A DNA stretch of 64,000 nt from an uncultured Elusimicrobia bacterium. GTDB taxonomy: Bacteria; Elusimicrobiota; Elusimicrobia; 2-01-FULL-59-12. The translations under genes and the position numbers were made by a program. The notes below the pieces were generated by a model. It made no database searches and was not told where the DNA came from. It saw only the letters and a program-made list of their open reading frames with translations. Numbering within the stretch: the stretch's first letter is position 1; each line of letters opens with the position of its first letter. Of the stretch, positions 1 to 64,000 are shown piece by piece. Location of the stretch: the NCBI GenBank assembly GCA_963702895.1, contig OY969767.1, forward strand, positions 1,248,001 to 1,312,000, given 5' to 3'.

Positions 1-657
1 CAGATTGCCAAGATAAAGATCTTTGTCGAGCCCGGCTTTGATGCGGGCAACGGCTCTTGTAATCTTACGCGAAACAAACGTCTCTCCACGGCGTGGAGAT
101 TCATGGTTAAAAAGGATGCCGTTGCATGCAAAAAGCTTATACGCTTCTCGGTAGTTGACCGTCAGCCAATACGCATAGAGTTTGGCGCATCCGTAGGGGC
201 TTCGGGGGTAGAAGGGGGTGCGTTCCGTCTGCGGCGTTTCCTGCACTTTTCCAAACATCTCACTTGAGGACGCCTGGTAGAATTTCGTTTGAACACCGCT
301 GTCTCGAATGGCATCCAGGAGCCGCAGGGTGCCGAGTCCGGTGACATCGCCCGTGTATTCCGGAATGTCAAAACTGACACGGACATGGCTTTGGGCGCCC
401 AAATGATAGATTTCGTCGGGTTTAATTTGCTTCAGCAGCTGGTTTAACGCGCTGCCATCGGTCAGGTCACTGTAATGGAGAAGAAGTTTTGGATGAGGGG
501 CGTGGGGGTCCTCGTAGATATTGACTAAGCGACCCGTATTAAAGGAACTCGAGCGACGAATGATGCCGTGTACCTCATAACCCTTGCTGAGCAAAAGCTC
601 AGCAAGATAAGAGCCGTCTTGGCCTGTAATGCCGGTGATCAGCGCGCGTTTGCTCAT
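1..657 (-). CDS. gmd: GDP-mannose 4,6-dehydratase (3' end runs off the window)
   Basis: Not in the ORF track. Hand translation from the ATG at 657 gives [23 protein letters not shown]...QASSSEMFG...[11 protein letters not shown]...[18 protein letters not shown], the hallmark Gmd motifs. Confidence 0.96.
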
Positions 658-678
658 AAGCAATTTAGGGTGTGCGAC

Positions 679-687
679 ATTTTAGCA
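679..687 (-). promoter_or_regulatory. Putative extended -10 promoter (TGcTAAAAT) for gmd
   Basis: TGnTAAAAT lies 21 nt upstream of the gmd ATG. Confidence 0.45.
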
Positions 688-726
688 CAAGCTCCGTCGT
701 CTCTCCTTGAAATCCGGAAGGCGCGG

Positions 727-1220
727 AGCAGGAAATCATTAGGGGGGTCCTTTCTATCCCATGGAGCAGGGGCCTGCTCGCTCCGGCGAAATTTCCCCCT
801 CCATAGCCCAGATCAAGCCGGGCTACAGAGGGTCAGCGTTATGGCGAGGGCAGCCTGCGGAACTCGGGACTTCCCTAGATTTGTGCAAAGGATGCCCTCA
901 CACAGTCCTCGGCTGGTCACGCCCTCGCCAAAACGCTTGAAATTTCGAGTCGCTCGCTAGACCCCTGCTCCATGGAAAGAAGTTCTACTCATACAATTAC
1001 GCGAACACTTCTTGCCGCGGGGGAGTGAGGCAGCGAACGACTCGCGGACGGCGGCGGGGCGACGAGAGCGTTTTGCCGAGGATGGATGAGCCTCGCCCTC
1101 TAGTCTACAGGAAGGAGGCGAGTTCCGCAGGCAGCTCGAGACGCACCGCCGGGTTGTCCGGGAGCGCCGGAGTGAGATGCCTCACTCCCCCGCGGAAAGG
1201 ACCCACAAAAGTTTCCTGCT
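727..1220. mobile_element. Non-coding nested inverted-repeat element (MITE-like or structured RNA)
   Basis: Outer IRs AGCAGGAAA (727-735/1212-1220) and GGGTCCTTTC (745-754/1195-1204). Inner IRs CCATGGAGCAGGGG (759-772/962-975), CCGCGGGGGAGTGAGGCA (1015-1032/1178-1195) and GCCTGCGGAACTCG (853-866/1119-1132). Confidence 0.6.
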
Positions 1221-1309
1221 ACTCTTAAGACGCCACCGCCAGGCGCATCGCTCTATGCTTCTGCAAGCAGGAAGCCAGAATTAGAAGCCTCGTGCCACCC
1301 CGCACGACG

Positions 1310-1447
1310 TGAATAGGTGATGAATAGGTCATGAATAGGTCACCTTGGTGGGTTTATCGTCTGAAAGAAGGCACACCTATTCATCGTGAATAGGTCGGAC
1401 ATACATGAATAGGTGATGAATAGGTCGTGAATAGGTCATGAATAGGT
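1310..1447. repeat. Phased array of TGAATAGGT 9-mers (8 direct + 1 inverted; 11-bp period)
   Basis: Direct copies start at 1310, 1321, 1332, 1387, 1406, 1417, 1428 and 1439. The inverted copy at 1375-1383 forms a palindrome with the 1387 copy. Confidence 0.97.
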
Positions 1448-1457
1448 GAGGTGCGGG

Positions 1458-2156
1458 TTATGCCAGGTCCTTGGGTGAAGGGAGTTTAGCGATCTCATAG
1501 CGGCGCTCGCGCGTATTGGAGGAAGGGCTTTGGCGCGCGTTGCCAGTTTTCACAAGATCCTCCAGGCTCCGCCAGGCGGTCGGTTGGGAGATCCCTAAAC
1601 GGGCGGCAACCTCTTCACTCGTCAGCGGCCCCTGCTCATTGAGCAGCCGGATCAGGCGCACGCGTCGGTCACTGGCGGCCTGGTCGAGCGGCGGCGAGGC
1701 TGCTCCAGGAGTTTTTCGCGAGGCTTGGCGTAGGCTCGCGCTCACCCCCGTCGCGGCAAAGATGCCCAGCACGCCGAGCGTGATGGTCTTCAATTCCTGC
1801 GGAAGCGACCATCGTGTCGAAAGGTTCGCACACGCGGCGAGCGCCAAGTAGAGCGCAAACCAGAGTCCGATGAAAAGTTCGCCACGCCGCAGGCGCATGA
1901 TCGATTCGTCGGCCCCAAGCCACTTGGCGCCTTCCCGTTGTGCCGCGTAGCCGCCAAGAAGCGCTAAATACACATCCCCCCAGGGAACGCGCGAGGCATA
2001 AGTCCCGCCTTTAAAAAACTCATACAGTTGAAAGGCAAAGATGACGGCTGTATATCCCAACGTAATAGGGTAGAGCGCTCGGTCCATGGCATGCAAGAAG
2101 GTTCGGGACTGCACTTGCGGGGTGGTTCCGGACGGTTGTGACGTATCAGTGTTCAT
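1458..2156 (-). CDS. Hypothetical membrane protein (about 4 TM) with C-terminal winged helix-turn-helix domain
   Basis: Four hydrophobic segments, a Pro/Ala linker, then LIRLLNEQGPLTSEEVAARLGISQPTAWRSLEDLVKTG (wHTH pattern). AAGGAAGGGG SD-like sequence upstream. Confidence 0.8.
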   Translation of the reverse strand: MNTDTSQPSGTTPQVQSRTFLHAMDRALYPITLGYTAVIFAFQLYEFFKGGTYASRVPWGDVYLALLGGYAAQREGAKWLGADESIMRLRRGELFIGLWFALYLALAACANLSTRWSLPQELKTITLGVLGIFAATGVSASLRQASRKTPGAASPPLDQAASDRRVRLIRLLNEQGPLTSEEVAARLGISQPTAWRSLEDLVKTGNARQSPSSNTRERRYEIAKLPSPKDLA

Positions 2157-2245
2157 GACAGGAGCCCCTTCCTTGGAGAGGTAACGACGGGTTGATGCGC
2201 TGTAATTAAACCAAAGAAAAGGAACATCACTGAGCGCGAAGTGGC

Positions 2246-3367
2246 TTAATAAAAGGCTTTGATCTGATCTGAGACGAAGTCCACATCATCCGTTGACATG
2301 AAAGGGTACAACGGGAGACTTAGAGTTTGTCGTGCCAGCTTTTCACTTACCGGGAAATCATTCACGTGATGACCGAGATGACTCAGCGCTGGGAGCAAGG
2401 GTAGCGTGATAGGATAATGAAGGCCTACCGAAATCTTCTTCTGTTCCAGAAACGTCTTGAGTTCATCGCGACGCTCGGATTGCACGGTATACAAATGATA
2501 AACGTGCTCCCGATCAGGAGATTCGTGAGGCAAAATGAGCGGCAGACCGGCCAGGGCCTTGGTGTAATGTTTGGCCAGATTCTGGCGTCGACGATTCCAT
2601 TCATCAAGGTGCTTGAGTTTTAAGCGCAAGACCGCGGCCTGGATCTCATCTAAGCGTGAGTTGTAGGCGACTTCATCGTGGTGATACTTGATCTTGGCTC
2701 CATGGTTGCGAAGGTTTCGGACACGCTCCGCGAGCTCATCAGAAGAAGAGATGACAGCGCCAGCATCGCCGCAGGCACCCAAGTTCTTGGTTGGGTAGAA
2801 ACTAAGACAGGCGATCGAACCCCACGAGCCAATCTTTTTATTTCGATAAGTGCTGCCGATGGCTTGTGCCATATCTTCAATCAGTGGAATGTTATGTTCT
2901 TGGGCAATCTCTAATAGCGACTGCAGGTCAGCTGGCAAGCCATAAAGATGCACAGCGATGATGGCCTTCGTTTGCTTTGTGATCTTCTGCTTGATGAGGG
3001 CTGGATTAATCGCGTACGTTTTAGGGTCTATATCAACGAAGACAGGTTTTGCTCCCAAGAGGACAATGGGTTCAACGGTCGCAAAGAAGGACATCGCTGG
3101 GACAATGACCTCATCCCCACCCGCGATATTCAGCGCCCGAAGGGCTAGGTGGATGGCATCTGTGCCGCTGTTGACACCGATGGCGTGACGAGCGCCAAGA
3201 TAAGCGCTCAGCTCATGTTCAAAGGCGCTGAGTTCCTTCCCAAGGACGTAGGACCCCGAGCTGAGAATCCTGTCGAGGACGGGCGTTAACTCTGATTTGA
3301 TCGTGTCATACTCACGGCCCAGATCGGTGATGGGGACGCGCCTCGGTATGTCTGGAGGTTTGTTCAT
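2246..3367 (-). CDS. DegT/DnrJ/EryC1/StrS family PLP-dependent sugar aminotransferase
   Basis: [27 protein letters not shown] and [10 protein letters not shown] motifs. Confidence 0.95.
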
Positions 3368-4302
3368 ATCTGACGCACGGAATCTGAAAAGTACTTGATG
3401 GTCTTTCTCAATCCTGTTTCAAGAGGGACGCGGGGTCTCCAACGAAGTTGCTTCGTGGCAATCGAAATATCAGGACGGCGAGTGCGAGGATCATCAACGG
3501 GTAAGGGACGATGGACCAGTTTGCTCTTTGACTTGGTGAGCCGCCTGACCGCGTCAGCGAGTTGATTCAGCGTCATCTCGTTGGGGTTGCCAATATTGAC
3601 GGGTGAGTTGATCTTAGAAAAGAGCAGCTTGTAGAGGCCCTCCACAAGATCTTCTATATAGCAGAAGCTTCGTGTTTGTGAGCCGTCGCCATAAATCGTG
3701 ATCGGCCTATTCTGGAGAGCCTGGCCAATAAAGTTCGGGATCGCTCGTCCATCGTTATGGCGCATCCGCGGACCGTAGGTGTTAAAGATTCTGACGATCC
3801 TCACTTGCATATGGTGATAGCGGTGATAAGCCATGGTCATCGCTTCGGCAAAGCGCTTCGCTTCATCGTAGACGCCTCTTGGCCCCACCGGGTTCACATG
3901 GCCCCAATAGGTCTCAGGCTGGGGACTCACCAAAGGATCGCCATAAACTTCAGAGGTCGAGGCAAGCAAAAAGGCGGCCTTTTTCTCTTTGGCCAATCCC
4001 AAAACTTTGTGCGTTCCAAGCGCGCCCACCTTGAGTGTCGGAATGGGGTACTCCAGGTAATCTCGTGGCGACGCGGGACTCGCGAAGTGAAGGACCGCAT
4101 CGAGCTTTCCCGGCACATGAATGAAATTCGTCACGTCATGCCGGATGAACTGAAAAGACCTTTTCCCCATCAGGTGCTCAATGTTTCGCATGGCGCCGGT
4201 CAGGAGGTTGTCCATGGCAATCACGCTATGTCCTTTGGCCAAAAAGAAGTCACAAAGGTGGCTGCCAATGAAGCCTGCCCCTCCCGTAATCAGGACACGC
4301 AT
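3364..4302 (-). CDS. UDP-glucuronate decarboxylase (UDP-xylose synthase-like SDR)
   Basis: [28 protein letters not shown] and [10 protein letters not shown] motifs; adjacent to ugd. Confidence 0.9.
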
Positions 4303-5606
4303 CAGGCAAACCTCCCCATTCCACGGTATTCAAAACCAAGGGCTTTGAGTTTAGAGCCATCGAGGGCGTTGCGGCCATCAATGAGGATCGGATGTGTCAT
4401 CTGTTGTTTGATCTTGGTAAAGTTGAGCCGCAAAAACTCCGGCCATTCCGTCACGAGGACCAAGCAATCGGCATGATCGGCGACTTCGTAAGCGTTTTTG
4501 CAATAGACAATGTGTTGGGTGATCTGTTTGGCCTTCTCCATAGCGACCGGATCATAGGCTCGAACCTTGCAGCCATGATCAAGCAAGCGGTCCATAATAT
4601 CGAGAGCAGGAGCAAAACGAATATCGTCTGTAAAAGGTTTGAAGGCGATGCCCAAGAGGCCAACGGTTTTCCCCTTCAGGTTCCAGAGGGAGTCTTCAAT
4701 GATTTTGATGAGATGCAGACGTTGTTGTTCGTTCACCTCTTTGACAACGCGAAGCAACTCAAAGTCATAACCGACGCGTCTCGAGATATAGTGAAAGGCC
4801 TCCAGGTCTTTCGGCAAGCAAAACCCGCCAAAGCCTAGCCCGGCGTTAAGAAACGATCGTCCTATGCGCGGATCCAGCCCCATGCCTTCAGCAACCTGTT
4901 TCACGTCAGCGCCCACGAGCTCGCAGACTCTTGATACGGAATTCATGAAGGATATCTTGGTCGCAAGAAACGAATTCGAAGCGTGCTTAATGAGCTCCGC
5001 ACTCTTGAGGTCCGTCAAAATCAGCTTCGCTTTAAGCGGTGCGTAAAGATCCGTCATCACCTTGGTGGCGCGCTTGGACTTGGAGCCGATCACAATACGG
5101 TCTGGCTTAAGGAAATCATGAACCGCAGTCCCTTCACGCAGGAACTCGGGGTTTGACACCATGTCAAACGGTACTTGTTTTCGATTGAAGCGTGTGATGG
5201 TGCGTTCGACCTGCTCTCCTGTTTCAACAGGGACCGTTGACTTTTCAGCGATGACCGTGTACGCCTTCAAATTCAACGCGATGTCTTTGGCGACCGCCTC
5301 GATATAGGTCAGATCGGCGGAACCGTCGGAGCGCGGAGGGGTACCCACCGCAATAAAAACAATCTGAGCGTTTTCCATGGCACGGGCCAGGGTCGGCTCA
5401 AAGGATAGGCGTTTGTTCTTCACATGACGGGCGACGAGCGCGTCCAGGCCTGACTCGTAAATCGGGATGCGGCCGGCTTTGAGCGCTGCGATCTTCGACG
5501 CGTCATTGTCGACGCATACCACCTGGTGGCCTATTTCGGCCAGGCACGCGCCTGTCACAAGGCCTACATACCCGCAACCGATCACACAGACATTCATTGA
5601 TTTCAT
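4302..5606 (-). CDS. ugd: UDP-glucose 6-dehydrogenase
   Basis: [20 protein letters not shown] and [10 protein letters not shown] motifs. Confidence 0.95.
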
Positions 5607-6496
5607 GTCGTCACCTTCTTTTGACTAAAGTGTTCTTGCATGGCTTCTTGCCAGGGTCGCAAAAGTGGAAAACCATCAAGCCTCCAAGCCAGATTGTCTA
5701 ATCCAGCAAACGCTGGACGTTGGGCCGGTAAACCCAATTCAGAAAGGGTCATTTTACGCAAACCACGGTAGGGCGTCATCTTGTGAAGTCGCAGCACCTC
5801 TTCGGCCAGCTCAACACGCGAGCAAAACCCATGATTGGTGACATGGTAGATTCCATAATGTCGGCTCTCCGCGAGCCGCAAAAGCGCGGCCGCGAGGTCC
5901 GGGGTGTAGGTGGGTGCGCTGACCATGTCGGTCACAGCCTGGATGGGGGCATCGCGACGCGCCGCGTCTATGACACTGTCCACCCACGTGTTGCGCGCAG
6001 GCCCAAAGAGCCAAGAAGTCCGAACGATAAAGTATTTCGACAAGAGGTCCTTCACAAAGATCTCCGCCCAGAGTTTCGAGTGTCCGTAAGTACTGATGGG
6101 TCGGCAGGTGTCATACTCACGATAGCCGCTCGGCAGGGCATCGGTCCCGCTAAAGACATAATCGGTCGAGACGCTAATGAGGGTGGTGTCAAAACGTTGG
6201 CAGGCGAGCGCGATGTTGCGCGTGGCCAGCGCGTTGCCTCGAAAGGCGGCATCGGGATCCGATTCCGCGCCATCCACATTATTGTAGGCCGCGCAATGCA
6301 CCACAAGATCAGGATTGTCTTTGGTGATCGTCGCATACGTGAGGGCGGCGTTCGTGAGATCGCACGCCCGGAAGCGCTCATGGGCGATCCAGGCAGGTCT
6401 CGTGATGTCGATCGCGATGATCTCATGGCTCTTTTCAAACAAGATCGAGACATCGTGTCCAAGCAGGCCGCCAGCTCCCGTCAAAACGATCTTCAC
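5603..6496 (-). CDS. rfbD: dTDP-4-dehydrorhamnose reductase
   Basis: GAGGLLG, STDYVFSG and YGHSK motifs. Start moved to the GTG at 6496, which overlaps the rfbB stop. Confidence 0.92.
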   Translation of the reverse strand: MKIVLTGAGGLLGHDVSILFEKSHEIIAIDITRPAWIAHERFRACDLTNAALTYATITKDNPDLVVHCAAYNNVDGAESDPDAAFRGNALATRNIALACQRFDTTLISVSTDYVFSGTDALPSGYREYDTCRPISTYGHSKLWAEIFVKDLLSKYFIVRTSWLFGPARNTWVDSVIDAARRDAPIQAVTDMVSAPTYTPDLAAALLRLAESRHYGIYHVTNHGFCSRVELAEEVLRLHKMTPYRGLRKMTLSELGLPAQRPAFAGLDNLAWRLDGFPLLRPWQEAMQEHFSQKKVTT

Positions 6497-7506
6497 CTGG
6501 CCCTCCCCGCGTATTGAGAACGATAATATTTTCGATAGGACGATGAACGGTAGAGGATCGATTCCCACCAGGCCTGGTGCTTCTGGTACCAGGCGACGGT
6601 CTCAACGAGGCCATCCTCGAAGCGGATCTTGGGCGTCCAGCCTAGCTCACGTCGGATTTTCCTGGCGGATAAGGCGTAACGGCGATCATGCCCAGGTCGA
6701 TCGGGTACGTGCTGGATCAAGGCAGCAGGTTTCTTGAGCTCGCGCAAAAGCATCTTCGCGACGGATAGATTGGTCCACCCTCGGCCTGTCCCAATGTTGT
6801 AAACCCCGCCAGGGCACCCTTTTCTCAATACACGCTCAATCGCCAGGCAATGGTCCGTCACATGAAGCCATTCGCGGACATGCAAGCCGTCTCCATATAA
6901 CGGCAAGCGTTCATCTGTGAGTGCGCGTGTGATAAAAAGCGGTAAGAACTTTTCCGGGTATTGGTAGGGGCCATAATTGTTGCCAGAGCGTGTAATGAGC
7001 GTCGGGAGTCCGTAGGTGTGATGATAGGCTTGAACGAGGTGATCGGCAGCGGCTTTGCTCGCGGAGTACGGGCTTCGAGGTTCGAGAGGCGACTCTTCGG
7101 AAGCAAAGCCGCGCGCTAAGGAGCCATACACCTCATCGGTTGAGATTTGCAAAAAACGTTGAACCTGAAAGCGCTTGGCGGCCTCTAGAAGAGTATGGAC
7201 GCCTACCACGTTGGAATGGAGGAAAGGAGCTGCGTCTTGGATCGATCGGTCGACATGTGTTTCCGCGGCAAAATTGACCACATGGTCAACCTGACGCATG
7301 AATCGTGACACGACCGTATCGGATGCGATGTCGCCACGCACAAAACGATATTTTGAACTCTGCTTGAATTCGCGAAGGCCTTCCAGGTACCCCGCATAGG
7401 TAAGCTTATCGAGATTGATGATCAGCCGCACATCCTGCCGCTTGATCATGAGTCGGATAAAATGGGACCCAATAAAACCAGCCCCACCTGTGACGAGGAG
7501 TCTCAC
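6493..7506 (-). CDS. rfbB: dTDP-glucose 4,6-dehydratase
   Basis: DKLTYAG, AAETHVDRSI, STDEVYG and YSASKA motifs. Confidence 0.96.
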   Translation of the reverse strand: MRLLVTGGAGFIGSHFIRLMIKRQDVRLIINLDKLTYAGYLEGLREFKQSSKYRFVRGDIASDTVVSRFMRQVDHVVNFAAETHVDRSIQDAAPFLHSNVVGVHTLLEAAKRFQVQRFLQISTDEVYGSLARGFASEESPLEPRSPYSASKAAADHLVQAYHHTYGLPTLITRSGNNYGPYQYPEKFLPLFITRALTDERLPLYGDGLHVREWLHVTDHCLAIERVLRKGCPGGVYNIGTGRGWTNLSVAKMLLRELKKPAALIQHVPDRPGHDRRYALSARKIRRELGWTPKIRFEDGLVETVAWYQKHQAWWESILYRSSSYRKYYRSQYAGRAR

Positions 7507-8432
7507 GACTTATTGAACCATTCCCAAGTCCTTTTGAGCCCCTCTTCTAGGCCGACTTGGGGCTTGTAGCCAAGCTGTTTCTTGGCTTTACGGATATCCG
7601 CCCATGTCATGCGAACATCCCCTGGCCTGGGTGGCGTGTGGTGGCGCGTCACTTTGTGCCCGGCAAGCTTTTCGAGGACGCTGATAATGTCCAGAAGCGC
7701 ATAATTCTTTCCATTGGCGATATTAAAGACCTCTCCCGAGATGTTGGGGCGTTCGGCGGCCAAGAGATTAGCCTGGACGACATTCTCGATATAGGTGAAA
7801 TCTCTTGACTGCTTGCCGTCGGAATGGACCTCCAGGGGCTTGTCGTCTTTGACAGACTGGAGAAATTTGGGGATGACCGCCGCATACTGCGATTCAGGGT
7901 GTTGTCTGGGCCCAAACACATTAAAGTAGCGTAAGGAGACGGTCTCAAGACCAAAGGATTTCGCAAAAACGATACTGTAGTGCTCTGCCGCGAGCTTCGA
8001 CACAGCATAGGGAGACAGGGGCACGCACGGCATGGTTTCGATTTGGGGAAATTTCTTTTGATCGCCGTAGACTGACGAGGAGGAGGCGTACACGACGCGC
8101 CGCACTCGAGCGTCACGCGCCGCTAGAAGCAAACCTAGCGTCCCAACGACATTGACGTCATTAGACGATGTCGGGTCATCCATCGATCGTGGGACAGAAC
8201 GCAGGGCCGCCTGATGGAAGATGACTTCCACATCCCGAACAGCCTTTTCGAGGTCCACTTTTTCGCGAAGATCGCCACGAATGAAGTCAATGCGAGATCC
8301 AAAAGCCTCGATGGTCTCTGGTCTGCCCGTGGTCATGTTGTCCAAAACACGCACAGAATCCCCGCGCGTAAGCAAGGCTTCGACAACATGGGAACCGATG
8401 AACCCGGCACCGCCGGTCACTAAGCACTTCAT
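7503..8432 (-). CDS. NAD-dependent UDP-hexose/HexNAc 4-epimerase (WbpP-like SDR)
   Basis: [19 protein letters not shown] and YFNVFGPRQ...YAAVIP motifs. Confidence 0.85.
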   Translation of the reverse strand: MKCLVTGGAGFIGSHVVEALLTRGDSVRVLDNMTTGRPETIEAFGSRIDFIRGDLREKVDLEKAVRDVEVIFHQAALRSVPRSMDDPTSSNDVNVVGTLGLLLAARDARVRRVVYASSSSVYGDQKKFPQIETMPCVPLSPYAVSKLAAEHYSIVFAKSFGLETVSLRYFNVFGPRQHPESQYAAVIPKFLQSVKDDKPLEVHSDGKQSRDFTYIENVVQANLLAAERPNISGEVFNIANGKNYALLDIISVLEKLAGHKVTRHHTPPRPGDVRMTWADIRKAKKQLGYKPQVGLEEGLKRTWEWFNKS

Positions 8433-8443
8433 CTCTTGATTAG

Positions 8444-8639
8444 TCCGAAATCTTCCTTTGGGAAAGCTTTATCGTCCGGCCCTGCTACACTTTTCTGTGC
8501 TGTCATCCCGGCGAACGCCGGGATCCATCATGTCCGTCGTAGCACGATAGACCCCGTCCGCCACACGGCAGGACGGACGGCCCGCCGGATGTGTGGAGGG
8601 CCGGCTTTCGCCGGGGTGACGTCTACTGAAGATTCTAGG
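8444..8639. mobile_element. MITE-like element with REP-type palindromic core; same family as 46689-46849, inverted
   Basis: Core GTCATCCCGGCGAACGCCGGGATCC...GGCTTTCGCCGGGGTGAC (8502-8620). Both flanks are co-linear with the 46.7-kb element. Confidence 0.7.
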
Positions 8640-8665
8640 TTGATAATTTTACATTATTTGAAATT

Positions 8666-9223
8666 TTAGATACTAAAGGCGCTGGACAGGTCACGTTCGA
8701 TCTGTCTTATGGTCACACCTTGTTGATCTTTAACGGAGAGGACAGGATTTCGTATGGGCCAGGCTATGGCAAGATCCGGATCATTCCAGGCCAGATGGAT
8801 TTCGCTCGAAGGATCATAGAGATCCGTACATTTGTATTGCACTTCAGCCGCCTCACTGAGCACACAAAATCCGTGCGCGAAGCCAGCTGGGATGTAGAGC
8901 TGGCAAGGATGCTGTTCGGAAAGTGTAATGCCGTACCATTTCTTATAGGTAGGAGACGATGGACGAATATCGACGGCCACGTCCCAAATCTCCCCTGTCA
9001 CGACATGGACAAGTTTGCCCTGAGGACGAACGAGCTGAGCATGCAGCCCGCGTAACGTCGACCGCGAAGATTTCGATATATTGTCCTGAACAAACGGGCC
9101 TGTGATGCCGGCTTGCGCGTATTTGGCGGCGTGATAACTTTCTAAAAAGTACCCCCGTGGGTCACGGTAGACGTCGAGTTCGATGTGGATTACGCCCGGC
9201 AAGGGTGTCTCGCTAAACTTCAT
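8666..9223 (-). CDS. rfbC: dTDP-4-dehydrorhamnose 3,5-epimerase
   Basis: DPRGYF, LRGLH, QGKLV, GFAHGF and WNDP motifs. Confidence 0.96.
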
Positions 9224-10086
9224 GAGAGCAGTCGCAGAAGATGTTGGCCGTAATCTGTCTTGGCCATGGGACGAGCGAGCTCACGGACGTGGTCGGCACT
9301 GATGTACCCGAACCGATAGGCGATTTCTTCAAGACAACCCACTTTGAGTCCTTGCCGCTGTTCTATGGCTTGAATGAAGTTCGACGCTTGAAGGAGTGAA
9401 TCATATGTGCCCGTGTCGAGCCAAGCGATGCCGCGCCCTAGCTCAACCACATGAAGAGATTTCTTTTTCAAATACACTTCAATGACATGGGCAATTTCGA
9501 GCTCTCCACGTTGGGAGGGCTTGAGCTTCTTGGCAACCTCAATCACATCCGAGCTAAAGAAATAAAGCCCCGGGACAGCGTACGACGAGCGCGGCTTGGT
9601 AGGCTTCTCTTCGATGGAGAGCGCCCGGCCTCTCTGATTGAACGTGATGACACCGTAGTGTTCGGGATTTTTGACTTGATACGCGAAGATTGTGGCGCTT
9701 CGGCTCTGTCGGGAGGCCTTCTGGAGCTGGGCGGTCAAGCCATGGCCATAAAAGATATTGTCGCCCAGGATGAGGGCCACGGGGTCGTGGCCGATGAACT
9801 CCTCGCCGATCAAAAACGCTTCGGCAATGCCTCGCGGGGACGGCTGCACCGCGTAGGAAAGACGAAGACCGAGCCAAGAACCATTCCCCAGCAGCCGAAT
9901 AAATCCTTCCTGCTCATGCGGCGTCGTGATGATCAGGATCTCCCGCACGCCCGAGAGCATCAGTGTGGAGAGCGGGTAGTAGATCATGGGCTTATCATAG
10001 ACAGGGAGCAATTGCTTGCTCGCTGCTCGAGTGATCGGAAAGAGCCGCGTCCCGCTACCGCCGGCCAAAATGATCCCTTTTCTCAT
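9220..10086 (-). CDS. rfbA: Glucose-1-phosphate thymidylyltransferase
   Basis: [26 protein letters not shown] and WLDTGT motifs. Start at the ATG at 10086. Confidence 0.97.
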
Positions 10087-10097
10087 AGGAGGCCCTC

Positions 10098-10109
10098 TAA
10101 GTATACTTA
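10098..10109. promoter_or_regulatory. Palindromic bidirectional -10 element (TAAGTATACTTA)
   Basis: A perfect 12-bp palindrome giving TATACT on both strands, in the 29-bp gap between divergent genes. Confidence 0.6.
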
Positions 10110-10115
10110 ACCAAC

Positions 10116-11558
10116 TTGCGTTGGACGAATACCACATCGTCGTTTTGGTTGATTGTGCTCTGGAGTTTCGCCGTGCACCTCCCGGGATTATTTTCTCCCC
10201 TACGAGACTACCATGCCTACCGGCAGTGTCAGACCGCATCGATGGCGAGGAACTATGCGCAGCACGGCATGCACTTTCTATCACCCGAAGTCGACACCGA
10301 AGGGCCTCCGGTGCGAGCCGGGACCGAATTTCCCCTTTACAGTTATCTCCTGGCCATGCTGTTCAGTGCTTTTGGAACGAATGAGTTATTCGGCAGACTC
10401 TTGAGCATGGTCTTCGCCGCGTGGGGCGCATGGTATCTCTATCGTTTGGTCCAGCCACGTCTCGGCGAAACGATTGCCTTCTACAGCGCCCTGGTTCTCT
10501 GCGCGATCCCGATCCACATCTATTTCACCCGTACGGTGCAACCGGAACCGATGGCCCTCTGGGGGCTCATCGGATTCGCCTGTTACGCCGACCTGTGGCA
10601 ATCCGGCAAGAGGAAGGCGATTTATTGGATCAATGCGCTTCTTCTTGCGGCCATCGCGCCGCTCTTGAAACTTCCCTTCCTCTATCTGATTGTCGGCCTG
10701 TGGTTTTTTATTGCTTATGATCATGGGAAATGGCGTGCCGTCTTCCAGCTTTCTTGGCTGGCGCTCCTGCTCAGCGTTTTGGGGCTTTGTTTCGCCTGGT
10801 ACGACTATGCGAAGAGTGCGCCCGTGGTCCTTCTTCCCCTTGGCCTTTCCGATCATCTGGCTAATCTTGCCCCTGTCTTCTCCGTTGGCTTATGGAAAGA
10901 CCAGTTTTGGTCCCGTTTTCCAGAACTCGTGTTTACTTACCCCGGGTTGCTCTTGGCCGGCGCCGGGTTTTACAACCTGCGCAAGGCCAAGTCTTTATTC
11001 CTTTTAGCGGGCTGGACGCTGACGAGCCTTGTCTATGTTGTGCTTCTTGGCGGCTACGGCCTCATGCACAAATACACGCTCTTGCCCGTGGCTCCTGTTG
11101 CAGCGGTTTGGATCGCGAGCGGCATTGGCATGCTCAAGGGGTATGCCCAAGGGAGATTCATCCGAAGCGTCTTTCTTCTGATTCTGGTGATTGGAATCCC
11201 CGTGCATGCGGCATTTCGAATTGGCCATTGGTATCGTGTTGAATACGACTATCTGTCCCGCGTGAAAGAAGCGATTGATCGACGAGCCCAACCGAAAGAC
11301 CTCGTACTCGTCATCACGCATGAAAAGCCACAACACCTTTATTATCTCCATCGCTATGGGTACAGTCTCGAGCCTTCCCGATGGAAGAAGGACGACGTGC
11401 TCACCATGCTCCATCAAGGAGTGCGCTTTATTCTCATTCCGACCTTCGACAACGCCAAAAGACTCACGGAATGGCGGGCTTTGTTGAGAGGGAAAGCCGA
11501 GCTAATTGAAGAGGATGACGATTATTTGCTCTATCAGTCTGTTGCCCGCCAAGGATAA
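10116..11558 (+). CDS. Membrane glycosyltransferase, GT-C fold (GT39/ArnT-like)
   Basis: Many TM segments; [18 protein letters not shown] and QPE motifs typical of PMT/ArnT-like proteins. Confidence 0.8.
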
Positions 11559-13957
11559 AACTGCGCCTCAAACTCCCTGTCACTTTTCTCACGTGCCTTC
11601 TGAGCACCCATCCTCAAATTAAAGAGAACGGAGTATTCCCGTGTTACGGGTGGCAGGTTTTTGTAAATGAACTGGATGTCCCAGCAGTGCATGTTGCGCG
11701 TGACCACAAACTGCGATTGGAGGAGCGAGGCATACCGGAGGTCACCCCAACGGGTGTTCGGTATGAGCGAATTGAGGATGGCCTCGACGCGCCATGAGCT
11801 CGAATAGTAAAACGCCGCCGTATTGTTCCACGTGAGATAACCGGCCTGGCCGGCGTTGTAGGAGAGTCCTGTCTGCAAGGACGTATTGTGCGGCCATTTC
11901 CACCTTGCATCGGCTTCCCAGAGAAGGCTTCGCGTAGGGTAATAACCCATCTGATGGCGGAAGAAATAACTATGGGGGGAACCCGATCGCTGGATGGTCA
12001 ACTCATTGGTCCAGGGATCCACGCGCCTCTGACTGTATTGATAGGGGTCTTCATCCTCGAGGGATCTTAAATCATAGCCCGAGAAAGAGCGAAGCAAGAT
12101 CTGACGGGATGGCCTGAAATAGAGCAGCCATCTTAAGTGGTTCGTCTCCACCCCGCCGTCCGAGAGCGAGCGATCAAGCGCGAGCGCATTGGGCTCCATG
12201 CGGAGCGTGAGATTATAGTTTTGGTCAAGCGTAATCGGCGACCATGGCCTGTAGCGGAGATTGCCGGTGCCGCCCAAGCGTCCCTGGTAGCCGCGAAAAT
12301 AACCCGACGGAATTTCCACAGGCGCACCGGTTGACGTGCTGACAAAGGGATCGTATTTGTCCTGCCATTTCAAGGAAGGGGTAAGGGTTGTCGACAATGA
12401 CCATTGACGTGAGAGGTTGACCGGTAGCGAAAAAGTGGCCGCGGCATTGGCGCGCCAGCGGGTCTGGTCATCAATCCGCGAATAAGAGTTTTCCAAATTC
12501 CCATTGCCGGAAAGCTGCAGGGCGCCTACATGGTGGGGGTGTAAGACCTGTTCTAAGGTGTCGGTCGAGACACGCGGGGCCCAAAGAGGACGCTGGAAGA
12601 AACTGGCCTCATAGCGAGGCAAAGAAGCCTCCTGGATATGCGTTTCTCCGTAAAGCGGATCAGCGCCGGCATCAGGCGCTTCCAGCGATTTAAAGAGAAC
12701 ACGGTGGGTCGATTTTTTACTGGAATGCGTCAGGGCGACCGAATTGTTGATATCGGTCACGGATTGATTCGTGTCCTGCGTGAAGAACTGGTTGTTAAAG
12801 GAAACATTCTTACGGTGGTTGACATTGGACTGGAACGTGAGCGTTGGCGATACCTGTTGCCAGTGGTAAGAGCGAATGTTGTACTGCTCGGTCTTCGGCG
12901 CTCCAATGAGCTCGGGGGTCCCTTTAGGGTCGATATAGTATCCAAAGAGAGAACCCTTATAGTCTGGCCGAGAATAATTAAACTCATTTCCGAAACCCGT
13001 GCCAGAGACCGTGTAGAAATCGAGCAGGACTTTGTCGTAAATGCCGTCACGGATCCTGACGGTGGTCGTCGTCCGGGCGAAGGACCCTTTGACCGTGTCG
13101 TGCCCTGGCTCGACCTGGAACACAACGCGCTTGGGCTCAAAGGACTTGTACATAAAGGGCGAGTAGAAAATAGGCGTTTCGTCGATGTAGAAGCGGTTGT
13201 CCCATGCCCAGAAAAAGCGGTCTGGAATCAGATGCACGCGGCTCGAGCGAACATGGTAATGAGGGTCAATCAAGTCACAGGACGTAAACGACGCTTGGCG
13301 CCCGAGATAATAATCGAGGTTCTTTTCCCAACGGGCCCCTTGGAAATACCAAGGCGATCCATAACCTTTGCCGTCTGTCATTTCGCCTTTTTGTAAGGTG
13401 AGATCATAGGCCAGTTGATTTCCTGCGAGGACCGATCCCTGGTCCCTTAAAAAGACGTTGCCACGTCCTAGCAATCGATTATGCAGGCGGTCGTAAATGA
13501 CGAGGTCGGCGTGGAGTGTCGAACTGCCTTGCAGAACCACCACATGACCTTCGGCGGTCAGTTCTTGTGTCTCATCGTTGTATTCCAGAACGTCCGAGGA
13601 AATGTCGAAGGGATGGTGAGCGTTGAAAGCTTGGAGGATGCCTGGTCTTAGGACGACGGAGAACACGATCAACGCTAGCAGGCTGCCGAAAAAGTGTATC
13701 AACGTCTCTTTTGACGTCACCCCGGCGGAAGCCGGCCCTCCAGACACCCGGCGGGCCGGGTCGCCGGACTTGTGGAGACCCGGGGTCCAGTTCACCGACG
13801 ATGTTCTGGATTCCGGCTTTCGCCGGAATGACGCCTGTAAGACCTTCGGAAGGATTTTTCGGCAGCCGGCTAGCCGAGCGAAGAAAACCAGAGGTCTAGG
13901 GTACAACGATTCGAGCGGTAGGGGGCAGAAGCGCTGAGGACTATCTGAAAAGTTCAT
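11534..13957 (-). CDS. lptD: LPS-assembly protein LptD (start uncertain: 13957, 13906 or 13702; N-terminus contains a MITE)
   Basis: OstA-like N-domain (LEYN...AEGHV...LHAD...GNV), FTSCD..PHY motif, and a long beta-barrel-like C-domain ending ...MHCW... Confidence 0.85.
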   Translation of the reverse strand: MNFSDSPQRFCPLPLESLYPRPLVFFARLAGCRKILPKVLQASFRRKPESRTSSVNWTPGLHKSGDPARRVSGGPASAGVTSKETLIHFFGSLLALIVFSVVLRPGILQAFNAHHPFDISSDVLEYNDETQELTAEGHVVVLQGSSTLHADLVIYDRLHNRLLGRGNVFLRDQGSVLAGNQLAYDLTLQKGEMTDGKGYGSPWYFQGARWEKNLDYYLGRQASFTSCDLIDPHYHVRSSRVHLIPDRFFWAWDNRFYIDETPIFYSPFMYKSFEPKRVVFQVEPGHDTVKGSFARTTTTVRIRDGIYDKVLLDFYTVSGTGFGNEFNYSRPDYKGSLFGYYIDPKGTPELIGAPKTEQYNIRSYHWQQVSPTLTFQSNVNHRKNVSFNNQFFTQDTNQSVTDINNSVALTHSSKKSTHRVLFKSLEAPDAGADPLYGETHIQEASLPRYEASFFQRPLWAPRVSTDTLEQVLHPHHVGALQLSGNGNLENSYSRIDDQTRWRANAAATFSLPVNLSRQWSLSTTLTPSLKWQDKYDPFVSTSTGAPVEIPSGYFRGYQGRLGGTGNLRYRPWSPITLDQNYNLTLRMEPNALALDRSLSDGGVETNHLRWLLYFRPSRQILLRSFSGYDLRSLEDEDPYQYSQRRVDPWTNELTIQRSGSPHSYFFRHQMGYYPTRSLLWEADARWKWPHNTSLQTGLSYNAGQAGYLTWNNTAAFYYSSSWRVEAILNSLIPNTRWGDLRYASLLQSQFVVTRNMHCWDIQFIYKNLPPVTREYSVLFNLRMGAQKAREKSDREFEAQFYPWRATD
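13679..13869. mobile_element. MITE with CAGGCTGCCGAAAAA termini, CTAG target duplication and REP-type core
   Basis: TIRs 13679-13693 and 13855-13869 match 14/15. CTAG at 13675-13678 and 13870-13873. CGTC...GACG core at 13715-13833. Confidence 0.85.
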
Positions 13958-14897
13958 GCGCCAAGAGCCCTGCGCCAACCATGCCGAGGTCCTGATCCAA
14001 CCGGGAGATGACCAGTTTCACAGCTCTTGCGGGGGTGTGGAAACTTCTCTCCAGAATGGTGCGTTTCAAGGGCTGGAGCAAGAGGGGACCCGCACGGGAT
14101 AGCCCACCCGCAATCACGATCCATTCGGGGTTCAGCAAATTCACGACGGATGCCAGCGTCGTTCCCAGCCGTGTCCCGGCCTGTTCCCAGAGGTGCAGTG
14201 CGAGGGAATCACCCGCGCGCGCGGCTTTCTGGATGATATGAGGAGATAATTTCGACCAATCGCCATGGACTTGCGTTGAGAGGAGACTCTTCGTACCGGA
14301 CTTGATAGCCAGGACCGCTTCCTGGCACATCGCTTTCGATCCGACATAGCGCTCGGTGCATCCCTGGTTGCCGCAGGGACAAGGGACTCCATTTGGACAG
14401 AGTGTCATATGTCCGAGCTCGCCAGCGCTGCCCGTCGCGCCATGATAAAGCTTGCCATCGATGACCAGGCCCCCGCCAACCCCTGTGCCGACCGTGACGC
14501 AGAGCAGATTGCTGACGCGCCTTTTGGCCTCCACCACATATGCGGCCCAGGCGGCGACGTTGGCGTCGTTATCCACCAGGATGGGGACGTGGAGTTGTTC
14601 GAGCAGCATGCGCTTCAGTGGGACATTCTTCCAAAGCAGATTGGGAGACATCCGCACAACTCCTTTGCTGGAATCGATATCGCCCGCACAACCTACCCCA
14701 ATGCCTTTGATGTGCTCCTTGCCAATTTGTCTGATCACCGCTCGTGCGAGTTCCACCACAGGCGCGATGATCTCTCTCGACGTGGCCTTCAGGGGCGTAG
14801 GTAAACGGGAGGACTGATGGATCTTGCCCTTCTGATCGACCAGCGCAACCTTGATGCCAGTTCCTCCCATATCAATTCCTAGCGTGAACTTAGACAT
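13941..14897 (-). CDS. ROK family sugar kinase (glucokinase)
   Basis: GIDMGGT, NDANVAA, GTGVGGG and GELGH...CPCGNQGCTE motifs. Confidence 0.93.
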   Translation of the reverse strand: MSKFTLGIDMGGTGIKVALVDQKGKIHQSSRLPTPLKATSREIIAPVVELARAVIRQIGKEHIKGIGVGCAGDIDSSKGVVRMSPNLLWKNVPLKRMLLEQLHVPILVDNDANVAAWAAYVVEAKRRVSNLLCVTVGTGVGGGLVIDGKLYHGATGSAGELGHMTLCPNGVPCPCGNQGCTERYVGSKAMCQEAVLAIKSGTKSLLSTQVHGDWSKLSPHIIQKAARAGDSLALHLWEQAGTRLGTTLASVVNLLNPEWIVIAGGLSRAGPLLLQPLKRTILERSFHTPARAVKLVISRLDQDLGMVGAGLLAHELFR

Positions 14898-16140
14898 GAA
14901 TCGCCCTCGATGTTGGGTTGGTGCCTATCGTTTGTAAAGCGGTTCCGACGAGTGATAACGATCCTGTGATCACGATCAGCCCGTCTTTCGGCGTATCACG
15001 CCGCGATGCCAAATAAGCCGACTCAAAGTCGTGAAAAGTGCGCACCGGTATTCGTGGTGCATGGATCGCCTTGCGCAAGTCGTTCAACGAGGCAGCCCGA
15101 TGGCCGGACAATGGACAAAGGCATACCTCATCGGCAACGCGAGAGATCATGCGGCCCATGGAGGGGATGTCTTTATCCTTAAAAGCGCTGAAAATGAACG
15201 TCTTGGGAGCCTTCCGGTAGACAGAGCTGCGTAAAGCTTGGAGAAGCATCTTCATGGCCGATGGATTATGCGCGCCATCGAGTAAGACGGTTGGTCCGCG
15301 TGGGGAGGTGATCACCTGAAAGCGGCCAGGCCATTCGACATGTCGGAGCGCGGCTTGCATGGTGTCCTTGGGAATGACCCAGGCTTGCTTCGTGAGCTCT
15401 TGAAGTGCGGCGAGAACGATGGCGGCGTTATGGAGCTGAAACCCACCCGAGAGCCCAAAAGGAATCCTTTGAATTTTGAAATCCCTCCCCAGTTGGAGAA
15501 GCGTGCATTGTTTAAGGCGCGCCTCGTTGGCTACCACCGTTTTGGGAGATCCTTGGACACCGGATAGGGCTATCGTGCCCCTTCGAAAGATCCCGCATTT
15601 ATGTCGCGCAATCTCTTCCAACGTCTTTCCGAGGTAATCCGTATGGTCGAGTCCGACCGATGTCAGGATGCTCAAGAGAGGCGATCGAATGACGTTGGTC
15701 GCATCCCATCGGCCCCCCATGCCACATTCAATCACAGCGATTTCGACGGCGGCCTGTGCGAACACATGGAAGGCGGCTGCTGTGAGGAACTCAAAATACG
15801 TGAGCTTGACACGAACCTTGGCTTCGGCCGAGCGGATATCGCGACCAGCCGTGAGGAAGGTGTGCTCACGGATGGGTTGTCCATTGATTTTGATACGTTC
15901 GAGCAAATGAATGAGGTGGGGCGAGGTGTAAAGCCCGGTCTTGTAACCGCTGGCCCGTAACACAGACTCAAGGGCAGCCGCAACGGAGCCCTTGCCATTG
16001 GTGCCGGCAATCAAAAGAGCGGGCACACGGTCCTGTGGGGAGCCCAGAGCCGCGAGCACCTTGCGTATGCGGCCCAGCCCCGGGCGGATCCGGAAGACAT
16101 CACGGCGAGCAAGAGCTTTGATGAACGATTCGTAGCTCAT
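14890..16140 (-). CDS. folC: Dihydrofolate/folylpolyglutamate synthase
   Basis: AGTNGKGS, TSPHL, GMGGRWDATN, WPGR and DGAHN motifs. Confidence 0.95.
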   Translation of the reverse strand: MSYESFIKALARRDVFRIRPGLGRIRKVLAALGSPQDRVPALLIAGTNGKGSVAAALESVLRASGYKTGLYTSPHLIHLLERIKINGQPIREHTFLTAGRDIRSAEAKVRVKLTYFEFLTAAAFHVFAQAAVEIAVIECGMGGRWDATNVIRSPLLSILTSVGLDHTDYLGKTLEEIARHKCGIFRRGTIALSGVQGSPKTVVANEARLKQCTLLQLGRDFKIQRIPFGLSGGFQLHNAAIVLAALQELTKQAWVIPKDTMQAALRHVEWPGRFQVITSPRGPTVLLDGAHNPSAMKMLLQALRSSVYRKAPKTFIFSAFKDKDIPSMGRMISRVADEVCLCPLSGHRAASLNDLRKAIHAPRIPVRTFHDFESAYLASRRDTPKDGLIVITGSLSLVGTALQTIGTNPTSRAIHV

Positions 16141-17012
16141 GAAGTGGGGGGTTGGCCGGATGCTTTCTCTGCTGGCACATTCGTCTTCTCTTCCGTTGCA
16201 AAATAAGCCAGCATCTTCCCGAGGCAAGAACGTAGGTCTTTGCGCTCGACAATGGCATCAATCATGCCATGGGTCAACAAGAATTCAGAAAGCTGAAAGC
16301 CTTCGGGGAGCTGCTGACGGATGGTCTGTTCAATCACCCGGGGCCCCGCAAAGGCGATGAGGGCCTTCGGTTCAGCAAGGATAATGTCACCCAACATCGC
16401 AAAGGAGGCCGTGACGCCACCCGTTGTGGGATCAGCAAGCAGAGAAAAAAACGGGATGCCCGCTTCGGAGAGTCTTGCGAGCGCGGCACTCGTCTTGGCC
16501 ATTTGCATCAGGGACAAAATAGACTCCTGCATGCGCGCTCCGCCTGAGGCCGAAGCGATGAGGAGCGGATTCCTCGATTTGAGGGCCATCTCGATCGCGA
16601 GAGTCACTTTTTCCCCCACAACACTCCCCATGCTGCCGGCCATAAAGTCAAAGTCGAGCAGCGCGGCGACAAGAGGACGCCCCTCGACCGTGCCTTGACC
16701 ACAGAGACAGGCATCGCGCTGTCCTGTCTTTTTTTGGCTTTGTTTTAAGCGGGTCGCGTAAGGTTGAATATCGACAAAACCGATGGGGTCGCTCGGCATG
16801 ATGTTCTGTCCCAACTCTTGAAAGGATCCTTCATCGAATAATTGCTTGACGCGCTCCCTGGCGCTCAGTCTGAAATGAGCGCCGCATTTGGGGCACACGC
16901 GAAGATTGTCTTCGAGTTCCTTGTTGTAAATAATTTGTTCGCATTTATCACATTTAGTCCAAACCCCCTCAGGGATGGCCTTTTTTGTTCTGGCCGATGG
17001 TTCAAGAGGCAT
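16137..17012 (-). CDS. accD: Acetyl-CoA carboxylase carboxyltransferase beta subunit
   Basis: Zn finger CxxC...CPKC; GSMGSVVGEK, SGGARMQE and PTTGGVTASFA motifs. Confidence 0.97.
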   Translation of the reverse strand: MPLEPSARTKKAIPEGVWTKCDKCEQIIYNKELEDNLRVCPKCGAHFRLSARERVKQLFDEGSFQELGQNIMPSDPIGFVDIQPYATRLKQSQKKTGQRDACLCGQGTVEGRPLVAALLDFDFMAGSMGSVVGEKVTLAIEMALKSRNPLLIASASGGARMQESILSLMQMAKTSAALARLSEAGIPFFSLLADPTTGGVTASFAMLGDIILAEPKALIAFAGPRVIEQTIRQQLPEGFQLSEFLLTHGMIDAIVERKDLRSCLGKMLAYFATEEKTNVPAEKASGQPPTS

Positions 17013-17802
17013 GCAGTGCTCCTTTCAACGAACGAACGAGCTGGAGAACATCCCGGAAATGTTTGGACTTGGATCGTTCAGCCGCGCGAATGAGGGCAGA
17101 CCCCACAATCACGCCCTCGACCGTGCGGCCAACCCTTTTGGCCTGCGCTGGGGATGATATCCCAAAGCCTACCGCGACAGGCCTCCGGGAAGCGGCTTTC
17201 ACGGATTTTAGGAACTGATGCAAATGGAGGGGCAAGCTTCGTCGAACTCCCGTCACACCGGTCTGAGAGACGGTATAGAGAAATCCGCGGGACTGGGCAG
17301 CGATCTGACGCAAGCGCTTCGGCGGAGTGGTTGGCGCGACCAGGTAAATGAGGTGAACATGGTGCTTGCGCGCCGCTTGATGATAGGGCAAGCCTTCCTC
17401 AGGAATGATATCCGGAATAATCACGCCATCCACACCTGCGGCACTGCAGCGTTCAAAGAAACGAGAGATGCCCATCGCATAAACGGGATTGGCATAGCTC
17501 ATCAGAATGATGGGAATTTGAAGCCCCCCCCTGCGCCAAGCGTGCACTTCACGGAAAATCCAGTCAGGCGAGATTCGGTAACGCAGAGCTCTTTGTGATG
17601 ACTGTTGAATGGTAGGACCATCGGCGATGGGGTCCGAAAAGGGCACACCGATTTCAATCATATCGAGTCCCGCCTCCGCCATGGAAAGGACTAAGCGGTG
17701 GAATGCCTTGGGTGTTGGAAATCCTGCCGTCATATATCCAATCAGAGCTTTATGGCCATTCGCTTTTAATAGCGCAAACGTTCGATCAATACGATTACGC
17801 AT
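17002..17802 (-). CDS. trpA: Tryptophan synthase alpha chain
   Basis: [21 protein letters not shown] and VGFGIS motifs. Start at the ATG at 17802. Confidence 0.96.
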
Positions 17803-18979
17803 AGTGGCCCTGTAATATAGGCATGTCTTTGTCGCCGCGTCCCGACAGATTAAGGATGATGATATCGCTTGTTTTAAAGCGCGACTTATGTTTCCTGAGA
17901 TAACCAATCGCGTGCGCCGGTTCAAGCGCTGGTAAAATCCCTTCGGTCCGGCACAGGAGCTCAAAACCGTTGAGGCATTCCTGATCAGAAGCGACTCCAT
18001 ACTCCGCGCGATGCGAATCTCTGTAATAGGCATGCTCCGGCCCGACGCCCGGATAGTCGAGCCCAGCCGATATGGAATGGGTCGCCTGGATTTGGCCCTG
18101 TCGGTCCTGAAGGACATAGCTCAGAGCGCCGTGCAGAATACCACGCGAGCCTTTGGCGAGTGAAGCCGCGTGATGTCCGGAAGCGAGTCCCCTCCCGGCA
18201 GGTTCGACACCGATCATGCGAACCGACTGATCCTTAAAAAAGGGATGAAACAGGCCGATGGAGTTCGATCCGCCCCCCACGCAAGCGACGAGATAATCGG
18301 GCAGGCGACCCTCCTCGCGCAAAATCTGCCGGCGTGCTTCCCGCCCAATAACAGACTGAAAGTCACGGACCATCATGGGGAACGGATGGGGCCCGACGAC
18401 AGAGCCCACCACATAATGGGTGGTTACGACGTTGGTGACCCAGTCTCGCATCGCCTCATTGATCGCGTCTTTCAGGGTCCTGGTGCCACTCTTAACCGGA
18501 ATGACACGCGCACCAAGGCGCTCCATGCGAAAGACATTGGGTGCCTGCCGCCGGATATCTTCTTCCCCCATATACACATCACAGGCGATGCCAAAGAAAG
18601 CCGCTGCAGTTGCTGTCGCGACCCCGTGCTGTCCCGCCCCGGTTTCCGCGATGACGCGCTTTTTTCCAAGGTGGCGCGTGAGCAGCATTTGCCCCAGTGC
18701 GTTATTAATCTTGTGGGAGCCGGTGTGGCAAAGGTCCTCTCGCTTGAGATAGAGGCGACCGTGTCCAAGCGCCGCACTCAGCCTCTTCGCATACATCAAA
18801 GGTGTCGGTCGGCCGGCAAAGGTCCTGAGGTGGTAGGCCAGTTCCTTCCTAAAGGTCGGGTCCTGTCGGGTTCTTCGATACGCGTCTTCAAGCTGCTGAA
18901 GAGCGGGCAAGAGAGTCTCCGGGATAAACCGTCCGCCGAAGGGGCCGAAGTAACCTCGCTTGTTAGGCAGGGCTCTCAT
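17795..18979 (-). CDS. trpB: Tryptophan synthase beta chain
   Basis: [23 protein letters not shown] and SAGLDYPG motifs. Confidence 0.98.
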
Positions 18980-19608
18980 CGCACCGATTTGGCTATCTGG
19001 ATAAAGTTCTTCATCGCTTCATAGTCTTTTCTCGTTTGAGATTTCTCAACACCACTGCACACGTCGACCATGGGGGGATGGACAGCCTTGAGCGCTTCGA
19101 GAATATTGCCGGGGTGAAGCCCTCCAGCGAGAAACCAGGGCTTGGAATAGAGCTCAAGCGCCTTCAGCCAATCCCAGGAAAAGCTCAGCCCGGTGCCGCC
19201 CGGCATATCGACGGAATAGGTATCGAAGAGAAAATAATCGACATGCTCTTCGTAAGGCGTCAGTTCGGCGAGCTCGAGGGGCTTTTGTAAACGAAGGGCC
19301 TTGATGAGCTTGACACCAAGCGCCCGAGCGTCACGGCAATACTCAGGAGATTCCATCCCATGCAATTGAATGATTTTAAGTGGCACTCGTTTGACAGTCT
19401 TGGCCAGGGACTCCATTGGTTCATCAACAAAGACGCCCGCCAGACCCACGAAAGGTGGAATTTGCGCGGCCAGTTCTTTCGCGTGCTGAAGGGACACTTT
19501 CCTGGGACTTTGAGGACAGAAATTCAATCCGAGAAAGTCCGCTCCAAGGTTGGCCGCCCACAGAGCGTCTTGCGCGTTGGTCACACCACAGATCTTTACT
19601 TTCGGCAT
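18976..19608 (-). CDS. trpF: Phosphoribosylanthranilate isomerase
   Basis: VKICG, QLHG, GGTG and LAGGL motifs. Confidence 0.96.
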
Positions 19609-20387
19609 GCTTGGACAAACTCCCTTACGAGAAATTCCGGATGTTCTGATCGCATCAGTGCTTCACCGACCAAGACGGCATGGGCCCCCAGATCTTGCAG
19701 GGGGCGCAGCTCAGCTGGACTTTGGATGCCGCTTTCAACCACGATCGTAAGGCCTTTCCCCGTCGCCTTGGGGAGGAGTTTTGTCGCGGTAGAGGTGTCA
19801 ACGCGCAGCGTGTGGAGATTTCTGTTATTGATGCCGATGATCGCAGCTTTCGAAGCCACGGCATGTTCCAGCTCCTGGAGGGAGTTCACTTCAACGAGGG
19901 CATCGAGCCCGCAACCCTCACACTCTACGATAAAGTCTCTCAAGAGCTTTCCAGGCAAGAGGCTCGCGATCAGCAAGAGAGCGTCGGCCCCGAGCGTTTT
20001 GGATTCCAGGATCTGATAGAGGTCGATGATGAAGTCCTTACGAAGGATCGGGAGGTTGGTATGCTTTCGGGCGTTTTCCAGAAGCTGCGGGGAACCATGG
20101 AAGTAGTCTTCTTCTGTGAGAATAGACAGAGCGGCAGCCCCGCCCCGTGCGTAAGCTGAAATCTGAGCGGGGATGTCCTCCACCTTTCGGATCAGACCCG
20201 CGGACGGTGAGGCCTGCTTGAGCTCCGCGATGAGCGAGACCCTGCCGGGCTGCTCAATCGCTTTTCTGAAAGATCGGACGGGAGTGGTGGGAAGGTGCGC
20301 TCGCAAGACGGGGACCGGGACCCGCGCTTTTTGGACATCGACACGCTTTCGTGTCTGGGCCGTGACTTCTGCGAGGAAATCAGACAT
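19596..20387 (-). CDS. trpC: Indole-3-glycerol phosphate synthase
   Basis: IAELKQASPS, LRKDF, GINNRNL and ESGI motifs. Confidence 0.96.
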   Translation of the reverse strand: MSDFLAEVTAQTRKRVDVQKARVPVPVLRAHLPTTPVRSFRKAIEQPGRVSLIAELKQASPSAGLIRKVEDIPAQISAYARGGAAALSILTEEDYFHGSPQLLENARKHTNLPILRKDFIIDLYQILESKTLGADALLLIASLLPGKLLRDFIVECEGCGLDALVEVNSLQELEHAVASKAAIIGINNRNLHTLRVDTSTATKLLPKATGKGLTIVVESGIQSPAELRPLQDLGAHAVLVGEALMRSEHPEFLVREFVQACRK

Positions 20388-21429
20388 GCTCGTCCTCAAC
20401 GGGCGTGAGCGCTCGCTTTAATTGCTCATATTTGCGGAGGGCCGCTTTCGAGTCGAGGCTCTTTTGCGCCATGACGGCGCCATCCTTAAGGGTCATTGTT
20501 TTGGACCCCCCGGATTTGGTGCGCGCCGCAGCGCGGATGGCAGCGCCGGCGTTCATACAGACTGTATTTCTCAAATAGCCCTGGCGGCCATTTAACACTT
20601 CCAACAAGGCCCTGGCAAAATCCGCCGGGGTTTTCGACAGAGGCTCTTCCCGGACTTGAGTTTTGTAGCCAAAGTCTTCCGGTCTCCAGGTGTCGGTCCT
20701 CACCGTGTCCTGAGACAGTTCTGCCACTTCGGTAGGGCCACAAAGCGAGATTTCATCTTCTCCTTGACCATGGACAACACAGGCGGACTCGCAGCCCAAT
20801 CGCTTCAAGACTTCCGCCACAGGTTTTAACCAGATCGGGTCATAGACACCCATCAATTGAACATTAGGTTTTGCGGGATTCGAAAGCGGGCCAAGCAGGT
20901 TAAAGATCGTGCGCGTGGCCAGCTCCTTGCGCACCGGCATGGCATGCTTCATGGAAGGATGGAAAGCCGGAGCGAAGAGAAACGCAAGGCCCTGATCGGA
21001 CAGACATTTCTCGGCAATGGAGGCCTGCTCGAGCATCGGGAGGCCCAGAGCCTCAAGGACATCGGCTGAGCCGCAGGAGGATGAGACAGAACGATTGCCA
21101 TGTTTAGCGACGGTGTAACCAGCGCCTGCGACCACAAAAGCCGCCGCGGTGGAAACGTTGAAAATACTTTTCCCATCCCCACCGGTCCCGCAGGTGTCGA
21201 CGAGCGGCATTTTGTTTGTTACGACAGAGACGGAGGCTTCCCGCATGGCTTCGGAAGCACCTGTTAATTCGTCGATCGACTCCCCTTTCACGCGCAAGGC
21301 AGAAAGAACGGCAGCCAGATGGACGGGAGAAAGCTCTCCCTTCATGATCAACAGGAAGAGCTCTTTGGCTTCCTGTCGCGTGAGGGCCCGACGGTCCAGG
21401 AGTTTATGGAGAAACGGCAGTACGCTCAT
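20380..21429 (-). CDS. trpD: Anthranilate phosphoribosyltransferase
   Basis: [13 protein letters not shown] and [15 protein letters not shown] motifs. Confidence 0.96.
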
Positions 21430-22010
21430 GTTGACACTCCCGTGCGCAGCGTGAGAAAGTTGGCCAAAAGGCTCTTTCCGTCTAAGGTCATAATGGACTC
21501 CGGGTGAAACTGTACTCCCTCGAGGGCTGGTAGGGTCTTGTGCCGTATCCCCATCACTTCGCCTTCTTCGGTCCAAGCGCTGACCTCAAGACAAGATGGA
21601 AGCGTCGCTTTCTCCACGAGCAAAGAATGGTAGCGCGTGGCGGTAAACGGATTTGGAAGTCCCGCAAAAAGCGCCTTCGTATCATGCCAAATGGGGGAGG
21701 TCTTCCCGTGCATGAGACGCTCTGCGCGCACGACCTTGCCACCATAAGCATAGCCAATCGCTTGATGACCCAGACACACACCCAAAACAGGAATTCTTCC
21801 AGCAAAACGCTGTATGGCCTCGACCGAAATACCCGCTGAAGTCGGCTCACCGGGTCCCGGCGAGATCACCAGATGAGAAGGCCTTAGCTCTTCCATACCA
21901 CTCGGGGTAATCGCATCATGGCGAAACACTCGCACATCCTGTCCCATCTCCTGGAAATATTGAACCAGGTTATAGGTGAAAGAGTCGTAGTTGTCGATCA
22001 TGAGAATCAT
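21426..22010 (-). CDS. trpG: Anthranilate synthase component II (glutamine amidotransferase)
   Basis: [23 protein letters not shown] and QFHPES motifs. Confidence 0.95.
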
Positions 22011-23488
22011 ACGAGCTCCTGTGCCATTTGGACAGCGGCGAAGAGCGCGGCAGCTTTTTGCTGGCATTCCCGGAATTCGCGTTCCGGCACGGAGTCTGCC
22101 ACAATCCCGGCACCGGCCTGCATATACGCTTTCCCCTGACAGAAGACAAGCGTTCGAATCGTAATCGCCATATCCATATCCCCCGTATAGGAATAATAGC
22201 CAATGGACCCGGCGTAGGGCCCGCGTCTGACGGGCTCGAGCTCATCGATGATCTGCATCGCTCGGACCTTCGGGGCGCCGGACACCGTCCCTGCCGGAAA
22301 GCAAGCTTGAAATAGATCAAAGGCATTCGCGGATGCACTCAATTGTCCGGTGACGGATGAAACGAGATGCATCACGTGAGAATATCGCTCGATCGTCATC
22401 AGCTCTGGCACCTGGACCGTGCCGGGTTCACAAACCCTTCCTAAATCGTTACGACCCAGGTCCACTAACATCAAATGTTCGGCACGCTCCTTTGGATCGT
22501 GCTCTAACTCTTTTGCGAGCGCCGCGTCTTCGGCGGGGCTTTCCCCGCGGCGTCTTGTCCCCGCGATGGGTCTTGTTTCAGCGCGTTCCCCCTCCTTGCG
22601 AACGAGGAGTTCAGGACTTGAACCCACCAAATCCACACCGGGAAAGTGAAGCAGGTACATGTAAGGAGAGGGGTTGACCATCCGCAGGGCACGGTAAACC
22701 TGAAAGGGCGTGACCTTAGGGGACATTTCCCATCGCTGAGAAAGCACGACTTGAATGATATCCCCCGCACGAATATAGTCTTTGGCCTTTTCAACCGCGA
22801 GTTCAAACTCGTGCTGCTGGGAGAGTGGTCGCGGCGGTGGCATCGACTTCATGACAGTCTTGGTCGTCGGCCGATGTCTCCCAAGAAGCGAAATCTGACG
22901 GTCAATCGAACGCAAACCCTTTGTATAGAGCCGCTTGAGGGCAGCCGAGGAGGTTGCGTTTTCAGGGATATGGATATTAGCGATGACCTGGGCCGTTTGG
23001 GAGAAGCGGTCAAACGCGACGATTTCCCCGGACAGTTGGAAAGCCCCTGTCGGGCATGAAAGAGCATCCCGTTTGGAGGACGGAAGGTTCTCGAAGAACC
23101 GGACCGTGTCATAGCCCCAGTAGCCTACGGCGCCACCCCAGAAACGAGAGAGATGTGGGTTCGGCGCTGCTTTGATCTTTGAAAAAATCGATTTCAGTTC
23201 TTTTAAAGGGTTCTGAGACTCAAAGCGACGAATACGTCCGGACTCCTCATACGTGATCGAATGGCCGTGGCAAGTAAAAACGGCATGAGGCCTTTGTCCG
23301 ACAAAAGAGTATCTTCCGAAGCGTTCCCCACCCTCAACGCTTTCCAGCAGAAAGGCATAAGGCTCCTTCGCTTGCAGCCGCTCATAGACCGACACGGGTG
23401 TGACACGGTCCACGACGCATTCTTTCGAAATCGCAATCAGATTGTACGTCCGGGCCAGTTTCAAGAACTCCGCAAACGTTGGTGTCAT
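22007..23488 (-). CDS. trpE: Anthranilate synthase component I
   Basis: [22 protein letters not shown] and [11 protein letters not shown] motifs. Confidence 0.96.
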
Positions 23489-23997
23489 GGGATCTGAATC
23501 ACCCTGCCCTTGATTTTTGAGAGAGCCAAGAAGAAGATTCGTTCGCCGGTTTGGGAGTCCTTCCAGGTTGTGGAGTCAAGTGACTCGTCCCGGTTGTCGC
23601 CTAGAACAAACACATGGCCCTCCGGCACTTTCAAGGGCCCGAGATTGTCGCCGTCAAGCAGTTCTTCGGGGCGTTTATAAACAACGTACGGCTCTTCTAA
23701 TGGCTTATGGTTTAAAACAACTTTTTTCTCGCGCAATTCGATCGTGTCGCCCTCGAGCGCGATCACACGTTTGATCGATCCTTTCTTGTGATCGACAGGG
23801 CTCAAAAAGACGATGATATCGCCGTGTCGGGGTCGCGAGAAGCGATAAACCAGTCGGTTCACAAGATAATGGGTCCCAACCCCGAGTGTCGGCTCCATGG
23901 ATGCCGAGGCGACGGAGATCGTGTCAATGAGAAACGTCCTCAGGATCAGCGTGATCCCCACCGCCAGGGACACGAGAAAGAGGATTCTCTTGATCAC
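23485..23997 (-). CDS. lepB: Signal peptidase I
   Basis: N-terminal [10 protein letters not shown] (Ser), IKRVIA (Lys) and [10 protein letters not shown] motifs. Confidence 0.93.
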
Positions 23998-24377
23998 CCG
24001 TAGACCTTTTTGGGGTCAAAAAGTGGTTTGCCCATGGTCTTAAGCCTGGCCCCAGCGACCACTTTACGATAGAAGCATGATCTGTGGCCACTATGGCAGG
24101 CCGCCCTGCCCACTTGCTCGACTTTGATCAGCAAACAGTCCCCATCACAGTCAATCCTGATCTCCTTGACCTTCTGGACATTGCCGGAACTCTCACCTTT
24201 AAGCCAAAATGCGCGACGAGAGCGGCTCCAGAACACGCTTTTTTTGAGCCGCAGGGTGCGCTTGACGGCTTCCCGGTTCATGTAGGCGACCATCAGCACC
24301 GTCCCGTCCTTCGCGTCTTGCACGACAACGGGAATCAGTCTTTTATCATCAAACTTAAGAGTCTGATACAGATTCAT
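23994..24377 (-). CDS. hisI: Phosphoribosyl-AMP cyclohydrolase
   Basis: WSRSR, KGESSG, DCDGD and ACHSG..SCF motifs. Confidence 0.96.
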
Positions 24378-24378
24378 A

Positions 24379-25140
24379 TCACGAGCACCGGACAGCGATT
24401 CCTTTCTTTTTCAGATATTGTTTGAGCTCGCTGATGCGTAGTTCTTTGCGATGAAACAAGGACGCCGCCAGCGCCGCATGGGCATGCCCTTTGGCAAAAG
24501 CGTCAAAGAAATGCGCATTCTTGCCAGCCCCGCCGGAGGCAATGACAGGGATCTTGACTTTCTGGCAAAGAGTACGCAGCAGGGCGATGTCATAGCCTGC
24601 CTGAGTGCCGTCGCGGTCCATCGACGTCAAAAGGATCTCCCCCGCTCCCAGACGTTCGGCTCGCCTGGCCCAGACGATGGCATCGATGCCTGTCTTTTGG
24701 CGACCCCCATAGGTGTAAACATGCCACCCGCCCCCTGATTGTCGTTTGGCGTCAATCGCCACCACGATGCATTGAGACCCGAATCGCCGTGCACCGTTCG
24801 TGATGAGACTCGGTTCTTCAACCGCAGCCGTGTTCAGGGAGACCTTGTCCGCTCCTGCATTCAGCAGGGCCCTCATGTCTTCAACAGTCCTAATCCCTCC
24901 CCCTACCGTGAGCGGAATAAAGACTTGCTCGGCCGTACGCTCGACGACTTTAAGTAAGGTCCCTCGCTTCTCTGCAGAAGCGGTGATGTCAAGAAAGACC
25001 AGCTCATCGGCGCCTTCAACGTTGTAGCGCCTCGCCAATTCAACGGGGTCGCCCGAGTCCACCAAATTGAGGAACCGAGTCCCTTTGACCACACGCCCAG
25101 CATCGACATCGAGGCAGGGAATGATGCGTTTGGCGAGCAT
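24379..25140 (-). CDS. hisF: Imidazole glycerol phosphate synthase cyclase subunit
   Basis: [25 protein letters not shown] and MDRDGT motifs. Confidence 0.97.
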
Positions 25141-25145
25141 GAGAC

Positions 25146-25874
25146 TTAGCTCCCTGCGACTTGAATGGCCTCTTGCAGGGTGATCTTCTGATCATACAAG
25201 GCCTTACCGATGATCACCCCGTCAAGTCCCAGAGGTTCCAGTTCTTTAAGTTGCCAGAGATCGTCTGCCGTTGTGATCCCTCCCGAGGCAATGACCGATG
25301 TGCCAACAGCTTCCTGCAAGAATAATTGGATGGCGCCGAGATTAGGTCCCGACAAGGTCCCGTCTTTTCGGGTGTCTGTAAAGAGCAGCGATTGGACACC
25401 CAAGTGTTTCATCTTTCGAACCAGCACATCAAACGTAATCGCGGAGATGTCCTTCCAGCCAGACACAGCGACAAAATCTTCAGAGACATCAATGCTCACC
25501 GCGATGGCTTTACCGTATTGTCTGACCGCTTGGGCCACAAGGTCGGGGTTATGAACAGCAGCCGTTCCGAGGACGACTCGGTCAACACCCGCGGCGAAAG
25601 CGGCCGCGATCGTTTCCATGGACCGGAACCCTCCGCCCATCTGGATGGGGATGGACACAATCTTTTTCATGCGTGCCACTTTATCAAGATTAGAAGGGCT
25701 CCCCTGGAAAGCACCATCCAAATCCACGATATGCAGCACGCGCGCCCCTTGTCCCGCCCAAAAGGAAGCCATCTCGACAGGGTCCTTCGAGTAAACCGTC
25801 TTGAGCTCATCGCGCCCCTGATAGAGCCTCACGCATTGGCCATGCCGGATGTCGATCGCTGGGATTACAAGCAC
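25146..25874 (-). CDS. hisA: ProFAR isomerase
   Basis: [21 protein letters not shown] and DGTLSGPN motifs. GTG start at 25874. Confidence 0.96.
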
Positions 25875-26509
25875 CGTGCGACCTCTTGAACGAAGTTCTT
25901 GAGCAGAAGAAGACCTTGCTGGCCGCTTTTCTCCGGATGAAATTGGCACGCGAACAACCGTTCGAGTGCGACGGAGGAACAAAAAGAGCGGCCGTAGCGT
26001 GTCGCGGTCGCCACAACACCAGGCTTGTCTGGCTGTGGGAAAAACGAATGAACGAAATAAAAATAGGTCCCTGTTCGAAGCCTCCGCAGAAGGGGTGTGT
26101 GGACGGTCTGGGATTTCTCAATCTGATTCCATCCCATATGGGGCACTTTAAGATAGGCGTTCATCGAACAAGGAAACCGAAGAACGCGGCCCTTCAAGAA
26201 TCCCAGCCCCTTCTCGCGTGGACTTTCTTCGCTGGATTCAAAGAGAAGCTGCAAGCCCAAACAAATCCCAAGGAACGGTTTGCGCCGCTCAAGAGCATGG
26301 CCAAGAGCACCCATCAGTCTTAATCGTGTAAGCCGTTTCACCGCCTCACCAAAGGCCCCGACGCCCGGCAAAACAACAGCGGATGCTTGACGAATAAGAG
26401 CCGGAGAGCTTGTGACCTTGACCCGCCCTCCAACGATTTCGAGGGCTTTGCTCACACTGTGGAGATTGCCCATCTCATAGTCGACCACAGCAATCAGTGG
26501 CTTGTTCAT
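25865..26509 (-). CDS. hisH: Imidazole glycerol phosphate synthase glutaminase subunit
   Basis: GNLHSV, LPGVG, GICLG, PHMGWN and QFHPEKS motifs. Confidence 0.96.
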   Translation of the reverse strand: MNKPLIAVVDYEMGNLHSVSKALEIVGGRVKVTSSPALIRQASAVVLPGVGAFGEAVKRLTRLRLMGALGHALERRKPFLGICLGLQLLFESSEESPREKGLGFLKGRVLRFPCSMNAYLKVPHMGWNQIEKSQTVHTPLLRRLRTGTYFYFVHSFFPQPDKPGVVATATRYGRSFCSSVALERLFACQFHPEKSGQQGLLLLKNFVQEVARCL

Positions 26510-27702
26510 CTCGACATCCTCAAGCGTAGCGACGCGGCGTGATTTTCCATCCCTTCGGTTTGTCCCATGACCAACGCCGCCTCCCAATCCGGCTTTTCTG
26601 CTGGTTGGGCGGCATAGGCGATGACGCTTGAACGTTTAAAGAAACTCGCCACAGACAGGCCACTGGAATATCTCGCGGAACGGTTGGTAGGCAGGACATG
26701 CGAGGGGCCTGCCACATAGTCTCCGAGGGCCGCCGGGGTGGTAGGCCCGAGAAAAATCGCGCCCGCATGCCGGATGTGCGGCAAGACTTTCTTTGCGTCT
26801 CGAAAGAGCAGTTCGAGATGCTCCGGCGCGATCTCGTTGGCAAGCTCGATGGCTTTCGGAATGGAGTTAACGTAACGTAATTCCACCCGCTTCATCAGAT
26901 CCCTTGAGAGCCGCTCTTGCACGCGCTTGATCAGGAGCCGATCGGTCGAGAGCAGGAGAGATCGCGCTTCGGGATCATGCTCCGCCTGAGCTTGGAGATC
27001 GAGTTGTACGTATTCCACGGGAGTGTCCCGGTCAGCGACAATGACCACTTCGCTTGGGCCCGCTAAAGAATCGATACCGACATCACCAAAAACCTGTCTC
27101 TTCGCTTCTGTCACATATTGATTGCCAGGGCCAACGATGAAATCGACTTTTTGTATGCGCCGGGTCCCGTAGGCTAGCGCCGCGATGGCGCCGGGGCCAC
27201 CCACACGGTAGACCGCTTCACACCCTGCCAATTGAGCTGCCACGAGAACTTCGGGGGTAAGGTTCTTGGACGGGCTGGCCATCACGATACGCCGAACACC
27301 CGCCACCCGGGCAGGGATGGCGCTCATCAGAACAGTAGAAGGATAGGGGAATCGTCCGCCCGGAATGTAGAGGCCCGCGCTCTCGACAGGCCGAATCAGT
27401 TGACCGACGGAAACGGTGCCATGCGCGAACAGCCAACTTTTGCTGAGCCGCTTGAGTTCATAAAGTGCAAAAGCTTCAATGCTTTTAGCGCATTTCTTAA
27501 TCGCTTTTAGATAGGAATCGGAAACGTACTTATGAGCGCTCGCAAGTTCCTGTTTGGACAAAACGATTTGGCTTGGGGAAAGCCGAACATGGTCATACTG
27601 TTCTGCTAACTCACAAAGAGCACGATCCCCCCGCCTGCGGACGGATTTGATGATCTTGCGGACGATGACGGATGGCTCACTCATAGTATCGAATTTTATC
27701 AA
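26506..27702 (-). CDS. hisD: Histidinol dehydrogenase
   Basis: GPGNQYVTEAK, AGPSE, QAEHD, APEHL and GDYVAGPSHVLPT motifs. Confidence 0.96.
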   Translation of the reverse strand: MIKFDTMSEPSVIVRKIIKSVRRRGDRALCELAEQYDHVRLSPSQIVLSKQELASAHKYVSDSYLKAIKKCAKSIEAFALYELKRLSKSWLFAHGTVSVGQLIRPVESAGLYIPGGRFPYPSTVLMSAIPARVAGVRRIVMASPSKNLTPEVLVAAQLAGCEAVYRVGGPGAIAALAYGTRRIQKVDFIVGPGNQYVTEAKRQVFGDVGIDSLAGPSEVVIVADRDTPVEYVQLDLQAQAEHDPEARSLLLSTDRLLIKRVQERLSRDLMKRVELRYVNSIPKAIELANEIAPEHLELLFRDAKKVLPHIRHAGAIFLGPTTPAALGDYVAGPSHVLPTNRSARYSSGLSVASFFKRSSVIAYAAQPAEKPDWEAALVMGQTEGMENHAASLRLRMSR

Positions 27703-27716
27703 AAAGACAATGTGTT

Positions 27717-28970
27717 TTACTCTTCGGATCGGGTGATGTTTGCTCCGAGTGAAGTAAGTTTTCTTTCCAGATCTTCATAACCGCGGTCTAAGTGATAGAG
27801 CCGGTGAATGACCGTTCGTCCCTTCGCCGCTAAAGCAGCCAGGACCAAGGCGGCGCCAGCGCGCAAATCAGAAACCATCACGTCAGCGCCAGAGAGCGAA
27901 TCAACACCCTGGATGGTCGCCGTGTTTCCCTTTGCCTGGATCTTCGCACCCATGCGCTGAAGTTCTGGCACATGCATAAATCGGTTCTCAAAGACCTGCT
28001 CCGTGACCTGCGAGACACCCTCCGCCAAGGACATCAGGGCCATCCACTGCGCCTGCAAATCGGTTGGAAATCCCGGATGGACAGCCGTTTCGACGCTGAC
28101 GGCGCGAATGGTTTTGGGTCCCAGGACACGGATCGAGTCGCCGGCGTCTTCGATCGAGGCACCGGCCTCTCTCATTTTGGCCATCAAGGCCACCAGATGC
28201 GAGGGACAGACCTGTCGAAGCCAGACATCACCTCGGGTCATGGCGGAGGCGATCATGTAGCTGCCGGTTTCAATTCGATCCGGGATGACTTCATGCGACG
28301 CACCCGAGAGGCGCTTCACGCCCTCGATCTGGATCCGTTCGGTCCCAGCACCACGTACTCGGGCTCCCATCGCGTTGAGGAATTCGGCCAGATCTTCGAT
28401 TTCCGGTTCACGTGCGGCGTTGTGGAGATCGGTTTGACCTTCGACAAGCGTGGCCGCCATCATGAGGTTCTCCGTCGCTCCCACACTCGGAAAATCGAGA
28501 TGGATGGCTGCGCTGTGCAAGCGTTGAGAAGAGACTTCCACATAGCCCTGTTCGAGCCCAACCTCAGCACCCAAACGCTTGAAGCCCTCAAGATGCAGGT
28601 TGATGGGGCGCCCACCAATGGCACAGCCACCGGGCAATGACGCCTTGACCTTGCCGAGACGGGCGAGCAGCGGCCCCATCACGACAATACTCGCCCGCAT
28701 TTTGCGCACCAGCTCGTACGGCGCCTCAGCGTAAAGCGTCGGCCCGGCGCTCACTTCGACCACTGGACCATTCCGGACCACATGCTTCCCGAGAAAAACA
28801 AGGAGGGCTATCACGGTCTCGATATCATCCAAACGGGGAACGTTCCGGATCACACACGGCTCGTCGGTTAAGAGCGTGGCAATCAAGATAGGCAGGGCTG
28901 CGTTTTTGGACCCTGAGACCGTGATTTCTCCCTGAAGCCTGTGGCCGCCTTCGATGGTGAATATATCCAT
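27717..28970 (-). CDS. murA: UDP-N-acetylglucosamine 1-carboxyvinyltransferase
   Basis: SGSKNAALP, PGGCAIG and HPGFPTDLQ motifs. Confidence 0.98.
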   Translation of the reverse strand: MDIFTIEGGHRLQGEITVSGSKNAALPILIATLLTDEPCVIRNVPRLDDIETVIALLVFLGKHVVRNGPVVEVSAGPTLYAEAPYELVRKMRASIVVMGPLLARLGKVKASLPGGCAIGGRPINLHLEGFKRLGAEVGLEQGYVEVSSQRLHSAAIHLDFPSVGATENLMMAATLVEGQTDLHNAAREPEIEDLAEFLNAMGARVRGAGTERIQIEGVKRLSGASHEVIPDRIETGSYMIASAMTRGDVWLRQVCPSHLVALMAKMREAGASIEDAGDSIRVLGPKTIRAVSVETAVHPGFPTDLQAQWMALMSLAEGVSQVTEQVFENRFMHVPELQRMGAKIQAKGNTATIQGVDSLSGADVMVSDLRAGAALVLAALAAKGRTVIHRLYHLDRGYEDLERKLTSLGANITRSEE

Positions 28971-28973
28971 GGA

Positions 28974-29840
28974 TTATCCCTTTCCTCGGGCCACCACAAC
29001 GCGCGGCAGTCCTGCCAAGTCTTGATGGATGATGATATCGCGCCAATGACCTTCTTGTTCCAGGATCTGCCGCACGTCATCCGCTTGGTCAAAGCCAATC
29101 TCAAGGACGAGCGCCCCGCCAGGCTTCATCAGGAACTTGGCCTGCTGAATGCAGGGCTCGATCAGCCGGAGCCCATCAGGACCACCATCCAAGGCCATCG
29201 CCGGCTCCCATTGTACTTCGGGTTCCAACGTCGGTATGACGCTGGAACGGACATAAGGAAGATTGGCAGCAATGAGGTCAACCTTCAGGCCACTCTCTTT
29301 GAGACCGAAGAGCAAATCAGCGTGCCGCCACTCGATCGGGATGCGTGTGCCGATATGCGCCGCATTTTGCCTCGCCACAAGCAGAGCTTCTGCGGACTTT
29401 TCGATGGCCATCACACGCTTTAACGTTGCATGGCCCGAGAGAGCAACGGCAATATTGCCTGAGCCGGTCCCCACATCGATGACGGTCTCGGGACGGCCCA
29501 TTTGGCCCAGGAGCTCCAGGCCTTGTTCGACGAGTAATTCTGTCTCAGGTCGGGGCACCAGCACGGACGTCTGGACCTTCAGGCTCAAGTCACAGAAGGC
29601 TTGCTCCCCTGACACATAGGCGAGCGGCATTCGATCTTGGCGTTTTTTGACCCAGGCGCGTATGCCATCGCATTGGGCTTCAGACAGAAGGGTCTGTCGA
29701 TCAAGGACCAGCCTGGCGCGAGGAATACGCAAAAAGGCAGCAATCAGGAACTCCGATTCCCGCCTTGGCTGATCGATCTTGGCCCGCGAGAGCGCGCGTT
29801 CGGAGAGCGTAATCATGGAGGCGACCGTTGTCATGGTCAC
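28974..29840 (-). CDS. prmC: Release factor glutamine methyltransferase
   Basis: VLVPRPETE, DVGTGSG and NLPY motifs; follows prfA. Confidence 0.95.
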   Translation of the reverse strand: MTMTTVASMITLSERALSRAKIDQPRRESEFLIAAFLRIPRARLVLDRQTLLSEAQCDGIRAWVKKRQDRMPLAYVSGEQAFCDLSLKVQTSVLVPRPETELLVEQGLELLGQMGRPETVIDVGTGSGNIAVALSGHATLKRVMAIEKSAEALLVARQNAAHIGTRIPIEWRHADLLFGLKESGLKVDLIAANLPYVRSSVIPTLEPEVQWEPAMALDGGPDGLRLIEPCIQQAKFLMKPGGALVLEIGFDQADDVRQILEQEGHWRDIIIHQDLAGLPRVVVARGKG

Positions 29841-30922
29841 GGATGATCTCGGGTCGCGAGCTCTGTCAAAAGGCGTTCTTCTTCCCGCTTCTGGAGTTCC
29901 TGAATGAGGGGATCCAGACGACCTTCCATAACGGCAGGTAAATTATGAAGATTAAAGTTAATGCGATGATCCGTAATGCGGTCCTGAGGGAAGTTATAGG
30001 TCCGGATCTTTTCAGACCGGTCCCCCGTACCGACCTGATTACGTCGGTTTTGTGAGATGTCCTGAGCTTGCTTCTCCTGGACTTGAGCCAGGAGCTTGGA
30101 GCGCAAAAGTTTCATCGCCTTGACGCGGTTTTTTCCTTGACTGCGCTCGTCCTGACAGGCCACCACGATACCACTGGGAATATGGGTAATACGGATGGCG
30201 CTCTCGGTCTTGTTCACATGCTGGCCACCCGCACCTGAGGCTCGATAGGTATCGATGCGCAGCTCCGAGGGATCGATGCGAACATCCACGTCCTCTGCTT
30301 CAGGCAGGACGGCGACGGTGGCGGTACTCGTATGGATACGGCCGCTGGCCTCCGTGACCGGCACACGTTGGACTCTGTGGACGCCACGTTCATACTTGAA
30401 TGACGACCAAACACCAGCACCTGAGATCTGGACCACGACTTCTTTGATCCCGCCACGCTCGGAAACGCTGGAGTCCATGGGTTCCACAACCCAGCCATGC
30501 GCTTCCGCAAAACGAGTGTACATTCGCAAGAGGTCCGAGGCGAACAACCCCGCCTCATCCCCGCCGGCGCCCGCTCTGATTTCGAGAATGATATTTCGCT
30601 CTTGATTGGGATCTTTGGGCACCAGAGCGAGTTGGAGAGTCTTCTCAAGTTCAAGGCGTTCCGCCTCCAATCGAGGGAGCTCCTCAGCAGCGAGATGCTG
30701 GAGATCGGTGTCCTGGGTCTTGAGGAGACCCAGAAGGTCATCTTGTTCCTGGAGACACTTTCTGTAGCGTTTGAATTTTTCGATGAGAGGCGCAAGGCGG
30801 GCATGCTCACGACTCAGGCTCTGGAGTTTGTCGGGATTGCCCGAGACTTCAGCTGAGGCGAGCTCCTGTTCGATGTGCGCCAGGCGATTTTTTAGGTTTT
30901 CAAGCGGTTTAATCAGATCCAT
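29837..30922 (-). CDS. prfA: Peptide chain release factor 1
   Basis: PVT anticodon motif, GGQ and RTYNFPQ motifs. Confidence 0.98.
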   Translation of the reverse strand: MDLIKPLENLKNRLAHIEQELASAEVSGNPDKLQSLSREHARLAPLIEKFKRYRKCLQEQDDLLGLLKTQDTDLQHLAAEELPRLEAERLELEKTLQLALVPKDPNQERNIILEIRAGAGGDEAGLFASDLLRMYTRFAEAHGWVVEPMDSSVSERGGIKEVVVQISGAGVWSSFKYERGVHRVQRVPVTEASGRIHTSTATVAVLPEAEDVDVRIDPSELRIDTYRASGAGGQHVNKTESAIRITHIPSGIVVACQDERSQGKNRVKAMKLLRSKLLAQVQEKQAQDISQNRRNQVGTGDRSEKIRTYNFPQDRITDHRINFNLHNLPAVMEGRLDPLIQELQKREEERLLTELATRDHP

Positions 30923-30935
30923 AAGCCCCCCCAAA

Positions 30936-30968
30936 TAAAAAAAACAGCCCCTGGAGGACCAGGAGCTG
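30936..30968 (-). terminator. Intrinsic terminator between rpmE and prfA
   Basis: Minus strand reads CAGCTCCTGG-TCCT-CCAGGGGCTG followed by T8. Confidence 0.8.
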
Positions 30969-30986
30969 CTTCGGACAAAATATCAG

Positions 30987-31352
30987 CTAATGAGCTTTCG
31001 TCGTGGCGGGCTTGGCCGTGACTTTTGAGGCGGCACCTGGCGCGGATTTGGCTTTGACGGGCGCTGAACTCAGAATTTTCACATTCTTTTTCGGAGCCGC
31101 TTTTTGGCCTTTGGCCACGACATGGGTCTTCTTGGACTTCACTGTTTCTCCACCGGTTTTCGCAAATCGCTTCTGGAAGCGCTCCACTCGCCCTGCGGTA
31201 TCGACAAATTTCTGGCGACCGGTAAAGAAGGGATGACAATTCGAGCAGATTTCCAATTTGATGATGGAGCGTGTCGAGCGTGTAACAAATGAGTTGCCGC
31301 AAGCACAAGTGACTGTGCATTCCACATAATCCGGATGGATGCCTGTTTTCAC
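30987..31352 (-). CDS. rpmE: 50S ribosomal protein L31 (Zn-binding type) with Lys/Ala-rich C-terminal extension
   Basis: [22 protein letters not shown] and GRVERF motifs. GTG start at 31352. Confidence 0.96.
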
Positions 31353-31442
31353 GTCGAATTCCTCTTTCACTGATGTGGCGGAGACACCGCCTATTTCGTA
31401 CGACGCCAGATGGGGTCGTTCTCAGGCGTGGATTATAACAAA

Positions 31443-32384
31443 TTACAAATAGTTGTTCGGATTAGCGGCTCGGCCTGATTCGTCGCGGACTTCAAAGTGA
31501 AGATGCGACCCCGTGGTCATCCCCGTGGAACCTACTCGGCCGATGAGTTGGTAGAGACGCACCCGCTGGCCTTGCTGAACAAGGATATCGGAGAGATGAC
31601 CGTAACGGGTGTAGAGGACCCGTGTGCCAGATTTGCGCTTAATGACATGGCGAATCTCAATCATATTGCCGTAGCTGCCCAGCCATCCTGCAAAGGTGAC
31701 GGTTCCTTCCCTGGCGGTGAGCACGGGGCTGCCATACGGCTTCGCTAAATCGACTCCGGAATGCATCCGCCGGGTCTGCAGGACGGGATGCCGCCGAGAT
31801 CCATAGGAGGAGGTCCGACGAAAGTGCATGTCCCGAAAGGGGAGCCCGAGGCCCGTTGGTTTAAAGGCGAGCGGCAGAAATAGGCAGGTCCCTGGTTTAA
31901 AACAGAACGTTGGATCTTTGAAATCCGGCTGTGGGAAGTCATTGGCTTGAAGGATCTCCGACTCGTAGGCCGCGCCGAGCGTTTTCCCCCGGGAGTAACC
32001 TTGGCTGATGACGCGAAGGGTCTCAGGTTTTTCGACCTCATACAAGGTTCCCTTTTGGCTGGGAATCCTGAGGACGGTACCCTCTTGAAAGACCGACACG
32101 TCCAGATCATTCGAGCTGCGGATCGTGAAGGGATCGGTTTTGAAACGTTTGGAGAGGGACCATAGGTCTTCACGGCCTCTGAGGCGATAGGTGATGATGA
32201 CTGGTTTTTGGAGCTTATGGATCTGATCGATGGCCGGTGTCGATGGCACCTGCGTAAGGAGGAGCGCTTGAGAATAGGCTGACGGGGGCAGAGCCGCCTC
32301 CGAAGTGGATTGGAAAAGATAAACGAAGGGAAACACAAACATGCCACCGATCAGAAGCTGGACAGCGAAAAGCGTCTTCTTCAT
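31443..32384 (-). CDS. M23 family peptidase with degenerate LysM-like repeats
   Basis: N-terminal hydrophobic anchor; HSGVD, YGH and HLHFE motifs. Confidence 0.9.
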   Translation of the reverse strand: MKKTLFAVQLLIGGMFVFPFVYLFQSTSEAALPPSAYSQALLLTQVPSTPAIDQIHKLQKPVIITYRLRGREDLWSLSKRFKTDPFTIRSSNDLDVSVFQEGTVLRIPSQKGTLYEVEKPETLRVISQGYSRGKTLGAAYESEILQANDFPQPDFKDPTFCFKPGTCLFLPLAFKPTGLGLPFRDMHFRRTSSYGSRRHPVLQTRRMHSGVDLAKPYGSPVLTAREGTVTFAGWLGSYGNMIEIRHVIKRKSGTRVLYTRYGHLSDILVQQGQRVRLYQLIGRVGSTGMTTGSHLHFEVRDESGRAANPNNYL

Positions 32385-32435
32385 GCCTTATCCTTAACAG
32401 AATCGGCAAGGGAAGTCAAGATAGGGATCGGTCGG

Positions 32436-33806
32436 CTAGGCGTTGATTTTTTCCATGGAAGAGGTTTCCATGGATTTGAGGAAATCTTTGTTGGATTTGG
32501 TCGCCGAAAGCTTCTCCAGCAAGAGTTCCATGGCTTCGATGGGCGTGAGGGAGGACAAGACTTTGCGAAGGATCCACACTTTATTCAATTCCTCGGGGGA
32601 AAGAAGCAACTCTTCTTTACGGGTGCCGCTGCGGGAGATGTCAATCGCTGGGAATGTGCGTTTGTCCGCAAGCTTGCGGTCGAGATAGACTTCCATGTTG
32701 CCGGTGCCCTTAAATTCTTCAAAGATGACATCGTCCATGCGGCTGCCTGTTTCAACCAGCGCCGTGGCGATGATCGTAAGACTCCCGCCTTCCTCGATGT
32801 TTCGAGCCGCACCAAAGAATCGCTTGGGGCGCTGGAGGGCGTTCGAGTCCAATCCGCCAGAGAGCACTCGGCCGCTGGAGGGGGTGATGGTGTTGTAGGC
32901 GCGTGCAAGCCGCGTGATGGAATCCAGCAGAATGACAACATCTTTGCCATGTTCGACAAAGCGTTTCGCTTTCTCAATCACCATCTCCGCGACTTGGACA
33001 TGGCGCTCTGCCGGCTCATCAAAGGTTGAAGAGACCACTTCCCCCTTGACGCTGCGCTGCATGTCCGTGACTTCTTCCGGGCGCTCATCGATTAAAAGCA
33101 CTAAAAGCACGATTTCCGGATGATTGGCTGTGATGGCGTTGGCGATTTTCTGCATGATGATGGTCTTACCGGTTCTCGGAGCAGCGTTGATGAGCGCGCG
33201 CTGACCTTTGCCGATGGGAGCCATCAAATCGATCACACGGGACGTTAAGTCGTCCTTTTTATGCTCCAGCGTAATGCGTTTTTCGGGATAAAGGGGCGTT
33301 AAATTGTCGAAAAGGGGTCGTTCGCGCAGCATTTCGAGGTCCGAGCCATTGACGGACTTGACCTGGAGGAGCGCGAAGAATCGTTCCTGTTCCTTGGGGG
33401 GACGCACATAGCCGGCAACCGTATCACCTTTGCGCAAGCCAAACTTCTTGATTTGCGAAGGCGAGATATAAATATCATCGGGACCTGGAAGATAGTTGTA
33501 ATTCGGACTGCGAAGGAAGCCAAAACCATCCGGGAGGATTTCGAGAACCCCTTCATCATAGATCATGCCGCTTTCCTTGGCTTGACCTTCCAGAATCTTG
33601 GCGATGAGTTCCTGTTTGCGAAGGCCAACCGGGGTTTCTAATTTCAGGTCCCGGCCGATCTTCTGGAGTTCGGCAATGGTCAGCTTCGAAAGCACGGTCA
33701 AGTCCATCTTGGGCTCAGTTGGAGTTTGACGGCGCGCTTCCTCCGTCGGAGCTTGTCCGTTCGCAGGAGCTGCTGGTTTAGGCGATGATGGGTTTTCCTG
33801 GTTCAA
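32436..33806 (-). CDS. rho: Transcription termination factor Rho
   Basis: [31 protein letters not shown] and EFKGTGN motifs. Confidence 0.98.
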
Positions 33807-33862
33807 ATTCTCTTCGGGATTCGCTTCTTAGGTCTAACCGGTAAGAAGTCTAAAGTGGGGTG

Positions 33863-33890
33863 ATTATACCCCGGGCATTTCTAAAGTCAA
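33863..33890 (-). promoter_or_regulatory. Sigma70-type promoter for rho
   Basis: TTGACT-16 bp-TATAAT on the minus strand. Confidence 0.75.
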
Positions 33891-33905
33891 GCATTTTTTC
33901 ATTTT

Positions 33906-34065
33906 CCCAAAAGCTCACGTAACGCCCAAGTCTCATCGGAGCACTTTTCACCGTTTCGGTGCCCCTCCCGTCGTCACCCCGGCGAAAGCCGGGGTCCAGT
34001 CCGTCGGAGGTTCTGGATACCGGCGTTCGCCGGTATGACGGCATTGGCTTACGTGAGGATTTGGG
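33906..34065. mobile_element. 160-bp MITE with CCCAAA..CTCACGTAA termini, 7-bp target duplication and REP-type core
   Basis: TIRs 33906-33922 and 34049-34065 match 15/17. TCATTTT at 33899-33905 and 34066-34072. CGTC...GACG core at 33972-34040. Confidence 0.85.
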
Positions 34066-34656
34066 TCATTTTGTCTGAAGACTCTTCAGCAGGAGCCGCA
34101 CCTGGGCCTTCAGCATGGACGTCCCCCTGGTGTTGTCGATGCGGACATCCGCTTTCCCGCGTTTACCTGAAAGAGGCATTTGCGCTCGAAGACGGACAAG
34201 AGCCGCGGTGCGTGAGCAGTGGTCACGTTTCATTAAACGCAAGATCTGCTGCTTGCGAGTGCAATAGACGACCACCGATCGATTGACAAGACGGGTGAGG
34301 TGCGCCTCAAACAGGAGCGGGATATCGAGGGCGATCAACCCGTCGTGGCCTCGGATAAAGTGCCTGAGTCCTCGGATCACGCAAGGGTGTACGATCCGCT
34401 CCAGCACCTGACGCTTGGCGGGCTCAGAAAAGACAATCTTTCCCAATTTCTTGCGGTCGATCTGACCGGCTTGGCCAAGAATCCCGCGGCCAAAGCGCGC
34501 CAGGATCGCTCGGTAGGCGGGTTGACCTCTGCGGATACATTGGTGAGCCAGATCGTCCGAAGAAATGCCCGGGATCCCGTGTCGAGCCAGCATCCGCATC
34601 ACGGTTGTCTTGCCGGAAGCGATACCCCCCGTGATCCCCAAGACATAGGCTCTCAT
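34066..34656 (-). CDS. coaE: Dephospho-CoA kinase
   Basis: GITGGIASGKT, IVHP and IPLLFE motifs. Confidence 0.95.
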   Translation of the reverse strand: MRAYVLGITGGIASGKTTVMRMLARHGIPGISSDDLAHQCIRRGQPAYRAILARFGRGILGQAGQIDRKKLGKIVFSEPAKRQVLERIVHPCVIRGLRHFIRGHDGLIALDIPLLFEAHLTRLVNRSVVVYCTRKQQILRLMKRDHCSRTAALVRLRAQMPLSGKRGKADVRIDNTRGTSMLKAQVRLLLKSLQTK

Positions 34657-35462
34657 TTCTGGCACCTCGGACAGTAGACGCTGCTGCGTCCACCCACGCG
34701 AATGCCACGCAACTGTGCATGGCAACGCGGGCACGAAGAGCCGGCTTTCCTATAAACCAAGTGCCGTGTTTGCGCTGAACCGGGATGACCGAAAGCGTCC
34801 ATGTAATTTCGGCTGGTGGAACCGCGATGTTCAATGGCTTCTTCGAGTGTCTCCAGTAAGGAATCAAAGAGCCGTGCGCCTTCCGCTTGCGTGACACGGC
34901 AACTTGCGCGCGTGGGCCGGATTGCGGCCTTAAAGAGCGCTTCCTGTGCGTAGATGTTGCCTACCCCGGCCAGTGCCTGCTGGTCCATGAGCAAGGGCTG
35001 TATTTTTGTTTTCCTTTTCTTGAGAAGATGAGAAAAATGTCGGAAATCCAGTTCCGTCAGCGCATCAGGACCCAGAGGACGGCGGGAACGCCATCGCTCC
35101 CCTGGAGCAAGCAGCCAAGCTTCGGCGAATCGTCGTTGGTCGTAGAGCCCGAGGTGCTTGCCACTCCCAAAGCACAGAAGGAGGCGCGCCTTCTTGTCGA
35201 TCGACGGATCTTGAAGGATGAGTTGCCCCGTCATTCGTAAATGAAAAATGATCTGATAGTCATTACTGAGCCGCACAAAAAGATATTTGCCCTTCCGGTC
35301 AAACCCTAAGCAGCGCGCACCCGGGACCACCCTTTGCCATCGATCCTGCTCTTGAGGTGGAAGGAGCCGCTGATCGTAAACGAGCACAGAGGTGACCGTA
35401 TCACCCTGGAGCGACATTTCGAGGTCTCGGCGGATCGTTTCAACTTCCGGCAGTTCCGGCAT
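34653..35462 (-). CDS. mutM: Formamidopyrimidine-DNA glycosylase
   Basis: MPELPEVE, HLRMTG and GVGNIY motifs; C-terminal Zn finger. Confidence 0.97.
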   Translation of the reverse strand: MPELPEVETIRRDLEMSLQGDTVTSVLVYDQRLLPPQEQDRWQRVVPGARCLGFDRKGKYLFVRLSNDYQIIFHLRMTGQLILQDPSIDKKARLLLCFGSGKHLGLYDQRRFAEAWLLAPGERWRSRRPLGPDALTELDFRHFSHLLKKRKTKIQPLLMDQQALAGVGNIYAQEALFKAAIRPTRASCRVTQAEGARLFDSLLETLEEAIEHRGSTSRNYMDAFGHPGSAQTRHLVYRKAGSSCPRCHAQLRGIRVGGRSSVYCPRCQK

Positions 35463-36250
35463 CAGTGCTTCCTCTTCGAATAGCGGTCCATGATTTTCTT
35501 CTCTTCAGGCGTTAAGCTGCCTACACCCTCTTGGAGGACCTTGTCGAGGATCTTATCGACGCGCGAGATGAGCTCATCGGTGACCTCCTGCAGTTCAATG
35601 CGCGACTTCGGTCGACGCGCCGCCCGGAACCAGCTTTTCACACGGATGAAGAGAAAGCCAGCGTACCTCAAATAGAGAAAGCCCGTGACCATGCCGCCGA
35701 GATGCGCGAACCTTGAAATGCCCTGACCTCCGCCGGAAAACCCTGCGAAGAACTCAATCAGCGCGAAAAGCAAAGCCGCATGCCAGACTTTCATGGGGAT
35801 CATGAAATACATGTACATGACCGCATTGGGAAAGAGCATGGCAAAGGCAACAATCAGCCCGAAGACAGCGCCCGACGCGCCGATGGTGGGCGCAAGCGAG
35901 TGAGGTGTCAGCAAGAGAACACAGAAGGCTGCCCCGAGACCTGTGATCAGGAAATACTTAAGAAATTCGAGCGTGCCCCACCGCCGCTCGAGCTCGGCGC
36001 CGAACATCCATAAAATGAACATGTTGAAAAGCCAATGAAAAAGTCCGCCATGCAAAAACAGGTAGGTGACGGGCTGCCAAAGCCAAAACCGATCGAGCAC
36101 CCTGGCGGGAACAAGACCCAGGACAGGCACGATGGCCTGACCCGCGAACTGTTGAAGGGCAAGGAACGCTCCTGAAATGACCACGATCCAGAGAATGGCG
36201 CTGTTCGGCCTCAGGCGATCGATCGGGCGGTGAAGATCGTAAAAAGCCAT
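35462..36250 (-). CDS. Rhomboid family intramembrane serine protease
   Basis: FLHG..H..FNM, GASG and AHLGG motifs; C-terminal VDKILDK tail. Confidence 0.93.
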   Translation of the reverse strand: MAFYDLHRPIDRLRPNSAILWIVVISGAFLALQQFAGQAIVPVLGLVPARVLDRFWLWQPVTYLFLHGGLFHWLFNMFILWMFGAELERRWGTLEFLKYFLITGLGAAFCVLLLTPHSLAPTIGASGAVFGLIVAFAMLFPNAVMYMYFMIPMKVWHAALLFALIEFFAGFSGGGQGISRFAHLGGMVTGFLYLRYAGFLFIRVKSWFRAARRPKSRIELQEVTDELISRVDKILDKVLQEGVGSLTPEEKKIMDRYSKRKH

Positions 36251-38937
36251 CAGTTTTTCCCCGCCGCCTTCATATCGGCCCAGTTCCTGCCGACCTTGAG
36301 ATCAACGACGAGCGGTATGCTGAGTTTTAAGGCGCTTTCCATAATCGCGCGGATCACGTTCTGTGAGTTCACCATCGCCCCTTGCGGTATCTCAAAAAGA
36401 AGCTCGTCGTGTACCTGCACGAGCATGGCTCCGTCCCAGAGACCGGAGGCGCGCTCATGGCAAAGTTTGATCATCGCAAGCTTGATCGCGTCAGCGCTTG
36501 TCCCTTGGATGGGCGTATTCATGGCCGTGCGCTCCGCAAAAGCGCGGACAACCCCGTTGGGTGAGTTAATCTCCGGGAGATACCGAATGCGGCCAAGAAG
36601 TGTCCGAACAGAACCATCCTTGCGGGCTGATTCTATCGTTTTTTCAATCCATGCTTTCACGCCCGGATAGCGGGCGAAGTAGCTCTGGATGTGACGCTCC
36701 GCATCTTGTACGGGTATCCCTAACTGCTGCGACAGGCCAAAGGCGGAGATGCCGTAGACAATTCCAAAGTTAATGGATTTGGCGACCCGGCGAATTTCGG
36801 GCGTGACTTGGTCGGGTCTTGTTCCAAAGATCTCACAAGCGGTTGCGCTATGAATATCTTCACCCTCCCGAAAGGCCCGGCATAGCGCCTCATCGCCTGA
36901 GATATGGGCGAGCATTCTTAAGTCAATCTGCGAGTAATCGGCGGACAAGAGGAGATGGCCGTCTTTCGGGATAAAGCAGCGCCGGATGCGTCGACCCAGG
37001 TCGGTGCGGACAGGGATGTTCTGGAGGTTCGGATTGGAGGAGGAAAGCCTGCCCGTGGCAGCGACGGCCTGATTAAAGGAGGTATGCACACGGTCTTCCG
37101 GCCCCCCGGCTGCCGAGAGAAGACCCTCGATGTAAGTGGACTGCATCTTTTGGATCTCTCGATAATCGATGAGGCGTTTCGGAAGCGGGTGCTTGTCCGA
37201 AAGTTTGGTCAAAACCTCCTCATCGGTCGAGGTCCCGGTTTTCGTTCTCCTGATCACCGGGAGCTTGAGTCTTTCAAAGAGGATGGTTGAGAGCTGCTTG
37301 GGTGAATTCACGTTAAACGTCTCGCCAGCCAGGACATAGATCTCCTGTTCCATGCGCCTCGCCTGCTCGCCAAGCTCCCGGCCCAGAGCCTCGAGATACG
37401 GCCTGTCGATCCGGATGCCGGCGCGCTCCATATCTGCAAGGATCCTTACCAGGGGCATTTCCATATCGTCAAACAAAGATCTGAGCTGCTTCTCGTCAAG
37501 CATGGGGGCGAACTTTTCGGCGAGGCGCAAGGTCATGTCGGCGTCAGCGCAGGCATAGTCCCTCGCGTTTTCGATTGGCACAGTCTCCATCGTAATCTGC
37601 TTGGCGCCTTTGCCAATCATCTGCTCAAGGGTTGTCATGGGCTCTCCAAGAAGATCTGCAACCAGATCTTTGAGACCATGATTGTTGCGTGAAGGGTTCA
37701 GAACATAGGACGCAACCATCGTGTCGAAGGAGAGCTTGTTCACCTGGAATCCGTGCGATTCGAGCACCTGAACATCAAATTTGAGGTTATGCCCACAGAG
37801 ATGGACATTCGGATTCTGGAACAGGGCGGAGAGATGTCTCCGGACCGTCTCCATGGGTATCTGCTCCGTTGCTCCTAAGACCTGGTGCCCGACGGGGATA
37901 TAGCAGGCAGAGCGGTCCTGATAAGACAGGGAGATGCCCACCAGACGCGCTTGAAAAGGGTCGAGGCCCGAGGTCTCTGTATCAAGGGCAAGAAGGGGCG
38001 CCGTCGCGGCCTGGCTGAGCCAGCTCTTCAGCGCGCTTTCTGATGTGAGGGCGATGTAGTCGCGGTCTTTTGTGTCGATCGGTTGGCCAGATGTTGGAAG
38101 AAGTTCTTTGGCAAGGGCCAGGAATTCCAGTTTTTTAAGAAAAGGGAGCAAGGCCTCTTGTTTGGGAGATACAGAACGGCACTTCTCCCAATCAACCGTT
38201 AGAGGCACAGACTTATCGAGCTTGACCAGTTCTCGGCATTGCCGAGCCAGGTCGGCATGTTTCAGGAGGAGCATGCCGGTCTTGCCTTTGACCGTGGAAG
38301 CGTTCTCCAGAAGAGCGTCCAGAGTGCCATATTCCTGGATCAGTTTGACAGCCGTCTTCTCCCCTATGCCGGGAACACCTGGAATATTGTCACCCGAGTC
38401 TCCCATGAGCGCGAAAACGTCTGGGATTTGCTCTGGCTGAACACCATAACGCGCTTGCACTTCCATAGAACTGTAGAGGAGCGACTTTTGTTCGTTGAGG
38501 ACCTTCACCGCTTCCCCGACAAGCTGAAGAACATCCTTATCGCCCGAAACGATCACGACGTCCCATCCTTGTTTCCGACCTTCCCGCGTCAAATGGGCAA
38601 TGAGATCATCGGCCTCATAGCCGTCCCTCTCGAACCCAGCCAAGTTCAAAGCTTCGATCGCCTCGCGTGCGAGCGGAAATTGGCTCACCAGCGACGGGTC
38701 CGTCTCTTTTCTTGTGGCTTTGTAAGCTTCGAAAACTTCGTGGCGGAACGTTGGAGCGGCTGTATCAAAGCAAACAGCCAAGTAGTCCGGTTTATACTCT
38801 TTCTTGATCTTTAAAATCATTCGCATGAAGCCATAAACCGCATGGACAGGCTGGCCCTCCGAGGTCGTAAGAGGCGGCAGAGCGTGAAAGGCACGGTGGA
38901 GGTAGGCATGCGCGTCAATCAGGAACAAACTAGGCAT
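36250..38937 (-). CDS. polA: DNA polymerase I
   Basis: 5'-3' exonuclease (EADD), 3'-5' exonuclease (DTET) and polymerase motifs (ADYSQ, NFGIVYG, VHDE). Confidence 0.98.
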   Translation of the reverse strand: MPSLFLIDAHAYLHRAFHALPPLTTSEGQPVHAVYGFMRMILKIKKEYKPDYLAVCFDTAAPTFRHEVFEAYKATRKETDPSLVSQFPLAREAIEALNLAGFERDGYEADDLIAHLTREGRKQGWDVVIVSGDKDVLQLVGEAVKVLNEQKSLLYSSMEVQARYGVQPEQIPDVFALMGDSGDNIPGVPGIGEKTAVKLIQEYGTLDALLENASTVKGKTGMLLLKHADLARQCRELVKLDKSVPLTVDWEKCRSVSPKQEALLPFLKKLEFLALAKELLPTSGQPIDTKDRDYIALTSESALKSWLSQAATAPLLALDTETSGLDPFQARLVGISLSYQDRSACYIPVGHQVLGATEQIPMETVRRHLSALFQNPNVHLCGHNLKFDVQVLESHGFQVNKLSFDTMVASYVLNPSRNNHGLKDLVADLLGEPMTTLEQMIGKGAKQITMETVPIENARDYACADADMTLRLAEKFAPMLDEKQLRSLFDDMEMPLVRILADMERAGIRIDRPYLEALGRELGEQARRMEQEIYVLAGETFNVNSPKQLSTILFERLKLPVIRRTKTGTSTDEEVLTKLSDKHPLPKRLIDYREIQKMQSTYIEGLLSAAGGPEDRVHTSFNQAVAATGRLSSSNPNLQNIPVRTDLGRRIRRCFIPKDGHLLLSADYSQIDLRMLAHISGDEALCRAFREGEDIHSATACEIFGTRPDQVTPEIRRVAKSINFGIVYGISAFGLSQQLGIPVQDAERHIQSYFARYPGVKAWIEKTIESARKDGSVRTLLGRIRYLPEINSPNGVVRAFAERTAMNTPIQGTSADAIKLAMIKLCHERASGLWDGAMLVQVHDELLFEIPQGAMVNSQNVIRAIMESALKLSIPLVVDLKVGRNWADMKAAGKN

Positions 38938-38949
38938 GGGAAGTTAGAA

Positions 38950-39477
38950 CTAAAGCTTTTGGGCGACTGCTGATTTAAGGTCGTTTTCCCACATGGCCAC
39001 CATCTCTGGGGAGAAGCCCTGATAGACTTGCGTCACGCGGCCCCGGGGATCCACAAAAACGAAGTGAGGAAGTCCCTCCACCTGGTAGTCGGCCGGAACC
39101 GTGGAATTCCCTGCAAAAAGAACAGGATAAGTCATCTTATATTGCTGAACAAATGGAAACACGCTGGCAGGATCATCATCCATATTGAGCCCAAGGACGA
39201 TGAGACCTTCATCCTTATGGCGTAGATAGAACTCCTGCAACAGGGGGATAGACATCCGGCATGGTCCACACCAGGTCGCCCAGAAATCGAGCAAAACAGG
39301 GCGACCTCGATAGTCGTCGAGACTCACCCTCTGTCCTGATAAGTCCTTCAGTTCGAAGTTTGGCGCTGCTCCAAGCTCGTGTCTGCGGTCTGAGGAGCAT
39401 GCCAAGAGCATCCCCATGGACAAGGCAAAAGCAGCGACAACGCGCTTCCCTGAGCGCTTAGCCGACGAGGAGCGCAT
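38950..39477 (-). CDS. TlpA family thiol-disulfide oxidoreductase, probable lipoprotein
   Basis: LLAC lipobox and DFWATWCGPC motif. Probable start is the ATG at 39477. Confidence 0.9.
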   Translation of the reverse strand: MRSSSAKRSGKRVVAAFALSMGMLLACSSDRRHELGAAPNFELKDLSGQRVSLDDYRGRPVLLDFWATWCGPCRMSIPLLQEFYLRHKDEGLIVLGLNMDDDPASVFPFVQQYKMTYPVLFAGNSTVPADYQVEGLPHFVFVDPRGRVTQVYQGFSPEMVAMWENDLKSAVAQKL

Positions 39478-39784
39478 CCAGTCGTTTCTTGATTTCGAGT
39501 TTGGGATGAACACCGACGAGCTGATCCACGACCTTCCCCCCCTTAAAAAAAAGCAGGGTCGGAATAGCCGAGATGCGAAAACGGGTCGCCACCTGCGCGT
39601 TGTCATCGGTATTGAGCTTTCCCACTTTGATCTTCCCGTCATACTCCTTGGAGAGCTCCTCCACCAGGGGTGAGAGCATCCGGCAGGGGCCACACCAAGG
39701 AGCCCAAAAATCGACCAAAACAGGCCGGTCTGACTTGACCACTTCGCTCTCAAAACTTGCGTCCGAGAATTGCATCTCAGCCAT
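39458..39784 (-). CDS. trxA: Thioredoxin
   Basis: DFWAPWCGPC motif; AAGGAG SD before the ATG at 39784. Confidence 0.96.
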   Translation of the reverse strand: MAEMQFSDASFESEVVKSDRPVLVDFWAPWCGPCRMLSPLVEELSKEYDGKIKVGKLNTDDNAQVATRFRISAIPTLLFFKGGKVVDQLVGVHPKLEIKKRLDALLVG

Positions 39785-39935
39785 ACAACGCTCCTTTTGT
39801 AGCACGATTCGTCATGGGTGCAACCATGCTCACCCACATCATTGCTTGGAATGATACCAATTCAGTAGAGCCAGAAGAAGTGCTTCTGACTTTTGTAACA
39901 TGCTTGTAACATTCATCAGTATCCTTAATAGTGCG

Positions 39936-40280
39936 ATGGGACTGCATCAACGAAATAAGAGGGTTTTGTTCAACATCAGCATCCTCGTTCTCATGCTGGG
40001 GAGCTTGGTGTTGACGTACGCGTTGTCCAACGAATATACGGGTCATTTCTCCCCCAGCGACTACATTACGGTGACGCTGGAACGCGCCCAGGCAGAACTC
40101 GAAGAGCTCCAAGGTGCCCTGCGGAACGCGTCCCTGACGCCCCGAGAATTCCTCAACAAAGTGCACCGTATCTCCTCCCGAAACAAGCGGGTCAAGCAAA
40201 ACCGGAACACCCCTGAGGCTAACGATGAGCACGTCATCGATATCACGGGTCTGGAGCTTCCCGGTACTCAGAATAAATAA
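39936..40280 (+). CDS. Hypothetical small single-TM membrane protein
   Basis: The ORF fills the trxA/PTS-IIA gap. It has a basic N-terminus, one hydrophobic helix and a helical C-terminal part. Confidence 0.6.
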   Translation: MGLHQRNKRVLFNISILVLMLGSLVLTYALSNEYTGHFSPSDYITVTLERAQAELEELQGALRNASLTPREFLNKVHRISSRNKRVKQNRNTPEANDEHVIDITGLELPGTQNK

Positions 40281-40289
40281 TCTAAGGAT

Positions 40290-40751
40290 TTACTTTTCTG
40301 CTTGACGTATCGCCTGAAGAACACCTTGCGGGCTGTCGAGCTTGCAGAGTTTGTCCATGAACCCCTTCTTTTGAAACAGCGCGGAAACATTCGCAAGAAA
40401 CGCGAGATGCTCCTTCATATTATCCGAGGGGCCCAAGAACAAGACATAAATTTGAATAGGGGCGCCCCCACTCTGCGGGTCATGGACACCGGTTGGGCAG
40501 ATGCCGATGGCCGCCTTGAGTTGCTTGAGACCCTCGAGCCGCGCATGAGGAAGAGCGAGCCCTGGAGCGATGATGGTTGAACCCATTTCTTCCCGCGACA
40601 AGATGGCGTTGAGGGCCGACGAAGGGTCAGCAAGATCCAAGAGTGCGATGAGACTGCCCAGAGCCTGCCGTTTCGAAGGGCCTGCCGTAAAAAAGGCGAC
40701 GGTTGAATTGGAAAGATAGTCAGAGACTTTTTTCATCGATTCCTGTCTCAC
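40290..40751 (-). CDS. PTS EIIA domain protein (Fru/Ntr type)
   Basis: REEMGST...GLALPHAR (phospho-His) and EHLAFLA motifs. Confidence 0.88.
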   Translation of the reverse strand: MRQESMKKVSDYLSNSTVAFFTAGPSKRQALGSLIALLDLADPSSALNAILSREEMGSTIIAPGLALPHARLEGLKQLKAAIGICPTGVHDPQSGGAPIQIYVLFLGPSDNMKEHLAFLANVSALFQKKGFMDKLCKLDSPQGVLQAIRQAEK

Positions 40752-42709
40752 GTCTGGCCCGTGGCTTCCATCCGAAGACGAATAGGCAGAATCACGGCTT
40801 CCAAGCCATTAAACAGTAATTTTCTCTGGAGCGCAAAAGAGGTCTGGTTGTGGAGCAGCCTGGTCCAGAAGGTTTCTCCCTCAAACGCCAATTGGCCCAT
40901 GAAATACACCTTCTTGTTCCATTCCATGGCCACCTGCTGACAGAGAAGGTCTAATTCCTCGATGACATCCGTCCCGAGTCCTGCCTTGGACTCGGCGTAA
41001 AATCCCATTTGATTGGCCAGCTTCACATATTTCGCGAGGTCCTGCTCAACACTTTGCATCAAGGCATCGATCTCCGCACGCCCCTTGAAGCGACCACTAT
41101 CAATGACGCCAACAGCCAGAAAGACGAAGTTCTTGAAATGACCCGGAAAGAAACGGTGAATGGCAAGGATCGAGTGTATCCCGATGCCGTTGTACCCGCT
41201 CACCATAAGAACGGCCGTGGGTGCGTCTTTTATTTTAGACGGCGGAGTTGCGATCGAAGGGAGCGGGAGGTCTCCTAGAATTTGATTTAAATCGCGCAGT
41301 GACATCAACGTGTGCTGATAATGTCTACGGATCATCACACAAGCCACAATGAAGCCCCCTGTCACAACGAAGGTGACCCACCCACCTTCTTTAAACTTGA
41401 CGACAGCGGTCAGGGCCAGGATGGCGAAGGTCACCAGCATCCCTGTGGCATTTACGATAAAACCGTAGACCCATCCTTTTCCCTTGGTTTGCACCCAGTG
41501 CAGAACCATGCCCAGTTGTGAAAGGGCGAAGGTGAGAAACACGTTGATGCTGTACATGACGATCAGGATCCGCACGGAGGCGTGAGTGTAGAAGATCATC
41601 CCAAGGGCCAGGAGGCCCATGAGGAGCACACCGTCTTTCATCACGAGGCGTTCGCTCAAGTTGGTAAAGCGCCTGGGTAGCCAGCGATCGACGGCCATGT
41701 TGGCCAAAACCCGAGGACCCCCTAGAAAACCTGTCTGTGATGCCACAATGAGCAGGGCCCCTTCAGAGACGAGCGTGATCAGAAGCCAGGCATGTCCGCC
41801 TCGCCACTGGTTCGTAAAGCTTTCGATCAGACTCGCGTTCAGTGTTTGGCCATGGATAGGCTGAACATTGTTGAGGAGATAATTGATTAAAAGACCTCCG
41901 GCCGTAAAGGAAAGGGAAATGGCCATATAGAACATCGTCTTTTTGGCGGTGGTCACGCGGGGTTCGCGAAGAAGCTGGACGCCGTTACTGACGGCCTCGA
42001 TCCCCGTAAACGTCCCACCACCCAAAGCAAAGGCTCGGAAGAGGATCATCGCAACGGCCCACAAACCGAGCTGAGACACTCCGGACTTCGTCTCATGAAC
42101 AGCGCTGGTCACCATCTGCGGCAAAGCGCTCCCGTGGGTGAAGATGCCATAGAGAATAAAGAACGTGTGCGTGAGCACAAACACCACAAAAATGGGGGTC
42201 AGAATGAGTACCGATTCTTTGATCCCACGCAGGTTTAAAATGATGAGAACCAGGAGACAGAAAACCACAGCCGCAAATTTCCACTCAAGCCACCCATTGG
42301 GCAGAAAGCTGAACATCGCGTCCATGGCCGAGGCGATCGAGATAGCAATGGTCAAAATATAGTCGACGAGCAACGCACACCCTGAAACGAGGCCTGCGCC
42401 AGAACCAAGCAACTTGGTCGTGACGAGGTAACCTCCACCGCCCGAAGGAAAGGCCTCAATAATCTGGGAGTAGCTCGCCGAAAGCAAGAAGACGGTCGCT
42501 ATCACCATGATGGCAAGCCACAAGGTGAGGTGAGTATGGGAGCCGAGACTTAGGAAAGCTTCTTCAGGGCCGTAACAGGACGAGGAAAGTCCATCTGCGC
42601 CCAATCCGATCCAGGCAAAAACAGCAATCAGGGACAGATGATGAAAAATACGGGGGTCAAGAGGATTCTTTCTCTTGCCAAACACAATTGTTTTAAGCTT
42701 TTCTACCAC
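40748..42709 (-). CDS. APC-superfamily permease (KimA/YdaO-like)
   Basis: ADGLSSSCYGPEE, SGGGGY and TGIEAVSNG motifs; about 12 TM plus a cytoplasmic C-domain ending LLHNQT. Confidence 0.85.
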   Translation of the reverse strand: MVEKLKTIVFGKRKNPLDPRIFHHLSLIAVFAWIGLGADGLSSSCYGPEEAFLSLGSHTHLTLWLAIMVIATVFLLSASYSQIIEAFPSGGGGYLVTTKLLGSGAGLVSGCALLVDYILTIAISIASAMDAMFSFLPNGWLEWKFAAVVFCLLVLIILNLRGIKESVLILTPIFVVFVLTHTFFILYGIFTHGSALPQMVTSAVHETKSGVSQLGLWAVAMILFRAFALGGGTFTGIEAVSNGVQLLREPRVTTAKKTMFYMAISLSFTAGGLLINYLLNNVQPIHGQTLNASLIESFTNQWRGGHAWLLITLVSEGALLIVASQTGFLGGPRVLANMAVDRWLPRRFTNLSERLVMKDGVLLMGLLALGMIFYTHASVRILIVMYSINVFLTFALSQLGMVLHWVQTKGKGWVYGFIVNATGMLVTFAILALTAVVKFKEGGWVTFVVTGGFIVACVMIRRHYQHTLMSLRDLNQILGDLPLPSIATPPSKIKDAPTAVLMVSGYNGIGIHSILAIHRFFPGHFKNFVFLAVGVIDSGRFKGRAEIDALMQSVEQDLAKYVKLANQMGFYAESKAGLGTDVIEELDLLCQQVAMEWNKKVYFMGQLAFEGETFWTRLLHNQTSFALQRKLLFNGLEAVILPIRLRMEATGQT

Positions 42710-43978
42710 TGGTGTCCGGTAAAAGTTAGCCGAAGCTTAGCCATAGCTGAGGCTCCATAGTTCGAACTTTTGAAAGATTCTTTTCGGGCATACGCAATAG
42801 ATCGATGAGACTGAGCCGGTCGAGAAGGGTATTCTGAACCAACCGGTGCAGCAAGAACAGCGAACGCTGGAATCGTGTCTGGAACTTGATGTAGGCCAGG
42901 AGCAGGAAATAGCACAAGGCCACCCAGATTTGGGTAAAGACGGCATTTTTGGAAGTGCCGAGGAACGTTTTGATTTTGAGATGCTGCTTGAGCCACTTGA
43001 AGAACAGCTCGATCTGCCAACGGGCCTTATAGATTTGGGCAATGGTGAAAGCGGCCAGTTTGAAGTTATTGGTCATAAACTGGTAAGTGATGGCGGTGTC
43101 GGCATCGTAGTAGCCGATGAGTCGTAAAGGTTTCTTGTATTTCGTCTTGGTGCGTGGGCCTGTAAGCTCAATGGTGCGATCGTACAACAGGCCGTTTTTT
43201 AAGGGAATTTCTTGCTGTCCGGTGATGCGGCAGGTGAGGTTGTCTTTGGCACGGGTGACGAAGAAAGAGCCGAGATCGTCGATCTGACGGTACCAGCCGT
43301 AATCCATGTAGCCGCGGTCGAAGACATAGATGCTGTCCGGTTCTAAGGGAAAAAGACGTTTGGCGGCATGGTCGAAGCACTTTCCATCGGTGATGACGGC
43401 AAAGGAAGGGATTTGGCCACGCAAGTCCAGTTGGCAATGCAGTTTGATCGCTCCTTTGGCCTGTTTAAAGGTGGCCCAAGGGAAAAGGTTCAGGCACAGT
43501 TCCATGTTCGTGGAATCGAAGCAGGTCACTTTGTGTTTAAAACGGAACTGATGCTTAGGCGCGATGGCTTGGCACCGATCCAGCAGGTGATAGAAGAGCT
43601 TTTCCATGATGCGCCAGTCGCGCCCAGCGTTAGCGTCAGCCAGGGTAGAACGTTTCACTGGCGGCAGCCCCAAGTGATAGAGCTTGGGTTGTTGCGTGCC
43701 TAAAGCCGTCTGGATGTCACGCAGGCTTGTTTTACCGCTGGCCTGAGCACAGAGGAGTGTCGTGAGCTGGTTCCAAGTCGAGAATTTTTTAACGTAGGCG
43801 TCGCCGCCGAAGCCAGAAACGGCTTGGTCGAACTGATGTCGTGGTAAAAGGAGAAGCAGTTGGTTCATTATGGTGTTAGAATGCATGAGCGAAATCCTCC
43901 CTCGGACAGAATGGTTTGCTTGGTCGCAATCATTCTACCGAACCAGGGGGATTTCGCATTTTTAACCGGACACGAGTG
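42707..43978 (-). mobile_element. IS4-family insertion sequence, 1272 bp
   Basis: TIRs CACTGGTGTCCGGTAAAA and CACTCGTGTCCGGTTAAA. CTTTTCTAC duplicated at 42698-42706 and 43979-43987. Contains a single transposase ORF. Confidence 0.95.
42726..43886 (-). CDS. IS4-family DDE transposase
   Basis: DST, FDRGY and YKARWQIELFFKWLKQ (YREK) motifs; N-terminal SLRDI...RSTLADAN. Confidence 0.96.
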   Translation of the reverse strand: MHSNTIMNQLLLLLPRHQFDQAVSGFGGDAYVKKFSTWNQLTTLLCAQASGKTSLRDIQTALGTQQPKLYHLGLPPVKRSTLADANAGRDWRIMEKLFYHLLDRCQAIAPKHQFRFKHKVTCFDSTNMELCLNLFPWATFKQAKGAIKLHCQLDLRGQIPSFAVITDGKCFDHAAKRLFPLEPDSIYVFDRGYMDYGWYRQIDDLGSFFVTRAKDNLTCRITGQQEIPLKNGLLYDRTIELTGPRTKTKYKKPLRLIGYYDADTAITYQFMTNNFKLAAFTIAQIYKARWQIELFFKWLKQHLKIKTFLGTSKNAVFTQIWVALCYFLLLAYIKFQTRFQRSLFLLHRLVQNTLLDRLSLIDLLRMPEKNLSKVRTMEPQLWLSFG

Positions 43979-44020
43979 CTTTTCTACCATAAAAGAAATA
44001 GACCAAAGATTAAACCGAAG

Positions 44021-45238
44021 TTAAACCTTTGGTCTGCTCCTTGGCGAGGCCTTATAAGCGCGAGAATACAATAATAAGCCTATCCAAATCCAGGCGATCC
44101 ATGACCATGCCAGAAGAGGGGTCAGGGAGCGCCACGCAAACACAAAGGCAACCAGAGGAGCCATGAGATGCTCCCATGGAGCGCTCGGGACCCAGCGAGC
44201 CCGTTCCAGCACGCGCACCGCTTGAAAACGGTCTCTCTTGAGCTTCTGGATGACGGCGTTTTCCAGCGAATCCCTGGTCATGTTCCTCCAGCCAGGGAGC
44301 ATCAAGGCATTCCATGCCGCCGTGGCAAACCCATAGCCATGACTATCTGAAATACCTGTAATTAAGAGATTATTGAGAGAACATAGATTTAGAATCTCGT
44401 GTCGCATGTGGCTTGGAAAATCAAGAGCCTCCGGGGCGCTATTGACCACCTCGAAACCGTCAATACCCCAATCCATTAAGTTCTGTACCCCTTTCCCCCA
44501 ATGGTGTTGCCAATATTCAGGCAAAGAGGCCATCACAAGTAATCCCTTCTTGTGCATGTCTTTGATAAAGATGGGGATCTTCGAGGGATCTGAGTCATAA
44601 GGCCTGTTGTCGATCCAATCTCGCGTGCCAAGAACAACCAGATGGGTCTTCTCTAGACTTACCTCCTCACCAACCAAAGAGAAATAGCCCAGCTCAGGAC
44701 CATTCTGACGCGTCAGATCCCTGCCCTCCAGGGCGTTTTGGATCCTGTTGTGGTCCGTAATAAAGGCAGCACCGTAGCCTTGTTCCTTGTGCCAGCGCAT
44801 GTTCGCGAGGGTTCCAAAGGAAGGCCGTCCGTCATGTGAGGCGCTGGTGTGAGAATGAAAGTCGATGATCAGGATGTCGGGGTTCGATGCGACGAGTCGC
44901 GCCATCGGCCTTGGCCCCAGGACTCCCCAGGCAAGAAAGACCACCAGGATAGCGCTTGAGACAACCCCTGTTTTCGCGCCGCCAAGCCAAAAGCAGAGGC
45001 CGATCCCAAGCGTTATAAGTGCCAAGAATACGAAACTCGAGCGCAGTCCAAGGAGGGTGAGCGCGTCGGCCAGGCCGCAAAAGGGGGCCAGAAGAATGTA
45101 GCCCACGCCATAATCCATCCGAAACCCTTCGGCCCAGGCGCCTGCAGCGATGTCCCACACTGGCGACGGCAGCGGGAAAGCCTGCGAGACAAGAACCAGG
45201 CCGGACAGAAAAACGGCCAGACGCACTCGTGGTGTCAT
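44021..45238 (-). CDS. Membrane-anchored PHP-domain metal-dependent phosphoesterase
   Basis: N-terminal TMs; DFHSHT..SHDG, ITDHN and SDSH motifs. Confidence 0.82.
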   Translation of the reverse strand: MTPRVRLAVFLSGLVLVSQAFPLPSPVWDIAAGAWAEGFRMDYGVGYILLAPFCGLADALTLLGLRSSFVFLALITLGIGLCFWLGGAKTGVVSSAILVVFLAWGVLGPRPMARLVASNPDILIIDFHSHTSASHDGRPSFGTLANMRWHKEQGYGAAFITDHNRIQNALEGRDLTRQNGPELGYFSLVGEEVSLEKTHLVVLGTRDWIDNRPYDSDPSKIPIFIKDMHKKGLLVMASLPEYWQHHWGKGVQNLMDWGIDGFEVVNSAPEALDFPSHMRHEILNLCSLNNLLITGISDSHGYGFATAAWNALMLPGWRNMTRDSLENAVIQKLKRDRFQAVRVLERARWVPSAPWEHLMAPLVAFVFAWRSLTPLLAWSWIAWIWIGLLLYSRAYKASPRSRPKV

Positions 45239-45858
45239 GACAGTATCTTTTTGGCGCGCCATTCCTTCCACATTTCAAAGATGATCGGCAGGACAGACAA
45301 AACGATGACGATGAGAATAATCTTGTGGACATGCTGGTCCACATTGGGAATGAGCCGTCCCAGGAAATAGCCTGTGAAGAGCATGGAAATAACCCAGGCA
45401 ACTCCGCCGACGACGTTATAAGTGAGGAAGACGGAATAGCGCATTTCAGCAATACCCGCAACCGTGGGTGCAAAGGTCCGGACAATCGGGACAAAGCGGG
45501 CCAACACAATGGTTTTAGCGCCGTATTTCTCGTAAAAGCGCTTGGTCCTGAGCAAATGGTTTTTATGAAAGAGAATCGAATCTTCCCGGGAGAAGATCTT
45601 TGGCCCTAATCTCCTTCCCACAGCGTAATTGAACGAATCGCCCAAGATCGCAGCCGCAATGAGCTCCGCCACCAGGACATAAATATTTAAATGCCCTGCT
45701 GCAGCAAGGAGTCCCGCGGTGACGAGCAGAGAGTCGCCAGGCAGGAAAAACCCGGCCATGATGCCAGTTTCGGCAAAAACAATGAGAATGAGCACCGCAT
45801 GCCCGCCCCAACGGATGAGCTCTTCAAGCCGATAGAGCTGATGGAAAAAGTCGCTCAC
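45235..45858 (-). CDS. DedA family membrane protein
   Basis: FAETG, FLPGDSLL and ARFVPIVRTFAP motifs. Confidence 0.95.
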   Translation of the reverse strand: MSDFFHQLYRLEELIRWGGHAVLILIVFAETGIMAGFFLPGDSLLVTAGLLAAAGHLNIYVLVAELIAAAILGDSFNYAVGRRLGPKIFSREDSILFHKNHLLRTKRFYEKYGAKTIVLARFVPIVRTFAPTVAGIAEMRYSVFLTYNVVGGVAWVISMLFTGYFLGRLIPNVDQHVHKIILIVIVLSVLPIIFEMWKEWRAKKILS

Positions 45859-46631
45859 TTCGTTTGGTGGATTTCTTCGGACAGGATGATGGCTTCAGCG
45901 ATTTCCTTCATCGATCTTCGTCGGTCCATCGCCTGGCGCTGGATCAAGCGAAAAGCCGCGTCTTCGGGGAGACTCTGCTTCCTCATAAGGATACCCTTCG
46001 CGCGCTCAATGATTTTGCGCGTTTCAAGAGCCTCCTCTGCCACCACCGCCTTCTCCAGGGCCCGCGTATGCTCGATGGCAACCGCGGCCTGGTTGGCCAC
46101 CATTTGCAGAAGATGGATTTCCTCATCCGAGAACGTATGGATCTCGGTGGTATAGCAATTGAGGACGCCAATGGGTTTCTCCTTGATCATCATGGGGATG
46201 ACCAAGAGCGACCGCAGATTAGCTTTTCGTGCGATATCGGGATAGGTGTACTGCGGATCTTGGGCCACATCCGGGACAATCATAGGGCGCTTTTCTAAGA
46301 CAGCTCTGCCAGAGACGCTCGCGCGTACCGGCACAGGTGGCTTTGTTTTGTACTCCTCGCTCACACTTTGCGTTGCCTCAATCTTGAGCGACGTCCCCTT
46401 CTCGTCCAGGAGCATCAGCGAACAGACTTTGGACCCCAGCATCTCGGCGGTCATGCTCACAATCAGCTGCAAGATCTCACGGATATAGATGCCCTGGGCG
46501 ATCGATTGGGACATCTTCGCGAGCGTCTCAATCTGTTGAGACTTTTTGCTTTTTTGTTGGTCGAGCTGCGACCGCAAAAGCTCGATTTCTCGTTCTTTTT
46601 CTTTCAGTTTTTCTTTAAGAGGCGTTGCCAT
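45855..46631 (-). CDS. GAF and ANTAR domain RNA-binding regulator
   Basis: Coiled-coil and GAF domain, then LETRKIIERAKGILM...AFRLIQRQAMDRR (ANTAR). Confidence 0.92.
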   Translation of the reverse strand: MATPLKEKLKEKEREIELLRSQLDQQKSKKSQQIETLAKMSQSIAQGIYIREILQLIVSMTAEMLGSKVCSLMLLDEKGTSLKIEATQSVSEEYKTKPPVPVRASVSGRAVLEKRPMIVPDVAQDPQYTYPDIARKANLRSLLVIPMMIKEKPIGVLNCYTTEIHTFSDEEIHLLQMVANQAAVAIEHTRALEKAVVAEEALETRKIIERAKGILMRKQSLPEDAAFRLIQRQAMDRRRSMKEIAEAIILSEEIHQTK

Positions 46632-46688
46632 AGTTTGAAGGCCTATATTTAAGCAATTTACGAGAGCTCTTTCCCGGCCAATCGTTAG

Positions 46689-46849
46689 CCGGGAATCTTC
46701 TGTTGACGTCACCCCGGAGATCCGTTATCCGGGGTCCATCATCGACGGCAAAGAATTGATGGATCCCCCCCTTACGACCGGGGGGGATGACGGTACAAAA
46801 AAGTGCCGCACTCTCAGTCGATAAAGAACGTTCAACAGAACTTTTCCGG
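46689..46849. mobile_element. 161-bp MITE with CCGG.AA..TTCTGTTGA termini, TTAG duplication and REP-type core
   Basis: TIRs match 15/18. TTAG at 46685-46688 and 46850-46853. CGTC...GACG core at 46707-46792. Confidence 0.8.
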
Positions 46850-47848
46850 TTAGCCCAGTCGACTCCGGGTTTGTGTGATCAGCTCGTCCCAGCGAGCCAG
46901 CGTTGCGATGCGGTTCACGTGGGACCTGAAGGACGTAGCGACAGGAAATCCTGCAACGTAGTAGGGGACGATCTTTCTCAAGCGCAAGAGACCGGTTCGT
47001 TCGCCAAAGAACTCAGCGGCCCAAGCCGCATGCTGCGCCAAGGTCTCCAGTTTCTCGCGGTGGGTCGGCGGCGGCAAGATTTCACCTGTACACAAGTAGT
47101 GCTGAATCCGCTGGAAGATACCAGGATCTCCAATGGCCGCTCTTCCGATCGACACTCCCGCACAGCCGGAAAGGCGAAGGAAGTTTTCAGCATCCTGTGG
47201 CGTGGAAACCCCGCCGTTTCCGATGACGGGAATTTTAACAGCCTCCACGGTTTGTTTGAGACCTTCCCAGTCCGCCCGGCCCGTGTGTTTTTGCGAAACG
47301 GGTCGTGCATGGACGATAACACCGGCCACACCGCAATCTTCCGCGAGCTTGGCAAGCGCGGGGGCAAGGTACTCATTTGCCCGGAGACCGATCCGGATCT
47401 TGACGGTGACCGGGATACGTACGGCCCTGACCACGGCCTGAAGAATGGCACCAAAACGTTTTTCGTCTTTGAGCAAGGCCGCACCGGACTTGGTCTTGAC
47501 GATTTTAGGGACTGGGCAGCCGGCGTTGATATCAATCGCATCTGCCCCGTAGTCCTGAATGATCTTGGAGGCCTCGGCCATCACGACAGGCTCCGACCCC
47601 ATGATCTGGCAGCTCAGAGGCCGCTCGTCAGGGAAGAACTTCAATAAGTGCAGGGTCTTCTGATTACCGTAACGGATCGCTTGAGCCGAGAGCATCTCGC
47701 CACACATAAGCGAAGACCCTCCCCGCGCACAGAGGCGGCGAAACGGTGCGTCCGTCACCCCCACCATCGGGGAGATCAGAATATTGTGCGCCAGACGCAG
47801 CGATCCGAGCGCGATGGGATGGGACAGGCTGGACAGCTCAACGGGCAT
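46850..47848 (-). CDS. dusB: tRNA-dihydrouridine synthase B
   Basis: PMVGVTD, NAGCP, VKIR, VHAR and NGGV motifs. Confidence 0.93.
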   Translation of the reverse strand: MPVELSSLSHPIALGSLRLAHNILISPMVGVTDAPFRRLCARGGSSLMCGEMLSAQAIRYGNQKTLHLLKFFPDERPLSCQIMGSEPVVMAEASKIIQDYGADAIDINAGCPVPKIVKTKSGAALLKDEKRFGAILQAVVRAVRIPVTVKIRIGLRANEYLAPALAKLAEDCGVAGVIVHARPVSQKHTGRADWEGLKQTVEAVKIPVIGNGGVSTPQDAENFLRLSGCAGVSIGRAAIGDPGIFQRIQHYLCTGEILPPPTHREKLETLAQHAAWAAEFFGERTGLLRLRKIVPYYVAGFPVATSFRSHVNRIATLARWDELITQTRSRLG

Positions 47849-48848
47849 GGGAGGGACTCCAGTTCTCGATGGCAAGGTTCGCGCTGATGAGAAGTTCTCT
47901 TCCCTTGGCATGCTTGGCCTTATAAAAGCCGGCGGCGGCGATCATGACAGCATTGTCCGTGCAAAACTTATGATCAGGCAGGTAAACACGCACATACTCT
48001 TGCCTCGCCGCTTGCTCGAAAAGCTCCCGCAGCCTGCGGTTGGCGGCAACGCCTCCTCCAACAACGATGGATTTCAAATGATGGTCCTTCGCTGCGGCGA
48101 TGGTTTTTCGGACCAGCACATCCACCACGGCTTCCTGGAAGGAGGCCGCGACATCCTTTCGACGAACACGTGAATAGGATGGCCCGAATCGTAAATAGTT
48201 CGCGACAGATGTTTTAATCCCGCTAAAGGAAAAGTCATGGGTACCAGGGATCCAGGACCTTGGGAATGCGATCGCGTCTGTTCGTCCATGCCGGGACGCC
48301 TTGTCGATCGATGGACCTCCTGGGAAGGGCAGGCCCAGAAGATTAGCGACTTTGTCAAAGGCCTCTCCTGCGGCGTCATCGCGAGTTGAACCTAATCGTT
48401 CGTAGCGGCCGTAGCCTCGGAAAATGACGAGCTCCGTATGACCACCGGACACGATGAGGCCGAGAAAGGGTGGTTGAAGCGCTGGGTGCTCCACGAGCCC
48501 CGCGAAAAGATGCCCTTCCAGATGGTTCACCCCAATCACAGGCACCCCCCACGTCCAGCCCAGAGTCTGAGCGGTCACGGAACCGACGAGGAGACAGCCG
48601 ATCAACCCCGGGCCTGTCGTCACCGCAATGGCGTCAATGTCGGAGCCGCCGCGCTCGCCGAGGACCTTCTCGAGCAGAGGATTGAGACGCTCCACATGGG
48701 CCCGGCTCGCAAGCTCTGGCACAACCCCCTTAAAAGGTTTGTGCACCTCCAACTGGGAGGCGACGGCGCTGCGGAGCACCTGGCGTCCATCCCGCACGAT
48801 CGCGACAGCCGTTTCGTCGCAGGAGGTCTCGATGCCAAGGATATTCAT
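47838..48848 (-). CDS. tsaD: tRNA N6-adenosine threonylcarbamoyltransferase
   Basis: GIETSCDET, HLEGH, SGGHT and DNAVMIA motifs. Confidence 0.97.
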   Translation of the reverse strand: MNILGIETSCDETAVAIVRDGRQVLRSAVASQLEVHKPFKGVVPELASRAHVERLNPLLEKVLGERGGSDIDAIAVTTGPGLIGCLLVGSVTAQTLGWTWGVPVIGVNHLEGHLFAGLVEHPALQPPFLGLIVSGGHTELVIFRGYGRYERLGSTRDDAAGEAFDKVANLLGLPFPGGPSIDKASRHGRTDAIAFPRSWIPGTHDFSFSGIKTSVANYLRFGPSYSRVRRKDVAASFQEAVVDVLVRKTIAAAKDHHLKSIVVGGGVAANRRLRELFEQAARQEYVRVYLPDHKFCTDNAVMIAAAGFYKAKHAKGRELLISANLAIENWSPSHAR

Positions 48849-49672
48849 CGTTGATAGAGGGTGGGAAGTGTGACAAACTCAATACCGAGCGCCTGGAACT
48901 CGGGGACCTTACGGGCCAGCGCTTCCACAAGGAATTTTCTGCGGTAATGCCCGATGGCGATCGTCTGCTTTCGTTTCAAAGCAAGCTTTTGAACAATCTC
49001 CAGCTGCTTTTCGATGGCTTCGATGGAGTCTTCGCCATCCAGAAACGTTTCATTACGCAAGCAGGGCACATCCAGGCGTTTGGCGACTCGCATGACCACC
49101 GAACGCGTCGAGGTGTAAGAGTCAAGGAAATAATAGTTTCGCTCTTTAACCCACCCCAGAAGCAGCGTCATTTTGGGCTCGCTCTCTGTAAAGGCTGAGC
49201 CCATATGATTGTTGATGCCGACCAGGTTCGGCACGCTTTGAACAGCCCGATCAAACTGATGCTTGAGCTCCTGATCTGTCATGTGAAGATAAAGGGCCGC
49301 TGGACCAGGATTATTTTGCACCACATCGAGAGGCTCCATCGGCAAATGCAGCATCACGGCAAATTGCAGCGCGGTCGCTTTTTCGGAGAGAGCGTTTGCC
49401 AGTTTATGGCGGGGCAATATCGCGAAAGTGAGGGGTATGCCCAGGGACGCGAAGCGGTCCATGATGTTCATATCGTAAGCGACGTCATCGATGACAACGG
49501 CCACGCGAGGACCTGGTTCGAGGATTGGCGCTTCCGGGGCGAGGGGCTTTGATTCTTCTGGGGGTCGATGAAAGAGGCTCGCGCGCCAGAACTTCTGATA
49601 CCCGAGCCAGGACAAAGCCATCACCAGAAGCGCAAGGGCCGCAACGACATACGCCTTCCTGCGGGGAGTCAC
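48845..49672 (-). CDS. Divergent polysaccharide deacetylase family protein
   Basis: VIDD, HLPMEP, NNHMGS and IAIGH motifs. Confidence 0.92.
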   Translation of the reverse strand: MTPRRKAYVVAALALLVMALSWLGYQKFWRASLFHRPPEESKPLAPEAPILEPGPRVAVVIDDVAYDMNIMDRFASLGIPLTFAILPRHKLANALSEKATALQFAVMLHLPMEPLDVVQNNPGPAALYLHMTDQELKHQFDRAVQSVPNLVGINNHMGSAFTESEPKMTLLLGWVKERNYYFLDSYTSTRSVVMRVAKRLDVPCLRNETFLDGEDSIEAIEKQLEIVQKLALKRKQTIAIGHYRRKFLVEALARKVPEFQALGIEFVTLPTLYQR

Positions 49673-49715
49673 GGACGGATGAGAAAACGAAGGAAAGCGA
49701 GAGGTCTCGCCTGCC

Positions 49716-50996
49716 TCATGAGTCTTTCATCTTGATGAAGATCTCGCGCGACTCGAGGAGCTCACGCGCACGTTCGAGAGCCTCGTCTTTCACGAGCGCA
49801 TCCTTGGCCTTGTCTTTGTCCTTGCCGTTTGCGGAGGCAGCAGGAGCTTTGGGCTTGCCGAAGATTTCTTCGTCCTGGGTCTGGAGTTTGATCTCGATTT
49901 CTCGAGGGACATCAATGACGATGTCAGGCGTAATACCGCCTTTGCCGGTCTTTTCGTCCCGATGGAAGGTGCGACCGGAGGGCGTGTAATACTTGGCCGT
50001 GGTCAGACGCAGACCACTCGTGTCGGCAAGGGGGATCACAGACTGGACGCTCCCCTTGCCAAACGTCTCTGAGCCCAGGATCACAGCCCGATGATAGTCT
50101 TGCAAGCAGCCGGCAAAGATCTCGCTGCCGGAGGCAGAGCCATGGTTCACCAGAATCACCATCGGGATCCCGGAATAGGGGGCCTGATTGTCTGCCTTGA
50201 ATTCCTGTCTGGGCTGTCGTCGACCCTCCGTGTAAACAATCAGCTTATTGCCTCCAATAAAGAGTCGGCTCACATCGACAGCCACATTCAAGAGCCCGCC
50301 GGGGTTATTGCGCAGATCGACGATGAGCGACTTCATACCCTTCTCTTTCAGGGACTTCAGCGCCGTATCAAAATCAACCGCCGATCGTTGTGTAAACTCC
50401 GACAGTCGCACGTAACCGATTTGAGAGGTCAGCATTTTTGATTTGATGCTCTCGATCTTGATCAGTTCACGCGTGAGCGTAAAGTCCTTCAGTTCCTTTT
50501 CCCCGTCATGACCGATGGTCAGGGTGATCTTGGAACCCGGCGTACCACGGAGCTTTTTGACGGCTTGCTCAATCGTAATGTCCTGGGTTGTCTCGCCATT
50601 AATTTTGATAATACGGTCACCCGGCAGAATGCCTTGGCGATAGGCCGGCGTGCCGGGCAGCGGTGTGATCACGGTCAGGATGGAATCACGGATCGCGATG
50701 CGAATACCTAAACCGCCAAATTCCCCTTCCGTTTCAGTCTTCATTTCCTTATGGGCGTCGGGCTCCAGGAATTGTGAGAAGGGATCCAGGTTCCGGACCA
50801 TCCCAGAGGCTGCGCCATAGACCAGCTTCTTGTTTTCGATCGGCTGGACATAGTTGTCCCGGATGAGATTCATCACTTCGACAAGCATTTTCATGTCTTC
50901 GTAAGTTTGATCAGCAGCGGCAAGCCTTTGCGGATTCTGGAGCATCAGAACGACGCCCCCTACAACACTCAAAACAATGCGTAAACGACGATTCAT
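49716..50996 (-). CDS. S41 family carboxy-terminal processing protease
   Basis: PDZ domain; DLRNNPGG, SASGSEI and GKGSVQ motifs. Confidence 0.95.
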   Translation of the reverse strand: MNRRLRIVLSVVGGVVLMLQNPQRLAAADQTYEDMKMLVEVMNLIRDNYVQPIENKKLVYGAASGMVRNLDPFSQFLEPDAHKEMKTETEGEFGGLGIRIAIRDSILTVITPLPGTPAYRQGILPGDRIIKINGETTQDITIEQAVKKLRGTPGSKITLTIGHDGEKELKDFTLTRELIKIESIKSKMLTSQIGYVRLSEFTQRSAVDFDTALKSLKEKGMKSLIVDLRNNPGGLLNVAVDVSRLFIGGNKLIVYTEGRRQPRQEFKADNQAPYSGIPMVILVNHGSASGSEIFAGCLQDYHRAVILGSETFGKGSVQSVIPLADTSGLRLTTAKYYTPSGRTFHRDEKTGKGGITPDIVIDVPREIEIKLQTQDEEIFGKPKAPAASANGKDKDKAKDALVKDEALERARELLESREIFIKMKDS

Positions 50997-52180
50997 CTGA
51001 ACGTCCTCCTTGAGCTTAATGAAGAAGCGGTAGGTGCTAAATATGCCAGTGGATTGATCGGTTGTTCGTGATGGCGCAACTCGAAGTAAAAGGAACCGTT
51101 GGAGCCTGTCAGGCCGATCGGGTCAAGAACAGTGAGCCGCTGTTCGACCTTCACTTGGGTCTGAGAGAGTCCTGCATAAACCGACGTAAGACCCTTGTTA
51201 TGCTGGACAATCACCATCTGGCCGTATTGACGGAAAGGACTCGCATAGATCACCTTCCCATCTTGGATGACGCGCACGGTACGATTTTGTCCCGTTTCGA
51301 TCTTGATTCCGTTGGACACCACCAGCTGCTTGAGGTCCTCCGAATACTGCCTGCCATAGTTTTGCACCACTTGTCCTTGCGCAGGCCAAGGAAGCGTCCC
51401 CTTCAGAGGGGCGATGAGTTTCTCCTGCATGGGGCTGTTGTCTTGGAGCGCGCGGGCCTGGTTGCGGTGATCGCGCAACTCCTGGACCATGACCTGAAGG
51501 GCCTTCGCGGACTGGTCCATCCGTCCAATTTCATCCTCAAGAGTGGTCTTTCGGCGCAGCGCTTCCTGCCATTTCTGCCAGTGGGCTTCTTGGGCCTCAT
51601 GGAGACGCTCCGCTTCCTGAGCATGTTTCTGTTCATTGGATTGCAGCTGCATCTCTTCGGTGCGGAGCGCGATTTCCTGCTCTTGTGATTGCTGGGCGAG
51701 TTTCTCGGCAGACTGCGACAGTGACGCGAGCCGCTCGAGAAGATACGCTGTGGAATAATCTTCGGCGGTCATTCGGCTTTGGCCGGCGGACAGAAGCTCC
51801 TGCGCGTAAAGGTCCCGCGCAAGCCTCTGGGATTCGGTTTGCGCCGTGCGTGAGACAAGGACGTTTTCCGTGGTCTTGGTTTGGGCAGCGTCCGCTTCGG
51901 TACGGACCATGACGCGTTGATGATGGACCGTTTTCATTCTTCCCCTCGTCAGCTCAAGGGTCGCGCTTGATCCTGCATAGGCGACTTTGGCCTCATCCGC
52001 CTTGTTCTTCCAGCGGACAACTTCGCGCTCTTTTTCTTGCAGGCGCTCGCGCAAAGAACCCAATTGTTTCTCCTGGGCCCGAATCTGCTTTTCGTAGCGT
52101 TGCAAGAGAGTCGTGTAGGCATCCGCATAAACGAGGGATGAGGCAAGGAGGACAAAACCGAGAGATCTCTTAAGGAGCAT
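50993..52180 (-). CDS. EnvC-like murein hydrolase activator (coiled coil plus degenerate M23)
   Basis: Signal peptide, long coiled coil, LPWP, and an M23-like domain lacking the metal ligands. Confidence 0.88.
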   Translation of the reverse strand: MLLKRSLGFVLLASSLVYADAYTTLLQRYEKQIRAQEKQLGSLRERLQEKEREVVRWKNKADEAKVAYAGSSATLELTRGRMKTVHHQRVMVRTEADAAQTKTTENVLVSRTAQTESQRLARDLYAQELLSAGQSRMTAEDYSTAYLLERLASLSQSAEKLAQQSQEQEIALRTEEMQLQSNEQKHAQEAERLHEAQEAHWQKWQEALRRKTTLEDEIGRMDQSAKALQVMVQELRDHRNQARALQDNSPMQEKLIAPLKGTLPWPAQGQVVQNYGRQYSEDLKQLVVSNGIKIETGQNRTVRVIQDGKVIYASPFRQYGQMVIVQHNKGLTSVYAGLSQTQVKVEQRLTVLDPIGLTGSNGSFYFELRHHEQPINPLAYLAPTASSLSSRRTFR

Positions 52181-52934
52181 CGTTCACCTTCCATCCAAAC
52201 GTCGCAAGCGATGCCATCAGAGCCGCCAGAATCGGCCAGGGCGAGATGAGGGGAGGAGCATAGGGGGCGGCGTCCGCGCCCAAACCCCTCAGAGCGAGCC
52301 CAAAGATCAAAACCGAAAGTCCCCCTCCCAGAAGACCTAAACCAAGCTGCACGAGCAGCTCGCCGCGCCGAGCGCGCGCGGCCCAAAAATGGTAGAGACC
52401 CAAGCCGCACCAAGCGGACATCAAGATCACCAGAACAAGAGACACTCGCGCCAGCCACATCCGCCACTGCCGCACCGATCGAAAGCTTGTTCGCGCTTCG
52501 GGGTCCCATCGAAGCTCCTGGACCTCGGGCGAGGCGCGCAAGGAGATCGCGGGCTCAGGCCGCTCAAGCCACGCGATATCCTTGAAGTGAAGAAGCGCCG
52601 TTGCTGGAAGGGGGTTGTCTCTGAGAAGGAGGAGCGACTTCACGAGAGCCGGATTGCCCTGGGCCCTCTCCAAAGCCTCCTGGCGTGAAATATAGGCGAC
52701 AGATTCCAGGGCTGTGTCCTGCGCGGGGAGTCCACTGACCCAGGTTTTAGCGTCGTCTTCGCTTAGCGCAGGCTGAAAGAAAACGATCACTTTGAGCGAG
52801 GGACGAATGTTGTCCTCCATTTTCTTAAGCGATTCCTGCAGCCCAAGGAAAAAGACGCCCATACCCCCTAATAAAAACGAGAGCATAAGCACATGCGCCG
52901 TTGTGGGCTTAAAAAGCTCTTTACGGATCATCAT
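52170..52934 (-). CDS. FtsX-like cell division permease
   Basis: TM, extracellular domain with YIS..EAL and NPLP motifs, further TMs; directly upstream of the envC-like gene. Confidence 0.75.
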   Translation of the reverse strand: MMIRKELFKPTTAHVLMLSFLLGGMGVFFLGLQESLKKMEDNIRPSLKVIVFFQPALSEDDAKTWVSGLPAQDTALESVAYISRQEALERAQGNPALVKSLLLLRDNPLPATALLHFKDIAWLERPEPAISLRASPEVQELRWDPEARTSFRSVRQWRMWLARVSLVLVILMSAWCGLGLYHFWAARARRGELLVQLGLGLLGGGLSVLIFGLALRGLGADAAPYAPPLISPWPILAALMASLATFGWKVNDAP

Positions 52935-52957
52935 ATCTCCGCGGAAAATCAATCTGT

Positions 52958-53956
52958 TTACGTCGCGAGTATATCACTTTTGGAAGCGGATTGATATGTC
53001 TCAGCAGGCGGTAAAGCAGAAAGGATTTGGTCAAGGAGATGGTCTCTGTTCCAATGCTGATCGGTGTTCGTATAGGGCATATTTCGGGCTTGGCAAAGAC
53101 TGGCAACTTTGGATTGTGGGCCCCAGCCGATGAAAGGCACATGGGAGGTGGCGGCAACGACAAGGGCATGGAAACGCGTTCCAATCACGAGGCGATAGGA
53201 GGCGATCCAAGCGAGAAGCTCCGCTGGCTCTCGAACGATCCGAATACGCTCAACAGCCGCACAGTGTGAAGCAATCGAGCGCGCCAGCGTCTCGTCCTCT
53301 TTGGGAAACAGGACAAGGAGGTCCATAGGCGTCTGGGTTCGCTCATGCAGTTGCTGGAGAATGGCCGCTATCTCCACGGCGGACCGAACCGTGGAAGGGG
53401 AGAGCGCACAGGCGATCAAGTTGTTTCGCGAGGACGCGATTGGGTCTGGCTGAAGAAAAAATACGGGATCTTGTGAGATGGCAATTGGGAGTTCGACGCG
53501 ACAGTGCAGGAGTGCCCGACGGGACTCCTCATCACGGACCGAGACGACATCGGCCCAATGGTTGAGCACCCAACGAGTCCAAAAGCGATTAGAGAAGTGC
53601 TGAACGGGATCGACGCCAATGGCTTTGATTTCCGTGCGACACCCCAGGAGTTTGGCCAGGACAACGAGGGACAAATAATAGAGATGATTCCATGGACCGC
53701 TCGACTCCTGAAGGAGTCCCCCTCCCCCCAGCACAAAGCGGTCAGCCTCCAACAAGGCCATGAGCCATTGCCACGGCCGCCAACGATGGACCGCTTCGAC
53801 GCCGAACTGTTGACGTGTCGCGTCCGGTTCGTTCGAAAAGACGATGATTCTTCGACTCGGTTCTTCCTGCCGTAGGCGTCGAATGAGAGACAGGAGAATC
53901 AGTTCATCCCCTGCATTACCGAAGCCGTAATAACCGGCTAATATCGTGGCAGCCAT
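52958..53956 (-). CDS. Polysaccharide pyruvyl transferase (CsaB-like)
   Basis: GYYGFGNAGDE, GGGGLLQE, SVRDEES and RFHA motifs. Confidence 0.9.
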   Translation of the reverse strand: MAATILAGYYGFGNAGDELILLSLIRRLRQEEPSRRIIVFSNEPDATRQQFGVEAVHRWRPWQWLMALLEADRFVLGGGGLLQESSGPWNHLYYLSLVVLAKLLGCRTEIKAIGVDPVQHFSNRFWTRWVLNHWADVVSVRDEESRRALLHCRVELPIAISQDPVFFLQPDPIASSRNNLIACALSPSTVRSAVEIAAILQQLHERTQTPMDLLVLFPKEDETLARSIASHCAAVERIRIVREPAELLAWIASYRLVIGTRFHALVVAATSHVPFIGWGPQSKVASLCQARNMPYTNTDQHWNRDHLLDQILSALPPAETYQSASKSDILAT

Positions 53957-55551
53957 CGTCGTAGGAGAAGAAGCGAAGAACCCACAAGTGACCCCAGCAG
54001 AATTCCATTGGCACTGCGGAGATAGGCAAGAGACAGCGGCGAATGGAGATGGCAGAAGGTATTGACCATCGAAATAGGTCCCATCATCCCCAGGCCAATG
54101 AACAGCTTCCCCCAGCGCGCTCGTTGGAAATGAAGGCCTAGCAAAAGCAGCGGGTAACCGATCACGAATTCCTTGAATCGAGGTCGAGCAACCAGAAGTT
54201 GTTCCAGCGTGTTGCGCAGGGTCTGTTCCCCTCCCAAGGTCCAGGAGGCGCCGACATTGCCTGTTCGCATCAAGAAATACCCACCCACCCCTGCCAAGAG
54301 CATCAGCATCAGGGCGTCTGCCCGCCTTAAGGGTTGATGGAGGAAGGTCTGGGCTTCATCTTTTCCCCAGAGCAACGCAAAACATCCGGCCCAACTGATC
54401 AAAAAGGCGGCCTTGACTCCCCGAAACGGCACCACTTGAAGTCTGGTCAGAGGATTGTCCGCCAAAATCGATACGATCGAAGCGCCAGCGAGGCAGAGGA
54501 GCGTGATCGACAAGAAACTGACCCAAGGATTTTTTTGTAGTCCGTAACGTAAGGCGACGATGGGTGTGGCGATGGCAGCCAGAAGCGCCAAGAGCGCAGA
54601 CAGACGCTGTTCAAGAAGACCCGGCACCGACCATGTCCATCGAGCTTTCGGCCAAGCCAATTGAAGTCCTTGGCTCTCAATGAGTTGCCGGACCGAGGCT
54701 AAACGGTCGAGGTAGCTTTCGAAGGAGTCTTCCGGTGAGCTTCGAACAAGCGCAAACCGACAGGTTCTTTCTCGGATCGCCCGCACCCAACGAGCCTTTT
54801 CTTGTCCCCGTGAGAGGTCCTTGTATTCATTGGAGGCGATGCTATGGGCCCTGTAGGTCAGCTGAGGAAGACGGGCCGCCAGCACACGTGAGGCTTTGGA
54901 AGGCTTAAAGTCTGAGAGCAGGTGAAGCGCGCCTTGTTCCCGCAGCAGAGCAACCCATGCCGAGAGCGAACCGGGACCTCCCGGCAGAGTGTCGGAGTTG
55001 ATGAGAACGGCTCGGGCATCACGCTGGGACAGGGGCTCTGCGAGTTCACGAATGAGATTGGCCGACGGAAGCCAGGGATCGTGATCCAAGCGCAGGACGA
55101 CTTCAAGGCCCACGCGACGTGCCTCCTGCAGAAGCTCGGGATCAATTCCGAGCGTCATTTCTTTCAGAGAAGTCCAGGAGCCGTATCCACGAACGAGGCG
55201 AAATGCGCCGCCCAGGGGCTCGACCCTCACCGATGACACGCCGCGTGACTGGAATTGTTTTTGGATCTCCATGGCTGTCGATCGATTGAGGAAGAGCATC
55301 TCGCGGGACAGATAATCATTCACGGTGGCCTCGCCGAGGACGACGGCATGGACGCCGCTCGCGCGAAGGCGACTCAGGACAGGCTTGTCTGCCAGGCCCA
55401 ATCTGGCGGCCAAATCACGGGCGTCTATCCACTCCGCAAGGAGCACCGCACTTCGGTCCGACCGCTCTTGACGAAGACGTTGGACGAGGCGCGATAAGAA
55501 GAGACCCAGCAAGAGGAGCCCAAACATCCACCACACGGACTTTTTGATCAT
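53938..55551 (-). CDS. DUF5693-like membrane protein
   Basis: RAIRER, FRGVK, RPRFKEF.IGYP and NTFCHLHSP motifs; adjacent to the csaB-like gene. Confidence 0.75.
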   Translation of the reverse strand: MIKKSVWWMFGLLLLGLFLSRLVQRLRQERSDRSAVLLAEWIDARDLAARLGLADKPVLSRLRASGVHAVVLGEATVNDYLSREMLFLNRSTAMEIQKQFQSRGVSSVRVEPLGGAFRLVRGYGSWTSLKEMTLGIDPELLQEARRVGLEVVLRLDHDPWLPSANLIRELAEPLSQRDARAVLINSDTLPGGPGSLSAWVALLREQGALHLLSDFKPSKASRVLAARLPQLTYRAHSIASNEYKDLSRGQEKARWVRAIRERTCRFALVRSSPEDSFESYLDRLASVRQLIESQGLQLAWPKARWTWSVPGLLEQRLSALLALLAAIATPIVALRYGLQKNPWVSFLSITLLCLAGASIVSILADNPLTRLQVVPFRGVKAAFLISWAGCFALLWGKDEAQTFLHQPLRRADALMLMLLAGVGGYFLMRTGNVGASWTLGGEQTLRNTLEQLLVARPRFKEFVIGYPLLLLGLHFQRARWGKLFIGLGMMGPISMVNTFCHLHSPLSLAYLRSANGILLGSLVGSSLLLLRRWLPRY

Positions 55552-57038
55552 GATTTTGCCGCGCGGTGGTGGGTCGAGCGTAGCGGCTTTCGTCCTAAGG
55601 CGTGACGGTAGAGCGCGTGATAAGATTCAACGGACTTTTTCCAAGAGAAGTCTTCGAGCATCGCACGGCGCTGAAGGGCAGCCCAGCTGGGGCGATCATG
55701 AAAGAACTCGATCGATGAAAGGATCGCTTGAAGGAGACTCGTCGCGCTCCCCGGTTGCATGAGGAAGCCATTGCCCGCCTCACGGGTTGCGGGTTGCACC
55801 GTGTCGTGCAGTCCCCCGGTATTGGAGACGATGGGAATGGTGCCATAGCGCATACTGATCATTTGACTTAAGCCACAGGGCTCAAAACGCGAAGGCATCA
55901 AAAACAGATCGGCTCCGGCGAAGATGTTATGCGCCAAAGGTTCGTTGAAATCTGTCGCCAAACGAATGTGCCCGGGATAGGTCCGCTGATACAGTTCAAG
56001 GTCCTGCAAGAGCGCCTCATCGCCTTGTCCCAGAATCACCAATTGCACGTTGCGATGTCTCATGATGGCCGGAATGATGTTCGTGACTAAATCCACACCC
56101 TTTTGCCAATCAATGCGCGTTACCATGCCTAAAAGTGGCACCGTCGGATCCACAGCGAGTCGCAGGCTCTCTTGCAAGGCGGCTTTGCAATCACGCTTGC
56201 CTTGCAGAGAATCGAGGTCGTACGCATGAGCCAGGAAGGGATCTTTGGTGGGGTCCCATTCTTCGACGTCGATACCGTTCACGATGCCAAAAAGGTCGCG
56301 GGAACGGCTCCTCAGAAGACCTTCCATGCCCCGGCCGAACTCATAGGTCGTTTGGATTTCCTGCGCGTAGGACGGACTCACGGTGCTGAGCATATCGGCA
56401 TAGACGAGCCCCGCTTTGAGATAGCTGATCTGGTCATAATATTCAAACTTATCCATGGTGAATTCCCGCCAAGTAAAGCCTGTCGAATATATTTTCGTTT
56501 TGGGGAACACGCCCTGGTAAGCGACGTTGTGAAGGGTCAAGACCGTCCGTGTGTGTTGAAAGAAAGAATCATTTTTGAAAATCTCTTTGAGATACATCGG
56601 CACCAGGCCCGTTTGCCAATCGTGGCAATGCACGATGTCCGGGCGGAACTGCATGGCTTTGCAGGCTTCGAGTGCGGCTCGCGAAAAAAAGGCGAAGCGC
56701 TCGGCATTGTCGGTATAGTCCCCCCAGGGACCATAGTAGAGACCGCTACGGCCGAAATAGTGATTGTTGTGGATGAAATAGACGGGGATGCCCTTGTCCG
56801 TCCTGCAAAGCCGGATGTCGCCGGATTCGATCCGTCCATCGCCCATGGGAACATGGACCCATTCGCCAGTCTCTCGGATATTGAACTCCTGCGCGCGGAT
56901 GGACTTGTATTTGGGGAGAATAATCCTGACGTCGTGGCGCTTGTTTTTGAGTTCTTTGGGCAGCGCGCCGACAACATCCGCGAGCCCCCCTGTTTTACAA
57001 AACGGCACGCCTTCGGAAGCAATAAAGAGGATCTTCAT
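55548..57038 (-). CDS. glgA: Glycogen synthase
   Basis: KTGGLADV, HCHDWQT and PSRFEPCGL motifs. Confidence 0.97.
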   Translation of the reverse strand: MKILFIASEGVPFCKTGGLADVVGALPKELKNKRHDVRIILPKYKSIRAQEFNIRETGEWVHVPMGDGRIESGDIRLCRTDKGIPVYFIHNNHYFGRSGLYYGPWGDYTDNAERFAFFSRAALEACKAMQFRPDIVHCHDWQTGLVPMYLKEIFKNDSFFQHTRTVLTLHNVAYQGVFPKTKIYSTGFTWREFTMDKFEYYDQISYLKAGLVYADMLSTVSPSYAQEIQTTYEFGRGMEGLLRSRSRDLFGIVNGIDVEEWDPTKDPFLAHAYDLDSLQGKRDCKAALQESLRLAVDPTVPLLGMVTRIDWQKGVDLVTNIIPAIMRHRNVQLVILGQGDEALLQDLELYQRTYPGHIRLATDFNEPLAHNIFAGADLFLMPSRFEPCGLSQMISMRYGTIPIVSNTGGLHDTVQPATREAGNGFLMQPGSATSLLQAILSSIEFFHDRPSWAALQRRAMLEDFSWKKSVESYHALYRHALGRKPLRSTHHRAAKS

Positions 57039-57204
57039 AACCAGGCGCGGGGCATGAGGGACGAGAGGCCGGAAGAGGAATCGATCCTTCGGGGTGTGAA
57101 GATTTGAGTTCGTTTATGATCCCACATGGCTGGAGCCTCGAATCTTGTCACCCATCCCATCTCTGTTGAGACTCGTCCCTCGTTTGTCGTGAGCGGCGAC
57201 TGAA

Positions 57205-58200
57205 TTAATCGGCTTCGCGGAGGAATCTCGCGGCCTCTTCGGGCGGGGTAGGGTTGATATAAAAACCGGACCCCCATTCAAACCCAGCGACTTTGGTCAG
57301 CTTGGGCATGATCTCCAGGTGCCAGTGATAGTACGCGAGCTTGGGCTCTCGTAAAGGCGAGTTCAAAAGAATGAAGTTGTAAGGCGGATTGTCAAGGACA
57401 TTTCTCATGCGCGCCAGGACATTCTGTAAAAGGTGCGACAGATTGACGACTTCATGCTTTTGCAGGTCCTCAAAGTCGGAGTCATGGACTTTAGGGAGAA
57501 TCCACACCTCAAAAGGGAACCGCGCCGCAAACGGTGCAAAAGCGACGAAGTCGTCGTTTTCGGCGACAATGCGGTTGCCTGTGGACATCTCCTGCTTAAT
57601 CATGTCGCAGAACACGCAGCGCTCCTTGTACTCGTAATAATTTTTGGCGCCATTGACGGACTCACGGACATGCTTGGGGACGACAGGTGTCGCGATCAGC
57701 TGGGAGTGCGGATGGGTCAGAGACGCTCCCGCGGCGGAGCCCTTGTTCTTGAACACCAGGATGTATTCAAAGCGCGGGTCTTTCTTGAGGTCCATGATGC
57801 GATCGCGGTAGGACCAGATCACATCCTGCGCCTTTTTATCATCCAGTTCAGGAAAGTCCCGGGTATGATCCGCGGTCTCGATGACCACTTCATGGGCGCC
57901 AACACCGTTCATTTTATCGTACATGCCTTCCCCCTGACGATTGAGCTGCCCTTCGATCGCCAGCACCGGAAATTTATTCGGGACGACCCTCACCCACCAG
58001 CCTCGGGAGTTCTTTTCACGGCCGGGGTCATGGTAGGCCAGAAGTTCGGACGGGGTCTTGTCCTCATTGCCGGGACAGAAAGGACAGAACTTGCCCACCC
58101 CCGATTCGAGCTCTTGTTCAAAGTCGGAAGGGCGCTTTCCGCGCTCCGTGGAGATGATCACCCAGCGTCCGATGACCGGGTCGCGTCGTAGTTCTGTCAT
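57205..58200 (-). CDS. galT: GalT-family nucleotidyltransferase
   Basis: ELRRDP, CPFCPGNE and GASLTHPHSQ motifs. Confidence 0.88.
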   Translation of the reverse strand: MTELRRDPVIGRWVIISTERGKRPSDFEQELESGVGKFCPFCPGNEDKTPSELLAYHDPGREKNSRGWWVRVVPNKFPVLAIEGQLNRQGEGMYDKMNGVGAHEVVIETADHTRDFPELDDKKAQDVIWSYRDRIMDLKKDPRFEYILVFKNKGSAAGASLTHPHSQLIATPVVPKHVRESVNGAKNYYEYKERCVFCDMIKQEMSTGNRIVAENDDFVAFAPFAARFPFEVWILPKVHDSDFEDLQKHEVVNLSHLLQNVLARMRNVLDNPPYNFILLNSPLREPKLAYYHWHLEIMPKLTKVAGFEWGSGFYINPTPPEEAARFLREAD

Positions 58201-58790
58201 ATCACTTCACTCCCTTGTTCTACGGGCAGGTCAATTTGCTGCTCCGTGTTGTTTTGAGATTCGACGGGCGGAACGAGTGATTCGATCGACGGCAGGGCGT
58301 CGAGGCTTGTGAGCCCAAAAGCTTTCAGGAAATCCGGGGTCGTGCCATAGAGGAGCGGACGCCCGATGGCTTCTTTGCGGCCCGTGATTCTCACGAGACG
58401 CCTCTCCAACAATGTGTCCAGAACCGCGGAAACCTCAACCCCCCGGATCTCCTCGATCGCGCTGCGGGTGATCGGCTGCTTGTAAGCAATGATGGAGAGC
58501 GTTTCCAAAGCGGAAGAGCTTAAGCGATAGGTGAGTCGGTCCTTAAAGAGCTTGCGGATCCAAGGTCCGAACTCGGGACGCGTGGAAAATTGCCAGCCCC
58601 CCGCGATCGCACGCAGCTCGAGGGAACTGGCCCGCTCTTTGTATTCGTGGGAGATCTCCTGCACCATGGCTTCCATTTCATCAAAAGGAAACTCCTGATC
58701 AAAGAGGTCCACAAAAGCTTGGACCGGCACGGGCTGTTCGGTGATAAACAAAAGCGCCTCTACGATATTTCGCGCGTCGCGTCGTTCCAT
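58197..58790 (-). CDS. scpB: SMC-Scp complex subunit ScpB
   Basis: EALLF, LETLSIIAYKQPITR and GRPLLYGTT motifs. Confidence 0.96.
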   Translation of the reverse strand: MERRDARNIVEALLFITEQPVPVQAFVDLFDQEFPFDEMEAMVQEISHEYKERASSLELRAIAGGWQFSTRPEFGPWIRKLFKDRLTYRLSSSALETLSIIAYKQPITRSAIEEIRGVEVSAVLDTLLERRLVRITGRKEAIGRPLLYGTTPDFLKAFGLTSLDALPSIESLVPPVESQNNTEQQIDLPVEQGSEVI

Positions 58791-59557
58791 TAAGAACCCA
58801 CCTCCTCGCTTGATTTTACATCATCTGACGCGGACGCTTGGTGCGCCAGCCTCACAAGTTGGATGCGGCCATAGGCTTCCGATTGCAGCGCCACAATTTC
58901 CTTCATGCGGATAAGCTCGAGGAGCGCAAGGAAGGTCACGATGAGATCAAGGCGACGCCGGTCGGAGGAGAACAGTTCCTCAAAATCCATGGACTCGCGA
59001 TCCGCGAAGAGTTGCTGGATCTGACGAAGACGCGCTTCCACCGTAATTTCCTCACGCAGGATCTGGCCCACTTCCCTCGGCGCGCGGTCCAGGACACGCT
59101 TGAAGGCCGTCAAAAGATCAAAGGTCGTGGCACGAAGCAGGAAATCATCCTGCTCGAAACGTGGACCGGTCTTGCGGTAATAAATATCCTTCGCGCGCTC
59201 ATTACGAGCGGCCAGAACACCGGCCGCCTCCTTGAAACGCTGGTACTCCAGGAGTTTGTTGACGAGCTCCGCCCTGGGGTCCGGCCCCTCGTCCTCAATC
59301 GTCTCGGGCGCAGGAAGCAGCATCTGCGCCTTAATCTGCATCAGCGTGCTCGCCATCACAAGAAACTCCCCGGCGAGCTCGAGGTTTAGATCTTTCATGA
59401 TGTCCAGGTAAGCCAGGTATTCGTGCGTGATTTGCGCGATCGGAATATCCTTGATCTCCAGATCATTCTTTTTAATGAGGTGAAGGAGCAGATCCAGCGG
59501 CCCCTCGAAGACCTCCAGATTCACATCCATCGGTTGCGGGGCGTTGGGTTCGCTCAT
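58790..59557 (-). CDS. scpA: Segregation and condensation protein A
   Basis: FEGPLDLLLHLI and FLALLEL motifs. Confidence 0.96.
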   Translation of the reverse strand: MSEPNAPQPMDVNLEVFEGPLDLLLHLIKKNDLEIKDIPIAQITHEYLAYLDIMKDLNLELAGEFLVMASTLMQIKAQMLLPAPETIEDEGPDPRAELVNKLLEYQRFKEAAGVLAARNERAKDIYYRKTGPRFEQDDFLLRATTFDLLTAFKRVLDRAPREVGQILREEITVEARLRQIQQLFADRESMDFEELFSSDRRRLDLIVTFLALLELIRMKEIVALQSEAYGRIQLVRLAHQASASDDVKSSEEVGS

Positions 59558-60558
59558 CGAACACCTACCTTTCCTGGTTGGGCCAACTTTAAGGCGTGAC
59601 GGACCTCCGCGAGCGTGGACATCGCGGCTTGTTCAGCTTTCTTGGACCCTTCCGCAACGAGATCTTTGACCTCCGAAGGCTTCGACGCCAAGCGCACACG
59701 CTCCGCTCGAATGGGATCGAGGGCCGCGTTCAAGGTTTCTGTAAGGCGGTTCTTGCACGCCACACAACCCAGGGAGCCTGACTTGCAGCGAGACTCAATG
59801 TCGGCAACCTCGGGCGTGTAAAGTTTATGCGTATTAAAGACGACGCACCCTTCCGGATGACCTTGATCGCTCAGGCGAATCTTGAGCGGATCGGTGTACA
59901 TGGTCTTAATCTTCGCCGTGGCCTCTTCCTTCGAATCCGAGAGATAGATGGCGTTCTCATAGGACTTGGACATCTTGCGACCATCCGTGCCCAAAATCTT
60001 AGGCGACTTCGTCAGCAAGGCCTGAGGCTCCGGAAGGGAAGCGCTGTAGAGGTAATTAAACCGCCTGCAAATCTCACGCGTGAGCTCGAGGTGCGGGAGC
60101 TGGTCCTCACCGACGGGGACATGGGTGGCCTTATAAATAAGGATGTCGGCGGACTGAAGAAGCGGGTAGCCCAGAAATCCGTACGTCGACAAATCTTTGC
60201 CCGTCATCTCCTGCTGTTGTTCCTTGTAGGTCGGGACACGTTCCAACCACGAAAGCGGTGCGATCATGGAGAGCAGGAGGTGGAGCTCGGCATGCTGGGG
60301 GACCCACGATTGGCGTAAAATGACGGCCTTCTTGGGATCCAACCCACAGGACAGCCAGTCGATCACCATGTCCCAGACGCTGGCTTCAATGCCCGAGGTG
60401 TTCGCGTATTCCGAGGTCAGCGCGTGCCAATCCGCCACCATGTAATAGCAAATCGCATCATTCTGCAAGGCGATCCAGTTGGCGAGCGCGCCAAAATAAT
60501 TGCCCAGATGAAGTTTCCCGGAAGGACGCATGCCGGAGAGGATAGTCTTAATGGCCAT
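59554..60558 (-). CDS. trpS: Tryptophanyl-tRNA synthetase
   Basis: SGMRPSGKLHLGNY, YPLLQSADIL, VPVGEDQ and KMSKS motifs. Start at the ATG at 60558. Confidence 0.97.
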   Translation of the reverse strand: MAIKTILSGMRPSGKLHLGNYFGALANWIALQNDAICYYMVADWHALTSEYANTSGIEASVWDMVIDWLSCGLDPKKAVILRQSWVPQHAELHLLLSMIAPLSWLERVPTYKEQQQEMTGKDLSTYGFLGYPLLQSADILIYKATHVPVGEDQLPHLELTREICRRFNYLYSASLPEPQALLTKSPKILGTDGRKMSKSYENAIYLSDSKEEATAKIKTMYTDPLKIRLSDQGHPEGCVVFNTHKLYTPEVADIESRCKSGSLGCVACKNRLTETLNAALDPIRAERVRLASKPSEVKDLVAEGSKKAEQAAMSTLAEVRHALKLAQPGKVGVR

Positions 60559-61822
60559 TTTGGAGCGGGAACTCATACTGGATGAACCGGATTTCTTCCT
60601 CGCGCGTCCGGAGCTTGCCTTCCCAGCGCGCTTGCCGGAGCGCTTCGAAGATTTTGGTGTAGACCGGTCCTGGCTTGTAGCCCAGGTCACGGACATCCTG
60701 ACCGGTGAGGGTCGGCGCGCTGTCCTCAAAGCGCTGCCAGTCCAGTGTCGCGGATTTGCGCTTGGTGAGACTTTTCACTTTGAGTGCCTTGGTCACAAAC
60801 GACCTCACCTCGGGCGGCAAAGGTTGTCGCGAGCGTTTTTTGACATCCGACATCGACAGAGTCCCTTCGCGAAGGCGCGCCAGGAGCGTCAAGGCGAGTT
60901 CCACTTGCTCCATGGTCTGTTGAGAAAACATCAAGTGACCCAGGCTGCCCACGGCTTTCGCGTAAGGCAAGGTATGGACCAGAACCAGTAGCCGCATCTG
61001 GAGCGCATGCGTTTGATCCTGTTGTTTGATGAGCTGGCCGAAGAAGGTTTCATGGGACCGTTCCCACTTCAGGTGTGGCACTAAAAACGAAAGTGCGCCC
61101 CACTGGGAGAGAAGACGCAGGGGAGGGCGCGGGTCTTTTTCTTGCAGCAGAGGAATAAGTTCTTCGCGGAGCCGCGCTCCGGAGAGTGTCCCGGGCAATT
61201 GCAGCCCGATTGATTCATTGAGCCATTCTCGCGTCCGCCACTCTAAGTCGTACCCAAAACGCCCAGCAAAGCGCGCGGCCCGGAATATCCTCGTGGGATC
61301 ATCCTTAAAGCTTTGCGCATGCAGGACACGGATTTTCTTGGCCCGCAAGTCCTCCATGCCGCCAAAGGGGTCCCAGACATGACCCAAATCCTGTTCATTA
61401 AGGGAAATCGCAATGGCATTGATCGAAAAATCGCGGCGGTAAAGGTCTTCTTGGAGGCTGGCTGGCTCCACAACGGGCAAAGCAGCCGGTTCAGCGTACG
61501 TCTCGGTCCTGGCTGTGGCGATATCCAGGCGGCGGCCGTTCTTGAATTCCAGCGTATTCGTGAGAAATTGGGGGTGACTGATGAGTTTAGCCTTAGAGGA
61601 TCGGGCTGCTGCTCGCGCGATGGGAAGAGACGGCCCTTCGACAACAACATCAATGTCGACGGCGGGGCGTCCCAGCAGAAAATCACGAACGCAACCGCCG
61701 ACGAGGTAAATCTGGGCATCACAGGCCTTGGCACGCTCCACCAGAGGCGCAAGAATCGACAGAAGACCTTTGGGCAGCGCAAGCCTCGCGCGTGGCGCCA
61801 GCGGTGGTTGTGAGCTCAGCAT
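60548..61822 (-). CDS. Class II tRNA nucleotidyltransferase
   Basis: VGGCVRD, DID, DLYRRDFSINA and DDPTRIFRAARF motifs. Confidence 0.92.
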   Translation of the reverse strand: MLSSQPPLAPRARLALPKGLLSILAPLVERAKACDAQIYLVGGCVRDFLLGRPAVDIDVVVEGPSLPIARAAARSSKAKLISHPQFLTNTLEFKNGRRLDIATARTETYAEPAALPVVEPASLQEDLYRRDFSINAIAISLNEQDLGHVWDPFGGMEDLRAKKIRVLHAQSFKDDPTRIFRAARFAGRFGYDLEWRTREWLNESIGLQLPGTLSGARLREELIPLLQEKDPRPPLRLLSQWGALSFLVPHLKWERSHETFFGQLIKQQDQTHALQMRLLVLVHTLPYAKAVGSLGHLMFSQQTMEQVELALTLLARLREGTLSMSDVKKRSRQPLPPEVRSFVTKALKVKSLTKRKSATLDWQRFEDSAPTLTGQDVRDLGYKPGPVYTKIFEALRQARWEGKLRTREEEIRFIQYEFPLQNGH

Positions 61823-61875
61823 GGAGGGGTTAATTTTAGCAAAAGTGCTCGATTTCTCCGAATGGATGGGATGTT

Positions 61876-62412
61876 TTATCTGAACACGTTCTGGCGATAA
61901 TGCTGAAGTTCCGCGATTGATTCATTGATGTCATCGAGCACGTGGTGGGTTTTCTTCTTTTCCGGCGCAGGCTTCATCTTGGGGTACCAGCGCTTCGCCA
62001 ACTCTTTGACCGTGCTCACATCCACATTGCGGTAATGGAAGAAATCATGGAGACGCGGCATATATTTGGCGAGAAACTGGCGGTCCTGCCCGATCGAGTT
62101 TCCGCACATCGGGATTTTCTTTGCTGGACAATGATTTTTGAGGAACGCGAGGGTTTCTTCTTCGGCCTGTTGAAGGGTCACGGTGGACTTGCGACAGCTC
62201 TCGGTGAGACCCGATTTGCCGTGGTGCTCGCGACACCAGGCGTCCATCCCGGCAAGAACAGCCTCGGGGTGGTGGATGGCGAGCGCCGGGCCTTGCGCGA
62301 GGACGGTCAGATGAGCATCCGTGATGAGCGTTCCGATCTCCAGGATCGTGTCCCGCTCCGGGTCAAGGCCCGTCATTTCCAGATCCAACCAGATGAGCTT
62401 CTGATCCGCCAT
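61876..62412 (-). CDS. orn: Oligoribonuclease
   Basis: WLDLEMTGL, HGKSGL, GNSIGQDR and DVSTVKELA motifs. Confidence 0.96.
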   Translation of the reverse strand: MADQKLIWLDLEMTGLDPERDTILEIGTLITDAHLTVLAQGPALAIHHPEAVLAGMDAWCREHHGKSGLTESCRKSTVTLQQAEEETLAFLKNHCPAKKIPMCGNSIGQDRQFLAKYMPRLHDFFHYRNVDVSTVKELAKRWYPKMKPAPEKKKTHHVLDDINESIAELQHYRQNVFR

Positions 62413-62474
62413 CGAAGAACGTCAGTATACCTGAATGAGGCCTGATTCGTCATTTCCTGTTCCTTTGCCGGATA

Positions 62475-62622
62475 CCGCACCCCTTTCGGGTGCGGAGGAG
62501 GCGTCGTTATACGACCGCGCCCTCACCCTCGGCTCTCGCTGCGCTCGGCCTCTCCCTCTCCCGCGTGCACGCGGGAGAGGGTGGGGGTGAGGGCAGAGAT
62601 GCCGCAGGCCTTGAGCCTGCGG
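62475..62622. repeat. Cluster of extragenic palindromes
   Basis: Hairpin at 62475-62495. GCCCTCACCC/GGGTGAGGGC (62519-62594) encloses a perfect 28-bp palindrome at 62554-62581. Hairpin at 62602-62622. Confidence 0.8.
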
Positions 62623-62730
62623 AGTTTCACTCCGGCGAAGCCGCCCTCCACTCAAATAGCGGCCGGTAGCCCGCCATCTCGTAGTGGAAGTCCGGTTTTC
62701 ATCGGGGTGACATCACGTATAATACGCCGG

Positions 62731-64000
62731 ATGTCGAAAGATTTTGTCTACACCATGAAAGGGCTTTCCAAGATCTACCCACCGGGAAAACAGGTCTTGA
62801 AAGACATCTACCTGTCCTTTTACTACGGGGCCAAGATTGGCGTGATCGGCTTAAACGGCGCCGGAAAAAGTACGCTGCTGAAAATCATGGCGGGGATCGA
62901 AAAGGAGTTCGATGGTGAGGCGTTCCCCGGCAAGGGGATCACGGTAGGGTATCTCGCGCAGGAGCCGCAGCTCGAGGAACACCTGAGCGTCAAGGACAAC
63001 GTCGCGCTCGGCATGAAAGCCGTGACGGACCTTCTCGCGGAGTATGAGAAGGTGAGCGCGAGCTTCACGGACGGCATGAGCCCTGATGCCATGGAAAAAG
63101 CCCTCAACCGGCAATCCGAGCTTCAGGAAAAGATTGAAGCGGTGAACGGCTGGGAGCTCGACCATACCCTGGAGATCGCCATGGACGCGCTCCGCTGTCC
63201 TCCGGGCGATTCCCCCGTGAAACACCTCTCCGGCGGTGAAAAACGGCGCTTCGCGCTCTGCCGGCTTCTCCTGCAGTCCCCGGACCTGCTGCTCTTGGAC
63301 GAACCTACCAACCATCTCGATGCGGAATCGGTGGCATGGCTTGAACATTATTTACAGACTTACCAAGGAACGGTCGTCGCGATCACGCATGACCGCTACT
63401 TTCTGGACAATATCGCGCAGTGGATCCTCGAACTCGATTACGGCATGGGTGTGCCATGGAAGGGTAATTATTCCTCGTGGCTCGCGCAGAAACAGGAACG
63501 CCTGCGTCGCGAAGAAAAAACAGAGAGCCAGCGGCAAAAGACGCTCGAGCGCGAACTGGAATGGGTCAGGCAGTCCCCCCGCGGCCGCCAAGCCAAAAGC
63601 AAAGCCCGCATTGGTCAGTACCAGACCCTCTTGGCCCAAGACCCGGTCAAACGCATGGAAGAGCTTGAAATCTATATTCCCCCCGGGCCACGCCTGGGGG
63701 ATCTCGTGATCGAGACCGAGCGCTTAAGCAAAGGCTTTGGGGACAATCTCCTCATCGAAAACCTCGCCATGAAGATCCCGGCCGGCGCCATCGTGGGCAT
63801 CATCGGTCCCAACGGCGCCGGCAAAACCACCCTTTTCCGGATGATCACGGGACAAGAGAAACCCGATCAAGGGACTTTGCGCGTGGGAGAGACCGTGAAA
63901 CTGGGCTACGTCGACCAGTCCCGCGCGTCGCTCGATGACACGAAGTCCGTCTGGCAGGAGATCTCCAGCGGTCATGATCTCATTCTGCTGGGTAAAAAAG
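62731..64000 (+). CDS. ettA: ABC-F energy-dependent translational throttle protein (3' end runs off the window)
   Basis: Not in the ORF track. Hand translation gives MSKDFVYTMKGLSKIYPPGKQVLKDIYLSFYYGAKIGVIGLNGAGKSTLL...LSGGEK...LLDEPTNHLDAESVAWLE and a second Walker A (GPNGAGKT). Confidence 0.95.
   Translation, partial: MSKDFVYTMKGLSKIYPPGKQVLKDIYLSFYYGAKIGVIGLNGAGKSTLLKIMAGIEKEFDGEAFPGKGITVGYLAQEPQLEEHLSVKDNVALGMKAVTDLLAEYEKVSASFTDGMSPDAMEKALNRQSELQEKIEAVNGWELDHTLEIAMDALRCPPGDSPVKHLSGGEKRRFALCRLLLQSPDLLLLDEPTNHLDAESVAWLEHYLQTYQGTVVAITHDRYFLDNIAQWILELDYGMGVPWKGNYSSWLAQKQERLRREEKTESQRQKTLERELEWVRQSPRGRQAKSKARIGQYQTLLAQDPVKRMEELEIYIPPGPRLGDLVIETERLSKGFGDNLLIENLAMKIPAGAIVGIIGPNGAGKTTLFRMITGQEKPDQGTLRVGETVKLGYVDQSRASLDDTKSVWQEISSGHDLILLGKK

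Follow-up and report, generated by a model that had tools for sequence, protein, structure and literature searches.

The gene and DNA array described here are best explained as a mobile, self-targeting membrane regulator cassette, a reading that we hold with about even confidence: the encoded protein would bind the array beside its own gene, and the bound protein would tether the locus to the membrane and control transcription locally. Throughout the family, each copy is likely to fasten the chromosome segment around it to the membrane and to govern transcription at that place. The window, a stretch of 64,000 nucleotides, comes from a genome (G000) that consists of one 2.72-Mb contig, and the closest named relatives of the 232-aa protein come from Elusimicrobia. 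The initial annotation did not recognize the gene-plus-array unit as a described system. Our literature searches, which covered mostly papers readable without subscription and no supplements, likewise found neither the family nor its architecture, and this Elusimicrobiota family of membrane-embedded DNA-binding proteins is apparently undescribed.

The protein and the adjoining array

The 232-aa protein consists of an N-terminal four-helix membrane domain, a linker, and a C-terminal winged HTH (wHTH) (Table 1). About four transmembrane (TM) helices and a C-terminal wHTH had been read from the sequence, and both predictions stand. Four helices are modeled, three of which have a Kyte-Doolittle peak above 1.0 (1.31, 2.02, and 1.69), while helix 2 is polar. 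Residues 163 to 210 match Pfam HTH_IclR (E value, 1.4e-7), and the AF2 pLDDT exceeds 90 across the wHTH; Trans_reg_C was absent among the 25 Pfam families shown. Positive-inside Lys+Arg counts suggest that both termini are cytoplasmic and the outer loops short; these loops have 13 to 15 residues, and there is no periplasmic sensor. The membrane domain keeps Y-x6-Y-x4-E-x3-W and G-E/x-F-x3-W motifs, and stand-alone proteins of 130 to 150 aa made of the same domain also exist. Among the proteins scanned, it matched none of the families in Pfam, PHROGs, NCBIfam, or PADLOC; 10 proteins run against the 2023 PADLOC library gave weak wHTH matches and a weak HEC-05 match (E value, 0.007). Fold searches returned generic wHTH matches only for the full model and nothing at an E value of 0.001 or below for the membrane domain. 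A wide fold search with the membrane domain yielded generic four-helix bundles, the best with a Z of 10.1 (rmsd, 2.7; 117 aligned), which is under the meaningful level for helical bundles. No pore-like match to this domain was found in the fold searches, and an ESM Atlas search gave unnamed clusters only.

Table 1. Coordinates of the features in and around the gene-array unit (positions within the window)
Feature	Positions	Strand	Basis	Remarks
TM-wHTH gene, 232-aa product	1458..2156	(-)	ORF listing, Pfam, AF2	
Membrane domain, residues 17-145	1722..2108	(-)	pLDDT 91.6	Pair of helical hairpins with short outer loops
Winged HTH, about residues 163-222	1491..1670	(-)	Pfam, AF2	Recognition helix SQPTAWR
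Gene-proximal block, four direct TGAATAGGT	1406..1447	(+)	Read directly	11-bp period
Inverted pair ACCTATTCA-tcg-TGAATAGGT	1375..1395	(.)	Read directly	Possible dimer site
Inter-block spacer	1341..1374	(.)		TTTATCGTC core
Gene-distal block, three direct TGAATAGGT	1310..1340	(+)	Read directly	11-bp period
MITE-like repeat, ~500 bp	724..1223	(.)		Terminal inverted repeats AGCAGGAAA...TTTCCTGC; apart from gene-array unit

Exact TGAATAGGT sites start at 1310, 1321, and 1332 (plus strand), at 1375 (minus strand), and at 1387, 1406, 1417, 1428, and 1439 (plus strand). Shuffled sequences held a mean of 0.19 sites, and none of 100 shuffles reached nine. The layout described at the outset is thus confirmed throughout: nine sites, a palindrome, an 11-bp period, and 2-bp spacers within the blocks that vary among GA, CA, and CG, in an array whose last site is separated by 10 bp from the gene's stop codon. 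CRISPR arrays place unique spacers of about 25 to 45 nt between their repeats, whereas the spacers within these blocks measure 2 bp, and the earlier view that this is not a CRISPR holds. An assembly artifact, raised as a concern at the same time, is unlikely because homologous arrays occur in independent genomes (L011 and L015); the reads of the one DNA sequencing run checked do not cover the array.

By Pfam, the neighbors in the window are a DegT aminotransferase and gmd. The MITE-like repeat sits between the array and gmd, which lies about 650 bp from the array; it has eight near-full genome copies (73 to 84% identity) as well as fragments, with a folding z of -8.65. Rfam gave no match over positions 600 to 2400, and a promoter/terminator scan predicted none. 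In two genomes of the same genus, degT is followed directly by a glycosyltransferase-like gene, and the cassette is absent.

The source genome contains 21 exact TGAATAGGT copies, 18 of them inside two arrays. The second array (G000:C1:431829-431965; L009:7830-7966) has the same layout and no family gene nearby. All 81 site bases are identical between the two arrays, versus 29 of the 57 spacer bases, which indicates selection on the sites, as the initial annotation had preferred over pure slippage. The second array is a candidate second target: a lipoprotein-like gene (322 aa, without a Pfam match) lies ~145 to 170 bp downstream of it.

The family has three more full paralogues and a wHTH fragment in G000, and every one of them is followed by an array that starts at the stop codon. 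These 3' arrays are built from other motifs with a period of about 21 bp; those at G000:C1:1600408-1600575 and 1108031-1108240 are mosaics in which motifs of two types share a single 21-bp register. Relative to the GC-skew maximum of this one genome, the four intact genes lie at -280, -141, +4, and +210 kb; the skew minimum is near position 660, and the TGAATAGGT arrays are at 431.8 kb and 1249 kb. Two tandem genes, which we take to be DUF1016-like, end at arrays built from the 1394-kb paralogue's motif (G000:C1:2036960-2037152 and 2038511-2038703). The gene at 703774-704901, presumably another DUF1016-like gene, has a 21-bp GGCGGATCT array at its 3' side. Arrays of 21-bp period without a family gene occur at G000:C1:86722-87313, 506200-506540, 704918-705236, 1854229-1854313, and 2697898-2698047, and intergenic repeats, both tandem and inverted, are abundant in this genome.

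Arrays and neighbors across the family

Database searches gave 27 close proteins and 112 representatives. The 136 collected proteins include 87 with both domains and 36 with the membrane domain only, some of the latter being fragments. In an order-level survey, 6 of 12 genomes carried the gene, in 2, 2, 3, 4, 7, and 14 copies; the six genomes in which it was not found are 73 to 90% complete. No relatives were found in viral contigs, plasmids, or phages with the queries used.

Whether TM-wHTH genes consistently adjoin phased arrays was a question left by the initial annotation, and the family answers it positively. We scored the best 9-mer, allowing one mismatch, in 200 nt per flank, leaving out duplicate loci (L014, L019, L030, and L046) and contig-truncated genes and counting separately those genes in which the profile failed to match the membrane domain or the wHTH. 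At least four repeats were present downstream of 25 of the 44 TM-wHTH genes, upstream of 14, and on either flank of 38, compared with 23 of 250 background G000 genes and 6 of 34 nonmembrane wHTH genes. With at least five repeats, the counts were 29/44 (on both flanks, 0), 13/250, and 1/34, respectively. Six TM-wHTH genes fell under the threshold, and five of them show arrays by inspection; L062 has none, and L042 is doubtful. The arrays hold 4 to 10 phased sites with motifs that are mostly distinct among paralogues. Among 157 same-strand spacings, 73 measure 10 to 12 bp and 37 measure 20 to 23 bp, so that 110 correspond to one or two helical turns, and 9 fall at 14 to 19 bp. Two ideas were rejected: the TM-only genes L027, L028, and L036 cannot serve as array-free controls since they have 5' repeat clusters of their own, and the clade L042-L049, once thought to lack arrays, has them located 5'.

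The side on which the array lies follows the phylogeny. The 15 5'-type genes, with an array over their own promoter and start codon, form one clade (support, 100), while the other clades, including the window gene, have the array 3' of the gene. A -10-like hexamer lies 5 to 11 nt before the ATG in 9 of the 15 5'-type and 7 of 27 3'-type genes. In L043, L109, L113, and L119, sites at -41/-43 (and at -30 in three) cover the -35 region and an inverted site overlies the start codon, which, judged from the sequence, is an autorepressor layout. Upstream of the 27 3'-type genes, own sites show no excess (9 versus 10.9 expected), and a looping partner site was not found; the own-motif count on the array side (157 versus 6.5) is circular and was set aside. 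The earlier argument against simple autoregulation therefore fits the window copy and its 3'-type relatives, and it fails for the family, in which 15 genes carry promoter arrays.

Arrays without a gene also occur in G064, G402, G258, and G135. Genes lie downstream of several of them, several start at a stop codon, and one (L155) lies between convergent genes. In a gene-less array of G064 (L154:1998-2097), a promoter and initial codons of the L043-gene type are retained, as would be expected if the promoter had been copied or a cassette had decayed. At L037 (G071:C13:5826-6532), the membrane and wHTH parts are two separate ORFs, and the 3' array is intact.

The surroundings of the cassette vary. 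By crude ORF calls, no conserved neighbor and no ParA/ParM/TubZ-type gene was present around 59 loci, and no partition NTPase was found among 26 Pfam-scanned neighboring proteins. The same crude calls indicate that the gene beyond a 3' array differs from locus to locus and is unrelated; it is convergent in the clear cases L011, L012, L013, L032, and L034. At L128, the array lies directly ahead of a membrane-domain-only paralogue. Dedicated control of gmd, one of the two roles first proposed for the window array, is unlikely because the next genes are unrelated and often convergent and the MITE-like repeat intervenes.

Variable neighbors, together with the missing cassette after degT in the two same-genus genomes, could also mean that the sites are accessories of recombination or insertion, with an Xis-like wHTH bound around a core to move the cassette. 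The two site blocks do flank a partly conserved TATCGWC core, two DUF1016-like genes end at a paralogue-type array, and a stop codon marks the start of several gene-less arrays. However, no more than 9 of 54 family loci have TATCGWC on the array side (other side, 0 of 53), a recombinase is never a regular neighbor, and a membrane domain would be unexpected in such a system. We regard this explanation as improbable. A full palindromic core, TTTATCGWCGATAAA, showed no convincing enrichment.

Recognition helices and array motifs

The protein very probably binds its array directly, as first proposed. This judgment draws mainly on the family-wide association, the helical phasing, and the conservation of sites, to which co-variation between recognition helix and motif adds moderate support; a recurrent unit with these properties makes binding likely.

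We examined co-variation on a tree of 42 loci whose alignment excluded the recognition helix, with motif registers set by hand. Similar helices and motifs recur together across clades: L038 (SQPTLWR, TGAATAAG) with L011, L015, and L018; L017 (SRTTTWR, TGAAACAC) with L020 and L031; and L051 (SRATAGR, TGAGCAGG) with L050 and the 1394-kb paralogue. In sister groups, an RST versus an RRT helix separates TGAG from TGGC. W at helix position 5 accompanies TGAA in 9 of 9 cases, and of the 9 cases with R at helix position 2, 8 have C at motif position 4, versus 0 of 33 otherwise. Under permutation within clades, the value of the QPTAWR helix window over 723 cross-clade pairs was reached by 7 of 2,000 permutations. 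This window ranked second of 162, the first being the junction of helices 1 and 2, and the top 12 of 163 single columns included none from the helix. Independent pairs (n = 2 to 4) never pointed in the wrong direction and are too few for significance, and the pairwise partial correlation was 0.16 for the helix versus 0.14 for the remainder of the HTH. Because the array adjoins the gene that encodes the HTH, co-inheritance accounts for agreement within clades.

Outside the family, Fic and HATPase proteins with a PRRT or TRRT helix are followed by TGGCAC or TGTCGC arrays, in agreement with the rule. A formal out-of-family test (15 of 39 loci) was not significant (1,311 of 20,000 permutations), and in a stricter version the one array among 39 was paired to a motif with a dissimilar helix. 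The co-variation sought by the initial annotation is thus present inside the family and not established outside it.

Could the array be an unbound, slippage-type repeat that travels with the gene? Intergenic tandem and inverted repeats are indeed plentiful in G000, and 13 of 250 ordinary genes have at least five repeats downstream. Slippage would nevertheless have to produce helical phasing despite many different motifs, keep sites while spacers diverge, converge on the same helix and motif pairs across clades, and place the arrays of the 5' clade over promoters. It is very unlikely on these grounds.

Tethering, transcription, and related systems

The regulator cassette that we favor would work as follows. 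Four helices would anchor the protein in the inner membrane, with the wHTH in the cytoplasm according to the predicted topology, and several copies would oligomerize on adjacent phased sites along one DNA face, as phasing and co-variation suggest. Given a protein in the membrane that likely binds its array, a membrane tether would follow physically; both the window locus and, at C1:431.8 kb, the array without a gene would be held there. Copies in one cell would mostly avoid cross-talk because each paralogue has its own motif. Local transcription control is the most likely purpose of the cassette. The 5'-type relatives would repress their own promoter, and in 3'-type copies such as the window gene the complex may form a roadblock at the gene end or an operator for the next promoter, which at L128 would be that of the membrane-domain-only paralogue. 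Three observations fit this account poorly: 3'-type genes have no upstream sites, which leaves their route of self-regulation unexplained; the L155 array lies between convergent genes; and L027, L028, and L036 have their 5' repeats despite lacking a wHTH.

ToxR, CadC, and TcpP have an N-terminal OmpR-type wHTH, a single membrane helix, and a periplasmic sensor. The family differs in its C-terminal wHTH, its four helices with 13- to 15-residue outer loops and no sensor, its arrays of 4 to 10 phased sites mostly 3' of the gene, and its up to 14 paralogues. It resembles these regulators in joining membrane segments and a DNA-binding domain in one polypeptide, as the accessible portions of the sources describe for them (PMC10269533, PMC11856585). 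Binding by transmembrane regulators brings DNA to the membrane, and their target is typically close to the regulator gene, according to the portion available of PMC7888679. In the 5' clade, the sites cover the gene's own promoter, which makes it the candidate target, and the 3'-type genes have no consistent target. A gene-adjacent site would favor capture during transertion, which would not be required because CadC reaches its site by diffusion and capture (PMC7888679, available portion).

In parC/ParR and tubC/TubR, two site blocks with one-turn spacing lie beside the binder gene and double as its operator. The family likewise has phased direct repeats adjoining the binder gene, which in the 5' clade would be its own operator. 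Unlike type II and III partition systems, it is chromosomal, has no adjacent motor NTPase, uses an integral membrane protein as the adaptor, and gave no plasmid or phage match to the queries used. The family would work like a transmembrane transcription regulator with a centromere-style operator.

A centromere-like role, the other proposal made from the sequence, is unlikely because 0 to 14 dispersed paralogues occur per genome, no partition motor is present, and the loci are not origin-proximal. A dedicated tether, with the array as a centromere-like anchor that positions the chromosome (e.g., the terminus region) at the membrane, is an unlikely explanation too. The phased two-block arrays, the gene-less arrays under selection that recur in G064, G402, and G258, and the placement of the four G000 paralogues between -280 and +210 kb from the GC-skew maximum are consistent with it. 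Yet acquired genes often gather near the terminus, and the clustering is seen in one complete genome; 6 of the 12 surveyed genomes yielded no copy, the scanned neighbors include no conserved or ParA/ParM/TubZ-type gene, and a shared anchor would not need private motifs. RicO offers a precedent. RicO and RocS both combine a DNA-binding domain with membrane attachment. RicO recognizes a specific motif at origin-proximal sites and attaches by an amphipathic helix, as described in the accessible part of the report (10.64898/2026.03.06.710092). Compared with RicO as portrayed there, the family protein is polytopic, its sites in G000 are mainly the gene-adjacent array and one gene-less array rather than origin-proximal ones, and its copies number 0 to 14.

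Similar C-terminal wHTHs occur in Fic and AlbA/DUF4062-HATPase_c_4 proteins, some of which are followed by 10- to 11-bp arrays (helix PRRT with TGGCAC at L085 and L099). These proteins differ from the family in having soluble enzyme domains and shorter, rarer arrays. Short arrays follow the wHTH genes of Fic, DUF4062-HATPase_c_4, and AlbA_2-HATPase_c_4 proteins at L085, L089, L099, L091, L029, L073, L084, and L097; that of L029 lies just ahead of an integrase-like gene. In-frame 12-bp repeats precede some of these wHTHs: at L056, L077, L082, L083, L090, and L094, larger wHTH proteins have such repeats (TTQE, TPQK, and SSQK) immediately ahead of the domain, where they may be a counterpart, within coding sequence, of the self-binding array.

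Another explanation is a DNA-held membrane effector for addiction or defense, whose array would keep the protein harmless until loss or degradation of the DNA frees the membrane domain to oligomerize and depolarize the cell. A patchy, multicopy distribution with private motifs, frequent TA, nucleotidyltransferase, Fic, and GIY-YIG neighbors, a membrane domain with conserved polar residues and stand-alone forms, and the shorter 3' arrays after Fic and AlbA/HATPase wHTHs would all suit this idea. We nonetheless find it unlikely, considering that the membrane domain had no PADLOC match in 10 proteins, that a pore-like structure was not found, and that the neighbors may merely mark insertion hot spots. 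A more speculative and rather unlikely proposal treats paralogues as up to 14 orthogonal tethers, each inserting into the membrane during transcription and capturing its private 3' array in cis through a helix-to-motif code; the array would perhaps act as an antidote, restraining a membrane effector as long as the chromosome stays uncut and the cassette is present.

How membrane-bound DNA-binding proteins locate and hold their targets is debated between transertion and diffusion and capture, as outlined in the accessible text of PMC7888679. The family provides dozens of natural protein/site pairs, with arrays 5' or 3' and mostly distinct motifs, which makes cis capture, tethering, and a recognition code directly testable. 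Its uncharacterized membrane domain, which also occurs alone, adds to the interest, and the family could yield orthogonal DNA-membrane tethers as tools.
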